Source: an uncultured Smithella sp. (GTDB lineage: Bacteria > Desulfobacterota > Syntrophia > Syntrophales > Smithellaceae). Taken from it: 64,000 bases of DNA. The DNA is taken from positions 8,130-72,129 of the forward strand of contig CAYZRT010000001.1 in NCBI GenBank assembly GCA_964480875.1. Direction: 5' to 3'. The notes beneath the pieces were generated by a model. The model did not search any database. It was not told the DNA's origin and saw nothing but the letters and a program-made list of their open reading frames with translations. Positions 1 to 64,000 of this stretch are shown here, piece after piece. The first letter of the stretch is position 1, and each line of letters starts with the position of its first letter. Both the position numbers and the translations under genes were made by a program.

Positions 1-778
1 GGAAAAACTGGCATTACGTCCGCCGAATCTTTGTCCCGGCTGTCCGCATCGTGGATTATTTTACGCTTTAAAAAAACAGAAAGCGTTTGTTCATGGAGAT
101 ATTGGTTGTTACACCTTATCTTATATGAAGCCGCTGGAAGGTTTGCATTCCTGCATCTGTATGGGGGCCAGCATCGGTATGGCGCATGGCATGAGCAAGG
201 CCATGAAGGAAAAAGGGAAGGGCAAGGTGGTCGGCGTCATCGGCGATTCCACTTTTCTACATTCCGGCATAACGCCGCTTTTAAACATGGCGTATAACGG
301 GAGTAACGCATTAATCATCCTTCTGGATAACAGCACAACCGCTATGACCGGTATGCAGGAGCATCCGGGAACAGGCTATACCCTGATGCGAAAGGCGACG
401 AAAAAAGTTAATCTGAAAGATTTAATATCTGCGCTTGGGATTGATAATATCAGGATTGTTAATCCGTTTGATCAAAAGAAAACGACAAGCGCGATCAAAG
501 AAGAGCTGGCGAAGGACGGTCCATCGGTTATCATTTCACAAAGTCCTTGCGCTCTGTTTAAAAGAGCCGGCATTAAACCCAAACCGGCGCTAAAAGTGGA
601 CCCTGACAAGTGCGAAGGCTGTAAGGTGTGCCTGGGATTAAATTGTCCGCCGATTTCATGGAAACAGGGAATAACCAAAGAAGGGTCTAAACGAAAGGGA
701 ATATCCCGCATTGACGAAACCTTATGTAATGGTTGCGGTTTATGCGCACAGGTCTGCAAATTCGGTGCTATAAGTTAG
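1..778 (+). CDS. iorA: indolepyruvate:ferredoxin oxidoreductase alpha subunit, C-terminal part (5' end outside window)
   Basis: Frame 2 is open from base 2 (EKLALRPPNLCPGCPHRGLFYALKK..FVHGDIGCYTL), upstream of the ATG at 125 used by the ORF track. It has a TPP-type GDSTFLHSG..LDNSTTAMTG motif and two C-terminal Cys clusters (CEGCKVC..CP, CNGCGLCAQVC). iorB follows directly. Confidence 0.9.
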   Translation, partial: EKLALRPPNLCPGCPHRGLFYALKKQKAFVHGDIGCYTLSYMKPLEGLHSCICMGASIGMAHGMSKAMKEKGKGKVVGVIGDSTFLHSGITPLLNMAYNGSNALIILLDNSTTAMTGMQEHPGTGYTLMRKATKKVNLKDLISALGIDNIRIVNPFDQKKTTSAIKEELAKDGPSVIISQSPCALFKRAGIKPKPALKVDPDKCEGCKVCLGLNCPPISWKQGITKEGSKRKGISRIDETLCNGCGLCAQVCKFGAIS

Positions 779-797
779 ATTAGAGGAATAATTGTAA

Positions 798-1379
798 ATG
801 TCTGAAAATAAAGTAAAAAGTATATTGTTCGCCGGAGTAGGAGGGCAGGGAATATTACGGGCCAGCGATATCATATGTGAAGTCATCATGGAAGCCGGGT
901 CCGATGTTAAAAAAAGTGAAGTTCACGGCATGGCCCAGCGCGGCGGATGCGTGACCAGTCATGTTCGTTACGGGAAAAAAGTCTATTCGCCTCTGGCAGA
1001 ACCCGGAAGCATACAGACGCTCGTATCTTTTGAAAAGATGGAAGCTCTGCGTTATTTGAATTTACTGGCAAAAGATGCTGCAGTCATCGTCAATACGGAG
1101 GAAATATATCCGCCGGCAGTGAACATGGGTAACATGCCGTATCCCCATGACGCCGTTGATTTTTTAAAAAATAAATACCGAAACGTTATTAGCTTCAATG
1201 CGGCGGAACTGGCGCAGAAAGCGGGTAATGTAAGGACAGCAAATGTTGTTCTCCTAGGCGCTTTATCCAATCTTATGAATATCGACCAATCGATCTGGCG
1301 GAATGTTATAAAAAAATCATTTCCTGAAAAATTGATAAAAATCAATTTAGAAGCTTTTCAAATGGGAATTGATGCTTAA
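798..1379 (+). CDS. iorB: indolepyruvate:ferredoxin oxidoreductase beta subunit
   Basis: 193 aa with a GVGGQGILRAS gamma-domain motif of pyruvate/ketoisovalerate oxidoreductases. It starts 19 nt after iorA. Confidence 0.85.
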   Translation: MSENKVKSILFAGVGGQGILRASDIICEVIMEAGSDVKKSEVHGMAQRGGCVTSHVRYGKKVYSPLAEPGSIQTLVSFEKMEALRYLNLLAKDAAVIVNTEEIYPPAVNMGNMPYPHDAVDFLKNKYRNVISFNAAELAQKAGNVRTANVVLLGALSNLMNIDQSIWRNVIKKSFPEKLIKINLEAFQMGIDA

Positions 1380-1431
1380 ATTAAAGCACGAATATTCCAT
1401 AATAAGTCATTTATAAATAAAAGGAAAATAT

Positions 1432-2394
1432 ATGGCAGAAGATTATTATCAAGTTTTGGGTGTGGATAAGAAAGCGTCAGCGGACGATATCAAGAAAGCT
1501 TATCGTAAACTGGCGCTCAAATGGCATCCGGATAAGAATCCAAATAATAAAGCGGCCGAAGAAAAATTCAAAAAGATCAGTGAAGCTTACGCGGTTTTAA
1601 GCGATACGGAAAAACGTAAGCAGTACGATCAGTTCGGTTCGGCTGATCAGTTTCGTCAGCAATATTCACAGGAAGATATTTTTCGTAACTTTGACCTTGA
1701 TGAGATATTGCGCAGTTTTGGCTTTGGCGGAGCCAGAGGCGGAAGGACGACATTCAGAACGACCAGAAGGGGAGGCGGCGGTTTTCGTGAGGATTATGAT
1801 GATCCTTTTGCGGGTCTTTTTGGTGGAGGTATGGGTGGCAGTGGACGCACTCAATACGCCAACATGCCTCAAAAAGGACAGGATGCTGAATATAATTTAT
1901 CGATTACACTGGAAGAATCAGTATTTGGAGCCGATAAGAAAATTTCTTTTCAACTGGAAAACCGTATTGAAGACATCAGCGTAAAAATACCAGCCGGAAT
2001 CAGCAGCGGTAAAAAATTGAGGCTCCCAGGCAAGGGATTATCCGGTTATAACGGAGGTCCCAATGGGGATTTGTACCTGAATATTAATGTATTGCCTCAT
2101 CCTATTTATGCCCGCGACGGTAATGATTTATATATCGAAAAGACCATCAAATTTACCCAGGCGGCTTTGGGCACGACGATTGATGTTCCCACATTGGATG
2201 GGACTACCAAAAGGATTAAAATTGCCCCCGGCACGCAAAATAACACTAAAATTCGTATGAAGGGTTATGGCGTACTGGGATTAAAAGGCGCTCCCAAAGG
2301 CGATCAGTACGTAAAGATTAATGTTGATGTTCCCAAGAAGTTGACGGATAAGCAGATTAAACTGATTGAACAATTAGCCTCAGATGGAATTTGA
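1432..2394 (+). CDS. cbpA: DnaJ-class chaperone without zinc finger (CbpA-like curved-DNA-binding protein)
   Basis: J domain [25 protein letters not shown], a G/F-rich linker and a DnaJ C-terminal domain. There is no CxxCxGxG zinc-finger region. Confidence 0.8.
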
Positions 2395-2565
2395 TCAAGC
2401 GGTGTCTTTGTTGGCAGTATGCGGAACGGCGAATACCGGGTTTATGGTGGCAAAATATTAATAATTCAATATATTTGCGACTTCTGAGAGCTATCCATCC
2501 ATAACTTCCAATTTAAATATTAGGTCTTATAAGATATGTTATGTAAACATAATATTGAATTTGAA

Positions 2566-3510
2566 TCACATTTTTTTTCTTCTGCCGACCACCGCGCAGA
2601 TTACATCATAAAGCTTCTCTTTTAATTCATCAGGACTTTTCCAGACAACATGATTATATTGACTCGTGTCAAAATGAACATTTTTCAAATCTTTTTTGTT
2701 CACGCACCATATCACGGGAAGATTTCTGCCGATGGCGTATCCGGCTTCAAAATAGACCACCCTTTTGTGTTCGGTCACCTCGGCAATAACAAATAGAGAA
2801 TTTTTGATTTCAGCAATAATCTTGGCATTAATTTTATCGGCATGCTGTTTGGAGTCAATCCTTAAAGCCTTATATCCGGCTTCATGGATTGCCGGTTTGA
2901 TGGCTTTGTCCCAGACTTTATTCATTGCATCAGAAAAAGACATCGCTACATAGGCCTGACACAGTTCGATTGCCCGTTGTTCATAATTATCCAGATAAGC
3001 CCATCCGTTTGGGGTTAATGCCATATTGATCTGGTTTACAGCAGATGACAGAGATTTTTCATTATAATCACCCCAGATAAGCAATCCACGTTCAACGAGA
3101 AACCTTATATAAAATAACATTTCATCCGGGGTTGACGCCCATGACAGAGGATAATCATATTTCGGAATGATGCAAACAAAATCGCCGGGATATTTTGATT
3201 TCCGGGAGAGATTTCTTAAGAAAAGATATTGTTTGTCCGATGGGTTATAATCAGGAATGGATTGTTCAATTTCTTTTAAAATATTTGTGTTAATTTCAGG
3301 AATGTCCATTCCCAACTCGGTGAGATTTCTAATCCAGCCTGTAAGTTTTGGATCAAGATTATTTCCATCAATGATGCGTTCTGCTTTATGGGTGATTTTA
3401 AATTTGCCGCAACGTGTACATTTATATGTAGTAAGTTTTTCGCCTGTATCCGTTTTACATAAAATTTTCTCATCTTCAAGCTTACAAACGGGACAAATAT
3501 TTGATTTCAT
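2566..3510 (-). CDS. orphan Zn-ribbon / putative wHTH / nucleoside 2-deoxyribosyltransferase-like (TIR-like flavodoxin fold) protein
   Basis: 314 aa. The N-terminus has CPVCK..(17)..CTRCGK. The middle has EMLFYIRFLVERGLLI..LTPNGWAYLD. The C-terminus has VAMSFS..IKPAIHEAGY..LFVIAEVTEH..VVYFEAGYAIGRNLPVIW, which resembles the NDT-family xxD/E-x-G-t-x-x-E-x-G-y-A-x-G-x-x-kPV core. The gene is AT-rich and is flanked by about 170-190 nt of non-coding DNA on each side. Confidence 0.6.
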   Translation of the reverse strand: MKSNICPVCKLEDEKILCKTDTGEKLTTYKCTRCGKFKITHKAERIIDGNNLDPKLTGWIRNLTELGMDIPEINTNILKEIEQSIPDYNPSDKQYLFLRNLSRKSKYPGDFVCIIPKYDYPLSWASTPDEMLFYIRFLVERGLLIWGDYNEKSLSSAVNQINMALTPNGWAYLDNYEQRAIELCQAYVAMSFSDAMNKVWDKAIKPAIHEAGYKALRIDSKQHADKINAKIIAEIKNSLFVIAEVTEHKRVVYFEAGYAIGRNLPVIWCVNKKDLKNVHFDTSQYNHVVWKSPDELKEKLYDVICAVVGRRKKM

Positions 3511-3542
3511 TAGAGCTCCCTATTGACTTAAAGCAATGTTTT

Positions 3543-3571
3543 TTAATAAACTAAAATAGCGTAACTATCAA
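3543..3571 (-). promoter_or_regulatory. candidate sigma-70 promoter for the 2566..3510 gene
   Basis: The minus strand reads TTGATA-17 nt-TATTAA. An AGGGAG RBS lies 5 nt before the ATG at 3510. Confidence 0.4.
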
Positions 3572-3640
3572 TCAATTTTTAAACGAGTGCCCCCTCCCCC
3601 AGCACAAAGTGACCCCATGGTGCCCCTATAGTGACCTTTA

Positions 3641-3667
3641 GGTTATTCAGGGTATTCAGGTTATTCG
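3641..3667. repeat. 3 x 9-bp tandem direct repeat
   Basis: ggttattca gggtattca ggttattcg, immediately downstream of the UPF0280 stop codon. The nearby string gtgcccc occurs twice (about 3588 and 3621). Confidence 0.6.
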
Positions 3668-3699
3668 CCGGGCTGAGTTCATAATACTCTTATCGTTTT

Positions 3700-4422
3700 C
3701 TAAACGAACTGCACTTCGCCTATTGCTCCCATGTCCTTGTCGCATATTATGATAATACCAACTATCCCTGGAATGTTTATTCCATAATCCAGTGCTTTTT
3801 TTATATCTTGCTTGCTTTTTACCTTATTACCAACAGCGGAAGCCGCCGCATCCGCCAATGTTGCAGACTTGGAGATGACACACACTGCGTCTGCAATACC
3901 GAAACTTATTGACGGTCCGACCGAGGCTGATGAGGTACAGATACCCAGCGGAGTCTTCTCAGGTTTTACAATAAAATTTACCTTGTAACTTAACGGAGAA
4001 TCTCCCGCGTAAACGGATACGGTCAAAATATTTTCTGATTTCATAAAAATATCTCCTCCGTTTTCAATGATAATATTTTTGGTATGATTGAGAAGATCAC
4101 TTCCGACAAATTCAGATACGGCTCCGGCAACGCCGGCCATCGGCCCTACTCTGCATACTCTGGATTTGCTCAACATACTTCGGACAATAGCCGGTGCAAA
4201 TTCGTCTTCGGAAATCGGTAATAATGATGTTTTAAATTCGGGTTTGTTTTTTATGTAAGTTTCCAGTGCATTGCGATGTTCACTTAAAGATTTGAAAGCC
4301 TGCTCGGCCAAGTTTGTGTCAGAGCTGATGAACAAATCGCTTTCAGCTATTTTCACGTTATACGAGATGAGATGATCTTTATTAATTAAGGATCTATAGG
4401 TTCTTTCCTCATATTTATTCAT
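3700..4422 (-). CDS. UPF0280 / ApbE-like family protein
   Basis: 240 aa. The RVGPMAGVAGAVSE motif and the overall length match my recollection of the UPF0280 (ApbE-superfamily) proteins. Function is unknown. Confidence 0.5.
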   Translation of the reverse strand: MNKYEERTYRSLINKDHLISYNVKIAESDLFISSDTNLAEQAFKSLSEHRNALETYIKNKPEFKTSLLPISEDEFAPAIVRSMLSKSRVCRVGPMAGVAGAVSEFVGSDLLNHTKNIIIENGGDIFMKSENILTVSVYAGDSPLSYKVNFIVKPEKTPLGICTSSASVGPSISFGIADAVCVISKSATLADAAASAVGNKVKSKQDIKKALDYGINIPGIVGIIIICDKDMGAIGEVQFV

Positions 4423-4434
4423 ATCAAGATTGCA

Positions 4435-7400
4435 TTATGAGTAAATTGTAGCACCCTCCCCCAATATATTATCGGCTTCTTTTTTCAGGTTATCATTGAT
4501 ATCAAGACGATAATCATCGCCCAAGTAGACGATGGTTTCACTCTTTCCGTTAAGAATATGCATGTAACCTTCGTATTTACCGTGAAATTTCTTCAATGAA
4601 GAAATAAAGAATGAAATGTTTTCGGGAGATACTTTATTGGCGTCGACCATAAAGCGAACCTGTTTGTAGGGATTTTCCAGAGATTTAGATAATGGAACGA
4701 CTTCCTGTGCCATTAACGTAATTTTTGACGTTTCTTCTGTGCCGCTTATATCAAGCGTTCCTTTGACAACGACCGGTTCTTCATCATGAAGCATATCATA
4801 ATATTTTTTATACAAGTCTGCGAAAAATATTGTATTGATTGATCCATGAAGATCTTCCAGCGTAACGTAGCACATGATGTCGTTTCTTCTGGTTTTTCTT
4901 TCATTAATGGCGCTGACAACTCCGGCGACCGTAATGGTTTCTTTGTCGTGTCGCGTGTTTAAATTGCCGGAATTGGCATTGGTGACAAATTTCAAACGGT
5001 CGGCAAAACGCAACAGGGGATGGCCTGTAATGTAAAACCCGAGAGCTTCTCTCTCGATGGAAAGAAGCTTTTTGTGTTCCCATTCAGGCATATCCGGTAT
5101 CTGATAAGCTTTCAAACCGTTCTGAGTCATATTAGCAGAGGAATCCAGCTCTTCGAAAAAGCTGGATTGGTTGCTGTCTTTTTCTTTCTGACTGCGCTGC
5201 ACTTCATCCATGGCTTCTTCAAAGTGCGCAATCAACTGGCTGCGTTTGTATTTCAGGGAATCAAAAGCACCGCATTTAATCAGGCTTTCGATAACCCTCT
5301 TATTCACCTTGCGCAAATCAACCCTGCTCAAAAAGTCTATAAAAGAATTGAATTTCTCTTCATGGCGGACCGATATAATGGAATCGATTGCGGCGATTCC
5401 TACATTCTTAATGGCCGCCAGCCCAAAGCGGATATTGTCTGCGAAAACGGTGAAATCTCTTTCCGATTCGTTGATGTCAGGCGGCAATACGTTTATATTC
5501 ATTTCCTTGCAGGCGCTCATGTGCTTGATGATTTTATCGCGGTTGTCCTTTTCGCTGGTCAACAGGGCCGCCATAAATTCAACAGGATAATGAGCCTTCA
5601 GATAGGCCGTCTGATAGGCGATGATCGCGTAAGCCGTGCTGTGTGATTTATTAAAGCCGTATGCGGCAAATGTTTCCATCTGCTCCCATATTTTTCTTGC
5701 CCTGGCTTCGTTAATTTTACGTTTATGTGCCCCTTCCAGAAACTTAGGTTTTTCCTTTTCCATTTCCGCGGCTTTCTTCTTGCTCATCACCTTGCGTAGC
5801 GTATCCGCTTCCGCCATGCTGTAACCGGCAATAGCACTGGCAATCTGCATAACCTGTTCCTGATAGAGAATGATGCCATAAGTTTCCTTGAGAATGGCTT
5901 CCAGTTGCGGCAATTCATAGGATATTTTCGTTTCTCCATGTTTACGGGAAGTAAATTCCGGAACCATTTTCATAGGACCGGGACGATAAAGAGCGATCAG
6001 AGCGATAATATCTTCGATGCAATCCGGTTTTAATTTAACAGCAACATCGGTCATGCCTGTGCTTTCCATCTGGAAGATTCCGTCGGTTTCACCTCTCGTG
6101 AAGAGTTCATATGTTTTTTTATCGTTGAGAGGAAGTGTATCAATATTTAAGTCGATCCCTTTTGATTCCCTGATGAATTTTAATGTGTTTTTAATGACCG
6201 TTAACGTTTTTAACCCGAGAAAATCGAACTTGGTCAATCCGACTTCCTGAATGTCATTCATTGAATATTGTGAAACAACATCATCTTTGGACGAGCAAAG
6301 AGGCACCCTCTCCACCAGAGGTGCGTCCGAAATGACAACGCCCGCGGCGTGAGTTGATGAATGACGGTTCAGTCCTTCCAGAATACGGGATAAGGACAGA
6401 AGTTTGGCCACGGTGGGGTTGTTTTTTTCTTCTTCGGCAAGACGGGGCTCCTGTTTAATGGCTTCATCAAGCGTGATATTAAGCGGCATACCGGGAACTA
6501 ATTTCGCAATTCTGTCGGCTTCACTATACGGAATATCCAGCGCGCGTCCCACGTCGCGAATAACGCCCTTGGCCTGCATTTTACCAAAGGTGATAATTTG
6601 GGAAACCTTATCCTGACCGTATTTTTCAGTGACGTATTTAATGACGTTATCCCTTCCTTCCGGACAGAAATCGATATCAATATCGGGCATCGTCCGGCGG
6701 CTGGGATTTAAAAATCTCTCGAAGAATAAATTGTAACGAATCGGGTCGATGTTGGTGATTCTTATGGCATACGCCACCAGACTTCCCGGCGCGGAACCAC
6801 GTCCCGGTCCAACAGGTATGTCATTATGCTTGGCATGTTTGACGAAATCGGACACGATAAGAAAATACCCGGCAAATCCCATGTCCTTGATGATTTCCAG
6901 TTCCTCGTTAAGGCGTTTTTTGTATTTTTCCCTGATGGCTGCTTCATCGCCCTGATTATTTTTTAAAATAACGGGAAATAGTTTTTCCAGCCCTTCCCTC
7001 GCCTTTCTTTCCAGATATTCATTCAGGGTTTCCTCAGGGTTTTTTACCGTAAAATTTGGCAGATAAAATTTCCCCTTTTCCACAGGAGTAAAATTGCATT
7101 TTTCAGCAATACTGACTGTGATGGAAACCGCTTCGGGTGTTGAAGAAAAAAGCTGTTGCATTTCTTCTGGAGAACGGAAATAAAACTGATCTGTGCTCAA
7201 ACTCATTCTGTCCTGTTCTGTGATCTTTTTGCCTGTCTGAATGCATAAAAGAACATCATGCGCTTCAGAATGTTCTTTTTCCAGATAATGACAGTCATTG
7301 GTGGCAACCAGAGGGATGGATAAATCTTTGCTGATTTCGATCAGCCCGGCATTGGCAATTTTTTGTTCGGGGATGCCGTTTTCCATAATTTCGAGATAGA

Positions 7401-7917
7401 AGTTTCCTTCACCGAAAATTTGCTGATAGTTGACAGCCGCCTTTTTTGCCCCTTCAATATTACCCCGCATAATCAGATCGGCAATTTCGCCCTGCAGGCA
7501 GGCGCTGGAAGCAATAAGCCCATCGTGACATTCCTTCAGCAGTTCTTTATCCACGCGCGGCCGGTAATAAAAACCCTTCAAAAAAGCCGTTGTCGTCAGC
7601 TTCATCAGATTTTTATAACCCTGCATGTTTTTAACAAGAACAATCAAGTGATTTGATTTTTCACTGGCCACTCTGTCTGTCAATTTATGGGGCGCGACAT
7701 ACAACTCACATCCGATGATCGGTTTTATGCCATGGTCAAAAGCCTGTTTATGAAAATCAATCGCTCCATACATGTTGCCATGATCGGTGATGGCCACAGC
7801 CGGCATTTTGAACTGTCGTGCCTTTTTGAAGACATCGTCCAGTCGAATCATTCCGTCCAGAAGACTGTATTGAGTATGGAGATGCAGATGTACAAATTCA
7901 GAGTGTTTCATAGTCAC
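4435..7917 (-). CDS. dnaE: DNA polymerase III alpha subunit
   Basis: 1160 aa. It has an N-terminal PHP domain (FVHLHLHTQYSLLDG), the polymerase core, and a C-terminal OB region. Confidence 0.97.
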   Translation of the reverse strand: MTMKHSEFVHLHLHTQYSLLDGMIRLDDVFKKARQFKMPAVAITDHGNMYGAIDFHKQAFDHGIKPIIGCELYVAPHKLTDRVASEKSNHLIVLVKNMQGYKNLMKLTTTAFLKGFYYRPRVDKELLKECHDGLIASSACLQGEIADLIMRGNIEGAKKAAVNYQQIFGEGNFYLEIMENGIPEQKIANAGLIEISKDLSIPLVATNDCHYLEKEHSEAHDVLLCIQTGKKITEQDRMSLSTDQFYFRSPEEMQQLFSSTPEAVSITVSIAEKCNFTPVEKGKFYLPNFTVKNPEETLNEYLERKAREGLEKLFPVILKNNQGDEAAIREKYKKRLNEELEIIKDMGFAGYFLIVSDFVKHAKHNDIPVGPGRGSAPGSLVAYAIRITNIDPIRYNLFFERFLNPSRRTMPDIDIDFCPEGRDNVIKYVTEKYGQDKVSQIITFGKMQAKGVIRDVGRALDIPYSEADRIAKLVPGMPLNITLDEAIKQEPRLAEEEKNNPTVAKLLSLSRILEGLNRHSSTHAAGVVISDAPLVERVPLCSSKDDVVSQYSMNDIQEVGLTKFDFLGLKTLTVIKNTLKFIRESKGIDLNIDTLPLNDKKTYELFTRGETDGIFQMESTGMTDVAVKLKPDCIEDIIALIALYRPGPMKMVPEFTSRKHGETKISYELPQLEAILKETYGIILYQEQVMQIASAIAGYSMAEADTLRKVMSKKKAAEMEKEKPKFLEGAHKRKINEARARKIWEQMETFAAYGFNKSHSTAYAIIAYQTAYLKAHYPVEFMAALLTSEKDNRDKIIKHMSACKEMNINVLPPDINESERDFTVFADNIRFGLAAIKNVGIAAIDSIISVRHEEKFNSFIDFLSRVDLRKVNKRVIESLIKCGAFDSLKYKRSQLIAHFEEAMDEVQRSQKEKDSNQSSFFEELDSSANMTQNGLKAYQIPDMPEWEHKKLLSIEREALGFYITGHPLLRFADRLKFVTNANSGNLNTRHDKETITVAGVVSAINERKTRRNDIMCYVTLEDLHGSINTIFFADLYKKYYDMLHDEEPVVVKGTLDISGTEETSKITLMAQEVVPLSKSLENPYKQVRFMVDANKVSPENISFFISSLKKFHGKYEGYMHILNGKSETIVYLGDDYRLDINDNLKKEADNILGEGATIYS

Positions 7918-7965
7918 ACTTTATTGGAAGTAATATATATAATTCCGGAAGACGATAAACTATTT

Positions 7966-9438
7966 CTAGTCTAACCAATAATTGGGCGCTTCCTTGGTTA
8001 TAATGACATCGTGGACATGACTTTCTTTCAAGCCAGCCTGGGTAATACGAACAAAACGCGCTTTTTCAATCATTTCCGGAATGGTTTTGCAACCGATATA
8101 TCCCATACCGGCTTTAAGGCCGCCGATGAGTTGGAGAATACTGGCGGAAAGAGAACCCCGGAAAGGAACCCTACCCTCTATTCCTTCGGGAACCATCTTC
8201 AACGGTCCTTCTATGTCATCCTGATAATACCGGTCACGGCTGCCCATTTTCATGGCTTCGAGAGAACCCATACCGCGATAGACTTTATAGCTTCGTCCCT
8301 GAAATAAAATTGTTTCTCCCGGACTTTCTTCCGTTCCGGCAAATAAACCACCGATCATGACACAGTTCGCGCCTGCGCCAATGGCTTTGACGATATCTCC
8401 GGAATATTTTATGCCGCCATCGGCAATGACGGGAATGCCTTTTTTCGAAGCAATTTTATAGGCGTCTCTGATGGCCGAGATTTGAGCCACACCTACACCG
8501 GCTATGATACGGGTGGTGCAAATGGAACCGGGGCCGACTCCCACCTTAACCGCATCTACTCCGGCATCTATCAGGGCCTTGGCGCCTGCCGCCGTTGCCA
8601 CGTTTCCGGCGATTAGTTCACATTTGGGGAAATTTGATTTTGTTGCTTTAATGGCTTTCAGCACTCCTTCGGAATGTCCATGGGATGTATCGATAGCGAT
8701 GACATCAACTCCCGCGGCAAGTAATGCTTCAACCCGGGCTTCCCGATCGATAATTCCCACGGCCGCGCCGACACGCAGTCTTCCCAGGGAATCTTTGCAG
8801 GCGTTGGGGTACTTGCGTATCTTTTCGATATCTTTAATTGTAATCAAACCTTTCAGCCGGTATTCATCGTCTACAACAAGCAATTTTTCAATTCTATGTT
8901 GATGAAGCAGTTTTTTGGATTCTTCCAGGGAAATGCTGGAAGACACCGTCACCAGATTTTTTTTCGTCATGACATTGGAAACAGGTTGATCCAAATTTTC
9001 TTCAAAACGTAAATCACGATTGGTAAGAATTCCGACAAGCTTTCCTTTCTTGACGACGGGTACACCGGATATGGAATATTGATTCATCAGTTTCAAAGCA
9101 TCACTGACTTTGCGGTCGGGTTCGATGGTGATCGGATCAACAACCATTCCGCTTTCCGATTTTTTGACTTTGTCCACTTCAATCGATTGCTGTTCTATGC
9201 TCATGTTGCGGTGGATGATGCCCATACCGCCTTCCTGAGCCATGCAGATGGCCGTTTGTGATTCTGTCACCGTATCCATGGCAGCGGAAACAATCGGAAT
9301 GTTCAAAGATATATTCTTTGTCAAGAATGTCGATGGATTGACATCTCGCGGTAAAACGTTGGATGCCGCTGGAACCAGCAGCACATCATCAAATGTTAAA
9401 GATTCTTTTATTGTGTCATCAAGCATTGTTTCCTCCAC
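7966..9438 (-). CDS. guaB: IMP dehydrogenase
   Basis: 490 aa with [10 protein letters not shown], a CBS pair and the catalytic GPGSICTTR loop. It appears to use a GTG start. Confidence 0.97.
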
Positions 9439-9526
9439 GTGAAATTATAAAACCTGGTTGCTGTTGATCACGGGTATGAACTTCCAAGAAAAGCCGACTT
9501 ATGTCATACCCTCTGCTATGCGGAAT

Positions 9527-9640
9527 AATTCTCCAATCCGATTTATCGGGATTGGAGAATTCGACTTACGTTTTACGATAGTTCCGCTTGTCTCATTACG
9601 ACTTACTCATTTCAGTACACTAGGCTTCTGAAATTTGAGT
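9527..9640. repeat. intergenic hairpin-repeat cluster (locus A of a dispersed family)
   Basis: A 13-bp-arm hairpin pairs aattctccaatcc (9527-9539) with ggattggagaatt (9549-9561). aattcgacttacg (9558-9570) and cttgtctcatta (9587-9598) are identical to the ends of the 53-nt module at 47713-47765. A further hairpin pairs atttcag with ctgaaat (9609-9634). Confidence 0.7.
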
Positions 9641-10090
9641 GTGATGAATAAAATATTTTTCGCCGTTTAAAGGAATAAAAAAACCGGATCCGTTTTCAGA
9701 TGGTTCTATAAATTCAGCAAGCTGATAATAACTCTTACGGGAAAACCGCGCGGTAAATTTACCATTTTTTACTCCACAATATAAAACATTATCCTTCCCT
9801 GAATGTAAAGAACTCATTTCCAGAATTTCGCAACAGTCGTCATTAAGAAGAATTTCAATTTGTTCATGACCCTCTTTGGAATTTTTTGTTTTATAGACTG
9901 CTATAACAACAAAAGCGGTGTCTTCTACGTCAATGTAACAGCGTTCCGGTCCGAGTTCAATGAGATATCGTCCGCCTTCATCCAGTTTTAAATTTTCAAA
10001 AAAAATGCTGAGTATTTCTTTACGGAACATGTGGGCGCCTTTATAATACCAGACACCTTCTTTGTCTATTTTGATATCAAAGTTATCCAT
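9620..10090 (-). CDS. DUF1285-like protein
   Basis: 156 aa. The N-terminal IKIDKEGVWYYKGAHMFRKEILSIFFENL..ELGPERCYIDVEDTAFVV resembles the DUF1285 pattern as I recall it. Confidence 0.5.
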   Translation of the reverse strand: MDNFDIKIDKEGVWYYKGAHMFRKEILSIFFENLKLDEGGRYLIELGPERCYIDVEDTAFVVIAVYKTKNSKEGHEQIEILLNDDCCEILEMSSLHSGKDNVLYCGVKNGKFTARFSRKSYYQLAEFIEPSENGSGFFIPLNGEKYFIHHTQISEA

Positions 10091-10092
10091 CT

Positions 10093-10542
10093 TTAAAAAC
10101 TTTTTCTACTGTCGAGTAATATCGTTACGGGACCATTGTTGACAAGTTCTATTTTCATCATTTCCTGAAATTTTCCCGCTGCCACATGACTTATTTTATC
10201 TTTTGCCTGTCTTAGAAAATACTCATAAATTTCATTGGCTTTTTGTGGTTCTTCAGCCAAGATGAAGGAAGGACGTCTTCCCTTAACGCAATTTCCCAGT
10301 AATGTAAATTGAGAGACAACCATCATATCTCCTTTGACGTCCAACAGAGATTTGTTCATCTTATCGTGTTCATCTTCAAAAATACGCAAATTTATAGATT
10401 TTTCCAGTATATAATCCGCGTCTGACTTATTATCATCCTTGGCGACTCCCAAGAAAATAAGCATCCCCCCGTTGATAGAAGATAATTCCTGATGATTGAT
10501 TTTGACACAGGCATTGTCGACTCTCTGAATAACTGCACGCAT
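10093..10542 (-). CDS. dtd: D-aminoacyl-tRNA deacylase
   Basis: MRAVIQRV.. N-terminus and the SQFTLLG..KGRRPSF motif. I chose the internal ATG (M18 of the tracked ORF) because Dtd proteins begin at MRAVxQRV. Confidence 0.9.
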   Translation of the reverse strand: MRAVIQRVDNACVKINHQELSSINGGMLIFLGVAKDDNKSDADYILEKSINLRIFEDEHDKMNKSLLDVKGDMMVVSQFTLLGNCVKGRRPSFILAEEPQKANEIYEYFLRQAKDKISHVAAGKFQEMMKIELVNNGPVTILLDSRKSF

Positions 10543-10778
10543 TGGGAATACCTTTAAAAATTCCTGTATCTCTAGCAATAAATTTCCCCGCATTCAAGCA
10601 ATTTCTCTTATAAAATAATAAATTGAATAAATTTAAGCTAGTTCAATTTTCCTTGACAGGCTTAATTTTTGTTGTTAAGGACACGCCGGTTTAAATTTTT
10701 ATGGGCGTTTGTGAAAGAATTCAAATAATAATTTCCTTTCAATGTCTATAAACTATAATTATTATAGGGGGTTACTAA

Positions 10779-11060
10779 ATGATTTGTAAGACAGTTAAAG
10801 CGGGATTTGAATGCGCTTTTATGACTAAAAATGGTTGCGGTTTTGTTAACGGAATTTGTGCAACTGTCGTAGATAAGTGTGAAGGATGCGGAAAAATCAT
10901 TGATTATGAATCGGGTAAGTATTGCAGGGTTTATACTGACCCGGCGAGTAAATGGCTCAACGGGAGATGCCCGACCGCGACGCATGTGAAACTGGAAATA
11001 AAAGAAACGCAGAAGATAAACCCACTTAAAGCGTCGAAGAGAGCAAGCAAAAAGGCTTAA
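10779..11060 (+). CDS. small Cys-rich protein (PxxKW-type)
   Basis: 93 aa with 10 Cys and a DPASKW (P-x-x-K-W) motif. A GGGGG RBS lies upstream and a strong terminator downstream. Confidence 0.6.
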   Translation: MICKTVKAGFECAFMTKNGCGFVNGICATVVDKCEGCGKIIDYESGKYCRVYTDPASKWLNGRCPTATHVKLEIKETQKINPLKASKRASKKA

Positions 11061-11085
11061 CACAATCCCCGCATTGATAGCATAA

Positions 11086-11118
11086 TAAAAAGCCGGCTGA
11101 TAAAAGCCGGCTTTTTAT
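11086..11118. terminator. bidirectional rho-independent terminator
   Basis: aaaa-AGCCGGCT-gataaa-AGCCGGCT-tttt lies between the convergent Cys-rich and MerR genes. Confidence 0.8.
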
Positions 11119-11121
11119 ATG

Positions 11122-11466
11122 TCAACTGACGAGCTGTTTAATTTGTTGTAATTCCTGTTTTATGCGCAACAGAAATAACTTTTGTTTTTCGTTGTCTTTT
11201 TCCCCGGGCTCATCATTACTTCGCAGCTTATGAAGCTGCTTTTTCGCACCGTCAATCGTAAAACGTTGCGAGTAAAGCAGATTTTTGATTGTTAATAATT
11301 CGTGAACGTCTTTCTTTCTGTATAATCGTTGCGCGGTTTTTGTTCGGACAGGATTTACAGTTTTGAATTCAGTCTCCCAATACCTGATGACGTAAGGCTC
11401 GACGTTCAGTATTTTACTTACTTCACCAATGCGAAAATACGCCTTATCGGGAATTATCGTTTCCAT
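11122..11466 (-). CDS. MerR-family transcriptional regulator
   Basis: 114 aa with the HTH YFRIGEVSKILNVEPYVIRYWETEF. It lies downstream of ihfA. Confidence 0.8.
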   Translation of the reverse strand: METIIPDKAYFRIGEVSKILNVEPYVIRYWETEFKTVNPVRTKTAQRLYRKKDVHELLTIKNLLYSQRFTIDGAKKQLHKLRSNDEPGEKDNEKQKLFLLRIKQELQQIKQLVS

Positions 11467-11560
11467 TCAGGTCCCTATAATATAACGAATTCATTAAACG
11501 GCAAAATCATTATGATTCATTCATTGAATAAAATATTTTTACCGTTGGATTTACAACTAT

Positions 11561-11833
11561 TTAATTCAGAGCTTTTCGCAGAACCTGTGAAGATTTAAAA
11601 GTCAGCACTCTCCTGGCTGTGATGGAAATTTCCTGCCCGGTCTGTGGATTGCGGCCACGTCGCGCTCTTTTTTCTTTGACCATGAAGTTGCCGAAACCGG
11701 AAATCTTGACCCTCTCCCCTTTGGCCAGACAATCCTTGATAAGGTCAAAAACAGACTCGACGATATCTGAAGAATCTTTTTTGGAAAACCCGAGCTTCTC
11801 ATGAACGTTCTGAATAATATCAATTTTCGTCAT
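11561..11833 (-). CDS. ihfA: integration host factor alpha subunit (HU/IHF family)
   Basis: 90 aa with GFGNF..RRGRNPQTGQEI arm motifs. It sits directly downstream of pheST, as ihfA does in many bacteria. Confidence 0.8.
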   Translation of the reverse strand: MTKIDIIQNVHEKLGFSKKDSSDIVESVFDLIKDCLAKGERVKISGFGNFMVKEKRARRGRNPQTGQEISITARRVLTFKSSQVLRKALN

Positions 11834-11871
11834 ATTTTTTTACCTCCATTTTAACTTTATTATTATTTGTC

Positions 11872-14283
11872 TTATGATCTTATTTTTGCACCTGTCAACT
11901 GAACAGTCTTTTGCACGAGTCTTTCATGAATGTTACTTATTTCTTCATCAGTCAGCGTTCTATCAGCGGCACGGTAAGAAAAACGCAACCCCAAGCTTTT
12001 TGTTCCTTCCGGAATTCCCTTTCCTTTATATACATCAAAAACAATAACATTTTCAAGTAAATCTTCTTGCTGCTGCCAAACGGTATTGATCATTTGATCC
12101 GCTTCGATCATCTCTGGAATAACAAAGGCCGCGTCCCGCGTTACCGCCGGATATTTTGAGAGCTCATGATAGATTATCCTGTTTTCTTTATAAGCGGTTG
12201 TTAAAATATCCAGATTAATTTCAAATACATAAACACTATTTATGAAATTATATTTTTCCGTGATATCGGGATGCAGTTCCCCTGCAAGACCGATTGTTTT
12301 TTCATCTAAAATGATTTTGCATGATTTTCCCGGATGCAAGAACGACTCATTGACCAAAGAAATATACTTGCAATGGTTGATTTTCAAATCATAGAAAACA
12401 TTTTCCAGACAACCTTTTAAAGTATAAAAGTCAGCGGTTTTACCTGAACTCCAAAAATCATCCGTAATGTTTCCCGTGATAAGTCCTGCAAGAATGTTAT
12501 CTTCTTGAGGCAGTTCTCCGTCTTTACGGTTAATAAAAATTCTTCCTATTTCAAATATTTTTAAATCGGATGAACCGTTATTTACGTTTCTATTGAGTGT
12601 ATCCAGCAAACCATAAATCATGGTTGTACGCATGGCAGAAAGCTCTTCACCCAGGGGATTATGAATCTTGACAAAGTTCCGTCTTGGATCATTTTCCGGC
12701 AAAGAAAGAATATCAACAGCCAGTGGTGTCCCAAAACTATAATTGACAACTTCCGTAAATCCACTGCCGACCATTAATTGTCTCAATTTTTCTTCCAGTT
12801 CCAGACGGGGTATCAAATCCATTTCCATAACGGATACTTTCGGCAACGTAAGCGGTACTTTGTCAAATCCATAAAGCCTGATAATTTCTTCAATAAGATC
12901 CACTTCCCTCAAAATATCGACGCGACACGTAGGCGGCGTCACAAGATATCTCCCCTTCCCGTCCGGTTTCACAATCATGCCTATTTGTCGCAATATCCGA
13001 ACAACATTTTTGGCGTCTACGGGAGTCCCTATGAGTTGATGTATGCGTTCCAAACGCAAGGGGATGTTTTGGGGAGAAAAAACTTTTTGCGGATATTCAT
13101 CGATATAATTTTTGCAGATGGCACCTCCGGAAAGATCCGCAATAAGTTGCGCCGCGCGGTTAAGAGCGTTGACTACCCCTTCCGGATCAATGCCCCGTTC
13201 AAAACGAAAAGCGGCATCCGTTGGCATCCCTAATTTGCGCGCTGAACGGCGTATGGATGCAGGAGTGAAGTATGCGCTTTCCAGAAGAATTTGCTGGGTA
13301 TCTTCTTTGACTTCCGAATTGAGCCCTCCCATGATTCCACCGATGGCTACAGGTTTGACTCCGTCACAAATCAATAATGTATTGGAAGGAAGAATGCGGC
13401 TTTTGCCATCCAGAGATATAAATTCTTCATTGTCTTTTGATTTGCGGACGACGATGCGTCCTTCTTCCAGAAAGCGAAAGTCAAAAGCGTGCAGGGGTTG
13501 TCCCATTTCCAGCATGACAAAATTAGTGACATCAACAATATTGTTTATCGCGCGCATTCCGGCAGCTTCCAATCTGTTTTTCAGCCAGATGGGAGATGGA
13601 CCTATTTTAACATTTTTAATCATTCGAGCCGTGTAACGGGGACAAAGATCAGCATCTATTATTTTTACCGATGTGAGAGAATGGATGTCTTCAGCTTTTT
13701 CTTTGATCTTGATGGACGGCCGCTTCATTTTTTTCCCGGTGATAGCTGCCACTTCCCGCGCAATGCCTATCATGCTCAAACAGTCGGAACGATTCGGCGT
13801 AACATTGACGTTCAATACGGTGTCTTCTATATCCAGCGATGATTCAAGCGGTAATCCAAGAGGCAAATCAGCCGGGAGATGCATAATGCCCGATGCATCA
13901 TCTCCTATTTCCAGCTCCGCCGAAGAACACAACATGCCATCTGATTTCTCGCCGCGTAATACGGATGATTTGATCGTATAACCGCCGGGAATTACAGCAC
14001 CGATTTTTGCCAGTGGAACAATGTCTCCTGATACGATATTCTTTGCGCCGCAAACAATAGGATAGGTTTGTGTCCCATCATGGACGTCACACAAAGACAG
14101 GCGATCAGCCGAAGGATGCGGCTTTACAGACAAGATTATGGCGACAACAACGCCGCTGAATTTAGGAGCGATCGTTTTGATCTCATCGACTTCCAAGCCT
14201 GTCATGGTCAGCTGATGAGCCAGCTCGTTGGACGTTAGATCGATATCAATATAATCTTTAAGCCATCTGAGACTTACCAGCAT
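11872..14283 (-). CDS. pheT: phenylalanine--tRNA ligase beta subunit
   Basis: 803 aa starting MLVSLRWLKDYIDI, with the tRNA-binding, B3/4, B5 and FDX-ACB regions. Confidence 0.97.
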   Translation of the reverse strand: MLVSLRWLKDYIDIDLTSNELAHQLTMTGLEVDEIKTIAPKFSGVVVAIILSVKPHPSADRLSLCDVHDGTQTYPIVCGAKNIVSGDIVPLAKIGAVIPGGYTIKSSVLRGEKSDGMLCSSAELEIGDDASGIMHLPADLPLGLPLESSLDIEDTVLNVNVTPNRSDCLSMIGIAREVAAITGKKMKRPSIKIKEKAEDIHSLTSVKIIDADLCPRYTARMIKNVKIGPSPIWLKNRLEAAGMRAINNIVDVTNFVMLEMGQPLHAFDFRFLEEGRIVVRKSKDNEEFISLDGKSRILPSNTLLICDGVKPVAIGGIMGGLNSEVKEDTQQILLESAYFTPASIRRSARKLGMPTDAAFRFERGIDPEGVVNALNRAAQLIADLSGGAICKNYIDEYPQKVFSPQNIPLRLERIHQLIGTPVDAKNVVRILRQIGMIVKPDGKGRYLVTPPTCRVDILREVDLIEEIIRLYGFDKVPLTLPKVSVMEMDLIPRLELEEKLRQLMVGSGFTEVVNYSFGTPLAVDILSLPENDPRRNFVKIHNPLGEELSAMRTTMIYGLLDTLNRNVNNGSSDLKIFEIGRIFINRKDGELPQEDNILAGLITGNITDDFWSSGKTADFYTLKGCLENVFYDLKINHCKYISLVNESFLHPGKSCKIILDEKTIGLAGELHPDITEKYNFINSVYVFEINLDILTTAYKENRIIYHELSKYPAVTRDAAFVIPEMIEADQMINTVWQQQEDLLENVIVFDVYKGKGIPEGTKSLGLRFSYRAADRTLTDEEISNIHERLVQKTVQLTGAKIRS

Positions 14284-14298
14284 AAAGCAATGCTTCTC

Positions 14299-15315
14299 CT
14301 AAAATTGTTTAAGAAAACGGATATCATTTTCAAAGAATAAACGGATATCGGAGATCCCGTACTTCAACATGGCGATACGTTCCAGACCAAGACCAAAAGC
14401 AAACCCGGTATATTCTTCCGGATCATAATTTACATACTGAAAAACGGCAGGGTCAACCATGCCGGAGCCCAGTATTTCCAGCCATCCGCTTTGTCCGCAA
14501 ATCCGGCAACCGTTTCCTCCGCACATAACGCAACGAATATCAACTTCCGCCGATGGTTCTGTAAACGGAAAAAAGCTTGGTCGAAAACGCAACACGGTAT
14601 TTTCTCCGAAAATATTTTTTAGAAATGCCGTAAGAATTCCCTTGAGATCGCCGAAAGTCACTCCCTTGTCCACCATCAGCCCTTCAATCTGGTGAAACAT
14701 CGGAGTATGGGATACGTCAGAGTCGCGTCGATAAACCTTTCCGGGAGACAAAATTCTCAAAGGGGGACGAATTTTTTCCATGACTCTAACCTGCACCGGC
14801 GACGTATGTGTACGAAGGACTATATTGTCGTCAATGTAAAAAGTATCCTGCATATCTCTAGCCGGGTGATCCCTGGGAATATTCAGCGCTTCAAAGTTAT
14901 AATAATCCAGCTCTATTTCCGGACCTTCCACAATGGAAAAACCGAAAGAAGCAAACACAGAACATATTTCTCTGCGTATCTGAACCACGGGGTGAATCCG
15001 TCCTCGCTTTATCCAGTTTCCCGGTAACGTGACGTCTGTTTTTTCTTTTAATACAATTTCTTCTTTAATCTTTTCCGATTGTTTTTGGATCGCTTCATCA
15101 ATTTTTGCATTGAGAGAGTTCTTCAATTCATTGCATAGCTTTCCGAATAATGGTTTTTCATCATCGGAAAGTCGGGCAATATTTCTTAAAAGACCGGTTA
15201 AAAGTCCTTTTCTGCCGAGATATTTTGTTTTGATATTTAAAAACTGATCTTCGGTTTTTGCCGTACTCAATTCGGCAAGGGCATTTTTTTCAAGATCCTG
15301 AAGCTCACTCATCAT
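14299..15315 (-). CDS. pheS: phenylalanine--tRNA ligase alpha subunit
   Basis: 338 aa with class II motifs (HPARDMQDTFY, FRPSFFPFTEPS, GFAFGLGLERI). Confidence 0.97.
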   Translation of the reverse strand: MMSELQDLEKNALAELSTAKTEDQFLNIKTKYLGRKGLLTGLLRNIARLSDDEKPLFGKLCNELKNSLNAKIDEAIQKQSEKIKEEIVLKEKTDVTLPGNWIKRGRIHPVVQIRREICSVFASFGFSIVEGPEIELDYYNFEALNIPRDHPARDMQDTFYIDDNIVLRTHTSPVQVRVMEKIRPPLRILSPGKVYRRDSDVSHTPMFHQIEGLMVDKGVTFGDLKGILTAFLKNIFGENTVLRFRPSFFPFTEPSAEVDIRCVMCGGNGCRICGQSGWLEILGSGMVDPAVFQYVNYDPEEYTGFAFGLGLERIAMLKYGISDIRLFFENDIRFLKQF

Positions 15316-15320
15316 GCCGA

Positions 15321-15671
15321 TTACTTGCCTTTAGCCAATGCCACAATGTGAGCGAAACCCTGTGGATCGTTTACGGCCAGTTCCGCAAGTATCTTACGGT
15401 CTAACGCGACGTCGGATTTTTTCATGCCGTCTATCAAACGACTGTATGATATATCGTTGATGCTGGCGGCGGCACTAATACGCGCTATCCACAGTTGACG
15501 AAATTCTCTTTTTCTCGCCCGGCGATCGCGATAAGCATATTTCATTGCCTTGTTGACCGCTTCCGTTGCGGTTCTCAACAAGCGACTGCGGGCGCCAAAG
15601 AATCCTTTGGCAAGTTTTAATACCTTTCTTCTTCTTTTACGAGCATTAACGCTCCTTTTGATCCTGGACAT
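15321..15671 (-). CDS. rplT: 50S ribosomal protein L20
   Basis: 116 aa starting [24 protein letters not shown]. Confidence 0.97.
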
Positions 15672-15717
15672 TTTTCATTTCTCCTGATTTTCATCGATGC
15701 TTATTTATTCCAATTCT

Positions 15718-15915
15718 TTATAGATACGGAATAAGTTTTCTAATCTCTTTATAGTTTGCGGAATCAACCAGAGTTGATTGCCTTAAAGTCCTTTTTCTCT
15801 TTGTCGTTTTTTTTGTCAGGATATGGCTGGCGAATGCTTTGCTGCGCTTGATTTTACCCTTGGCTGTCAGCGAAAACCGTTTTGCCGCTCCTCTGTGCGT
15901 TTTTAATTTTGGCAT
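15718..15915 (-). CDS. rpmI: 50S ribosomal protein L35
   Basis: 65 aa starting [14 protein letters not shown]. Confidence 0.95.
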
Positions 15916-15933
15916 GTGTTTCCCTTTCTTTGC

Positions 15934-16446
15934 TTATTGTTTTTTGGGTGAAAAAATCATCACCATGTTTCGACCTTCCAGGCGTGGCTCTTGATCAATG
16001 ATACATTCGTTGGCCAACTCGTCCCTTATTTTTCCCATTAATTTTCTGCCGATATCTGTAAAAGCTATCTCTCTTCCTCTGAACATCATCGATACTTTTA
16101 CCTTATCGTGATTGCTTAAAAACTTTCTAATGTGTTTCATTTTAACCTGCACATCGTGTTCTTCGGTCTTTGGTTTCAGTTTAATTTCTTTAACCTGGAT
16201 TGTTGTCTGGCTTTTTTTAGCGTCGTGCAGTTTTTTGTTCTGCTTATATCGATACTTGCCGTAATCCATTATTTTACAAACGGGTACATCGGAAGACGAC
16301 GAAACTTCCACTAAATCCAAACCTGCTTCATCCGCCTTGGCTAAAGCTTCCTCAAACGTTATGATACCCAGTTGCGTTCCTTCTTCACTGATGACGCGAA
16401 CCGTGGCAGATTTTATTTCCCTATTGATTTTTAAATCCTTAACTAT
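15934..16446 (-). CDS. infC: translation initiation factor IF-3 (non-canonical ATA start)
   Basis: The tracked ORF starts at an internal Met. The frame stays open upstream (IVKDLKINREIKSATVRVISEEGTQLGIITFEEALAKADEAGLDLVEV), which is conserved IF-3 N-domain sequence. An in-frame TGA lies two codons above the ATA at 16446-16444, and GGAGGTG lies 4 nt upstream of the ATA. Confidence 0.85.
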   Translation of the reverse strand: MVKDLKINREIKSATVRVISEEGTQLGIITFEEALAKADEAGLDLVEVSSSSDVPVCKIMDYGKYRYKQNKKLHDAKKSQTTIQVKEIKLKPKTEEHDVQVKMKHIRKFLSNHDKVKVSMMFRGREIAFTDIGRKLMGKIRDELANECIIDQEPRLEGRNMVMIFSPKKQ

Positions 16447-16488
16447 ATGTCACCTCCTGCAAATAAAATTTATTTCAAACCATTCAAT

Positions 16489-18402
16489 TTATTGTTTTTT
16501 TGCGCATAGATCCTGCAATAACGCAATAAATTTATCAACAGGCATCGATCCCATATTTTGGCCGTCACGCATGCGGGGAGCAACCGCCCCGGCTTCCACT
16601 TCTTTATCGCCAATGACCAGCATATAGGGAATTTTCTGCATTTGCGCCTGGCGAATCTTGTATCCTAATTTTTCGTTTTCAAAATATCTTTCCGAGCGAA
16701 TACCCGCCTCGATGAATTTATGGTGAACGGTTTCGGCATAGGGGATATGTTTGTCCGTCACCGTCAGTAAAGTACACTGAACCGGCGAAAGCCAGACGGG
16801 AAATGCTCCCGCGTAATGTTCAATCAACACGCCCATGAAGCGTTCAATCGCTCCCAGAATCACCCTATGCAGCATGACCGGACGATGCTTTTCTCCGTCA
16901 GCGCCAATATAACTCAGATCGAATCTTTCAGGCAGCGTAAAGTCACACTGAATGGTTGCGCACTGCCATTTTCTTTTCAAGGCGTCTTTTAATTTAAAGT
17001 CAATTTTCGGACCGTAAAAAGCTCCATCGCCTTGATTCACTTCATAACGCATATGACTGTCCTTGAGGGCGCTTTCCAGAGCCATCGTTGCCAGATTCCA
17101 GTCTTCATCGGAACCGATTGATTTCTCCGGCCTGGTACTCAATTCGACTTCAAATTCGAAACCAAAAATACTCATCGCATCGTTGACAAAATCGGCAATG
17201 GCGCGAATTTCCGAGTTTAACTGTTCCGGGGTGCAAAGGATGTGTGCGTCATCCTGCGTAAACTGTCTGACCCTCATCAAGCCATGCAAGACACCGGTTT
17301 TTTCATGTCGATGAACCGTGCCCAATTCAAAATAGCGCAGGGGCAAGTCCCGATAACTTCTAATCTTTGATTTGTAAATCAACATGTGTGAAAGACAATT
17401 CATCGGTTTGATGCCGTAAATTTGTTCATCCACCTCGGTAAAATACATATTTTCGCGGTAATGATCAAAATGGCCTGATTTTTTCCAGAGATCAACTTTA
17501 AGAATCTGCGGCCCCATGACCATATCATAACCGCGTTTCAGGTGTTCCTTCCTTTCCCAATCTTCAATGAGATAGCGCAGCATCATTCCCTTGGGATGGA
17601 ATATGATCAGCCCTGCGCCTGCCTCTTCATTGACCTGAAAGAGATCAAGTTCTCTTCCCAGCCGGCGATGATCTCTTTTTTTCGCTTCTTCCAGTAAATT
17701 CAAATATTCATGGAGTTCAAGCTCGTTGGCAAATCCGGTGCCGTAAATCCGTTGTAACATTTGATTATTTTCATTGCCGCGCCAGTACGCTCCCGCAACA
17801 CTCAAAAGCTTGAAAGCTTTTATTCTTCCCGTTGAGGGTATGTGCGGTCCCCGGCACAAATCAATATAGGCTCCCTGTTGATAAATGCTGACGTCTTTGA
17901 TTTCTGCGGGCAAATCATTGATTAATTCAACCTTATAACTTTCACCTCTATTTTCAAATAACTTGATTGCCGCTTCACGAGTCAGTTCTTTCCGTATGAA
18001 TGGATTATCCTCTGCAATAATCTCTTTCATTCTTTTTTCAATTTTCGGAAAGTCCTCCATGGTAAAAGGTTCTTTATATTCAAAATCATAGTAAAAGCCG
18101 TCTTCAATGGAGGGTCCGATGCTTACTTTGGCGCCGGGAAAAACCTCCTGCACGGCCTGAGCCATGACGTGAGATATACTGTGACGCAAGATAGACAGAC
18201 CTTCGCTTGAGGATACGTCTATTAAATCAAGTTTCGAATTATCCGTGATGGGATAGCTTAAATCGACGGGCATCTTATTGACTTTTACCGCGACTAGATA
18301 AGATAACGTTTCCTTTTTCCATTCTTTTATCGCATCAAGTGCAGAAATTCCTGCCTTGAACAAAAGTTCCTTGTTATCCGGGAAAATAATTTTTATATCC
18401 AT
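16489..18402 (-). CDS. thrS: threonine--tRNA ligase
   Basis: 637 aa with TGS, editing, class II core and anticodon-binding regions. Confidence 0.97.
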
Positions 18403-18426
18403 AACTTATATAGTTCTCAGTTAATT

Positions 18427-18458
18427 TTAAAAGGGCATCCCTGTAATGCTGATGCCCT
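18427..18458 (-). terminator. rho-independent terminator after tRNA-Val
   Basis: The minus strand reads GAGGGCATC-agcattacag-GGATGCCCT followed by TTTTAAAA. Confidence 0.7.
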
Positions 18459-18499
18459 CAAAGTGTATATAATTTAAGACATTCTTCTTTAAATTAAAA

Positions 18500-18574
18500 T
18501 GGTAGGCAAGCAGGGATTTGAACCCTGGACATCCACCGCGTCAGGATGGCGCTCTCCCCCTGAGCTACTTGCCT
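18500..18574 (-). tRNA. tRNA-Val (anticodon GAC)
   Basis: Minus strand: AGGCAAG-TA-GCTC-AGGGGGA-GAGC-G-CCATC-CTGACGC-GGTGG-ATGTC-CAGGG-TTCAAAT-CCCTG-CTTGCCT-A-CCA. This is a full cloverleaf of 75 nt with an encoded CCA. Confidence 0.9.
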
Positions 18575-18603
18575 ACAAAATAACATCGCAATTTCGAGGT
18601 GGC

Positions 18604-18632
18604 TTAATACCAGCAAATTGCACCGATGTCAA
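18604..18632 (-). promoter_or_regulatory. candidate sigma-70 promoter of tRNA-Val
   Basis: The minus strand reads TTGACA-17 nt-TATTAA, about 30 nt upstream of the tRNA 5' end. Confidence 0.55.
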
Positions 18633-18654
18633 GCTAAATATCTTATATATTAGC

Positions 18655-19209
18655 TTATTTATCTGATGAACGGTTCAGAATGTTTATCCCTTTAAATATA
18701 TAAACCAGGCCGGAAAGAATGGTGAATAAAGCCGTCAACCAGGAAAGACATCTAAGCAGTTGAGAGTAATCGATGGCATCAAAAGTAAACGACTTTAGAA
18801 AAAGCGCTAAAAATAAGGTGCCTATTTGTAATGCCGTGGTTATCTTGCTGATAAAAACCGGTTTTATTTCATAGGGTACTGACATCATCGATAGCGTCAT
18901 GATTCCCATGAGAATGATTAAATCTCTGCTAATGACAATGACAGTCAGCCAACTGGGAATCAAACCGAAAATCGACAGGGATATAAAACCGGTTGATAAG
19001 AGTATTTTATCAGCCAGAGGATCAAGAAAAGCGCCGAGTTGGGTTTGCTTATTGAGTATTCTGGCCAGCATTCCGTCCAACGCATCCGTTATCCCGGCAA
19101 AAGTAAAGACAATGAGAGCCTGGCCGTATTCACCCTGAATTAAAAATATGATTATGACAGGAACAAGAATAATTCTTAATAAAGATAAAAAATTAGGTAT
19201 GTTCATCAT
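18655..19209 (-). CDS. pgsA: CDP-diacylglycerol--glycerol-3-phosphate 3-phosphatidyltransferase
   Basis: 184 aa with the CDP-alcohol phosphatidyltransferase motif DALDGMLAR..G..LDPLADK. The protein is polytopic. Confidence 0.85.
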   Translation of the reverse strand: MMNIPNFLSLLRIILVPVIIIFLIQGEYGQALIVFTFAGITDALDGMLARILNKQTQLGAFLDPLADKILLSTGFISLSIFGLIPSWLTVIVISRDLIILMGIMTLSMMSVPYEIKPVFISKITTALQIGTLFLALFLKSFTFDAIDYSQLLRCLSWLTALFTILSGLVYIFKGINILNRSSDK

Positions 19210-19269
19210 GGTGTTTTTAAAACAGGTTTTCCTATGAGTATTCTTTTGCCATTTCCATTATATCTTAAT

Positions 19270-19866
19270 TTAACTGCTCAGCATGGGGCCGTCCGGAAGC
19301 TTTTTGATAATTTTATTAACAACGTCATTGATTAATGTTTCAAAACCGTCACTTAATTTTTTTTTCAGCCTTTTATCGGTAAGGTCGAAATATCTTCTGG
19401 TCGATTCGGATTGGGCGTTCCAGAGAATTGTCCCGTTATCGGTGCTGCGCAGTTCGCAGACTACCGTTATTTTTACAGGCAAGTAAAATATTCCGGTTTT
19501 ATAATTTTCTGTCAAGGAGCAATACATTCCGGCGTCGGCACCTACGGCATCTTTTAGCGCCAGGGGAGGAATGGCACTCGTTCCGCCTGTTTTAGAATCT
19601 CCCGGTAAAGATTTCAGTTTGGCATCCATCTCGTCCAACGATATTTTCGAATATCCTTTAAAATAGATTTCATCAAAAAGCTTTAAACGTAATACGTTAG
19701 ACGCTTTGCTTTCAGAATCATTGCTTTCTATTGGAAGGATGGCAATAAATTGAGCATTAATTTTGTCAGAACCGTTTTTGCTCACCACAGTTTGAGAGTT
19801 GTTGAAACAACCCATAATCATGAATATCATGGTGATGAACAAAAGGCTGAATTTCAGAAAGGTCAT
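19270..19866 (-). CDS. putative lipoprotein
   Basis: 198 aa with a signal peptide and lipobox (FMIMGC). No family was recognised. Confidence 0.6.
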   Translation of the reverse strand: MTFLKFSLLFITMIFMIMGCFNNSQTVVSKNGSDKINAQFIAILPIESNDSESKASNVLRLKLFDEIYFKGYSKISLDEMDAKLKSLPGDSKTGGTSAIPPLALKDAVGADAGMYCSLTENYKTGIFYLPVKITVVCELRSTDNGTILWNAQSESTRRYFDLTDKRLKKKLSDGFETLINDVVNKIIKKLPDGPMLSS

Positions 19867-20008
19867 GATTTTCTCTCTTTATATATAAAGTAATTACTTT
19901 GAGTCATATTCAAAAAACGTGACCCCATCACGTTCTGTTTCTTGAAGAAATAAAATTTTAAAGATTAATTGATAATGCAAGAAGTTTATCAGTCAAACGA
20001 TAAATTCA

Positions 20009-20407
20009 TTATGATTCAGCAGTATTATTTTTCTTTAATTTTTCAATTTCTTCTTTAATGATTCTCTCCGCTATTTCAGGAAACATTTTACGCGTTATGC
20101 TTTCGACGATTCTTTCAACCCTTTGCAAAATATCTTCGTATCTTTTTTTGTCTAATTGATTCTCATCAATGATATCAACCAAATTGTATACTTCTTCATT
20201 CAGTTGAGAATCATTTTCGTAACCTCTTCCGTCAACAACAATGACTTCCTGATGGTTGCTGTTATTCTCTGCTTCTACTTCGTCCGTCAAATTATGTACT
20301 TTTCTATTTTCATGATCTATGGAATTCGCATTCACATGAATCTCCCCATTTTTTTTACCCGATAAAGTGCATAAATTTTTATAAAGATTTTTTCGAATAG
20401 TTATCAC
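20009..20407 (-). CDS. hypothetical acidic protein (start uncertain, GTG)
   Basis: 132 aa. It has an acidic middle and a helical C-terminus (RVERIVESITRKMFPEIAERIIKEEIEKLKK). No clear RBS was seen. Confidence 0.4.
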   Translation of the reverse strand: MITIRKNLYKNLCTLSGKKNGEIHVNANSIDHENRKVHNLTDEVEAENNSNHQEVIVVDGRGYENDSQLNEEVYNLVDIIDENQLDKKRYEDILQRVERIVESITRKMFPEIAERIIKEEIEKLKKNNTAES

Positions 20408-20548
20408 AGAGCATAAAACAGTTCAAGATATATATCATATTATTTCGACATAAAAATTATGCATCCAATCGATTTTTATGATTGACATCCTGGCCTTCTT
20501 TCATGTTAAATGCACAATATTAGAAGATCATTCTGAACAAAAGAGCCT

Positions 20549-21487
20549 ATGAAAAGAATATTAATTACCGGTGGATCTGGTTTTTTAGGTTCTCACCTAT
20601 GTAAAAAGCTTTTAGAAGAAGGCAACCATGTCATTTGTCTGGATAATTTTCTTACCGGCGATAAAAACAATATTGCTCCTCTCCTGGAAAAAAATAATTT
20701 TGAATTAATTCATCACGACATCATTCATCCTATCTATCTGGATGTTGAAGAAATATATAACCTTGCCTGTCCGGCATCCCCCGTACATTACCAGAACAAT
20801 CCCATCAAAACCATCAAGACCAATGTATTGGGCGTGATAAACGTTCTTGGTATTGCCAAAAGAACCAAAGCAAAAATACTTCAGGCCTCTACGTCAGAAA
20901 TATACGGCGATCCCGAAGTGCATCCGCAAAAAGAATCCTACTGGGGGAAAGTCAATCCGATAGGAATCCGCAGTTGTTATGATGAAGGAAAAAGAGCGGC
21001 AGAGTGTCTGATGATGGATTACCGGCGGCAAAACGGCGTTCGTATAAAAATAGCCCGCATCTTTAATACCTATGGGCCGCGGATGTCGATCCATGACGGC
21101 CGCGTTGTAAGCAATTTTATTATCCAGGCCCTCCAGAATAAAAATATCACGGTCTATGGCGATGGCTCACAAACCAGATCGTTCTGTTACGTGGATGATA
21201 TGATTGACGGGCTGACCGGAATGATGAATTCCGAAGATAATTTTTACGGTCCGGTCAACATCGGTAATCCTGTAGAATTTACCATTCTGCAGTTGGCAGA
21301 AAAAGTAATCGCTTTGACCAGCAGCCACTCCCGCATTGAATATCTTCCTTTGCCTGAAGATGATCCTCTTCAACGCAGGCCGGATATCATTCTTGCCCAA
21401 GAGAAACTGGGGTGGATTCCCAGAATTCATCTGGAAGAAGGTTTGGCAAAAACCATTGACTATTTCCGTGTCGCATTAAAAGCATGA
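20549..21487 (+). CDS. UDP-glucuronate decarboxylase (UDP-xylose synthase), SDR family
   Basis: 312 aa with [20 protein letters not shown] and the [11 protein letters not shown] motif. Confidence 0.9.
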
Positions 21488-21513
21488 TATACACATCGAG
21501 GAGCCCGAATAAA

Positions 21514-22890
21514 ATGAAATTTAAAAAGAAAATACTCTGTATCGGAGCCGGTTATGTAGGCGGTCCTTCCATGGCTATGATCGCACACAAATGCCCGGAT
21601 TATCGCATTACAGTCGTGGATATTAATTCAGAAAGAATTGATGCCTGGAATTCTCCCCATCTGCCGGTCTACGAACCTGGCCTCGATAAAATCGTAAAAA
21701 AATGCCGGGGAAAAAACTTATTTTTCAGCAAAGATATAGAAAATCAGATTAAAGAAAATGACTTAATTTTTGTCAGTGTCAACACGCCGACAAAAACATA
21801 TGGCGCCGGCGCCGATATGGCCGCCGACTTGCAATATTTGGAAAAAACAGCCCGTCAGATTTTAAAATATTCTCATTCCTCAAAAATTGTAATCGAAAAA
21901 AGCACCTTGCCGGTCAAAACGGCTCTCGCCATGGAGAAAATTCTATCTTCCGCAAAAGGAAAAATTAAATTCGACGTTCTTTCCAATCCGGAATTTATGG
22001 CGGAGGGCACGGCGATGAATGATCTGGAGAACCCCGATCGTGTTCTCATCGGTTCCCGTGAAACAAAAAGCGGATTAAAAGCAAGAGCCCGATTAGTAGA
22101 AATTTATGCCCGATGGGTTCCGCCTGAAAAAATCATCACGTCCAACATCTGGAGCAGCGAGCTGTCAAAATTAGTCGCCAACGCTTTTTTAGCTCAGCGC
22201 GTATCTTCCATCAATTCCATTTCTGCTTTATGCGAAAAAACAGATGCTGATATCGTTGAAGTCGCCAAAGCGGTGGGCCTGGATAGCAGAATCGGCGACA
22301 AATTTCTCAGAGCGGGTATCGGGTTTGGCGGTTCCTGTTTTAAAAAGGATATTTTAAATCTTGTTTATCTCTGCCATTATTATGGACTGCGGGAGGTGGC
22401 CTCTTACTGGGAAAATATCATCAAGATTAATCAATATCAGCAGGATCGTTTTATTGCCAATATTCTTCACGCCATGTTCGGAACATTGGCCGGCAAAAAA
22501 ATATGTATTCTGGGTTTCGCATTTAAAGCAGACACAAGCGACACGCGAGAAAGCCCGGCAATTTACATTTCTCAAAAACTTCTGACCGAACAGGCGGAAC
22601 TAACCATCTCCGATCCGAAAGCGCTGAAAAACGCGGCCATTGACCTTGCCGGGGTCAAGGGAAAGATAACCTATATTGACGATCCTTATAAAGCGGCAGC
22701 CGGTTGTCACGCACTGGTGATTTTAACCGATTGGGACGTGTATCGGAGACTTGATTACAGGAAAATATACCGTTCCATGACGAAGCCTGCTTTTCTTTTC
22801 GACGGACGGAATGTCGTTGATTATAAAAAATGTCATGCCATAGGATTTAATATATACACGATCGGGAAGCAGGCTTTAACGCATTTCTAA
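21514..22890 (+). CDS. ugd: UDP-glucose 6-dehydrogenase
   Basis: It has ILCIGAGYVGG, GFGGSCFKKDI and the GFAFKADTSDTRESPA motif. I chose the start at M11 of the tracked ORF because a GAGGAG RBS lies 9 nt upstream. Confidence 0.9.
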   Translation: MKFKKKILCIGAGYVGGPSMAMIAHKCPDYRITVVDINSERIDAWNSPHLPVYEPGLDKIVKKCRGKNLFFSKDIENQIKENDLIFVSVNTPTKTYGAGADMAADLQYLEKTARQILKYSHSSKIVIEKSTLPVKTALAMEKILSSAKGKIKFDVLSNPEFMAEGTAMNDLENPDRVLIGSRETKSGLKARARLVEIYARWVPPEKIITSNIWSSELSKLVANAFLAQRVSSINSISALCEKTDADIVEVAKAVGLDSRIGDKFLRAGIGFGGSCFKKDILNLVYLCHYYGLREVASYWENIIKINQYQQDRFIANILHAMFGTLAGKKICILGFAFKADTSDTRESPAIYISQKLLTEQAELTISDPKALKNAAIDLAGVKGKITYIDDPYKAAAGCHALVILTDWDVYRRLDYRKIYRSMTKPAFLFDGRNVVDYKKCHAIGFNIYTIGKQALTHF

Positions 22891-22935
22891 CGTCGAATGC
22901 TCATGGGATATCGATATAGTCCGAATCAACTTTGG

Positions 22936-22963
22936 CGGTGAAATCGTTTCGCTCGTTTTTCCG
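22936..22963. repeat. single hairpin of the dispersed repeat family (locus D)
   Basis: cggtgaaa-tcgtttcgctcg-tttttccg. The loop shares the cgtttcgctc core with 47611-47625. It lies between the convergent ugd and yraN genes. Confidence 0.5.
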
Positions 22964-22977
22964 ATGATCAGAGACTT

Positions 22978-23349
22978 TCATGAAATAAAATCAAAAGCGT
23001 TTTTAATCAACTTAATGTCCTGGTTTGGACCGGACATGGTTACGGCCACCACATCAAACCGTGCGTTCACGTCTAAAAGATGTTTCGCTTGTAAATAATA
23101 TAACGCCACCTGGGATATTTTTCTTTGCTTTTTCATCCCCACCGCCTGCTCCGGATATCCCAGTTCTTCTGATTTTCTTGTTTTGACTTCAATAAAAACA
23201 TATTCACCGCTTTCTAGGGCGATAAGATCTATTTCCCCAAGCGCGCAGCGGAAATTAGTTTCTAAAATGCGGTAACCTTTTTTCTTAAGAAAAGACACCG
23301 CTATTTCTTCGCCTTTTTTTCCCGTAATAATTTTTGTCAGGTTTTTCAT
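22978..23349 (-). CDS. yraN: YraN-family endonuclease (UPF0102)
   Basis: 123 aa with GEIDLIA..FIEVKTR. Confidence 0.85.
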   Translation of the reverse strand: MKNLTKIITGKKGEEIAVSFLKKKGYRILETNFRCALGEIDLIALESGEYVFIEVKTRKSEELGYPEQAVGMKKQRKISQVALYYLQAKHLLDVNARFDVVAVTMSGPNQDIKLIKNAFDFIS

Positions 23350-23350
23350 T

Positions 23351-23968
23351 TTAAACAGAAAAATTAAAGGAGGATTGATTTAAGTTTTTAACATGAAATG
23401 ATTTACGATGAATTTTACAGATACCAAATTCTCTGATGGCGTTGACATGTTCCCTCGTTCCATAGCCCTTGTTTTTTTGAAAATTATACTGAGGAAACTG
23501 GCGGTGATACATTTCCATGATCCGGTCACGAGTCACTTTGGCCATAATGGATGCGGCGGCAATGGAAATGCTTAAATTGTCTCCCTTGACCAGAGGCTTT
23601 TGCGGGGTAATGATGGGAATGCGATGCAAACCGTCCACCAAAAGAAAGTCAGGAGACGCGGCAAGGTCCAGAACGGCGTCGCGCATTGCCTTTAGCGATG
23701 CCTGTAAAATATTGACCCGGTCAATCACATCGGCATCGACCACCCGGATGCCAATGGCCATGGCGTCTTTTTCAATTATTTCGTATAAATTTTCTCTTTT
23801 CGTGACGGATAATTTTTTCGAATCGTTTATTTCGGTATAGCAATAATCGGGAGGAAAAATGACCGCCGCGGCAACCACCGGCCCTGCCAAAGGCCCCCTG
23901 CCTGCTTCGTCGACTCCGGCAATCAGATGATACCCTTCCCGACGGGCCATTTTTTCAAAAGTATCCAT
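23351..23968 (-). CDS. rnhB: ribonuclease HII
   Basis: 205 aa with AGVDEAGRGPLAGPVV and DSKKL. Confidence 0.95.
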   Translation of the reverse strand: MDTFEKMARREGYHLIAGVDEAGRGPLAGPVVAAAVIFPPDYCYTEINDSKKLSVTKRENLYEIIEKDAMAIGIRVVDADVIDRVNILQASLKAMRDAVLDLAASPDFLLVDGLHRIPIITPQKPLVKGDNLSISIAAASIMAKVTRDRIMEMYHRQFPQYNFQKNKGYGTREHVNAIREFGICKIHRKSFHVKNLNQSSFNFSV

Positions 23969-24046
23969 TAAAAACTAAAATCCTTTAGTTTTTTAAAAAT
24001 GTTAACGCTTCAACAATATGGATGAAAAAAATGCAGTATCAGTAAT

Positions 24047-24394
24047 TTATTGTTTGGATGCGTCCTTAATCCTTGCTTTTTTACCTCTTAAATTTCTCAG
24101 ATAATAAAGACGGGATCTGCGCACTTTGCCTCTGCTGATAACTTCAATCTGGTCAATGATCGGAGAATGCAAAGGAAATGTTCTTTCCACACCAACGCCG
24201 TAGGAAATTTTCCTGACCGTAAAATTTGCACGGCTATTACCGCTTCTTTTGCGAATGACAACTCCCTCAAAAGCCTGTATTCTCTGCTTCTGTCCTTCAA
24301 TAATTCTAACGTGAACTTTTACGGTATCACCGGTTTTGAAACCGGGAATGTCAGCTCTCATTTGTTCTTTTTCTACCATGTCTACCACATTCAT
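24047..24394 (-). CDS. rplS: 50S ribosomal protein L19
   Basis: 115 aa with [24 protein letters not shown]. Confidence 0.97.
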
Positions 24395-24431
24395 ATATTC
24401 TTCCTCCCGCTATGATTGCTTTTTCAAAATA

Positions 24432-24983
24432 TTAAACACCCATAATTTTGTCCATAATAATGGCCACGGCCGAGCGCACCGCCAGATGATTATAACCGGC
24501 ATGCCCCCTGATAGGCTCCAGTTTAAAATCAGATTCATTGACAATTTCATCTGCTAATCCGGAACCCGTGCCGAACATTAAAAGATAAGGTTCCTGATTG
24601 TTTCGCAATATCTTTTTCAATTCGGTAAATTTTAAAATATCCCCTGTAAAATTCGCTCCGGTGACAATCGTTTTCGGCCTGCAACCGCTTTTTTTGCTAA
24701 CATCACCAATGACGTCCTTTAATTCCGCTATAACATGAATCAATTCAAAAGCATTCTTTCGGAATTGATTGTAATCTGCCCCGTACCCTTTATGCCAGTG
24801 GTCGATGATCTCCTGTGCCAGATGGCGCTGCTCTTCAACGGGGTTAACAATATAAAATCCGCTTGCAGAATACGTTTTGGCGATTCTGGCAATGTCGTGA
24901 ATGTCCATATTGGCAATTGAAGTCGTTACAACCCTTCGATCTTTATTATATACCGGATAATGTAAAAGAGCGATATAAAGCAT
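24432..24983 (-). CDS. predicted SPOUT-type RNA methyltransferase-like protein
   Basis: 183 aa starting MLYIALLHYPVYNK. It occupies the conserved slot between trmD and rplS. The family assignment is from memory only. Confidence 0.5.
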   Translation of the reverse strand: MLYIALLHYPVYNKDRRVVTTSIANMDIHDIARIAKTYSASGFYIVNPVEEQRHLAQEIIDHWHKGYGADYNQFRKNAFELIHVIAELKDVIGDVSKKSGCRPKTIVTGANFTGDILKFTELKKILRNNQEPYLLMFGTGSGLADEIVNESDFKLEPIRGHAGYNHLAVRSAVAIIMDKIMGV

Positions 24984-25065
24984 TAAAGCTTTTCCATTTA
25001 AAACAAAACGATCCTAATTCATTCGGCGCAAACCCATACATTAAATATTTCTTAAAATCAAGATT

Positions 25066-25800
25066 TTATTCTTCTTTGATTTCATTTAGCATTTTCCTGT
25101 CTTCCGCTGAAAGCCTGGTTTTCTTCAATAAATCCGGTCTTCTCTGATACGTTTTCCTGAGCGATTCTTTTTTCCGCCAACGTTCGATTTCAGCATGATT
25201 TCCGCAAAGCAGGACATCCGGCACTTTCCAACCTTTATAATCCGCCGGTCTTGTGTACTGGGGATATTCCAACAGGTGCTGTGAAAACGTTTCGCTGAGT
25301 TTTGAATCCGGATTTCCCAGAAAATCAGGAAGTAAACGGGAAACGGCATCGATTAAAACCATAGCCGCCAGTTCTCCGCCGGTTAAAATATAATCCCCTA
25401 TGGATATTTCCCTGTCCACCAGATGTTCTCTTATTCTTTCATCAACCCCTTCATAGCGACCGCAAAGAATGATGATCCGCTGTTTCCCGCAAAGTTCTGC
25501 CGCCATTTGCTGATTGAAAACTTCTCCCTGGGGAGTCATCAAAATGACGGTGGCGTCTTCGTGATCATCCTTCCTGATGGCGGATAAAGCCTTTTCCACC
25601 GGTTCCAATTTCATGACCATGCCACACCCGCCTCCGTACGGCGCGTCATCGGTCATTTTGTGTTTATCATACGCCCAGTCGCGTATGTCATACAATGAAA
25701 TATCGATAATGCCTTTTTCCCGGGCTTTTTTTAACAGGCTAAAACCGAGCGGCGATGAAAACATCTCTGGAAAAATGGAAAGGATATCAAATTTGATCAC
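25066..25800 (-). CDS. trmD: tRNA (guanine37-N1)-methyltransferase
   Basis: 244 aa with [24 protein letters not shown] and [11 protein letters not shown]. Confidence 0.97.
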
Positions 25801-25802
25801 GG

Positions 25803-26318
25803 TTACAATCCGTCTGGTATTTTTACGGTCATCCGTCGTTGATTGACGTCTATCTTCCTGATGACATGAGATACTGCGGGAAGAAGTATTTCTTTATTTT
25901 TCCCGCGACAGACATAAACATCATTACTGCCCGTGGGGAAAATAGACTCTATTTTGCCCAGGCATTGCCCTTCTTCATTATAAACATCCAAACCGATAAT
26001 GTCGTGAACGTAATATTCTCCAGGAGGCAATGCTTGCAGAATATCTTTTGGGAAATAAACTTTAGCTCCAATAAACGCCCTGGCCGAATCCCCATCGTTT
26101 ATTGCTTCAACTTCAATAAAAAATGCGCTACCGGCCATTTCAATTTTTTTTAAGCCAAAACGATTTTTTTGCCCGGGAATTTTTTCAATATAAATAAAAT
26201 CAGGTTTTAAAAAATGACTTGCGGTCTCCAAAAACGACAAAACCTTCATGCATCCCCGGAGACCGCGAATCTTTACAATCTCTCCAGCTTCAAAGAGATC
26301 CATTGTATATCTATTCAA
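25803..26318 (-). CDS. rimM: 16S rRNA processing protein RimM
   Basis: 171 aa with the RimM/PRC-barrel pattern. It sits in the rpsP-rimM-trmD context. Confidence 0.85.
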
Positions 26319-26547
26319 TTATTTCTAAAACAGCCCGCTTATGAGCCTTGGCCGATGCGGCGCTTAAAATCATCCGGATAGCCTTGGCGGTTCTGCCCTG
26401 CTTGCCGATGACCTTGCCCAAATCTTCTTTGGCCACACGCAGTTCAATAACAGATGTTTGTTCGCCGATTACTTCAGTTACTTCAACCTTATCCGGGAAA
26501 TCTACCAAAGCCTGAGATATATACTTGATCAATTCTTTCATCGTCAT
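26311..26547 (-). CDS. KH-domain RNA-binding protein (UPF0109/YlqC)
   Basis: 78 aa with [19 protein letters not shown]. Confidence 0.85.
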
Positions 26548-26637
26548 AACCTCCGCTGAGTTTAATGAATTCTATTTAGAAATAATTTTTTCAATAACAG
26601 ATTGCTTTTAAATAAATTGTGGCTCAAATTAAAACAT

Positions 26638-26892
26638 TTATTTGATCTTGGCTTCTATACCCTTTGTCTTCAGCAAATTAGCTACTGTCAGAGTTGCCTT
26701 GGCACCCTTGGACAACCATTTACGAACACGATCTTCCTTTACAATAACCTCTGCCGGATTCTTCTTTGGATCATAATTGCCCAGAATTTCCAGAAATCTG
26801 CCATCACGCGGAAAATCAGTATCAGCCGCCACAATTCGATAAAAAGGTTTGCCTTTGGCACCCATCCGAGTCAGTCTAATTTTAACACCCAT
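26638..26892 (-). CDS. rpsP: 30S ribosomal protein S16
   Basis: 84 aa starting MGVKIRLTRMGAKGKPFYRIVAAD. Confidence 0.97.
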   Translation of the reverse strand: MGVKIRLTRMGAKGKPFYRIVAADTDFPRDGRFLEILGNYDPKKNPAEVIVKEDRVRKWLSKGAKATLTVANLLKTKGIEAKIK

Positions 26893-26962
26893 CGATTTTA
26901 AATAATACCTCCTTCAATTAAATTTTTTGGAATGCATTTAATTTATCATAATTCCCCAAATA

Positions 26963-28297
26963 TTAAAAGGGAAAATTCCTCATTAAAGATTTTATCCCAT
27001 CTTTTTTACTAAATTTTTTCATCATTTTCCTTATTTCCACATAATTTTTCAATAAAAGATTAACATCCTGCACGGATGTCCCGCTCCCCAAGGCTATTCT
27101 TTTACGCCGTCGTCCGTCAATCATTAAATAATTATAACGTTCTTCCCGGGTCATGGAATCTATAATGGCTGTAATTTTAACAAGTTGTTTATCATCAGGC
27201 TCAAGATCTTTAAGGGACTTCATTTTCCCCAATCCGGGAATCATACCCAGAATATCCTTGATGGATCCCATTTTCTTTATTTGAGCCAGTTGATTGCGGA
27301 AATCTTCCAGAGTGAAACTGTTCTTTTTAATGCTTTTCTCGAGTTCCAGAGCCGCTTTTTGGTCAATATTGGCCTGAGCTTTTTCAACAAGAGTGAGGAT
27401 GTCACCCATGCCCAGGATCCGGGAGGCCATTCTTGCCGGATGAAAGACTTCCAGATTATCTATCTTTTCACCCATGCCAACAAATTTTATGGGCTTGCCA
27501 ATAACCGACTTTAGGGACAGCGCACTGCCGCCACGGGCATCGCCATCCATTTTTGTCATAATAACGCCGTCAATCCCGATTAATTCATTGAATTTGGCGC
27601 CGACATTCACGGCATCCTGACCGGTCATGGCATCTGCAACATAGATAATTTCAGCGGGATTGACTTTGTTTTTAATCTTCTGAAGTTCTTCCATCAAATG
27701 ATTATCGATATGCAATCTACCGGCGGTATCAATAATCAGCACCTCATAACCGTTTTTTCGGGCGTCTTCCACGGCCTGAAAACATATTTCCACAGGGTCT
27801 TTCAGGCTTTTGTCTTCAAATACCTGTGCGTTGATCTGTTTTCCCAGCAGGGATAACTGTTCGATAGCCGCCGGCCGGTAAACGTCAGCGGATACAAGGC
27901 AGACTTTTTTCATTTCCTTTCCTAATAAAAGCGCCAGTTTTGCTGCGGTTGTCGTTTTGCCGCATCCCTGAAGACCGATCAGCATAATAACCGAAGGAAT
28001 CCGTGCTCCAAATTTGATGCTGGAACTGACGCCACCCATGAGTTCCACCAGCCGGTCATGGACGATTTTTACAATTTGCTGACCGGGTGTGATGCTTTCA
28101 AGGACTTCCTTTCCCACAGCTTTGACACGCACGTCTTCAATGAAATCTTTGGCTACTTTGAAATTAACATCCGCCTCCAGTAGGGCCATGCGAATTTCCT
28201 TGAGCGACGCATTGACATTTTCTTCCGTCAAAATTCCGCGCCCTTTCAATTTCTTAAAAATATTTTCCAGTTTTTCAGAAAGATTTTCGAACATCAT
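26963..28297 (-). CDS. ffh: signal recognition particle protein
   Basis: 444 aa with an NG domain (GLQGCGKTTTAAKLA, DTAGR) and a Met-rich M domain. Confidence 0.97.
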   Translation of the reverse strand: MMFENLSEKLENIFKKLKGRGILTEENVNASLKEIRMALLEADVNFKVAKDFIEDVRVKAVGKEVLESITPGQQIVKIVHDRLVELMGGVSSSIKFGARIPSVIMLIGLQGCGKTTTAAKLALLLGKEMKKVCLVSADVYRPAAIEQLSLLGKQINAQVFEDKSLKDPVEICFQAVEDARKNGYEVLIIDTAGRLHIDNHLMEELQKIKNKVNPAEIIYVADAMTGQDAVNVGAKFNELIGIDGVIMTKMDGDARGGSALSLKSVIGKPIKFVGMGEKIDNLEVFHPARMASRILGMGDILTLVEKAQANIDQKAALELEKSIKKNSFTLEDFRNQLAQIKKMGSIKDILGMIPGLGKMKSLKDLEPDDKQLVKITAIIDSMTREERYNYLMIDGRRRKRIALGSGTSVQDVNLLLKNYVEIRKMMKKFSKKDGIKSLMRNFPF

Positions 28298-28313
28298 TAA
28301 ACATCCATATTTT

Positions 28314-29177
28314 TTAGTTTTCTTTTGCTTTAATCTCTATTTTTTTTATCATGCACTTTGTTTTTGTTTTCGCTGAAATCTTGTTTGCGGCTTTTTGGGC
28401 CTGTTCCCTGTCGTTTATATCCGAAACCACCACCCGGTAGAGAACGCCTTTCCCCTTGATGTCTGTTTTAATTATTTTAGGGTGAAAGCCCAGAGAGGCT
28501 ATTTCCTTATTCATCTTATAGGCTGTTGATTTATCCCTGAGTGAAGCCACCTGTATGATGAATTTGTGCGTGACCACGGAATTTTCATGGTCTGAGGTTA
28601 CCGCGTTTTTACCTGCAGATACAATTTTTTTCTTTGAATCTGATTGAAGAATTTCCTTTTCTTTCACCGTCTCTTTACCGTCTTTCATCTGCGTTGCGGA
28701 TTGATTGTATGAAAGAAAGTTATTGGGGGCTGTATTTTCAGTCGGTGTTTCGATATGGAATTTGCCTTGCTGATTTTCATCATCGTTTATGGGAGCGGCA
28801 CCAACCGGTTTCTTTTCAACAAATGAATCCTCCCTCGCCATGCCCTTTTTGCTGGTTAACGTTTGATGATACGTTAAATCAAGATTTTCTTCAGGTGGCG
28901 CTGCCGCTAAATGCTGCGTTTCCGATGAGGGACTGTTCAGTATATCGCCGCGGGAGGCGCTTTGTTGCGCCAATTTTATTTTAGCCGGACGCCAGACCAG
29001 CGCCAGCGCTCTTTGCGGAAGTGATGCAATCTTTTCCGGATACGTTTCCATGTTTTGTCCAACAGTCACGCCGAATAAAAAAGACGCACATAAAAATGCG
29101 GTCATTCCCATAACAACAATCAATATTCCCGTTTTTCCTATTTTTAATTCAAATTTTTTTTCGTTTCCGGTGGCCAT
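28314..29177 (-). CDS. SPOR-domain membrane protein
   Basis: 287 aa with an N-terminal TM segment, a low-complexity linker, and a C-terminal SPOR-like FIIQVASLRDKSTAYKMNKEI..YRVVV. Confidence 0.7.
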   Translation of the reverse strand: MATGNEKKFELKIGKTGILIVVMGMTAFLCASFLFGVTVGQNMETYPEKIASLPQRALALVWRPAKIKLAQQSASRGDILNSPSSETQHLAAAPPEENLDLTYHQTLTSKKGMAREDSFVEKKPVGAAPINDDENQQGKFHIETPTENTAPNNFLSYNQSATQMKDGKETVKEKEILQSDSKKKIVSAGKNAVTSDHENSVVTHKFIIQVASLRDKSTAYKMNKEIASLGFHPKIIKTDIKGKGVLYRVVVSDINDREQAQKAANKISAKTKTKCMIKKIEIKAKEN

Positions 29178-29248
29178 GTATGCTGCTTCTTGCTATATAT
29201 TATAGAAATTTACTATCCACTATCAACTATTAACCATCCAGTATTCAT

Positions 29249-29486
29249 TATCCTACGTCGCTGCGCTGTTCACTATCCCGCTCCGTTTCGCTGCTAGATA
29301 TAACAGGGACTCCCTATCCTACGTCGCTGCGCTGTTCACTATCCCGCTCCGCTTCGCTACGGGGATAGTTCGCCTTACGCTTCAAACTTCGCTTCGCTCG
29401 TTTTCAGCTTGGCTCACTATCCCGCTCCGCTTCGCTACGGGGATAGTTCGTCCAACAAATTTCAGCGCGCTACGCTTCTGAAATTT
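29249..29486. repeat. composite intergenic repeat array (locus B of dispersed family)
   Basis: A 66-bp-period direct repeat: tatcctacgtcgctgcgctgttcactatcccgctccg(t/c)ttcgct at 29249 and 29315. Two copies of the hairpin actatccc-gctccgcttcgctac-ggggatagt (about 29338-29369 and 29415-29447). A 53-nt module at 29367-29419 matches 47713-47765 at 48 of 53 positions. A further hairpin is aaatttcag-cgcgctacgctt-ctgaaattt (29457-29486). Confidence 0.8.
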
Positions 29487-29494
29487 GGGTCTCA

Positions 29495-31159
29495 CTACAT
29501 CCTATCCGGTGCGTTGACGCCTAAAATAATCAAGGCATTTTGCAGGACGATTCTGACCGTTTTGATCAGGAAAAGCCTTGCCCGGGTCAATTTTCCGTCG
29601 TCGGAAATTACCTTGTTTTTGTTATAATAGCTATGAAAAACGGCCGCCAGTTCATTCAGATAAAAGGTGATGCGATGGGGCTCCAGGGTTTTGGCCGCGC
29701 CGTAAATCATTTCCGGATAGCGCACCAGCATTTTGATTAAATTAATCTCATCAGGCACTTTGAGCAGGAACGGATCAATCTCCGCGTAATCAGGCAGTTC
29801 AAACCCCTTTTCCTGAGCCATCCGGATAATACTGCAGATACGGGCATGCGAATACTGCACGTAATAAACAGGATTTTCATTGGATTGCTTTTTGGCCAGT
29901 TCCAGGTCAAAATCCAGATGGCTGTCGGAGCGCCGCATTAGAAAATTATAACGGGCGGCATCCCTGCCGACTTCGTCCAGAACCTCCCGCAACGTCACAA
30001 ATTCACCGGAGCGCGTCGACATCGCGACCGGAACTCCCCCGCGCAGCAGATTAACGAGCTGCACCAAAATTATTTTCAAATCTTCCTTCTTGTAACCCAG
30101 GGCCTGAATGCCCGCCCACACACGCGGCATATAGCCGTGATGGTCGGCGCCCCAGATGTCGATAAGCATTTCAAAACCCCGGGAAAACTTGTTTTGATGA
30201 TAGGCGATATCGGCGGCAAAATACGTGGGTTCGCCGTTTTTACGGATAACGACCCTGTCTTTTTCATCACCAAAGGCAGTCGTTTTGAACCACAGGGTTT
30301 CTCCGTCGGAATAAATGAATCCCTCCTTTTGCAGTTTGTCCAAAAGATTGTTCACGCCGTTGTTTTTATAAAGTTCCCGCTCGCTGAAATATTCGTCGAA
30401 CGCTACGCCGAAATCCTTCAAATCAACCTTGATTTCTTCCAGAATCAAACGGCCGGCGACATCGGTAAAATAAGGGATGGTCTTTTCTTCATCGGCCTGA
30501 AGATATTGGTCCCCTTCCCGCTCCCAAATGTCCCGCGCTATCTCTCGGATATAATCCCCCTGATAACAGGTTTCCGGAAATTCAATTTTCTCGCCGGTCA
30601 GTTCCCGGTAGCGCAACAGCACGGATTTTCCCAGATTGTTCATCTGGTTTCCGGCGTCATTGATATAGTATTCTTTGAATGCATTATATCCTGCCGTCTT
30701 CAAGAGGTTCGTGATGACATCGCCGACAACCGCGCCGCGCGCGTGACCGATATGCAGCGGCCCTGTGGGATTGGCGCTCACGAATTCCACCTGAACTTTT
30801 TTCCCCTGTCCCATCGTCAGACAGCCGTACTTTTCTTTCTGTTCATCGATGTTTTTTAACGCTTCAACCCAGACGTCGTTTTTGATAAAGAAGTTGATAA
30901 ATCCCGGTCCGGCAATTTGTGTCTTTTCGAGAATATTATCCTCATCGGATATGTTGTCCAGAATAATCTGGGCAATTTTTCGAGGATTTTGTTTGACGTG
31001 CGACGCCAGAATCATCGCGGCATTGGCGGCGTAATCGCCGTGCTGGGGATTGGCCGGCGGTTCCACTTCCAGATAAGGCAGGCTGAATTCGGGAAACAGG
31101 CCTTTCTGCCGGGAAACGTTTAAAGCGTTTTGCATTATTTTTACGATTTTATTTTTCAT
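29495..31159 (-). CDS. argS: arginine--tRNA ligase
   Basis: 554 aa with the class I signature ([14 protein letters not shown]) and the DALR anticodon-binding end. Confidence 0.97.
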
Positions 31160-31180
31160 TTTTCAGTCAATCCATCCATA

Positions 31181-31223
31181 TAAAAAAATGACAAGCAGCT
31201 ATAGTTATCATTTGCTGCTTGTC
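31181..31223 (-). terminator. rho-independent terminator
   Basis: The minus strand reads GACAAGCAGC-aaatgataactata-GCTGCTTGTC-ATTTTTTTA. It lies between the small Cys-rich ORF / pil region and argS. Confidence 0.8.
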
Positions 31224-31341
31224 ACTGCAAGTTTAACTGTTTTTTATTTTTCAGCGTAAACGGTCATCAAAAACGCACGCTCATTCCGCTATATGACGAA
31301 AATCACCTCACCGGTCCAAAATACAATCAGGCCCGCAATGA

Positions 31342-31515
31342 TTAAGCCTGCTGGTCCTTTTTCACCGCCTCGTCAATATCGCTGTCTCTAATGGACATGT
31401 CGCGCGAATAATCCGGGCAGCGCACGCATCCCTGGGCGTCCGTGGCAACACTGAACCTTTTTTGACAATTTGCTCTCCAGGCGCAGATCGCGCAATATTT
31501 CCGTTCTGAACTCAT
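31342..31515 (-). CDS. small Cys-rich protein, 57 aa (below the ORF-track cut-off)
   Basis: MSSERKYCAICAWRANCQKRFSVATDAQGCVRCPDYSRDMSIRDSDIDEAVKKDQQA. An AGGA lies 7 nt before the ATG. A candidate TTGACA-18-TAGTAA promoter is at 31632-31603, and an 8-bp inverted repeat pairs ggttacga with tcgtaacc (31558-31592). Confidence 0.45.
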   Translation of the reverse strand: MSSERKYCAICAWRANCQKRFSVATDAQGCVRCPDYSRDMSIRDSDIDEAVKKDQQA

Positions 31516-31659
31516 CGGCCCATCCTGCTGGAATTTATTTTTAAAATACTACGTTGCGGTTACGAACATGAACCATCTTCAGGCTCGTAACCTCTATGTG
31601 CATTACTACAAAAGAAACCTCTTTTATGTCAAGTCCTTTTAAAAGTTCACCTCTATATG

Positions 31660-34600
31660 TTATAAACGACGATCTCTCCAGTAAAGGACATTTGTCATAT
31701 TGGGCGGTTTGGGAGCTTCACCCATCGTTTGTGTCAGAGCCGAAGTTCCCGCTCCACCACTGGCGGTCACATAAATATCCGCGGCGGTGTACCCCGGGCG
31801 ATAAGACACCAGAACGGAAGAACCAACGCCATGGCCTACATAATCGGTTCTGTTTGCAACAGTATTATTGGCTGCCGCATGAGCATCTGCCGCAGCGGCG
31901 GCCGCAGCGGCGGCGAGGTCCATATCGCCCGGATTGGCAGCGGCTAATGCTGCCGCTCTCATATAGGCTTCTATGGCCGCGAGGGCAGTTGCGCTAAGCG
32001 TTGCATCCTGCATGCCGATGCCATAAAAACAATTAATTGCATAGAGAAAAGCATCTCCGGCTTCTCCGCAGGCGTTTCCCGTGCCTTGCTCGGGAGTATA
32101 TGTTGTAAAGTAGAGAATACTGTTGAACAAGGCCATATCGGAAATCATTTTTTCCCCTTGAGGACCGGTGATTGTCGTCCCGTCCGAACGCGTCAGTGAA
32201 TTGGTGGAAAGATTCATATACCATCCGCGCGCGCTGCTGAAATCAATCAGAGGATCTGACGTAACGTTGGCCAATTGAGACGAGGTATAGGTCGAAGAAA
32301 AATTGGTGTCTTCTTTGATTCCATACACCCTGTTTTTTGTCGCGCTGGTGTCCGGATCTGCAGTTGTCGGTTTATAGATGGGATCATAATTTTCGCCTGT
32401 GCCGAAATATATCCATATATAACCGTCAGTGTCTTTGGTTGCCACGGGCTGGGTAAATATCTGTTTATGCGTGTTGACGGGAGTAACCATGCCCGACCCT
32501 CTTTCCTCATTCGTCGAGCTGAAGAGACGGCTGCCGCTCCAGTTTGACGTATTGCAGGACGTGCAGGGCGATGCCGTGTAGCCGTCCGTTTTTCCGCAAT
32601 AGGAGCAATACGGATCTTTCGCGCATAGGCGGAAACGCCATATATTGCCTCCCAGGTCTCCCACATAGACCGTATCGACGAATCCGTCATTATCGATGTC
32701 AATGGGCAAAGGCGAGGACGCCAAGGAAAAATCCATATACGGACTGGTCGTTGACGTGACCGAGGAGCCGTGCGTAAAACTCCAGATGATGGAGCCATCG
32801 CTCAGATCCACGACAAAGAACCCTTTGCCGGAGCTGCCCGTTGCCGGCGTATTGCAGGCGGTCGAGGTTGTTCCGTCGGCTGACAGGCAGGCGGCCGAGC
32901 TGTATCCACCTCCGATGAACCCGACCCATTTTTCATTGCCGCCGATCTTGACGCGGCCGGTTTGCATTTTGCTCCAGGCTTGACCCAGAAAGGGCGCCTG
33001 TGAAGCATTTGGCATCAGGTGCCACTTGTATGTGGGGGTTGAAGCGGTTGAATCGGTCACATCCAGGGCGTACAAACCGCAGTAATAAGGGTAATTGGTC
33101 GCATCATACGTCCCGCTGAATCCGCCCGTGCTGGCCGAATAGCAGTTGGACGAACTGCTCCACAGATAATTTCCTGAACCCTGCCCTTCGCCGAAGACAG
33201 CCAGGGTTTTCCATTCGCAGTTGGCGGCGGATGTGCAGGTTTTGCTGATGCCGCTGCTGCTCGATGCAGGCAGCCAGGCATCAAATACATTGATGGGTCC
33301 GTCTATGAAAAAATCGTGGCTGCTCAGGGAAGCGCGATCGGCATGAGAATAATGAGCAATGGGTGACAGCTTCTGCAAAAGATTCGGAGGAATAAAGCTC
33401 CACAGTTCGTCGCCGCCTCCCGCACAATCCGTGCCGGAGCCGGAACTGCCTGTTTTAAAACAATGCAACTGACCGTCGTTGCCGCCGGCCAGAATAATCT
33501 GTGCGCCGTTGGCCGCATACCGCGGATGATAACTTCGAAATGCATTATATGATACCGCGTCGCATTCCCGCGGGTCGTAAAAGAATGGCTTGGGCGTCTT
33601 GACAATGGCGGGATTTGTATGGAACAAATCACCCAGTTTCCACACTTCTCCATTAACAAGCTCCAGATTGTACGCCGGATCGCCGCGGTAAAACCCGACC
33701 ACCGAATCTACCGTATGGAACGGGTGGCCGGTGATTCCCAGGTCGGCGGCCGTCAGATTGCCGGTTTCAAAACCGGTCATCACCCCGTTTTTCAGCGTCC
33801 ACATACTCCGGTCGGAGGCTTCTCTGATGCTTAACTTTTCACCCGCATCCCAACACTGGGGTGTTATAAGATTACCGTCGTTGCCGATCTGATATTTCTT
33901 CATATGCCCCGGCCAGAAGGGCTCTTTACTTGAACCGGAGTTGTTTTTGGGATCGAATGAAACTTCATAAATAAAATTTTCATCCTGAACGCGGGCCGCG
34001 GCAACCGAGGCCTGCGATGAAAAGGAATAAGTGGCTTCCGCGATCATGGTCAAAGCCGTTCGAACGGAGTTGACCAGTTCCTGAGGATTACTGGCCATAA
34101 ACGCGTATCCCCTTAACGTCTTATCCTTGGGATCGGTTCCGCTGGTGCAGGGATCGTCTCCCACGGTTACGGCGGCTGTGTCCCCCGACTGTGTTGCATT
34201 CGGATTTCTCGTTTCGCCGTAATAGGCGGCCCAGTTCAACGTGTCTTGCAGAGCAGTCGGCATATCGCCTCCGAAACCAACCACGTAAACCTTGTATCCG
34301 GCTTCGGCGGCCTTTTTCGCCCAGTAGACGGGGGCTCTTCGTTGCGCCGTGCAGGTTGTCGAACCGTTGCCACAACTATACCCGCCGGAACCGGGACACG
34401 AAAAAGTATCTTCTCCGTCGGTGATCAGAATAATGGATTTATTTCTGCACGAAGCGGCTGCGTCCAGTCCTCTATGATAGTCCAGAAATTTTTTGGATTC
34501 ATTCAGGGAGTCTCCAATGGGCGTTCCTCCGCTTATGCCATAGCCGGCAATGCATTCTCTGGCGGGATCAGTCGCGGAGCAGGAAGATGCCGTTGAGGCG

Positions 34601-35790
34601 CAGGACGCATCATTGCAGAACAGGCTTGCATAAGGCGTCGTGGTGGTATTGTCGCTTTGCGTCATGCTCCAGGAGAGCCTGGTGCAACCGTAGTCCCAGG
34701 GATTACTGTGGATGGTATCGTTGTCCTGGCTGCCGCAGTTGTAATAGCGCATTAATCCGATTCTCATGCCCAGGCTGGTCACGTCTGCCGACGTCAGGCT
34801 GTTGTCGCTCGTGTCATCCAATAATTGAAACAAGGCCCGTTTGGCGATTTTAATCTTGGAGCAATCCGTTCGTGTTCCGGTATCGTTATCATTATAAAAC
34901 GGACCTTCGCAAGTTTCCGTATCGCTGTATATATAACTTGACCCGGAGGGGGAACAGGCCTTGCTGCAATTTTGGCAGATCGTTGTATGGCCGGTTCCCG
35001 GTGTATTATAGAAAGGTCCGGTGGTGCAATCCGTTTCGCTGTAAACGACGGCGGGCGTTGTGCAGGTTGACGAAACGATACATTCCGTCGTATGGCCGGA
35101 TCCCGATGTTTTGTAGAAGGGACCGGTGGAACAGTCTGTTTCGGTATAACCGGGACCGAACGCCGCACACTGTCTGTACTTTTTACAGGCTGTCGTATGG
35201 CCGGATCCCGATGTTTTGTAGAAAGGACCGTTGTGACAGTTCGTGGCGGTATATACCGTATCCGGAATGTATGTACTGACGCGGCAATCTTTCGAGTGAT
35301 TCCTCCGATCGTAATCTCTATAAAAAGGACCATTTGTGGATCCACAACTTGAGCTTCTGTTGATGTAAAGATACCAACCCACGTCCAATTGGTCCGAACC
35401 CGGCGTCAAATAATAAGGCCCATCCACATTGCAGTCCGACCCGGCGACATAAAGATTTTGGGTGGTCATGGCGTCGCCCGACGGCGGGGTGGTGGTATAA
35501 GGGCCGTCGGAGCTGCAGTTGGCGGCTTCCACATAAAGAGTGGATGGCGTGCTTCTTACGACCGGATCGGCGTAATACGGTTCGACGCATGAGCTGCCGC
35601 AGGCATAGAACGTCGGATTCGAGCCATGCGGAAGCCACTGCATGCTTCCGGAGAGGTCGAGAACGATTAAGGCGTCGGGTTCCGTTGTAACCGTCCAGAG
35701 CGCGTCGTCATCGGCGTTAGAAAAAACGGAGAACAACGCGACGATGAGCACGACGATAATTGTTATATATATTTTTCTTAGCATAATCAT
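31660..35790 (-). CDS. pilY1: PilY1-like type IV pilus tip-associated adhesin with interrupted vWA domain and C-terminal beta-propeller
   Basis: 1376 aa with a signal peptide. The vWA/MIDAS elements are split (LIVLDLSGSM at aa 41-50, GGTPIGDSL at about 421-429, IILITDGED at about 453-461). The PilC/PilY1-type propeller has the Ca-site-like PIDIDNDGFVDTVYVGDLGGNIWRF. It follows pilX in the canonical fimU-pilVWXY1 order. Confidence 0.8.
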   Translation of the reverse strand: MIMLRKIYITIIVVLIVALFSVFSNADDDALWTVTTEPDALIVLDLSGSMQWLPHGSNPTFYACGSSCVEPYYADPVVRSTPSTLYVEAANCSSDGPYTTTPPSGDAMTTQNLYVAGSDCNVDGPYYLTPGSDQLDVGWYLYINRSSSCGSTNGPFYRDYDRRNHSKDCRVSTYIPDTVYTATNCHNGPFYKTSGSGHTTACKKYRQCAAFGPGYTETDCSTGPFYKTSGSGHTTECIVSSTCTTPAVVYSETDCTTGPFYNTPGTGHTTICQNCSKACSPSGSSYIYSDTETCEGPFYNDNDTGTRTDCSKIKIAKRALFQLLDDTSDNSLTSADVTSLGMRIGLMRYYNCGSQDNDTIHSNPWDYGCTRLSWSMTQSDNTTTTPYASLFCNDASCASTASSCSATDPARECIAGYGISGGTPIGDSLNESKKFLDYHRGLDAAASCRNKSIILITDGEDTFSCPGSGGYSCGNGSTTCTAQRRAPVYWAKKAAEAGYKVYVVGFGGDMPTALQDTLNWAAYYGETRNPNATQSGDTAAVTVGDDPCTSGTDPKDKTLRGYAFMASNPQELVNSVRTALTMIAEATYSFSSQASVAAARVQDENFIYEVSFDPKNNSGSSKEPFWPGHMKKYQIGNDGNLITPQCWDAGEKLSIREASDRSMWTLKNGVMTGFETGNLTAADLGITGHPFHTVDSVVGFYRGDPAYNLELVNGEVWKLGDLFHTNPAIVKTPKPFFYDPRECDAVSYNAFRSYHPRYAANGAQIILAGGNDGQLHCFKTGSSGSGTDCAGGGDELWSFIPPNLLQKLSPIAHYSHADRASLSSHDFFIDGPINVFDAWLPASSSSGISKTCTSAANCEWKTLAVFGEGQGSGNYLWSSSSNCYSASTGGFSGTYDATNYPYYCGLYALDVTDSTASTPTYKWHLMPNASQAPFLGQAWSKMQTGRVKIGGNEKWVGFIGGGYSSAACLSADGTTSTACNTPATGSSGKGFFVVDLSDGSIIWSFTHGSSVTSTTSPYMDFSLASSPLPIDIDNDGFVDTVYVGDLGGNIWRFRLCAKDPYCSYCGKTDGYTASPCTSCNTSNWSGSRLFSSTNEERGSGMVTPVNTHKQIFTQPVATKDTDGYIWIYFGTGENYDPIYKPTTADPDTSATKNRVYGIKEDTNFSSTYTSSQLANVTSDPLIDFSSARGWYMNLSTNSLTRSDGTTITGPQGEKMISDMALFNSILYFTTYTPEQGTGNACGEAGDAFLYAINCFYGIGMQDATLSATALAAIEAYMRAAALAAANPGDMDLAAAAAAAAADAHAAANNTVANRTDYVGHGVGSSVLVSYRPGYTAADIYVTASGGAGTSALTQTMGEAPKPPNMTNVLYWRDRRL

Positions 35791-35798
35791 TACCTCCT

Positions 35799-36362
35799 CT
35801 AATTTTCTCCTATTGGCACTGGACCGAATCCGACGCCAACCCCAACTTTTGCTTGTGTTTTATATGACTCGTTTTTTCCTACAACGGTTGTATCGTAACG
35901 CTGATATCCGTAAGACATAGCGCTTGAACCCCCTCCCGCTAATGAAAAACCTACGGCCTGCACGGGTGCTTTGTCCGTACTTTCACGGGGCGTGCAGACG
36001 GCGTATTCGGTGCGGGAATCCACTCCGCCGGGAATATCCATCCAGTCGTATAAGTTCTCGTTGAAATCATCCGTTCCGCAAACATTGTTGGAACCGTCGA
36101 GAGCATCGGTGTAATGATTGGCCGTTGTCCAGTTATCGGGTTCCGCATCTTTCATGATTTTGGAAACGCCGCTTTCCACGGCGGCCATCGCTTTTTTATG
36201 TCCCACGGCATCGCGACTGGTGAACAGATCCCCCGTGGACATGTTGATGACCAGTACCCCGATCGCGATCAGGATTAAACAGGCCATTAAAGCCGCCACA
36301 AGAGCGAAGCCTTTTTCATTTTCGGCATTATATGTCTTCATGATCATCCCACTATAAATCAT
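35799..36362 (-). CDS. pilX: PilX-like minor pilin
   Basis: 187 aa with a hydrophobic EKGFALVAALMACLILIAIGVL N-terminus that lacks Glu+5, as PilX_N proteins do. The ATG overlaps the pilW TGA (ATGA). Confidence 0.65.
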   Translation of the reverse strand: MIYSGMIMKTYNAENEKGFALVAALMACLILIAIGVLVINMSTGDLFTSRDAVGHKKAMAAVESGVSKIMKDAEPDNWTTANHYTDALDGSNNVCGTDDFNENLYDWMDIPGGVDSRTEYAVCTPRESTDKAPVQAVGFSLAGGGSSAMSYGYQRYDTTVVGKNESYKTQAKVGVGVGFGPVPIGEN

Positions 36363-37117
36363 TCTGTATAAAGCTTTGTAAAATGGTTGCGCGGTATGAC
36401 ACTTGTCGAATAGATAATCCGTCTCGGCGTCTGCTGTCCGGCATCCCTGGATGACGTATCCACCACCAGCGTAATTTCAATCCGCCTGATGGCCGGTATG
36501 CCCATTGTCGGATCGGTGGATCCGGTGGCAACGATTGCCGATATATCCGTGCCTGCGCCGTTGAAATACCGGAATACGGGTATTCCCGCCGCATCATTTT
36601 CCACGGAAACGGTTTTCGCTTTGTCGTCGTTACCTCCCAGCAAGGACTGTTGCCCCCCGCAATTGGTACCGTTGCCCGTTACGCGTGTTATGCGCCTGTT
36701 TGCCTTGTCATAATTGTACTTTATAATCTCACTCGGAGCATCGATGCGCCCATTTCCGTTTGCATCCGGGTCTGAAGGATCAGTGATGTCCATCTCTACG
36801 GCTATCGCATCGGCGGATGCTTCCTGAATCCCCCTGTTGATCGGGTTGGCGGCCGCACCGGTGCAGGCAGATGCATTGACCCACAGCCCCTCCAGCGATT
36901 CCGGATTGAAGGACGCCATCCGGATTTCCGCGGCCATTAATTCCAGCACGCCGCGCGCATCCTGTTGGGCGATGATTCTTCTCTCGATTCCCGACGATGA
37001 ACGAAGCGACATGTTGAGAAAAGAGTAAATGGCCGTCAGAACCAGCGAGGCAACGAACATCGCCACGATAAGTTCCACTAATGAAAAGCCTTTTTCTTCT
37101 TTCATAACTTTTAACAT
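36359..37117 (-). CDS. pilW: PilW-like minor pilin
   Basis: Prepilin signal MLKVMKEEKG/FSLVELIVAM. I chose the start at M24 of the tracked ORF because its ATG overlaps the pilV stop (TGATG). Confidence 0.65.
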   Translation of the reverse strand: MLKVMKEEKGFSLVELIVAMFVASLVLTAIYSFLNMSLRSSSGIERRIIAQQDARGVLELMAAEIRMASFNPESLEGLWVNASACTGAAANPINRGIQEASADAIAVEMDITDPSDPDANGNGRIDAPSEIIKYNYDKANRRITRVTGNGTNCGGQQSLLGGNDDKAKTVSVENDAAGIPVFRYFNGAGTDISAIVATGSTDPTMGIPAIRRIEITLVVDTSSRDAGQQTPRRIIYSTSVIPRNHFTKLYTE

Positions 37118-37560
37118 CAAAACCGGTAAGTCTCCTGACGGCTTACTTCGACGCTCTCGGAAATGCCTCTCGGGCTGCCCGTCCACGTCACGTTAACCGT
37201 CACCAAAAAAGCTTCCGGGTCCGCATTGGTTTGAGTGATAACCACACGAATCGTGTACTCTACATCCCCCCGTATCGGCGTGCTGCTTCCGCTTGTCGTG
37301 ACGGTTTTGTACGTTAATTCATTCCACTCCTGATCTCCGACGGAAACAGGATTGTTGGGGTTGGCAATGTCAACATAATACCTTTCCAATGTATTGTGCA
37401 GAATGCCCGCTGCCCGTCCCACATAGTCGGCTTTGGCCATCGACCTCCATCCCGTATCCTGAAGCGACGCCAGCGTTATCAAGCCGACGGAAATCAGCAT
37501 AATCGCAATAAGCACCTCGACCATGCTCATGCCTTTTTTATTACATGTTGTACTCAACAT
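37117..37560 (-). CDS. pilV: PilV-like minor pilin
   Basis: 147 aa with prepilin signal ..NKKG/MSMVEVLIAIMLISVGL. Confidence 0.65.
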   Translation of the reverse strand: MLSTTCNKKGMSMVEVLIAIMLISVGLITLASLQDTGWRSMAKADYVGRAAGILHNTLERYYVDIANPNNPVSVGDQEWNELTYKTVTTSGSSTPIRGDVEYTIRVVITQTNADPEAFLVTVNVTWTGSPRGISESVEVSRQETYRF

Positions 37561-38014
37561 ACGTTTTTCCCGTAATCGTGCTGGTAATGATAGCCTGAGA
37601 CCCTCTGTCGTTTTCTATTGTAACGCTTCCGTTCGAACAGATTCCCCGCGCCCGACATTCAATATTATCGCCGGCATAGGTGATGTCGTCTATTCTCACC
37701 CCTGAACTCAATCCCAGCGTTGAAGGGCTCTTTGTTTCCACGGTCGCATAAGCGCTGCAATCGTTGTTTCCCCTCTCAATGACATAGTTATTATTGCTTT
37801 CACTGAATGTGATACGGTGGCATAACCCTCTCGACACGGCTTGTTGTTTTATTTTGGCGATATCCGTTGTTATGGCCCGGGTATAACTTCGTAAATCAGC
37901 GTTGCTCACAAAACGTTTCCAGCTTAACGATGCGATAACGCCCACAATGGCAATGATAGCCAGTACTATTAAAATTTCAATCAGGGTCATGCCTTTTACA
38001 TTCGTAATTTTCAC
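37541..38014 (-). CDS. fimU: FimU/GspH-family minor pilin
   Basis: 157 aa from a GTG start, with prepilin signal MKITNVKG/MTLIEILIVLAIIAI. It overlaps pilV by 20 nt. Confidence 0.65.
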   Translation of the reverse strand: MKITNVKGMTLIEILIVLAIIAIVGVIASLSWKRFVSNADLRSYTRAITTDIAKIKQQAVSRGLCHRITFSESNNNYVIERGNNDCSAYATVETKSPSTLGLSSGVRIDDITYAGDNIECRARGICSNGSVTIENDRGSQAIITSTITGKTYVEYNM

Positions 38015-38052
38015 CTGATATCCTCAACAATATTTCTTCATTAAATAAACAA

Positions 38053-38068
38053 GCAATTCATGTGCCCC
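38053..38068 (-). promoter_or_regulatory. sigma-54 (-24/-12) promoter of the minor-pilin operon
   Basis: The minus strand reads GGGGCACATGAATTGCTT. This matches tGGCAC-N5-TTGCw with correct GG-N10-GC spacing. The -12 element is about 39 nt upstream of the fimU GTG. Confidence 0.65.
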
Positions 38069-38232
38069 ATGGGTTGATCAATCACATCTTTTTTTCGAGA
38101 TCGTAAATGCATGTTATTGTTTTTCTTAATTCATTTGTCCATGAAAAACTTTTCAGTTCATTTCCGCCATCTATCGAAACAAGGCCTTTACAGGTCTTTT
38201 TAATCATATTTTCCTTTTTTTTTCACCATATT

Positions 38233-39003
38233 TCAATAGTCCCAGATGATAAACCTCATAAAATCGGCTCCCCAGAAAATATAAGCCACGGCAGCGGCGG
38301 ATAAAAAAGGGCCGAAGGGAATCGCATACTTTGTATCCTGTTTTTTGATAATCATGGCCGCAACACCGATCACTGCCCCCGACAATGAACTGAATAAAAG
38401 AATGAAAATGAGCGATTTCCAGCCGAGAAATCCACCGATCATGGCCAGTAATTTTATATCGCCGCCGCCCATCCCCTCTCTTTTGGTAATCAATTCATAA
38501 ACGAATGCAATGATAAAAAGAACACCCCCGCCAATCAACAAACCCAGCAGGACTTCCGTCCAGGGAATTTTGACAATGAAAACAGCCGCCAGAAAAAATA
38601 TGGGGATGCCGGGCAACGTCAAAATATCGGGGATGATTTGATGATCCCAATCAATGAATGTAATGACAATCAGTACGGCGGTAAAAATGAAAAAAATAAA
38701 GAAATTCAGGGAAAGACCGAACTTTAAAAATAACAGCAACGTCATCATTGCTGTAATGAATTCCACCAGTGGATAGCGAAATGAAATCTTGTTCCCGCAA
38801 TCACGGCATTTGCCGCGCAGAAGAAAATAGCTGATGATCGGAATGTTGTCCCCGTAACGTATTGCGTGCTGACAATTAGGACACTGAGATGACGGTTTGA
38901 TGATTGATTTATGTTCCGGAAGCCGGAAAATGCAAACATTCAGAAAACTGCCTACCGCAGCGCCAAAAATAAAAGCTAAACTATTCATTAGAAATAACAT
39001 CAT
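38233..39003 (-). CDS. pilD: prepilin peptidase / N-methyltransferase (A24 family)
   Basis: 256 aa with CPNC..CRDC zinc motifs in the N-terminal domain. It is polytopic and has the GGGDIKLLAMIG aspartyl-protease motif. Confidence 0.92.
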   Translation of the reverse strand: MMLFLMNSLAFIFGAAVGSFLNVCIFRLPEHKSIIKPSSQCPNCQHAIRYGDNIPIISYFLLRGKCRDCGNKISFRYPLVEFITAMMTLLLFLKFGLSLNFFIFFIFTAVLIVITFIDWDHQIIPDILTLPGIPIFFLAAVFIVKIPWTEVLLGLLIGGGVLFIIAFVYELITKREGMGGGDIKLLAMIGGFLGWKSLIFILLFSSLSGAVIGVAAMIIKKQDTKYAIPFGPFLSAAAVAYIFWGADFMRFIIWDY

Positions 39004-39074
39004 ATCGTTACCATTTTATCTTTTTTTATGATGACAGGGTAATATCGGAGAAATGATGCAATACTGGAGAGTCG

Positions 39075-39170
39075 CCAGGCAGTTCTGCAACCATATCCTC
39101 CTATCACTAAGACTTAGGTCAGTAACTTTGTGTCCCGTCTTTTCAGTACGGTTTACCCTTATCAAGCTTT
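39075..39170 (-). promoter_or_regulatory. candidate c-di-GMP-I (GEMM) riboswitch aptamer in the pilD leader
   Basis: Minus strand: GAUAAGGGUAAACC-GUACUGAAAAGAC-GGGACACAAAG-UUACUGA-CCUAAG-UCUUAGUGAUAGGAGGA-UAUGG-UUGCAGAACUGCC. The junction strings resemble Vc2 (AGGGCAAACC..GGGACGCAAAG). One hairpin is capped by GAAA, and both halves of the 11-nt GAAA tetraloop receptor (CCUAAG/UAUGG) sit in the second hairpin. I could not identify the closing P1 helix by eye. Confidence 0.6.
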
Positions 39171-39176
39171 GAATAT

Positions 39177-39205
39177 ATTTTAAAGCTGAATATAATAAAA
39201 GTCAA
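39177..39205 (-). promoter_or_regulatory. candidate sigma-70 promoter driving the riboswitch-pilD transcript
   Basis: The minus strand reads TTGACT-17 nt-TAAAAT. It would give a leader of about 165 nt before the pilD ATG. Confidence 0.5.
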
Positions 39206-39376
39206 GAATTATTATTTAGATAAACCGGCAATAATTCAGGTAACTTCAAATTGGAAAATTGTTCGGATAAATTGGTTTGTAAGAGTGCTCTATGGCTGAT
39301 GGGTTAAACTATACCGGTGAATATTTAAAAATTTAATACTTGTTATCGAAACTCAATTTCTGATCGTTGATGCCGG

Positions 39377-39700
39377 GTTTGTCCTTTTTGTTGAGCCGGC
39401 TAATGGGGTTGCTGGGTTTGCCCCTCTTGTCGAGCCTGCTCTTGCTGGGGTTGTCCTTCTTGTTGAGCCTGCTGTTGTCGAGTTTGTTCCTCTTGTTGTG
39501 GCCCCTGCTGTGGTTGCTGGGGTTGTCTTTCTTGTTGAGTCTGCTGTTGTCGAGTTTGTTCCTCTTGTTGTGGCCCTTGCTGTGGTTGCTGGGTTTGTCT
39601 TTCTTGTTGAGCCTGCTGTTGTCGAGTTTGTTCCTCTTGTTGTGGCCCCTGCTGTGGTTGCTGGATTTGTCCCTCTTGTTGGGGTCTCTGCTGTGGTTGC
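39377..39700. repeat. 72-bp tandem repeat (about 4.5 copies) inside the Gln-rich CDS
   Basis: Unit boundaries at about 39377, 39449, 39521, 39593 and 39665, with a few substitutions per copy. The repeat keeps several frames open on both strands. Confidence 0.85.
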
Positions 39701-39921
39701 GATGGGCCATAATCAGAGTATTTTAAAACACATTTTTCCATGCCATCTTGGGGGCTGCTCGTTATGATTATATTGCCATCACGGTCGATACAGCTGTATA
39801 GATCTCCCGCATAGCCTGAGGATAGAAAAACTACAATTATGCATGGTATTAGAAATACGGGTTTCATTTTAATTGTGTTCCTATCAAATGGTTGATCTCC
39901 AATCATGTTCCGTTTTCCCAC
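39400..39921 (-). CDS. secreted DUF4124-like protein with Gln-rich 24-aa tandem repeats
   Basis: 173 aa with a hydrophobic signal-like segment (VFLIPCIIVVFLSSGYA) and DLYSCIDRDGNIIITSSP..C (DUF4124-like). It then has about 3.5 copies of QQPQQGPQQEEQTRQQQAQQERQT. Confidence 0.7.
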   Translation of the reverse strand: MGKRNMIGDQPFDRNTIKMKPVFLIPCIIVVFLSSGYAGDLYSCIDRDGNIIITSSPQDGMEKCVLKYSDYGPSQPQQRPQQEGQIQQPQQGPQQEEQTRQQQAQQERQTQQPQQGPQQEEQTRQQQTQQERQPQQPQQGPQQEEQTRQQQAQQEGQPQQEQARQEGQTQQPH

Positions 39922-39932
39922 CGTCCATCAAA

Positions 39933-40778
39933 TCAGGGGCAATATTTTTTTCCCTTAGAAAATTCCAACAAGAGGCATTTCCCGTATTCACATGCTTTTT
40001 GTGCATCAAGGCAGCCCAACTCTTTATTTCCCTGAATAAAATAAACATTCCCCCGGTTGTGGTATGATTCCGCGTTATCGGGCTTTAAAAGAATCGCCTG
40101 ATTATAGTCAGCAATCGCCGTTTCGTACTGATGAAGTTCTTTAAAAACATTCCCCCTGTTGTTAAAAAAAATCGCTACAGTTGGCTTCATGCGGATGGCC
40201 TCATTGTAATCCGATAAGGCTAGTTTATACTCTTTCTGATCAAAATAAGCATTTCCCCTGGCTCCGTAAGCCGCCGCAAACTTCGGTTGCAAATGGATCG
40301 CTTCGTTAAGATACTCAATCGCCTTTGGTGGATCAGTACATTTCCCGCCCGAGCACAACGATACCGCATGATTATAGAGATCTATAACATTGCGGGGTAT
40401 CGCAGTTGCCGCAGGTTTTGATGCCGGCGACGGCGACGGTTCTGATACTGGAGCAGCAAGCATCTCCATAGCAGGAGATTCAATTTTTGTTTTTTGTTTC
40501 ACCTCTTTTTTATTGACATTCGGTTTATGTGACGTAATGAATAAAACGATAACAACAAACAAAACGATTACGGTGATATAAACTAAATATTCCTGCCCTG
40601 TTTTCTTTCTCTTTTTTTTCTTTTGTATAATGGAATCTTTTTTGCTTTGTCCTTTTTTAGAAGATTTGACAGATGTCTTTTTTCTCCGAATTGTTTCCAA
40701 CTCGAACCATTCATGACATTTTTGACATTGCATTGCTTCGTCTGAATTCCATTCATTACAGAAGGGGCATTTTTTCAT
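39933..40778 (-). CDS. Zn-ribbon / TM / TPR-repeat protein
   Basis: 281 aa with N-terminal CPFC..CQKC, a Lys-rich linker and one TM segment. The C-terminal TPR units include AIEYLNEAIHLQPKFAAAYGARGNAYF and similar. Confidence 0.75.
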   Translation of the reverse strand: MKKCPFCNEWNSDEAMQCQKCHEWFELETIRRKKTSVKSSKKGQSKKDSIIQKKKKRKKTGQEYLVYITVIVLFVVIVLFITSHKPNVNKKEVKQKTKIESPAMEMLAAPVSEPSPSPASKPAATAIPRNVIDLYNHAVSLCSGGKCTDPPKAIEYLNEAIHLQPKFAAAYGARGNAYFDQKEYKLALSDYNEAIRMKPTVAIFFNNRGNVFKELHQYETAIADYNQAILLKPDNAESYHNRGNVYFIQGNKELGCLDAQKACEYGKCLLLEFSKGKKYCP

Positions 40779-40813
40779 AATTCTATCTTTCTACATATGT
40801 GTGCCGGAAAACG

Positions 40814-41062
40814 TCATTCGTCCGGGTTTTTATAATGATACGCTTCCGAGGGAATATTTACAACCAAGACTCTTAATTTTGTTTTTATCAAAGACAGGAA
40901 CGCCGACGCGTTGGGCATCGGTAACTTCTTTTTGCAAAATGCGCGCCCTTTCCTTCTGGCAGCAAAATTATCCACTTCATCCTCAATGTTTCCCTCAATA
41001 ACATTATTACCAGGTACAACCATGATTTTATTTTGATCGGCAAAAAATGCCGCCAGACTCAA
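40814..41062 (-). CDS. hypothetical small membrane-anchored protein (start unresolved)
   Basis: The frame is open from a TAA at about 41093. AAGGAG sits directly upstream, but only CTG, ATC or TTG start candidates follow. The N-terminus is hydrophobic (LQGVVLAAALSLAAFFA). Confidence 0.3.
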   Translation of the reverse strand: MSLAAFFADQNKIMVVPGNNVIEGNIEDEVDNFAARRKGRAFCKKKLPMPNASAFLSLIKTKLRVLVVNIPSEAYHYKNPDE

Positions 41063-41186
41063 AGCGGCGGCAAGGACAACGCCTTGCAGGATAACTCCTT
41101 AAAGATTTTTTTTTTCTTATCATAATCAATACGTTTCAACAATAATTTTCTTTGCATTTTTTTATGAATGAGGTATTCATTTGCTC

Positions 41187-42278
41187 ATGAATGATGAATA
41201 CTACATGACACTTGCTCTCAAACTTGCACGCAGGGGCGCAAAGCATGTAAGCCCCAATCCGATGGTCGGCGCTGTCATTGTGAAAGACGGACGGATAATT
41301 GGCAAGGGTTATCATAAATATTTCGGCGGCGATCATGCCGAAATCAACGCGATAAAAAGTGCCGGAGACAATGTCGCCGGTTCAACGCTTTACGTTACGC
41401 TGGAACCCTGTTGCCATAAGGGCAAAACTCCTCCCTGCGTTGATCGAATTGTCGAAAAAAAAATTGCCCGCGTGGTCATCGGTGCGGTGGATTCCAATCC
41501 TTTAGTTTGTCGTAAGGGCGTTCATTATCTGAAAAAAAACTGCGTAAAAGTTAAAACAGGCGTTTTGGAAGATGACTGTCGCAGCCTCAATGAAATGTTT
41601 TTTCATTTCATGGAAAAAGGCATGCCGTTTATCACGATAAAGTACGCTCAAACATTGGATGGACGTATCGCCACGGCGACCGGCAATTCTCAATGGATAA
41701 GTTCTCCGGCTTCTTTGAAATTTGCTCATAAGCTCAGAGCAGAGCATGATGCTATTTTAGTCGGCCGGAGAACAGTCCAAAAAGATGATCCCGAGCTTAC
41801 GGTGCGGCTTGTCCGCGGAAGAAACCCGCTGCGTATCATCGTTGATTCCGAATTAAATATTTCTCAAAATGCTAAAATATTGCAGAAAACATCTTCAAAT
41901 CCGACGCTGATTGCCACGGTTAAGACAGCCGCCAGTCCGCGATTTAAAAAACTTTCCGCAACCGGCGCGGAAATCATTTCAGTCAAAGCGGATAAAAACG
42001 GGAAAGTCGATTTAAAAAAATTATTCGGGATGCTTGCGCAAAGAAGAATATCTTCTGTTCTGGTCGAGGGCGGATCGCAAATCATAACGTCCTTATTAAA
42101 AAATAATCTGGCTGACCGCCTGGTAACTGTCATTGCTCCTAAAATCATGGGCAGGGGAATTGAAGCTGTTGGAGATCTCAATATAAAAAACCTGACGTCA
42201 GCCAAAAAATTATCCGTTCAAAAAATTATCCGGCTTGAAAGTGATATTATCATTGACACTCGAGTGGTTAAATCCTGA
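41187..42278 (+). CDS. ribD: bifunctional riboflavin biosynthesis deaminase/reductase
   Basis: It has a CMP/dCMP deaminase motif (HAEINAI..PCCHKGKTPPC) and a RibD C-terminal reductase domain. I chose the ATG two codons inside the tracked TTG ORF. Confidence 0.93.
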   Translation: MNDEYYMTLALKLARRGAKHVSPNPMVGAVIVKDGRIIGKGYHKYFGGDHAEINAIKSAGDNVAGSTLYVTLEPCCHKGKTPPCVDRIVEKKIARVVIGAVDSNPLVCRKGVHYLKKNCVKVKTGVLEDDCRSLNEMFFHFMEKGMPFITIKYAQTLDGRIATATGNSQWISSPASLKFAHKLRAEHDAILVGRRTVQKDDPELTVRLVRGRNPLRIIVDSELNISQNAKILQKTSSNPTLIATVKTAASPRFKKLSATGAEIISVKADKNGKVDLKKLFGMLAQRRISSVLVEGGSQIITSLLKNNLADRLVTVIAPKIMGRGIEAVGDLNIKNLTSAKKLSVQKIIRLESDIIIDTRVVKS

Positions 42279-42322
42279 TAAAAGAACGTATTCCTTCATG
42301 CATTTTTCTTTCTATAAATATT

Positions 42323-43924
42323 CTATTTTGCATGATTGTTCATCAGATTTTGCGCCGCATTGATTCCATCCAGGGCGGAGCTGATAATGCCCCCGGCATA
42401 TCCGGCGCCTTCCCCGCAGGGATAAAGTCCGCGAACACCGGAACTCTGTCCGTCGATGTTCCTGCAGATGCGCACCGGTGAAGATGTTCGCGTTTCCACA
42501 CCGATCAGATTAGATTCTTCCGTGATGAATCCGTGCATTTTTTTGTCGAATTCCCTGATTGCATGTCTCAACGCTTTAATGATGAAATCAGGCAATATTT
42601 CATTAAGAGCCGTAGAGTTTACTCCGGGAAGATAACTGGTATGTTTTATTATTGTGCTTGTTTTGCCTGCGAGGAAATCCGTTGTTTTTTGCGCGGGCGC
42701 AAAGTAATTGCTTCCGCCGGCGATAAAAGCTTTTTCCTCCCATATTTTACGGTAGCTAAGGCCATCCAGAGGATTTTTCCCGGACGCAAAATCATCCGCC
42801 CGGACATTAACAACAATAGCGCTGTTGGCAAATTCACCGGAGCGCTGGTAATCGCTCATGCCGTTAGTCACTAAAGAACCGGGCGATGCGGAACAGCCAA
42901 TGATGGAGCCTCCCGGGCACATGCAGAAGGTGTATACGGAGCGATTTAAATCCGTCAATGATGCTTTAATAAAATATTCGGCCGGAGGCAGTTTAGGATG
43001 ACGATACCATTTCCCGTATTGAATGGAATTGATTAATTCCTGCGGATGTTCAATACGCAGTCCCATGGCGAAGGGTTTTGCTTCCATTTTCACGCCGCGT
43101 TCATGAAGTTTCCCATAGGTATCATCAGCGCTCTGACCGATGGCTAATATGATATGATTTGTTTTAATTTCCTCATTTCCGTTAACCATAATTCCGGAAA
43201 TTTTTTCCTGTTCAATTAAAAAATCGGAAACCTGATGATTGAATTTAATCGAACATCCCATATCGACAAGTTTTTTTCGCAAGTTTACGATCACTTTCCT
43301 CAATTTATCGGTACCGATGTGAGGTTTTGCTTCCATAAGAATTTCGGATGGCGCTCCTGCTTCCACTAAAATATTCTTCACCCAGAAAGAATATGGATTT
43401 CCGGAGCGGCTGGTCAGTTTGCCGTCAGAAAATGTTCCGGCGCCACCCTCTCCGAAACAAACATTGCTTTGAGAATCAAGTCTTCCTTTTTTCCAGAATT
43501 CTTCAACGTCCTGAATTCTTTTTTCTATCGGTTGGCCTCGTTCAAAAATAAACGACGGAATTCCTCTAAGAGCAAGAATATAGGCGGCAAAAAGACCTGC
43601 CGGGCCGGTTCCGATGACAACGACGGGCGATGGGTATTGATAAACTCTGGCCGTTTGCGGCGTTTTCCGAACATCTAATACGTTTACAATGTGAAGCCCC
43701 TTATGCAATGTCTGAGGCAACTTCACGCGGGAAGGCAATGTAATCTTCAAGGCGTAAACAAAATGAGGCGGTCTGCTGCGTCGGGCGTCGATGGTTTTTC
43801 TGATAATCTCCAGTTCCCGGATATTATCTTTTGCCGTCATCAGCGCCACGGCGGCTTTATCGGCAAGCATTTCCTCTTTTTCATCAAGATCCAGTATAAT
43901 TCCGCTAAGAATGATAACGCTCAT
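42323..43924 (-). CDS. uncharacterised FAD-dependent dehydrogenase (COG2509-like)
   Basis: 533 aa with the dinucleotide-binding VVVIGTGPAGLFAAYILALRG..FERG. The C-terminal GEGAGYAGGI motif is typical of this family. Confidence 0.7.
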   Translation of the reverse strand: MSVIILSGIILDLDEKEEMLADKAAVALMTAKDNIRELEIIRKTIDARRSRPPHFVYALKITLPSRVKLPQTLHKGLHIVNVLDVRKTPQTARVYQYPSPVVVIGTGPAGLFAAYILALRGIPSFIFERGQPIEKRIQDVEEFWKKGRLDSQSNVCFGEGGAGTFSDGKLTSRSGNPYSFWVKNILVEAGAPSEILMEAKPHIGTDKLRKVIVNLRKKLVDMGCSIKFNHQVSDFLIEQEKISGIMVNGNEEIKTNHIILAIGQSADDTYGKLHERGVKMEAKPFAMGLRIEHPQELINSIQYGKWYRHPKLPPAEYFIKASLTDLNRSVYTFCMCPGGSIIGCSASPGSLVTNGMSDYQRSGEFANSAIVVNVRADDFASGKNPLDGLSYRKIWEEKAFIAGGSNYFAPAQKTTDFLAGKTSTIIKHTSYLPGVNSTALNEILPDFIIKALRHAIREFDKKMHGFITEESNLIGVETRTSSPVRICRNIDGQSSGVRGLYPCGEGAGYAGGIISSALDGINAAQNLMNNHAK

Positions 43925-44118
43925 TTATTGTTCCTTCAGGTAAGGGAAAAGATTTTCAGATACGGTCATACCTGAGATAGATTTTACGGGCAAGTTAAAA
44001 GAATTTTAGGAGATTTAGACCGGAAATCTTACAGATTGTTCAACAGCTTTTTTTATTAAAAAACTTGACTTTCTGTTAATTATACGCAAGATAGCTTGCG
44101 CTAATTAATTTTTGGGGC

Positions 44119-44334
44119 TTGATTTTGAAGGGACATATTAAAATTAACAAGGAAATGTGCAAGGAATGTCTGCTGTGCATCCATTTCTGTCCTAAAGGTC
44201 ATATTATCACGACACATGAATACAATTCCCTGAGCTATCACCCTGTGGGCATTGATGAAACAAAAGAATGTAACGGGTGCGCTCTGTGCGCCACGATGTG
44301 CCCGGAAGTGGCTATTGAGGTTTACCGTGAATAA
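44119..44334 (+). CDS. 2x[4Fe-4S] ferredoxin (delta subunit of 2-oxoacid:ferredoxin oxidoreductase)
   Basis: 71 aa with CKECLLCIHFCP and CNGCALCATMCP. It uses a TTG start (44119 or 44125). Confidence 0.7.
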   Translation: MILKGHIKINKEMCKECLLCIHFCPKGHIITTHEYNSLSYHPVGIDETKECNGCALCATMCPEVAIEVYRE

Positions 44335-45385
44335 AGTATTGATGTCGGGAAATCATATTATCGGTGAAGCGGCCATTCGCGCCGGTTGCCGTTTTTATGC
44401 CGGTTACCCGATTACCCCGCAAAACGAACTCACCGAATATATGGCCGAACACATACGTAATGCCCAAGGCGGAGTCTTCATTCAGTCCGAAAGTGAAGTC
44501 GCGGCAATCAATATGATTGCCGGCGCCAGCGCCGCGGGTCTGCGGGTGATGACCTCATCATCGAGCCCGGGAATTTCTCTGAAACAGGAAGGAATTTCAT
44601 CTATGGCAGCCTGTGAACTGCCCGGCGTGATCGTCAACATCATGCGCGGCGGCCCCGGTCTGGGCAATATCAGACCGTCCCAGGGCGATTACTTTCAGGC
44701 CACGAGGGGGGGGGGACATGGTGATTACCGCTGCATTGTATTAGGACCCGCAAGCGGCCAGGAACTTGCTGATCTGACCATGGAAGGTTTTGATCTTGCC
44801 GATAAATACCGTAATCCGGTGATGATTCTTGCCGATGGCATGATGGGACAAATGATGGAACCCGTGCTATTCAGGAAGCCCAAACCGCGCGTGTATAATG
44901 AAAAATTCATGTTGCGGGGAGCCGGCACGGGCAAAAGTAAATTCATTCACGGTCTGATTCTGGATCCGATTGATATGGAAGAACACAACTGGAAACTGGC
45001 GCGTAAATATGAAATCATCTTCAAAAAAGAACCCCGTTACGAAGAACATAAGATCGATGACGCGCAACTGGTTATTGTGGCTTATGGAACGGCCGCCCGG
45101 ATAGCCAAAGGAGCTATAAAACGATTACGCGGTCAGGGGATGAATGTGGGACTCTTCCGTCCCATATCGTTATGGCCTTTTCCGGAATTGCAGCTCAGAA
45201 GTTTATCATCAAAAATTAAAAAATATCTTGTTTTTGAAATGAGCACCGGGCAGATGCTGGAAGATGTCCGTTTGTCCCTGCAGGGTTACGCTGATATTGA
45301 ATTTCATGGACGTCCGGGAGGAGCGGTTCCCACGCCGGCGGAACTGGCCAATGTGATCGCCAGATATTACGATGAAAATGATTAG
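44327..45385 (+). CDS. 2-oxoacid:ferredoxin oxidoreductase alpha subunit
   Basis: LMSGNHIIGEAAIRAGCRFYAGYPITPQNE. A GTG at 44327 (overlapping the ferredoxin stop) or the ATG at 44342 is preferred over the tracked start at 44252, which would overlap the ferredoxin gene by 83 nt. Confidence 0.85.
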   Translation: MNKVLMSGNHIIGEAAIRAGCRFYAGYPITPQNELTEYMAEHIRNAQGGVFIQSESEVAAINMIAGASAAGLRVMTSSSSPGISLKQEGISSMAACELPGVIVNIMRGGPGLGNIRPSQGDYFQATRGGGHGDYRCIVLGPASGQELADLTMEGFDLADKYRNPVMILADGMMGQMMEPVLFRKPKPRVYNEKFMLRGAGTGKSKFIHGLILDPIDMEEHNWKLARKYEIIFKKEPRYEEHKIDDAQLVIVAYGTAARIAKGAIKRLRGQGMNVGLFRPISLWPFPELQLRSLSSKIKKYLVFEMSTGQMLEDVRLSLQGYADIEFHGRPGGAVPTPAELANVIARYYDEND

Positions 45386-45408
45386 GTATTTCATAAAGGT
45401 TTTTTGAT

Positions 45409-46179
45409 ATGGCAAAAACTGTTTTTAAACGTCCGAAAAGCTTGAAAGAAAAAACTTTCCACTACTGCCCCGGTTGCGGACACAGTATCGCGCACAGAAT
45501 TATTGCCGAAGTGATTGACGAGTTGGATATCCGGGGCATCACCATCGGTGTTCCGCCGGCCGGTTGCGCTGTTCTCGCCTACAATTATTTTGACGTTGAT
45601 ATGATTGAAGCCCCACATGGACGAGGTCCGGCCATGGCTTCCGCGATTAAACGTTCCCTTCCGGACCGGGTTGTTTTTTCTTATCAGGGCGATGGTGATC
45701 TGGCCGCGATAGGCATTGCGGAAAGTTTTCATGCCGCCAATCGAGGTGAAAATATCACCATCATATTTATTAATAACGCCGTTTACGGAATGACCGGCGG
45801 GCAGATGGCTCCGACAACAATGCTGGAACAAAAAACAACAACGTCTCCTTTAGGCAGGAACAAAACGTTGGATGGCTATCCCGTCAAGGTCAGTGAAATA
45901 TTCTCGCAGCTAAAGGGTGTAACGTATCTGGAAAGATGTATGGTGAATTCTCCGGCCAATGTCAATAAAACAAAGAAGGCCATCAAGAAGGCCTTTCAAT
46001 GTCAGATGGACGGATTGGGATTTTCGCTGATTGAAGTCCTTTCGCCGTGTCCGACAAACTGGAAAATGAATGCCGTCAATTCCTGCAAATGGATTGATGA
46101 CGTCATGAGCAAGGAATTTCCCCCCGGTGTTTTTAAGGATCATATTGCCGAAGCGAAGAAAAATGTGGAGGCGAGATAA
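45409..46179 (+). CDS. 2-oxoacid:ferredoxin oxidoreductase beta (TPP-binding) subunit
   Basis: 256 aa with CPGCGH and GDGD..NNAVYGMTGGQ. Confidence 0.9.
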   Translation: MAKTVFKRPKSLKEKTFHYCPGCGHSIAHRIIAEVIDELDIRGITIGVPPAGCAVLAYNYFDVDMIEAPHGRGPAMASAIKRSLPDRVVFSYQGDGDLAAIGIAESFHAANRGENITIIFINNAVYGMTGGQMAPTTMLEQKTTTSPLGRNKTLDGYPVKVSEIFSQLKGVTYLERCMVNSPANVNKTKKAIKKAFQCQMDGLGFSLIEVLSPCPTNWKMNAVNSCKWIDDVMSKEFPPGVFKDHIAEAKKNVEAR

Positions 46180-46721
46180 TGCTGGTTAAAACAATTTTTT
46201 CCGGATTTGGCGGTCAGGGCGTTTTAATGATGGGCGTCAGCTTTGCGCATAGCGGCATGAGCAAAGGTTATCATGTGACGTATCTTCCCGCCTATGGCGC
46301 TGAAATGCGCGGCGGAACCGCCAATTGCACGGTGGCTGTCGCCGATGAAGAAATTGCATCTCCTATTTCCTCTGAACCTAATTACCTTGTCGTCATGAAC
46401 GCTCCTTCTCTGTTTACTTTTCAAAACAAAATTACGACCGGAGGAACCATGTTTTTGAATTCGTCCATTATCAAAGAAGAGCCGCACCGCCAGGACGTAA
46501 AAGTGTTTCGCGTTCCGTGCGCCGACATGGCTCAGGATCTGGGCAATATCAGGGTTTCCAATACCATCATGATGGGCGCTTTTGTAAAAATATCCGATGT
46601 TGTTTCTCCTGATATTTATTTGAAAAGCCTTGAAACCATCATGGGCAGTAAGAAAAAATCTCTGGCTGACCTTAACCGGAAAGCTTTTAATGCCGGTTAT
46701 GATTACGTGAAGAATAATTAA
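46179..46721 (+). CDS. 2-oxoacid:ferredoxin oxidoreductase gamma subunit
   Basis: 180 aa with the GFGGQGV motif. Its ATG overlaps the beta-subunit stop. Confidence 0.88.
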   Translation: MLVKTIFSGFGGQGVLMMGVSFAHSGMSKGYHVTYLPAYGAEMRGGTANCTVAVADEEIASPISSEPNYLVVMNAPSLFTFQNKITTGGTMFLNSSIIKEEPHRQDVKVFRVPCADMAQDLGNIRVSNTIMMGAFVKISDVVSPDIYLKSLETIMGSKKKSLADLNRKAFNAGYDYVKNN

Positions 46722-46731
46722 GGATTTTGTT

Positions 46732-47163
46732 ATGGCTGTAAAGCAAATTTCAGTTATTTTAAATAATGTTCCGGGTTCTTTTGCCACCTTGACACACATC
46801 CTTGATTTGGAAGACATCAGCACCAAAGCCGTTTGTGCCGCCAGTATCGCCGACGACAGCAAGGTTCGTCTGGTGGTCAACGATCCGGATCGCGCCGCGG
46901 CTGTTCTGGAAAGTTATAAATTAAATTTTGAAGTGACCCCTGTTCTGGCGGCCGAAGTTCCGCTGCACGCGGGCGGCATGAACGCCATCTTAAAACCTCT
47001 GGCGAAAGCCGACATTAATATTCATTATCTCTATACAACCATTAACAGGATAGGCAAGGAAACGATCGTCATTCTGGGTGTTGATAAACTGCAGGAAGCC
47101 AGAGAGCTTCTTCTGGAACACTGGATTCACCTGATTGACGATGAGATTTATGCTATTCCTTAA
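46732..47163 (+). CDS. tandem ACT-domain protein
   Basis: 143 aa with two ACT-like halves (ISVILNNVPGSFATLTHIL.., ..VLAAEVPLHAGGMNAILKPL). Confidence 0.65.
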   Translation: MAVKQISVILNNVPGSFATLTHILDLEDISTKAVCAASIADDSKVRLVVNDPDRAAAVLESYKLNFEVTPVLAAEVPLHAGGMNAILKPLAKADINIHYLYTTINRIGKETIVILGVDKLQEARELLLEHWIHLIDDEIYAIP

Positions 47164-47181
47164 AACAATCCCATCCTAATC

Positions 47182-47592
47182 ATGTCTGTGTCTTTGGATA
47201 AAGAAAAAGCGCTCTCTGAAAGAATGAAAAATCTGGGAGTGCTCGAAACAGATTTTGAGGAATCTTTTATTCGTTCCTCGGGTCCGGGCGGACAAAAAGT
47301 CAACAAAAGCTCAACATGCGTTTATCTGGTTCATCTTCCCAGCGGTCTTTCGGTAAAATGCCAGCGGGAGAGATCTCAAATACTCAATCGTTTTCTGGCC
47401 AGACGGTTGTTGCTGGATAAAATCGAGCGACAACAAAAAGGATTCATTGCAAAAGAAAAAGAAAAGCTGGAGAAAATCAGACGACAGAAAAGAAAACGCA
47501 GTAAAAGAGCCAAAGAAAAAATACTGACAAACAAACATCATAAATCAGAAAAGAAAAGTCTGCGCGGAAAAGTTAATATCGTTGAAGAATAG
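47182..47592 (+). CDS. GGQ-domain peptidyl-tRNA hydrolase / release-factor-like protein (ArfB-like)
   Basis: 136 aa with SSGPGGQKVNKSST and a highly basic C-terminal tail. Confidence 0.7.
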   Translation: MSVSLDKEKALSERMKNLGVLETDFEESFIRSSGPGGQKVNKSSTCVYLVHLPSGLSVKCQRERSQILNRFLARRLLLDKIERQQKGFIAKEKEKLEKIRRQKRKRSKRAKEKILTNKHHKSEKKSLRGKVNIVEE

Positions 47593-47604
47593 ATCCCCTC
47601 ATTT

Positions 47605-47765
47605 AATCCCGCGTCGTTTCGCTCAGGGATTGTTCAACTAACCAGTTCCAATGTAATCTTGATTGGATAGAGAAAAAGCATCATGAATCCCACGTCGCTT
47701 CGCTCCTAGGATAATTCGACTTACGCTTCAAACTTCGCTACGCTCGTTTTCAGCTTGTCTCATTA
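47605..47765. repeat. intergenic hairpin-repeat cluster (locus C of dispersed family)
   Basis: A hairpin aatccc-gcgtcgtttcgctca-gggatt lies at 47605-47631. It is followed by gaatcccacgtcgcttcgctcctaggata (about 47685-47712) and the 53-nt module aattcgacttacgcttcaaacttcgctacgctcgttttcagcttgtctcatta (47713-47765). Confidence 0.8.
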
Positions 47766-47802
47766 AAAAAGGGAGGGTAAGTCGATGCACGCTCCCCTCC
47801 CC
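47764..47802 (-). terminator. rho-independent terminator of atpE
   Basis: The minus strand reads GGGGAGGGG-agcgtgcatcgactta-CCCTCCC-TTTTTT. Confidence 0.75.
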
Positions 47803-47829
47803 GTTTATTATAACAATAATGAATTTAAC

Positions 47830-48207
47830 TTAACCTAATCCGGCTACCTTCAGCAGCGGATTAGCGTAAAGAACGATCAACGCAATAACCAATGCATAAA
47901 TCGCCAGTGATTCGATCATGGCCAGACCAACCATCATGGTTAAAAGAATTTTGCCCTGGGCTTCGGGGTTTCTGCCAACAGCGTTGGTCGCTCCGTTTAA
48001 ACCATTGCCCATGCCTAATCCTGTTCCCAGTGTTCCAAAAGCTATTGCTAAACCGGCTACGAACAAAGAAATGCCGATAATAATAGCTTTTGTATAATCA
48101 ACCGTTCCCGCTGATGCTGCTGCCGCTTCCGGAGCTGCAAAAACAAAAGATGCGCTGACTACTACCATGACCATTGCCATCAATACATAGATTAAACTTT
48201 TTTTCAT
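47830..48207 (-). CDS. atpE: F-type ATP synthase subunit c with N-terminal signal-peptide-like extension
   Basis: 125 aa. The C-terminal 80 aa form a c-subunit hairpin (GRNPEAQGK loop; MIESLAIYALVIALIVLYANP with the carboxylate Glu). The N-terminus MKKSLIYVLMAMVMVVVSASFVFA/AP resembles a Sec signal. Confidence 0.85.
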   Translation of the reverse strand: MKKSLIYVLMAMVMVVVSASFVFAAPEAAAASAGTVDYTKAIIIGISLFVAGLAIAFGTLGTGLGMGNGLNGATNAVGRNPEAQGKILLTMMVGLAMIESLAIYALVIALIVLYANPLLKVAGLG

Positions 48208-48400
48208 TTACATTCTCCTTGGTATATTTGTAAAATTTCAAAATCCTGTTTTGCTCATTTTTCACCCCCTTTCTTTTTACTCGAACACTTCGGATTTTGA
48301 TGTTTTGTTTTTTAACCGTGCAAGCGGAAATTGTCAAGAAAAATTTCGATAGATAATCGACAACTTGATTTTATTTTTTATGCGGGATAATATTTATATC

Positions 48401-48868
48401 ATGGAAAAATTATCCATAAAGCAAAAAAGGATTGCCAAACTTATTCAAAAAGACATTCCGTTGCAGAAATTTCCTTTCAAGACGATGGGTAAATACGTTG
48501 CCTTAAATGAAAAGGAAGTTCTGAACACCGTCCGGTATTTTCTGGATCATGGTTTGATCCGGAAATTCGGAGCAATTCTAAGACATCAGCGGGTGGGTTA
48601 TAAAAATAATGCCATGGTCATATGGTCTATTCCTTCTGAACAAACTGAGGAAACGGGAAACATATTCGCCTCATTTTCTTTTGTTTCTCATTGTTACGAA
48701 AGAAAACCTGCTTTCGCGGGGACGTATAATATTTTTACCATGCTTCATTCTGATGGCAGAAGCATTTCTTCACTGATTAAGGACATGGTAAAAGCTTCAA
48801 ATGCCAAGGATTATCTGATATTGAAAAGCGTTAAAGAATTTAAAAAAACATCTCCGGAGTATTTCTAA
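48401..48868 (+). CDS. AsnC/Lrp-like siroheme decarboxylase subunit (AhbA/AhbB, NirDLGH family)
   Basis: It has a wHTH followed by HQRVGYKNNAMVIW..VSHCYER..NIFTMLH, typical of alternative haem pathway Ahb proteins. Its stop overlaps the hemL ATG. I chose the ATG at M13 of the tracked ORF. Confidence 0.7.
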   Translation: MEKLSIKQKRIAKLIQKDIPLQKFPFKTMGKYVALNEKEVLNTVRYFLDHGLIRKFGAILRHQRVGYKNNAMVIWSIPSEQTEETGNIFASFSFVSHCYERKPAFAGTYNIFTMLHSDGRSISSLIKDMVKASNAKDYLILKSVKEFKKTSPEYF

Positions 48869-50151
48869 TGAATCAAAAACGTTCAGCTTCTTTTTCAGAA
48901 TCATGTAAAGTTATTTCCGGCGGCGTCAATTCCCCTGTCCGGGCGTGGAAATCTGTTGGCGGCAATCCTGTTTTTATCAAGAAAGCAATCGGCAGCAAGA
49001 TTTATGACCATTCAGGCAACGAATATATTGATTACGTCCTTTCATGGGGCCCCATGATTCTCGGCCATGCTCATAAAGATGTTATCGCGGCTATATGTGA
49101 TACGGCGAAGAAAGGAACTAGTTTTGGAGCCCCTACGCAATTAGAAACGAAGCTCGCCCGGCTGATTTGTCAAGCGATTCCGTCGATAGAATTATTACGA
49201 ATGACGTCCTCGGGTACCGAAGCTGCCATGACGGCCATACGACTCGCGAGAGGTTTTACCGGCAAAAATTTGATTGCGAAATTTGACGGGTGTTATCATG
49301 GGCACAGTGATTCGCTTTTAATCCAAGCGGGATCGGGGGTGGCAACCTTCGGTATTCCCGGTTCTCCCGGAGTTCCGCAAGAGCTTGCTCAAATGACGTT
49401 AAGCCTGCCCTATAACGATATTGAAGCGCTGGAGCATGCCATAGCGAAGCATGGCTCTGAACTTGCCGCCATTATTGTTGAACCTGTGGCGGGCAACATG
49501 GGAGTCATTCCGCCACAAAAAGGATTTTTGGAGAAATTGAGAAAACTCACTGCTCAAAAAGGAATTATATTGATTTTTGATGAAGTGATTACAGGGTTTC
49601 GTTTTAACTTCGGCGGTTATCAGAATCTGACAGGAATCAATCCTGATTTAACCTGCCTGGGCAAGATCATTGGCGGAGGAATGCCTGTGGGAGCGGTTGG
49701 CGGAAAAAAAGAAATCATGGAAAGGCTTGCGCCCACTGGAGACATTTATCAGGCGGGAACGCTTTCAGGAAATCCGTTAGCCATGAGCGCGGGTTTAACA
49801 ACACTCGAGATGCTAAAGAAAAAAAAGAAAGATTTCCCCTCTCTGGCTGAAAAAACAAGTCTGCTTTGTCTGGAACTTAACCGCTTGTTTTCTGACAAAG
49901 GAATTGCTGTCTGTATAAATCACGTCTATTCCATGTTTACCATTTTTTTTCAAAAAGGCCCCGTTCATGATTTTAAAACCGCTCAGAAATCGGACACAAA
50001 GATGTTTGCCCGTTTTTTTCACAAAATGTTGGAACAGGGCATATGGTTGGCGCCGTCACAGTATGAAGCCGCTTTTTTATCCTTTGCTCATACCGATCGC
50101 GACATAAAGAAGACCCTGGATGCCTGTGCAAAAACCTTGAAATATCTATGA
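48868..50151 (+). CDS. hemL: glutamate-1-semialdehyde 2,1-aminomutase
   Basis: 427 aa with GGVNSPVRA and the LGKIIGGGMPVGA PLP-lysine region. Confidence 0.96.
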   Translation: MNQKRSASFSESCKVISGGVNSPVRAWKSVGGNPVFIKKAIGSKIYDHSGNEYIDYVLSWGPMILGHAHKDVIAAICDTAKKGTSFGAPTQLETKLARLICQAIPSIELLRMTSSGTEAAMTAIRLARGFTGKNLIAKFDGCYHGHSDSLLIQAGSGVATFGIPGSPGVPQELAQMTLSLPYNDIEALEHAIAKHGSELAAIIVEPVAGNMGVIPPQKGFLEKLRKLTAQKGIILIFDEVITGFRFNFGGYQNLTGINPDLTCLGKIIGGGMPVGAVGGKKEIMERLAPTGDIYQAGTLSGNPLAMSAGLTTLEMLKKKKKDFPSLAEKTSLLCLELNRLFSDKGIAVCINHVYSMFTIFFQKGPVHDFKTAQKSDTKMFARFFHKMLEQGIWLAPSQYEAAFLSFAHTDRDIKKTLDACAKTLKYL

Positions 50152-50224
50152 TCGTCTCATTGACAAGCATCCATCAATCCTGTATTAAATTATTCAAAAA
50201 ATAATACTTTTCCTCGGAGACAAG

Positions 50225-51250
50225 ATGAAAAAAGCTTTTCTCACCGGTATCACCGGACAAGACGGCTCTTATTTGGCGGAATATTTATTAAACAAGGGGT
50301 ATGAGGTGCACGGATTGATTCGCCGTTCAAGCACTTTTAATACGGAACGCATTGATCATCTCTATCACGATTTTCATGATCCGGAAGCGAAATTATTTCT
50401 TCATTACGGCGATCTGAGCGTTTCCGCTCAGCTTATGGACCTGCTCCAATCCGTTCAGCCTGATGAAATTTATAATCTCGGAGCCCAGAGTCATGTCCGC
50501 GTTAGTTTTGATATGCCTGAATATACCGGCGATGTCACTGCATTGGGAACGCTCAGAATTTTGGAAGCTATTCGTAAAACAGGAATAAAAACAAAATTTT
50601 ATCAGGCCTCCTCCAGTGAGATGTTCGGCGCCGCCCCTCCCCCGCAAAACGAAAACACGGTGTTCCAACCCCGTAGTCCATACGCGGCAGCTAAAGTTTA
50701 TTCCTATTACATAACTCAGAATTACCGGGAGGCTTATGGTATTTTTGCGGCCAACGGTATTCTTTTTAATCATGAATCTCCGAGACGCGGTGAAACGTTT
50801 GTGACCAGAAAAATAACCCGTGCGGCAACTCAGATCAAACTGGGACTTAAAGATAAATTATTTTTGGGCAACCTTGAAGCAAAAAGAGACTGGGGGTTTG
50901 CCGGTGATTACGTCGAAGCCATGTGGCTGATGCTGCAGCAGGAAAAACCTGATGATTTCGTCATTTCAACCGGTGAAACCCATTCCGTCAGGGAATTCGC
51001 GGAGATTGTGTTTGATAAGCTTAATTTAGATTACAAAAAATATGTGGAGATAGATAAGCGATATTTCCGTCCAACAGAGGTTGATGCCCTGCTGGGCGAT
51101 TCGATAAAAGCAAAAAAAATACTCGGTTGGAAACCGAAAGTTTCTTTTGAAAAGCTGATCGATATGATGATTGATGCGGATATGGAACTGGCTCAGAAAG
51201 AAAAAACGCTTCTCGATGCCGGTTTCGGTTCTAACAATAAAAACAAGTAA
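50225..51250 (+). CDS. gmd: GDP-mannose 4,6-dehydratase
   Basis: 341 aa with [24 protein letters not shown] and [16 protein letters not shown]. Confidence 0.96.
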
Positions 51251-51265
51251 ACAAAGGATTCCATC

Positions 51266-52210
51266 GTGCTGAAGGAAAAGCGCATAACGATTACAGGTGC
51301 TAAAGGTTTTCTGGGCGGCCATCTTTTGAAAAAATTTGAGCGTTCCGGTTGCCGGAATATTAAAGTCGCTGATCTTCCCGAATACAATCTCACAGATCTT
51401 AACGACATCCGGAGAATGTATGAAGAAACAAAACCGGAAATTGTCATTCATCTGGCGGCGAAAGTGGGCGGAATCGGTTTTAATCAGGATAAACCGGCCG
51501 AGCTTTTTTATGACAATTTAATGATGGGATCGCAATTGCTTCATGAAGCCCATATCCGGAATATTGAAAAATTTGTCGCGCTGGGAACCGTTTGCGCCTA
51601 TCCTAAATTTACCCCGGTTCCCTTTAAAGAAGAAGATTTATGGAACGGTTATCCTGAAGAGACTAACGCTCCTTATGGACTGGCGAAGAAAATGATGCTC
51701 GTCCAATCGCAGGCTTACCGCAAACAGTATGGGTTTAACTCTATATTTCTATTGCCGGTTAATCTCTACGGTCCCGGCGATAATTTCGATCCCAGTTCCT
51801 CTCATGTCATTCCAGCTTTAATCAAGAAGTGCTTTGATGCCATCGACAGTAAATCCGATAAACTGGAGGTATGGGGCACCGGGGCGGCAACCCGTGAATT
51901 TTTTTACGTGGAAGATGCGGCCGAAGCTATTTATCTTGCAACTTTATCTTACAATAAAAGTGAACCGGTTAATCTGGGATCAGGCTATGAAATATCCATT
52001 AGGGAGCTAACAAAAATTATCGCCGATTTATCCGGTTTTTCCGGTCAAATTGTCTGGGATAAATCCAAACCGGATGGACAGCCCAATCGTATGCTTGACA
52101 CCTCCAAGGCTTTGAGAGAATTTGGATTTACAGCTAAGACTGATATTAAAACAGGACTCGCAAAAACCATTGAATGGTATGAAAAAAGCCGCCATTTATT
52201 AAAAAAATGA
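51266..52210 (+). CDS. fcl: GDP-L-fucose synthase
   Basis: 314 aa from a GTG start, with [15 protein letters not shown] and the [10 protein letters not shown] motif. It lies directly after gmd. Confidence 0.9.
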
Positions 52211-52247
52211 ACGCCGGTCATATTTTTATTGACTTGCAGTCCAGTTC

Positions 52248-52553
52248 ATGTTAAGGAGCTCCCAGCGAATGGATAAGGAAACACGTAAGTACGCCATTCA
52301 AATGGCTTATGCCAGCAGTATTGGCATTGCCATGATCTTGGCAATTTTTGGATGCCTTTTGTTGGGGGTTTATTTAGACAATAGATTTGACTCCGGCCAT
52401 GTTTTTAAAGTTGTTTTTTTGTTTATCGGCATAGCGGCCGGATTTCGTAATTTATATGTTTTAATTAAACAAAATTTTACCGATGATGAACAAATAATAA
52501 AGAGTTTAAAAAGTGAATCCCATCGTCAAAGACCCTCTACAAAGAAAAATTGA
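52248..52553 (+). CDS. AtpZ/AtpI-family small membrane protein
   Basis: Two TM segments, with LLLGVYLDNRF..FKVVFLFIGIAAGFRN typical of ATPase_gene1 proteins. The true start may be M8 (52269). Confidence 0.6.
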   Translation: MLRSSQRMDKETRKYAIQMAYASSIGIAMILAIFGCLLLGVYLDNRFDSGHVFKVVFLFIGIAAGFRNLYVLIKQNFTDDEQIIKSLKSESHRQRPSTKKN

Positions 52554-52908
52554 ACTTTCCAACTGGATTATTCTTGCCGTTATCCTGATTCCCTCATTAA
52601 TTTTTGCGCCTGTTAAGTTTTCTTTAGGTATTCTGCTGGGCGGATTCATCAGTATTCTTAATTTCCACTGGATGGAAAAAGGACTAAGAGGCCTTTTTCA
52701 AAAAACCGGCGTTCATGTCAAGGGACCGGTTTTAATCAAATATTATATTCGACTGGCGATTACTGCCGTCGTTTTATATTTTCTCATTGCATACAAAACG
52801 GTCAATGTGATCGGTTTGCTTATCGGGCTCTCCGTCGTTGTAATAAATATCGTTATGACTATGATCATGGCTTTAACAAAAAAAAACTTTATTGAGGAGG
52901 TTATTTAG
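52513..52908 (+). CDS. atpI: ATP synthase protein I
   Basis: 131 aa with four hydrophobic segments. It lies directly upstream of atpB. It uses a GTG start and overlaps the previous ORF by 41 nt. Confidence 0.6.
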   Translation: MNPIVKDPLQRKIELSNWIILAVILIPSLIFAPVKFSLGILLGGFISILNFHWMEKGLRGLFQKTGVHVKGPVLIKYYIRLAITAVVLYFLIAYKTVNVIGLLIGLSVVVINIVMTMIMALTKKNFIEEVI

Positions 52909-52914
52909 AATCAA

Positions 52915-53586
52915 ATGGAACCCCTGATTTTTTTTCATACAAGTTGGCTGAAAAATTTTGGTATTGATATGACGATTGTCTTTAACACGTTATTTGTCAT
53001 GCTTTTATTAGCGGTGCTTTCATTTTTTGCATCCAGACGACTGCAGGTTTATCCGGGAAAAACGCAGAACGTCATGGAAGTCGTTCTCGGTGGATTTGAT
53101 GCTCTGCTCAATGAAATCATGGGGCATAATGGAAGAAAATTCTTCCCTTTGATTGCAACATTAGGGCTTTTTATTCTCACGTCCAATCTCATTGGTATTG
53201 TTCCCGGCTTTGAATCTCCAACCTCGAATATTAACACGAATGCAGCCATGGCTATCGTTGTCTTTTTATCCACCCATGTTGTCGGAGTCAGAGAACATGG
53301 ATTGAAATATTTTAAACAATTTATGGGTCCTGTATGGTGGTTGACGCCTTTAATGCTGCCCATTGAAATTATAAGCCATATATCCCGTCCATTATCCCTG
53401 ACGTTCCGGTTGTTCGGAAACATCAAAGGTGAGGACATTGTTCTTCTGGTCGTTCTCTTCCTGGTCCCCTATTTTGTTCCACTGCCCGTATTCATTCTGA
53501 TGATTTTTACATCGCTCGTGCAGACACTGGTATTTATGCTCCTTTCCATGATGTATATCGCCGGGGCCATGGAAGAAGGTCATTAA
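52915..53586 (+). CDS. atpB: F-type ATP synthase subunit a
   Basis: 223 aa with [13 protein letters not shown] (essential Arg) and a polytopic profile. Confidence 0.93.
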
Positions 53587-53613
53587 TAAATTTCTTTGAA
53601 AACGAACTTCATC

Positions 53614-53663
53614 GCAACGGGGAATCTTAGTTAAAGTATAGTGATTCCCCGTTGCTGTTTTTC
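53614..53663 (+). terminator. rho-independent terminator after atpB
   Basis: GCAACGGGGAATC-ttagttaaagtatagt-GATTCCCCGTTGC-TGTTTTT. Confidence 0.85.
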
Positions 53664-53726
53664 TTAAATACTTCACTTTTCCCAAATTTTTTATTAATAT
53701 TGATAATCATTTACTTGCTCTGACGC

Positions 53727-53755
53727 TTGACGATTAAATTTGATCGTAATATTTT
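53727..53755 (+). promoter_or_regulatory. candidate sigma-70 promoter of the 1418-aa gene
   Basis: TTGACG-17 nt-TATTTT, about 29 nt upstream of the ATG at 53784. Confidence 0.4.
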
Positions 53756-53783
53756 ATAAAAGAAGGTATTTTTTATATCGCAT

Positions 53784-56700
53784 ATGAAAACATTGGGAAT
53801 TAACATAGGCTCTTCCAGTGTCAAGGTGATATTGCTGGACGGGAATGATGATATATTGTGGACAAAAGTTGAACCTCATGAGGGCAACTTTGTTCAAACA
53901 CTGGGGAACATATTATCTCAGTCTGATATTTCATCAGACATTCCTGCCCTTGCGACAGGCACCGAAGGCCGGCATCTTTTAAACATTAACAGCGAGATAG
54001 AACCTCTATGCATCGAAGCAGTTTTGCAACATCTTAATCAGAATATCGACGCGCTGGTTTCCTTAGGCGGCGAGGATCTGATTGTCTATACGATAGACGA
54101 ATATCAAAGAATAATAACAAGTTTTTCCGGCAATAAATGCGCATCGGGCACAGGCGAATTCTTTAAACAACAGCTCGCCAGGATGAATATGGACGTACGG
54201 GACGTCAATTCTATTCCGGAGCAATGTCAGGTTTTAACATTATCGTCGCGATGCTCTGTCTTTATGAAAAGTGATTGCACGCATCGTTTGAATAAGGGCG
54301 AAGCCCAAAGAGGAGATATCGTTCTTTCTCTAAGTGATGTCATGGCAACGAAAGTTGTCGATTTTATTAAAAAAGCAAAAATAACAAACAAGAAAGTCTT
54401 TCTCGTCGGTAAAGCAACCGAAAATAAACATCTCATCCGTTTTATCCGGGAGCGCATGCCGGAAAATAAATTCATCGTTCCATCCCAGGCCGCATATTTT
54501 GAAGCATACGGCGCTGCGTTGCTGGCCAGAACTTCTGGCAGTAAAATACCCTCTCTGAAAAATCTCTTCAAACCCGACAGGGTTCAGTTTAAGAGATTCA
54601 AAAGCTTGAAAACGGCGGAAGGAAAAGTAACTTATCTCCCATCTAAAAAAGCAAAAGTCCTGGCCGGGAAAGAATACATTCTCGGCGTTGACGGTGGATC
54701 AACGACAACCAAAGCCTGCTTGGTAGATATGGAAACAAATGAGATAGCGGCTTCCTTTTATGGCCGCACGCATGGCGATCCTGTCAAAGCTTTGAAAAAT
54801 TGTTTTCTCGAAATGCAGAAACAAATCAAAAAAGATATTGGAGAGGGTAAGATAAGCATAACGTTGGCTGCCACGACCGGATCTTCAAGGGAACTGCTGG
54901 GCGTATTCCTGGAAACGCCAGCCGTATACAATGAAATCATCGCTCATGCCGTTGGCACAACTTTTTATCAAGACAATATTGATACCCTATTCGAAATCGG
55001 CGGTCAGGATGCAAAATATGTCTATTTAAAAAACAAAGTTCCCATAGATTATGCCATGAATGAAGCCTGCTCTGCCGGAACCGGTTCTTTTCTTGAAGAA
55101 TCCGCACAAGGCGATTTAAGCATCCCTGACGCGAGGGAAATTGGTGAGATCGCTCTTCTCGCCAAAGAACCTTTGAAATTCGGTGAGCACTGTTCCGCAT
55201 TTATAAATTCAGATGTCCGTAAAGCAATTCAGCAAGGTGCGTCACGCGAAGACATTACGGCGGGAATTGTCACGTCCATCGTTTCCAATTATCTTAATCG
55301 TGTTGTTGGCAACAGAACGATTGGAGAAAACATTGTTTTGCAGGGAGGCGTAGCCAAAAATAAAGCCGTTCCTCTGGCTTTTGCAATGCTTCTGGATAAG
55401 AATATACTGGTTCCACCCGATCCTGAACTGATGGGTTGTTTTGGTGTTGCCATTCTGGCAAAACAAAAACTTAAAGAAGGCGTTCTTGCCAAATCTCAAT
55501 ATGACTTAGAAAAAATTCTGGACACAAACATTATTTACGGAAAGGATTTCAAATGTAAATCCTGTGATAATTTCTGTCCCATACGAGTTTTGAATGTCAA
55601 TAATCATTCGTACATGTTTGGAGGCCGTTGCAACAAATATACGAATATCCGCAAAAAAAATGTTTTCAATGAAAGTGAGTGTACCGATTACATTGAAAAA
55701 CGAAATGATATTATTTTTCATCAATGTGCGCCAGATTCCGATAAACTGATCAGGAAAAAAGATTTTGTCGTCGGAATTCCTCGCTGTTTTTCATTTTATA
55801 CGCTTTGGCCTTTATATGCTTGGTTCTTCCATTGGTTGGGTGTGGAAACAGTGGTTTCCGAAGAAATATTACAAGATGGAACTGCTCGCGTGGAAAGCAA
55901 TTATTGTTTCCCGGCAGAAATTGCTCATGGCGCTGTGCAGGATATTGTTAACCGCCATTGTGATTATATTTTCCTGCCTCATTTTCGTGACATGGAAAGC
56001 TATGAGAAGAGTGTCCCGGCAAATTTTTGTCCGATAACTCAGAGTCTGCCATATTATATTCAGAAAGCTTTTCCTGAAATATCCCGGGAAAGATATTTAA
56101 TGCCTGTTGTAAGTTTTATGCACGGAATGAAAAAGGCCGCCGAGCCGTTTATTACTATGGCGGTAAAGCTGGGCTTTCGTGAATCTGAGGCACAGGAAGC
56201 ATTTTCCCTGGCTTTTGAAAAGCAGATGGATTGTTTTGCCAGATTTTCCGAACTGGGCAGGCAAGCTTTAAAAGAAGCACGTGCATCTCAACGGCCCGTT
56301 ATTGCGATTCTGGGACGACCGTATAACTCCTTTACAACGGATGCTAACATGGGCGTACCCCGTAAATATTCATCGCGCGGTTACTGCGTCATTCCTTTTG
56401 ATATTCTTCCGTTTGAAGACCAGCCTATTTATCAGAATATGTACTGGTATTACGGACAACAGGACATGAAATCGGCCTCTTTTTTAAAAAAGGAGGACAA
56501 TATTTTTGTGACCTTCATATCCAATTTCTCCTGCGCGCCCGATTCCTTTATGCTTCATTATCTTAAGTGGATTATGGGCGTAAAACCCTTTCTAATTTTG
56601 GAACTGGACTCCCACACCGCCGATGCCGGCGTGGATACCCGTATTGAAGCTTTTCTGGATATCATCGAAGGCTATCGCTCCAAAATCGGCGATATCCGTG

Positions 56701-58040
56701 AAACCAGATATGATAACGGTCTTCGTTTCATCAATAAACCCGGCGAAGACATTCACATCAAAAATAATCATACCGGTGAAAAAATACCCATTAAAAACAA
56801 TTCCCGCGTTAAGTTGCTGCTATCCAATATGGGACGATTGTCTGCGGAGCTCATGGGAGCTTCGATTCGCGGTTTCGGCATCAACGCCGAAACCATGCCC
56901 GTGCCCGATATCTATACGCTGCAACTCGCCCGCAATCACGCATCCGGCAAGGAATGTCTGCCGTCTCATCTCGTTTTGGGCAGCGTTCTCAAATATTTAT
57001 ATTCTGAAAAATACCGTAAAGATGAAATTTACCTGCTCTTTGTTCCAACAACCACCGGTCCGTGTCGCACCGGTCAATATTTCGTTTTTTATGATAATCT
57101 CTTCAAGGATTTGCGTTTTGAAAATGTTGTCGTCATTACTCTCGATGCGGACAATTCCTATAACGAATTAGGAGCGGAATTTTCCAAATACGCTTGGTGG
57201 GCGATTCTGATCGGCGATTACATGAAAGATATAGAAACATCTTTGCGGACCTGCGCGGTTGATCCTCAAAAAGCGATGAGGGAATACGATAAAATCTGGC
57301 AAAAGATGATAAAAGTGGCGGATCAAAATGTTACAAACATGCTGCCCGTGTTAAAAGAAATATCTCTCGATATCAGCACAATACCTTTGAAGAAAAAACT
57401 AGATGATTGCCCTAAGATATTAATTGTTGGAGAAATTTACGTGCGACGCGATGATTTCGCAGTCGATGAACTTATCGGGATTCTAAGTAAAAGAGGAATC
57501 ATCGGCAAGGTTTCCAATGTGGCCGAATGGGTGTACTATTGTGACTTTGTTCGTCACTACGAATTTAAAAAATGTCTCGCCCTCCATCCCTGGCACAAGC
57601 GAATCTTCTCCCGCGAATCAACGGATATCATCAAATGGGAAATCGAGCACCGATATAAAAAGAAGGTAGAAAAAAATATTCGCGAAACGCTCCTCCCTAC
57701 CGGACTCGTGCCGGATTCACCGCATAACATGAAAGAAATCATGCGCAACACCGAAAAGCATTTTGTCAGTCATGAGTTATATTCCGAGATCAGCATTTCC
57801 AGCGGCGTCGCCGCCACAGCCATGATGGACGGATACGCGGGCATCATCAATATTTCACCCTTTGCCTGCTTGATCGGCCGGGTTATTGAAGGCGTTCTGA
57901 CTCCGTGGGCGAGAGAAAGAAAATATCCCGTTTTATCCATTGAAATCGATGGAAATCTTTTACCTCCCAACGTTATCAATAAACTGGAAATATTCATGCT
58001 CAATGTATTAAGATTTAAAAACGACAAGGATTTGAATTGA
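53784..58040 (+). CDS. fused double BcrAD/BadFG/HgdC-type activase ATPase plus dehydratase-like (DUF2229-type) domains
   Basis: 1418 aa with two acetate/sugar-kinase-fold ATPase modules (aa 1-255 and 298-560). Each carries the cluster-bridging Cys pair (NKCASGTG/SRCSVF; EACSAGTG/EHCSAF). A CxxCxxC..C patch follows at about aa 590-620, then about 800 aa of activase-associated domains. Confidence 0.8.
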   Translation: MKTLGINIGSSSVKVILLDGNDDILWTKVEPHEGNFVQTLGNILSQSDISSDIPALATGTEGRHLLNINSEIEPLCIEAVLQHLNQNIDALVSLGGEDLIVYTIDEYQRIITSFSGNKCASGTGEFFKQQLARMNMDVRDVNSIPEQCQVLTLSSRCSVFMKSDCTHRLNKGEAQRGDIVLSLSDVMATKVVDFIKKAKITNKKVFLVGKATENKHLIRFIRERMPENKFIVPSQAAYFEAYGAALLARTSGSKIPSLKNLFKPDRVQFKRFKSLKTAEGKVTYLPSKKAKVLAGKEYILGVDGGSTTTKACLVDMETNEIAASFYGRTHGDPVKALKNCFLEMQKQIKKDIGEGKISITLAATTGSSRELLGVFLETPAVYNEIIAHAVGTTFYQDNIDTLFEIGGQDAKYVYLKNKVPIDYAMNEACSAGTGSFLEESAQGDLSIPDAREIGEIALLAKEPLKFGEHCSAFINSDVRKAIQQGASREDITAGIVTSIVSNYLNRVVGNRTIGENIVLQGGVAKNKAVPLAFAMLLDKNILVPPDPELMGCFGVAILAKQKLKEGVLAKSQYDLEKILDTNIIYGKDFKCKSCDNFCPIRVLNVNNHSYMFGGRCNKYTNIRKKNVFNESECTDYIEKRNDIIFHQCAPDSDKLIRKKDFVVGIPRCFSFYTLWPLYAWFFHWLGVETVVSEEILQDGTARVESNYCFPAEIAHGAVQDIVNRHCDYIFLPHFRDMESYEKSVPANFCPITQSLPYYIQKAFPEISRERYLMPVVSFMHGMKKAAEPFITMAVKLGFRESEAQEAFSLAFEKQMDCFARFSELGRQALKEARASQRPVIAILGRPYNSFTTDANMGVPRKYSSRGYCVIPFDILPFEDQPIYQNMYWYYGQQDMKSASFLKKEDNIFVTFISNFSCAPDSFMLHYLKWIMGVKPFLILELDSHTADAGVDTRIEAFLDIIEGYRSKIGDIRETRYDNGLRFINKPGEDIHIKNNHTGEKIPIKNNSRVKLLLSNMGRLSAELMGASIRGFGINAETMPVPDIYTLQLARNHASGKECLPSHLVLGSVLKYLYSEKYRKDEIYLLFVPTTTGPCRTGQYFVFYDNLFKDLRFENVVVITLDADNSYNELGAEFSKYAWWAILIGDYMKDIETSLRTCAVDPQKAMREYDKIWQKMIKVADQNVTNMLPVLKEISLDISTIPLKKKLDDCPKILIVGEIYVRRDDFAVDELIGILSKRGIIGKVSNVAEWVYYCDFVRHYEFKKCLALHPWHKRIFSRESTDIIKWEIEHRYKKKVEKNIRETLLPTGLVPDSPHNMKEIMRNTEKHFVSHELYSEISISSGVAATAMMDGYAGIINISPFACLIGRVIEGVLTPWARERKYPVLSIEIDGNLLPPNVINKLEIFMLNVLRFKNDKDLN

Positions 58041-58065
58041 AAGGTGAGGTCATAAAGATTTTCTT

Positions 58066-58656
58066 ATGAAAAATAATATTACCGGAATAATTCTGGCAGG
58101 AGGGAAAAATTCCCGCATGGGATTCAACAAGGCGTTTCTGGAAGTCGATGGAAAACGCCTTATTGATATGACCCTATCTGTTTATCAACAAATATTTTCT
58201 GAAATAATCATTGTTACCAACGATGCCCTTTCCTACATGGAATTTAAAGATGCAGAAGTTGTCACGGATATTTATCCGGGCAAAGGGTCACTGGGAGGAA
58301 TTTATACCGGATTGTTCTATGCAAATAATGATTATGCTTTTGTTGCCGCCTGCGACATGCCTTCTCTCAACAAGGATTTCATTTTTTTTATGATTGACAA
58401 AATCGATAAACACGAAATCATTGTACCGGAACTTGCCGAGGGATTTCAGGCGTTGCATGCCATTTATTCACGACGATGCCTCCCGGCCATCAAAAAAATG
58501 ATCTCAGCCGATCAACTTAAAATTGCCGGATTATATAAAGAAATGCGTTTGCTGAAAATTAATGAGGCTCAAGTTAAACCTTTTAATGCCCAAGGCAATA
58601 TTTTTATCAATATTAACACGCCGGATGATTTAAAATCTTATAAAAACACAGAATGA
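58066..58656 (+). CDS. mobA: molybdenum cofactor guanylyltransferase
   Basis: 196 aa with GIILAGGKNSRMG..K and the ACDMP motif. Confidence 0.88.
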   Translation: MKNNITGIILAGGKNSRMGFNKAFLEVDGKRLIDMTLSVYQQIFSEIIIVTNDALSYMEFKDAEVVTDIYPGKGSLGGIYTGLFYANNDYAFVAACDMPSLNKDFIFFMIDKIDKHEIIVPELAEGFQALHAIYSRRCLPAIKKMISADQLKIAGLYKEMRLLKINEAQVKPFNAQGNIFININTPDDLKSYKNTE

Positions 58657-59373
58657 TCATTCATGCAGCGGCGTTGGCTGAACCCATTTTTTATTTTCTC
58701 CGTTATAATACCATTTATCGGGAAAACCGCGTCGATGAACATACACGGGATGATCAGCCCAGCGCAAAAGTTGCTTGTACGCATTGTGAATCACTCTGAA
58801 ATTTGCCGCTTTCCCTCCTAAATCAGGATGATGAATCTTTACCTGTTTACGGTATGCGTTTTTTATGATGAGATTTAATTCATGAGAGCCAAGATCTGTT
58901 TTTTTTATTTCCAGACAATGCAAATATTCCATTTTTACGGTTGGAATTTTTAATAATCTGGGACGTTGCATCCTGTCGGAGATAGCATGACGTGATGCTA
59001 ATTTCAGAACATGCTGCGTAGCCATGTAGTTTCTGTTTGTTCTATTGGTAACCGACCACCATTCTTCGCCCAATTGATTGGTCATGATATTAAAATCTGC
59101 GGCTGGATTACTGTTTTCCTTTCGTTGGACGCTGTAACGAAATATCTCTTTCATGCCATAGGGGACAATATCAAGCACAATCACTTTATCAGAAAAGTAA
59201 AATGTCGCGTAACGCGTGTTGAGGGCATGGAGCAACCCGCTCTTCATATTGAGTTTCTGCCTGAGATTCTGACGGCATTTTACAGAACAATATCGACGGT
59301 TATTGATGTTATTCGTGCTGCCACAGGAAAGACAAAAATTCTTATTTTCACATTGGGAAGGATTTATGAACAT
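58657..59373 (-). CDS. Zn-ribbon / J-domain protein of unknown function
   Basis: 238 aa with N-terminal CLSCGS..(9)..CSVKC. The C-terminal J-domain core is IIKNAYRKQVKIHHPDLGG..VIHNAYKQLL, which includes HPD. Confidence 0.65.
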   Translation of the reverse strand: MFINPSQCENKNFCLSCGSTNNINNRRYCSVKCRQNLRQKLNMKSGLLHALNTRYATFYFSDKVIVLDIVPYGMKEIFRYSVQRKENSNPAADFNIMTNQLGEEWWSVTNRTNRNYMATQHVLKLASRHAISDRMQRPRLLKIPTVKMEYLHCLEIKKTDLGSHELNLIIKNAYRKQVKIHHPDLGGKAANFRVIHNAYKQLLRWADHPVYVHRRGFPDKWYYNGENKKWVQPTPLHE

Positions 59374-59438
59374 CTTTTTTTTCAGGATATCGGACCCATT
59401 TTTTATAGATGCCCCCGATACCCTGGATCCCCTGCTTT

Positions 59439-60056
59439 TTATTTCTTAGAAACAGCCAGATAACCTTTGGCTAAAGCCTTATTAACGTGTAAAACACCCT
59501 TGTTCATATCCTTCATGGGATAATCCGCTGTGATGACAGGCAGCGCATCCGCATCCACCTGCGTTTTCACAATGGATCCGGCTGGGACATAATGTCCGTC
59601 AGCTATATTCACACCCATCAGAATGACGCCGGGTTCGACAACACAATTCTTCCCTACAATGGATTTAAAAATCAGCGCTTTCATCCCGACAAATGTATCG
59701 TCCATAACCACCGCTGGTCCATGAATTTGAACTTGATGAGCCAGGGAGACTCTCTTTCCGACATAGACGGCATATTGCTTACCTTCCTCTTCCATTTGAT
59801 TTTTTTCAACCGGTTTCCCGTCCAATTCCGTTTCCAGCGCATGAATAACCACACCGTCCTGAACATTGGAATCATCGCCGACATGAAGCGGTTGCCCCTC
59901 ATCACCGCGCACGCAAGCCGTGGGCGCCACCATGATGTTCTTACCCAGGATGACATTGCCAATGACGGCCGCCAACGGATGTACAAACGTTCCCTCCCCT
60001 ATAACCGGTTCGGATATTTTAGCGCAAAAATCTGTTTTTACATTTTTCTCAATCAT
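59439..60056 (-). CDS. gamma-class carbonic anhydrase (Cam-type left-handed beta-helix)
   Basis: 205 aa, near-collinear with Methanosarcina Cam as I recall it: VRGDEGQPLHVGDDSNVQDGVVIHALE..VSLAHQVQIHGPA. All three Zn-ligand His residues are present. Confidence 0.85.
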   Translation of the reverse strand: MIEKNVKTDFCAKISEPVIGEGTFVHPLAAVIGNVILGKNIMVAPTACVRGDEGQPLHVGDDSNVQDGVVIHALETELDGKPVEKNQMEEEGKQYAVYVGKRVSLAHQVQIHGPAVVMDDTFVGMKALIFKSIVGKNCVVEPGVILMGVNIADGHYVPAGSIVKTQVDADALPVITADYPMKDMNKGVLHVNKALAKGYLAVSKK

Positions 60057-60093
60057 TTATCCCTCCATATTTTTATGCTTACTTCAGTATTGT

Positions 60094-60747
60094 CTAGAAT
60101 CCGGACTGAATTTCACCATTCACTTTTAATATTTGATTTTTTACTTTTTCTCTCTTCACCAGATTTTGCCATACTTTTTTTACGGTCTTTTCAGTTTGAG
60201 AAATACTTTCCCTGTTATCAATGATAATATCCGCCAAACCTTTTTTTTCTTTAATAGGCATCTGGCTTTTCAATCGTTTTTCGGCTTGTTCCCTGGGGAT
60301 ATGATTGCGAGCAATCAATCGTCGTATCTGTTCCTCGGGTTCAACAACGACCAGGATCGTTAAATCAAACAGATGCTGTTTTTTACCTTCAAATAAAAGA
60401 GGAATATCCGACAGGACAATCGCGTGCTTTTCTTTTTTGCTTATTTTATCTAATTGAGAATGCCATTCCTGATAAACAAAAGGATGAACGATTTTATTGA
60501 GTTTCAAGAGTTTATTCTTATCGGCGAATACAATATTTCCCAGTTTGACCCGGTTAATTTTTTTATCTTTCTGCAAAATTTCTTTGCCGAAATAATCAAC
60601 CACTTTTTGCCACGCGGGTTTCCCGGGTTTCTGTACTTGGTGGGCCAGTAGGTCGAAATCTATTAAGTGAGCCCCTTTTTTAACAAAAAATCTCGCAACG
60701 GTTGATTTCCCACAGGCGATTCCACCTGTCAGTCCTACATTCAACAT
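60094..60747 (-). CDS. coaE: dephospho-CoA kinase
   Basis: 217 aa with the GLTGGIACGKST P-loop. Confidence 0.92.
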   Translation of the reverse strand: MLNVGLTGGIACGKSTVARFFVKKGAHLIDFDLLAHQVQKPGKPAWQKVVDYFGKEILQKDKKINRVKLGNIVFADKNKLLKLNKIVHPFVYQEWHSQLDKISKKEKHAIVLSDIPLLFEGKKQHLFDLTILVVVEPEEQIRRLIARNHIPREQAEKRLKSQMPIKEKKGLADIIIDNRESISQTEKTVKKVWQNLVKREKVKNQILKVNGEIQSGF

Positions 60748-60749
60748 AA

Positions 60750-61526
60750 TTATTTCTTGTTCAAGTCATAGATAATACGCAAACCGTCCAAGGTCAGCAT
60801 TTCTTCTATTTTTTCGATTGTTTTTGTTTCCGGCGCTATCACATTCGCCAAACCTCCTGTGGCTATGACCAAAGGATTCATTTTAATTTCCGCTTTCATT
60901 CTGGTGACAATTCCGTCAACCAATCCTGCGTAACCGAACATAATTCCCGCCTGAATCGCGCTGACCGTGTCTTTGGTAATGACAGTTTTCGGTTTGCTGA
61001 ATTCAACCCGGGGCAATTTTGACGCTCTTTCAAACAGGGCCTCAACGGAAATTACTATTCCGGGAGCTATGCACCCGCCCATATATTCTCCTTTGGGAGA
61101 AACATAATCAAACGTTGTCGCCGTGCCGAAATCCACGATGATGGATTCTTTACGATACTTGTTATAAGCGGCAACCGCATTGACAATTCTGTCGGCGCCT
61201 ACTTCCTTGGGATTATCATAGAAAATGGGCATCCCTGTCTTGATTCCCGGACCGACGATCAACGGTTTTACGTTAAAATATTTCAAGCAAAGGGGCTCCA
61301 GAATATTGAGCATCGGAGGAACCACGCATGAGATGATAATCGCCGTTACCGACTTAAATTCCTTGGCTTTCATCCTGCTGGACTGATATAAATTATAGAT
61401 CAGCACGCCGTATTCATCGACCGTATGATCTATTTCCGTCCGTATACGCCAATCATGCAAAAGATTCTTTTCATCATAAAGCCCCAGAACGGTATTGGTA
61501 TTTCCTACATCTATGACTAGAAGCAT
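60750..61526 (-). CDS. coaX: type III pantothenate kinase
   Basis: 258 aa with [10 protein letters not shown] and DFGTATTFD. Confidence 0.95.
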
Positions 61527-61532
61527 ATTTTT

Positions 61533-62321
61533 TCACCTTATGATTGTAGCGTCTCCTGCAGAGACTTTTATTTCCCGATGGTCTTCAGACAGAAGGATCA
61601 ACGCGCCATCGTCATCCAGGCCGACAGCCTTACCTTCTATGTTTTCAGTGCCGAATTTTACTTCAATCATTTGATCGATCATGGACGTCAGTTCAAGCCA
61701 TTTATTTTTGACGGGACCGAATCCTTTTTGTCGTTGTTGTTTATACCATTTTTCCAGATTTTCATAGAGGCGAATTATCAATTCCAGACGATCAATTTTT
61801 CTGCCGCTTTCTATTGCCAGGGATGTCGCGATATCTCTAATGTCTTCCGAAAATTGGTCGTATTGAATATTAACGTTAATGCCCATGCCCAGAACAATAA
61901 AGTCCACCTTCCCCTCATTTATTTTAGCCTCGGAAAGAATGCCGCATACTTTTTTATTTTTAATCATGACATCGTTGGGCCATTTAAGTTCTATCCGACC
62001 GGGACAGTAAAAATCCAGAATTTCAGCAACGGCGACACCGGCCATGATTGGAATGCCAGTCGTTCTGAACGGTTCGATCGGCGGTCTTAAAATAAGCGAC
62101 GTGTATATGTTTAATCCCGGTGGAGAATGCCACGACCTCCGCAGGCGCCCCTTCCCGGAAGTCTGAGTGTCGGCAATGATAACCGTTCCCTCTGGTGCGC
62201 CGTGAATTCCTAACGTAAAGGCGTCGTTGTTCGTTGATTCTGTTTCAGTATGATAGTAAAGACTACGACCGAATAATTTTCCACTGAATTTTTCTTTTAA
62301 TATTTCCGAATTCCAACACAT
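61533..62321 (-). CDS. birA: biotin--[acetyl-CoA-carboxylase] ligase (no N-terminal HTH)
   Basis: 262 aa with QTSGKGRLRRSWHSPPG and KWPNDV. Confidence 0.9.
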   Translation of the reverse strand: MCWNSEILKEKFSGKLFGRSLYYHTETESTNNDAFTLGIHGAPEGTVIIADTQTSGKGRLRRSWHSPPGLNIYTSLILRPPIEPFRTTGIPIMAGVAVAEILDFYCPGRIELKWPNDVMIKNKKVCGILSEAKINEGKVDFIVLGMGINVNIQYDQFSEDIRDIATSLAIESGRKIDRLELIIRLYENLEKWYKQQRQKGFGPVKNKWLELTSMIDQMIEVKFGTENIEGKAVGLDDDGALILLSEDHREIKVSAGDATIIR

Positions 62322-62368
62322 AAGACAAAGATTGCTTGGCTATCGAATTTTTATTCACGATTACAGGA

Positions 62369-63202
62369 TTAACACGCCTTGATCTTCAAGGAAATGTCAG
62401 CGGCACGAACGGAATGGGTCAGTTCTCCAACGGAAATAAAATCCACGCCAATCGCTGCTATATCAGCGACGTTTTTCAGGCTGACATTCCCGGATGCTTC
62501 CACCAGAGCTCGTCCGGATATAAGACCAACAGCTTTTTTCATTGTCGATGTATTCATATTGTCCAACATAATAACGTCCACACCGCAGGCCAGAGCTTCC
62601 TTGACTTCCTGAATATTTTTAGTTTCGACTTCAATTTTCATATCGCAAGAAAGATGTTTTCTCTGAGCGTTTACGGCAGCGGTAATGCCGCCCGCAGCTT
62701 CAATATGATTATCTTTGATGAGGACGCCGTCATACAGACCGATACGGTGATTACAGCCGCCCCCAATGCGCACAGCCATTTTATCCAGAATTCTTAATCC
62801 GGGTACTGTTTTACGAGTATCCAGAATTTTAGCCCGGGTCCCATGCACCGCTTTGACATATTCCGCGGTAAGGGTAGCAATGCCGCACATACGCTGTAAA
62901 AAATTAAGGGAAACTCTTTCTGCCATTAATATGGATGCCAGGCTTCCTGATACTTCAGCGATGATGTCACCTCTTTTTACCTTGCTTCCGTCCTTGATGA
63001 ATTTTTTAACTTTGATGTTTTGATCAAGACATTTAAATGTAGCGTCAAAAACATTTATGCCAGCCAGGACGAAAACATCTTTGGCCATAGCCAGAGCGCT
63101 GCCCCTCTTTTGCGTGCTGATGGTGGCATGAGTTGTAATATCGCCTGCGCCTAAATCTTCGCGAAGCGCGTTCTTGATGATTTCTAATATGTTTTTTTCC
63201 AT
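62369..63202 (-). CDS. nadC: nicotinate-nucleotide diphosphorylase (carboxylating)
   Basis: 277 aa with the ILDTRKT..R..K and IMLDNM motifs. Confidence 0.95.
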   Translation of the reverse strand: MEKNILEIIKNALREDLGAGDITTHATISTQKRGSALAMAKDVFVLAGINVFDATFKCLDQNIKVKKFIKDGSKVKRGDIIAEVSGSLASILMAERVSLNFLQRMCGIATLTAEYVKAVHGTRAKILDTRKTVPGLRILDKMAVRIGGGCNHRIGLYDGVLIKDNHIEAAGGITAAVNAQRKHLSCDMKIEVETKNIQEVKEALACGVDVIMLDNMNTSTMKKAVGLISGRALVEASGNVSLKNVADIAAIGVDFISVGELTHSVRAADISLKIKAC

Positions 63203-64000
63203 TAAGTGGACAGACCCTTTAATTTCTTAAGCGCTGCCTCCAGCGTATTAAATTTCTTCTGGAACTCTTTTAGCTTATCTTCTTCTTTTTGAATAATTTC
63301 CGGTGCGGCTTTGCTCATAAAGTCACGATTGGCGAGCTTTTTTGAACTCTGTTGCAGGTCCCTGGATATTTTGTTCAGCTCTTTTTCCAACCTTGTCACC
63401 TCGCTGGAAATATCCACAATGCCTGCCAGAGGAACGAAAATCTTTGTGGAGCCACTCACTGCCGTTGCAACTCCTTTGGGTTCAATCGCGTTAATTTCCA
63501 CGTTCAGCAACTCCAGATTAGCCAAATTTAAGATATAGCCTTTATCCTTCTCAATCATTTTTCTATTCTTTTCATCGGTTGCGGAAATCAGCACCTTCAG
63601 CTTTTGTGATGGCGCAATTCGCATTTCACCGCGTATGTTGCGAATCGATGTAATGATGTCCATAATCATTTCCATTTCCTTTTCCGCCGAATCATTTTTC
63701 CATTCCTCTTGAATCACGGGGAAACGACTGACCATAATAGAATTTTTGTCGCAGCCCCTCAAAACATGCCATAGTTCTTCCGTTAGAAATGGCATGAATG
63801 GATGCAACAGCTGTAACATTTTCTGAAATACTTCATACAGAGTTTTCTGCGCCGCCCGTTTTTTTGCCGGGGTAGATTTTCCATAAAAAACCGGTTTGCT
63901 TAATTCCAGATACCAGTCACACAGTTCATGCCAGACAAAGCGGTAAAGCGCGGCGGCCGCATCATTGAAATGATATTCATCCAAACTTCGCGTTATTTCT
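63202..64000 (-). CDS. valS: valine--tRNA ligase, C-terminal part (5' end outside window)
   Basis: Anticodon-binding region (FNDAAAALYRFVWHELCDWYLE) and a terminal coiled coil. The frame is open to the window edge. Confidence 0.9.
   Translation of the reverse strand, partial: EITRSLDEYHFNDAAAALYRFVWHELCDWYLELSKPVFYGKSTPAKKRAAQKTLYEVFQKMLQLLHPFMPFLTEELWHVLRGCDKNSIMVSRFPVIQEEWKNDSAEKEMEMIMDIITSIRNIRGEMRIAPSQKLKVLISATDEKNRKMIEKDKGYILNLANLELLNVEINAIEPKGVATAVSGSTKIFVPLAGIVDISSEVTRLEKELNKISRDLQQSSKKLANRDFMSKAAPEIIQKEEDKLKEFQKKFNTLEAALKKLKGLST

Follow-up and report, generated by a model that had tools for sequence, protein, structure and literature searches.

The leader described here lies on the minus strand of a 64-kb stretch of Smithella DNA (the whole of which is called the window in what follows), where it precedes pilD, a prepilin peptidase gene that is itself followed by four pilin-like genes and pilY1. 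The features referred to throughout the text are given below in the order in which they are read, with their coordinates in the window.

39177..39205, minus strand: sigma-70-type promoter, with the -35 box TTGACT at 39205..39200, a 17-nt spacer and the -10 box TAAAAT at 39182..39177
39075..39167, minus strand: c-di-GMP-I (GEMM-I) aptamer of the tetraloop/receptor type, placed by RF01051, by a model of its orthologues and by the structure of the alignment
39163..39167, minus strand: 5' strand (GCUUG) of the proposed P1 closing helix, placed after the P1 of the related Rfam model RF03167
39157, minus strand: equivalent of G20, predicted contact to G-alpha of c-di-GMP (RF01051 model position 11)
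39130..39156, minus strand: first aptamer hairpin, from the RF01051 alignment and the leader alignment
39081..39127, minus strand: second aptamer hairpin, closed by the pair A39127:U39081 and carrying the 11-nt GAAA-tetraloop receptor
39047..39101, minus strand: competing hairpin, which excludes the aptamer fold, from minimum-free-energy folds of the window sequence
39029..39042, minus strand: UUACCCUGUCAUCA, predicted to pair in the ligand-free state with the aptamer 5' junction UGAUAAGGGUAA
38998..39014, minus strand: ribosome-binding region, a weak Shine-Dalgarno-like AUGGUAAC followed by AUGAUG at 39003..38998
38233..39003, minus strand: pilD, prepilin peptidase/N-methyltransferase of 256 aa (PF06750 A24_N_bact, E 3e-36; PF01478 Peptidase_A24, E 8.6e-24)
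38014..37541, minus strand: GspH/FimU-like gene, pilin-like, with Pfam matches
37560..37117, minus strand: PilV-like gene, pilin-like, with Pfam matches
37186..36359, minus strand: PilW-like gene, pilin-like, with Pfam matches
36362..35799, minus strand: PilX gene, pilin-like, with Pfam matches
31660..35790, minus strand: pilY1, pilus tip adhesin-like protein of 1376 aa (PF05567 PilY1 beta-propeller, E 1.8e-12)

The promoter-like site matches the consensus at 10 of 12 positions, and its TTGA is invariant in the alignment of 39 leaders, where conservation of the C and T that follow is at least 90% and TATAAT/TAAAAT boxes line up. The placing of the element between a TTGACT-17-TAAAAT promoter and the pilD ATG, as given in a preliminary description of this DNA, is thereby borne out, the site at 39205..39177 being conserved in relatives. 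Since the aptamer begins about 7–10 nt beyond the aligned -10 box, the RNA probably starts a few nucleotides 5' of the aptamer, near 39171..39169. At the other end of the leader, the AUGGUAAC region aligns with a UGGA/GGAG motif found 10–14 nt before the AUG in relatives.

The PilD protein of the window is 74–81% identical to the PilD of many Smithella and Smithellaceae (Syntrophales) MAGs. Behind it, the four pilin-like genes (35799..38014), among which Pfam matches to N_methyl, GspH and PilX_N were obtained and whose PilV-like and PilW-like products carry N-terminal methylation motifs, overlap or abut one another and pilY1, with 218 nt between pilD and the first of them. This gap measures about 50–60 nt in several related loci, and the order pilD, gspH/fimU-like, pilV-like, pilW-like, pilX, pilY1 is shared by most of them; co-transcription of pilD with the minor pilins and pilY1 across the 218-nt gap is what we infer for the window. 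Since a conserved cluster begins with pilD, the predicted switch heads a pilus-priming and tip-adhesin cluster and not an isolated pilD. The earlier distinction, by which the switch was placed on pilD as opposed to a gene for a pilin or an adhesin, therefore falls, as minor pilins and pilY1 follow in conserved order. Nor is it assured that every prepilin-like substrate would be gated in this way, as had been proposed, because at least one related genome (a MAG represented by loci L031 and L054) has a second pilD without an aptamer. The other large open reading frames of the 64-kb window are housekeeping genes only, such as argS, ffh, trmD, pheT, thrS, dnaE and guaB, with no further pilus or c-di-GMP genes among them.

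The identity of the element was assessed by scanning the 64-kb window with all 4227 Rfam families, which is the search space to which the E-value refers. RF01051 (c-di-GMP-I) matched at 39167..39075 of the minus strand with 65.7 bits (gathering score 35, E 1.2e-10), and the alignment was full-length, covering model positions 1–87 of 87. The sole other match at the gathering score in the window was a tRNA, and c-di-GMP-II (RF01786) gave no match at its gathering score in the same 64 kb. A search of the region with RF01051 had been proposed as a check in the preliminary description, and it returned this full-length match above the gathering score; with a covariance model built from the orthologues, the aptamer of the window scores 99.2 bits. 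The minus-strand letters of 39170..39075 are identical to the sequence quoted in the preliminary description, and the junction strings, the GAAA-capped hairpin, both receptor halves, the P2 stem and the promoter that it listed were all located in the window.

Both junction strings, GGGUAAACC and GGGACACAAAG, are present in the element. The first hairpin, named P1 by Weinberg 2007 and P1b/P2 in the crystal-structure nomenclature, has at its base a 2-bp stem (GU/AC) formed by G39156:C39130 and U39155:A39131, then an AAA internal loop, and above it the part CCGU(A)CU-GAAA-AGACGG, a 6-bp stem with a bulged A39147 and a GAAA tetraloop at 39144..39141. The second hairpin contains the P2 stem GUU(A)CUG/CAGAAC and the two halves of the tetraloop receptor, CCUAAG at 39118..39113 and UAUGG at 39095..39091. 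The GAAA loop and both receptor halves being in place, the tetraloop/receptor 'type 1' architecture recognised earlier stands. The two hairpins are joined by the linker CACAAAG, whose three A's are invariant in the 39 leaders. When the Rfam-type structure was laid on the leader alignment, 96.6% of cells were paired and compensatory changes were seen at 6 pairs, namely, in the first hairpin, at the junction pair and at three pairs of the 6-bp inner stem, and, in the second, at two pairs, one of which (columns 55:87 of alignment A2) is AU in 14 sequences, GC in 13 and GU in 11. None of 500 shuffles reached these pairing and covariation values, and sliding the 3' partners reduced the paired fraction to 31–49%.

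The junction pair deserves separate mention. It is C:G in 37 leaders of the alignment and U:A, as U39155:A39131, in the window alone; the two substitutions relative to Vc2 thus lie on both sides of one model pair and are compensatory, as had been supposed. A sediment-metagenome contig, L081, carries the same U:A pair, and because this contig is independent the pair of the window is not a sequencing error. L081 was the one independent contig found in an exact-pattern scan of metagenome contigs, and it has the same promoter and 87% leader identity to the window.

Conservation among relatives was examined in two steps. In a simple pattern search, 38 distinct loci were found to carry the aptamer core some 150 nt in front of pilD, and a covariance model built from the sequences of these loci was then used for a wider search, which found the element in 49 Smithellaceae loci, at an aptamer-pilD distance of 140–170 nt, and in two more distant Syntrophales loci. 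In all of them the aptamer is upstream of pilD and on its strand. In three further loci (L033, L039 and L032) the aptamer has been deleted while pilD and the cluster are kept, a natural loss that fits either direction of regulation.

In summary of these data, every feature of sequence and structure by which the c-di-GMP-I family can be recognised from sequence was found in the element, the two-hairpin definition of GEMM (PMC1950547) being that used for the class. Its position in the leader between the conserved promoter and pilD, with the start predicted, likewise agrees with the family (5' UTR of an environment, membrane or motility gene). The RF01051 match and the features listed are far beyond chance. 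The element is accordingly a class-I cyclic-di-GMP riboswitch, GEMM-I, of the GAAA-tetraloop/receptor type, its ligand-responsive function being predicted. The first proposal of a c-di-GMP-I/GEMM riboswitch in the pilD leader is therefore upheld, by the 65.7 bits of RF01051 together with conservation and covariation in about 50 orthologous leaders.

As regards the ligand, in GEMM-I the G-alpha of c-di-GMP is recognised by G20 and its G-beta by pairing with C92, while the defining feature of the cGAMP-sensing GEMM-Ib is an A in place of G20 (PMC6140456). Mapping through the Rfam consensus alignment suggests A39129 as the equivalent of A47 and C39079 as that of C92. The equivalent of A47 is invariant in relatives, that of C92 is at least 90% conserved (U in L006), and the G20 position, G39157 in the window, is G in all 38 related leaders as well, the neighbouring G19 position being A or G among leaders. 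With the equivalents of G20, A47 and C92 present, and with the best clan score on RF01051 and no c-di-GMP-II match, c-di-GMP and not cGAMP is the expected ligand, a preference already drawn from the retained G20. The c-di-GMP-I-GGC variant (RF03167) was rejected for the window, competition within clan CL00126 keeping RF01051 and the A47 position being A39129, not G. RF03167 is the family given to three distant loci (L064, L065 and L080), although their A47 position is likewise A.

Two other accounts of the aptamer itself have to be considered. It might sense 3'3'-cGAMP, or both dinucleotides, in the manner of the Geobacter GEMM-Ib riboswitches, instead of c-di-GMP alone; the host does belong to the former Deltaproteobacteria, where GEMM-Ib is common, and bispecificity occurs in some natural RNAs of the GEMM-I and GEMM-Ib classes (PMC6140456). 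Nevertheless, the GEMM-Ib class was rejected on its own criterion, an A at the G20 position, where the window and all 38 related leaders have G, and wild-type Vc2, which has G20, discriminates against cGAMP (PMC6140456), so that cGAMP sensing appears very improbable here. The aptamer might also be a decaying relic, or a chance match, without a regulatory role in the genome of the window, its divergent platform and its U:A pair then representing drift. The three loci that lost the aptamer and kept pilD with its cluster would agree with this, as would the departure of the window platform from the family consensus. However, the E-value of 1.2e-10, the intact state of all ligand- and tertiary-contact nucleotides, the conserved promoter, a sole junction change that is compensatory and common to the independent contig L081, and a competing hairpin retained in a new register in both the window and L081 speak against decay to such an extent that it can hardly be credited.

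The preliminary description had found neither a closing P1 helix nor an intrinsic terminator by eye. In the present analysis the second of these statements held, insofar as no canonical terminator was found, and the first did not, since a candidate P1 could be located, and a platform hairpin as well. In the family, this candidate P1 would consist of GCUUG at the extreme 5' end and CGGGC just after the C92 equivalent. In the window the partner is CUGGC at 39078..39074, directly after the C92 equivalent, and a U-U mismatch leaves 4 of the 5 pairs. The paired fraction of P1 cells on alignment A2 is 84.7%, against 23–56% with the partner slid; covariation was looked for in P1 on the same alignment and none was seen. 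The proposed placement is thus compatible with the alignment, without being proven by it.

The platform hairpin is formed at the expense of the aptamer. In the family, a conserved segment that directly follows the aptamer, GUCCAGCAAUUCUGC, can form pairs with GCAGAACUGCCGGGC, a stretch made up of the C92 equivalent together with the 3' strands of P1 and of the second aptamer hairpin. Since the hairpin consumes the 3' strands of both P1 and the second aptamer hairpin, the competing hairpin and the ligand-binding fold are mutually exclusive. Folded one by one, nearly all relatives give the GCAGAACUGCCGGGC/GUCCAGCAAUUCUGC hairpin, with energies of -12 to -21 kcal/mol and a variable upper stem; on the alignment 75.8% of its cells are paired, against 24–43% when slid, and its pair 93:129 is AU in 21 sequences and GC in 5. 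In the window and L081 the hairpin is rebuilt in a register that differs from that of the family, its outer part being conserved in L081. The 5' arm of the window hairpin, GGAGGA-U-AUGGU-U-GCAG-A-ACUG (39101..39080), corresponds to the second aptamer hairpin's 3' half, UAUGG included, and the 3' arm is CAGU-A-UUGC-AUCAU-UUCUCC (39066..39047), with the pyrimidine-rich AUCAUUUCUCC as its outer part. If only the inner helices form (UGCAG-A-ACUG with CAGU-A-UUGCA), UCAUUUCUCC is left as a tail after the stem. A further ligand-free pairing is predicted between UUACCCUGUCAUCA and UGAUAAGGGUAA (39164..39153), that is, the aptamer 5' junction including the G20 equivalent; CCC-containing motifs like UUACCCUGUCAUCA occur in many relatives, and their pairing with the aptamer junction is not consistently conserved.

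In each of the five sequences whose folds were inspected (window, L006, L008, L013 and L018), the hairpin appears when minimum-free-energy folding is left unconstrained, and the unconstrained fold is more stable than the aptamer-enforced fold by 6.8 kcal/mol on average and by 17.5 kcal/mol in the window. The binding energy of c-di-GMP, judged by the affinity of Vc2, could plausibly bridge a gap of 6.8 kcal/mol. According to the folding model, such a gap is the pattern to be expected of a switch that is decided during transcription by capture of the ligand.

A canonical intrinsic terminator was rejected for this platform. The terminator scanner returned nothing in the window from the aptamer to the AUG, hairpin tails are U-poor in most relatives, which have no U-run after the full hairpin, and only the window and one subclade have 5–6 U in 8 positions after the inner stem. 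Terminator-like sites were not enriched over shuffles in the window (21 vs 19.4 and 28 vs 21.2), so that the lack of a U-tract says little in either direction. Two distant loci, L064 and L065, resemble terminator/antiterminator designs when read by eye and could be OFF switches. As guides to the direction of regulation they were discarded, folding having given no resolved link between their terminator hairpins and the aptamer.

Taken together, the best explanation as a whole, to which we assign a probability of about 0.8, is a c-di-GMP-I riboswitch heading the pilD/minor-pilin/pilY1 cluster. The riboswitch would occupy the extreme 5' end of a transcript that starts at the conserved sigma-70-type promoter and encodes PilD, and probably also the four minor pilins and PilY1, which together prime and tip a type IV pilus. 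During synthesis of the RNA, c-di-GMP would lock the aptamer and so block the competing hairpin, while in the absence of ligand the more stable hairpin would win. The hairpin is taken as the 'off' element because the terminator of Geobacter pilM likewise sequesters the strand with the C92 equivalent; in that ON-switch, the RNA can form either the aptamer or the terminator, not both, and the latter takes up the ligand-pairing C (PMC9262584). By this analogy c-di-GMP would turn the pilus-priming operon ON, a direction that is somewhat favoured, though still tentatively, over OFF, and that is the weakest step of the scheme because the hairpin is without a canonical U-tract.

The opposite direction would use the same aptamer. 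Its closure by the ligand would free the 3' arm of the hairpin (GUCCAGCA... in relatives, CAGUAUUGCAUCAUUUCUCC in the window), which, acting together with the C-rich, G-poor spacer, would turn the operon OFF, either by pairing with the Shine-Dalgarno/start region in a thiM-type design of anti-anti-SD, anti-SD and SD, or by exposure of a Rho loading site. The arm sequence UCCAG is, by eye, complementary to the CUGGA/UUGGA Shine-Dalgarno motif of many relatives, and the A-rich spacer between hairpin and start has 20.5% C vs 10.3% G, a composition suiting Rho; moreover, the U-rich terminator hairpins of L064 and L065 form whether the aptamer is closed or open. Nevertheless, at only 40–50 nt the spacer offers little length for a rut site. 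Masking of the start region was assessed from pairing probabilities computed for 36 leaders in the free, aptamer-closed and hairpin states. In the window, the predicted unpaired probability of the AUG falls from 0.39 in the free state to 0.00 in the aptamer-closed state, through CAUCAU boxes at 39058..39053 and 39033..39028 that are complementary to AUGAUG, which would favour OFF. In L081, the closest relative, it moves the opposite way (0.37 to 0.63); the predicted masking depends on the window-specific ATGATG. The Shine-Dalgarno is slightly less accessible in the ligand-bound mimic than in the hairpin state (11 leaders vs 3, Wilcoxon p 0.019), again in the sense of OFF; however, mean accessibility differences over the 36 leaders are at most 0.03, and those of the AUG and the 30-nt ribosome site are non-significant (p 0.6–0.7). 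Consensus folding of four well-aligned subclades gave no conserved helix with the Shine-Dalgarno region, and only the aptamer hairpin, the competing hairpin and weak long-range pairs between A-rich and U-rich stretches appeared. A general model of Shine-Dalgarno/AUG masking was therefore rejected, there being no consistent shift in the 36 leaders and no sharing of the window effect by L081; for the same reason the earlier idea that GAUAUUACC pairs with GGUAACGAUAU to mask the start region, predicted in the window, does not hold in L081 or across the leaders. On balance, OFF control by a freed arm seems the less likely direction.

What the platform offers, then, is a conserved hairpin that excludes the aptamer, with no canonical U-tract and no conserved masking of the Shine-Dalgarno or AUG. 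It could be that this platform, a long hairpin with an A/C-rich, G-poor spacer behind it, is non-standard altogether, and that c-di-GMP sets the supply of PilD and of minor pilins and PilY1 via Rho, RNA stability or some other route; we regard this as unlikely. If true, the checkpoint in these contact-dependent syntrophic bacteria would bear on pilus initiation instead of the major pilin.

Concerning what is new, the RNA switch is of a well-known class, its gene context was not found described and its platform is atypical. In the literature searched, neither pilD nor a minor-pilin/pilY1 cluster was described as carrying a c-di-GMP riboswitch, and none was described from Smithella. Neither a new RNA class nor a new ligand is involved, and the link of GEMM with pilus genes dates from its discovery in 2007, when cpaA, of the prepilin-peptidase family, was tabulated with pilM, pilO, pilQ and pulF (Table 2 of PMC1950547). 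The interest lies in the components of pilus initiation and of the tip (prepilin peptidase, minor pilins and PilY1) that would be placed under c-di-GMP at the RNA level. A comparative set for the coupling of a GEMM-I aptamer to an atypical platform is available in some 50 natural variants, among them leaders that have lost the aptamer and a sublineage in which the junction pair is compensatory and the hairpin rebuilt. Smithella and other Syntrophales have a lifestyle that needs contact with partner methanogens, and their genetics is difficult.

Among known systems, type IV pilus genes are directly controlled by the c-di-GMP-II riboswitch upstream of pilA1 in Clostridioides difficile, which ties pilus production to the second messenger and belongs to another aptamer class (RF01786), a Gram-positive host and a major pilin operon. 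The aptamer itself is closest described by Vibrio cholerae Vc2 (RF01051; 3IRW/3MXH), with which it shares the two hairpins, the GAAA tetraloop in an 11-nt receptor, the AAA linker, the G20, A47 and C92 ligand contacts and near-identical junctions (AGGGUAAACC and GGGACACAAAG in the window, AGGGCAAACC and GGGACGCAAAG in Vc2). The junction pair, however, is C:G in Vc2 and U:A in the window, the gene downstream is of the tfoY type in Vibrio instead of a pilD pilus cluster, and the platforms are unrelated. Cd1 of C. difficile, a transcriptional OFF switch of the same c-di-GMP-I class (PMC9262584), illustrates that the class can act in that direction; in Cd1, though, aptamer and canonical terminator coexist and compete with an antiterminator, and the window shows no terminator arrangement of this three-part kind. 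The nearest parallel in context is the transcriptional ON switch of Geobacter metallireducens pilM, a GEMM-Ib (PMC9262584), which also stands upstream of a polycistronic type IV pilus operon in the former Deltaproteobacteria and whose platform hairpin also excludes the aptamer and sequesters the strand with the ligand-pairing cytosine. The two differ in that pilM has A20 and senses cGAMP, whereas the window element has G, and in that pilM has a recognised intrinsic terminator while the Smithellaceae hairpin is without a clear U-tract. They also differ in the genes regulated, which are those of alignment and secretin (pilMNOPQ) in the case of pilM, and those of the peptidase, the minor pilins and PilY1 in the window.

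The aptamer and its promoter have been deleted in three related pilD loci, L033 (5670-6020), L039 (5670-6020) and L032 (3440-3790), all of which have kept pilD; in the first two, the minor-pilin/pilY1 cluster is also retained and pilD lies directly behind an upstream gene. Remnants of the 3' arm of the competing hairpin, which excludes the aptamer, are left in L033 and L032 (CAATTCTGTTTAGCA and GTTCAGCATTCCTGA, respectively), and all that is left of the leader in L039 is its Shine-Dalgarno-proximal part. These loci are natural "aptamer knock-outs". In addition, a single genome bin (MAG JAJFTS01, bin.256) contains two pilD loci, L054 with the riboswitch and L031 without it; the upstream regions of L031 and the related locus L058 match each other. 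Since one of the two is riboswitch-less, the PilD under riboswitch control may not be the only prepilin peptidase of the cell.

In the window, the leader carries the following elements:

39058..39053 and 39033..39028, minus strand: two CAUCAU boxes, complementary to AUGAUG at 39003..38998

This AUGAUG is the duplicated start of pilD, and its modelled pairing with the boxes is predicted to mask the start codon strongly in the ligand-bound state in this window only, the closest relative (L081, an independent sediment-metagenome contig) having a single AUG and no such masking effect. A TATAAT-like box is found immediately 3' of the competing hairpin in many relatives, as seen in the columns of leader alignments A1 and A2 (for instance, CTGCTATAATA in L003, L006 and L047), the window reading GATATTACC at 39046..39038, where the scanner did not flag it. 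Base pairing of this box with the tetraloop-receptor half GAUAAGGUGG could lengthen the hairpin. Alternatively, the box could belong to a second promoter that is independent of the riboswitch and has its -35 box, a weak TTCAGA-like one, in the loop of the hairpin.

Three genes of the surroundings were also annotated:

39400..39921, minus strand: Gln/Pro-rich protein gene with a secreted-looking product, upstream of the pilD leader
31660..35790, minus strand: pilY1, unusually long (1376 aa)
18500..18574, minus strand: tRNA-Val (anticodon GAC), the sole tRNA in the window

The first consists of tandem repeats with a 72-nt unit, present in 3.3 copies with 94% matches, and its product gave no match in Pfam; weak homologues occur in the related loci L028 and L036, close to the TPR gene. 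The beta-propeller match of PilY1 is confined to residues 905-1163, and its first ~300 residues form a Cys-rich repeat in which GPFY...TSGSGHTT motifs recur. The tRNA lies just upstream of a thrS-like gene starting at 18402 on the same strand.

Locus L005 (JAKLFM010000099.1), a contig labelled "Bacteroidetes bacterium", has a Smithella-type leader, an 80% identical PilD and the same pilus cluster, and was probably mis-binned; its aptamer is ~380 nt upstream of the pilD match, compared with the usual ~150 nt. More distant aptamers (L064:5467-5544, L065:5791-5868 and L080:1444-1518), followed in L064 and L065 by U-rich terminator-like hairpins, were assigned by Rfam clan competition to RF03167, the c-di-GMP-I-GGC variant. 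Nevertheless, the ligand-contact position A47 (Vc2 numbering) is A, not G, in all three, and the assignment seems to stem from the P1 helix and from an architecture that lacks the receptor rather than from the variant's binding site.
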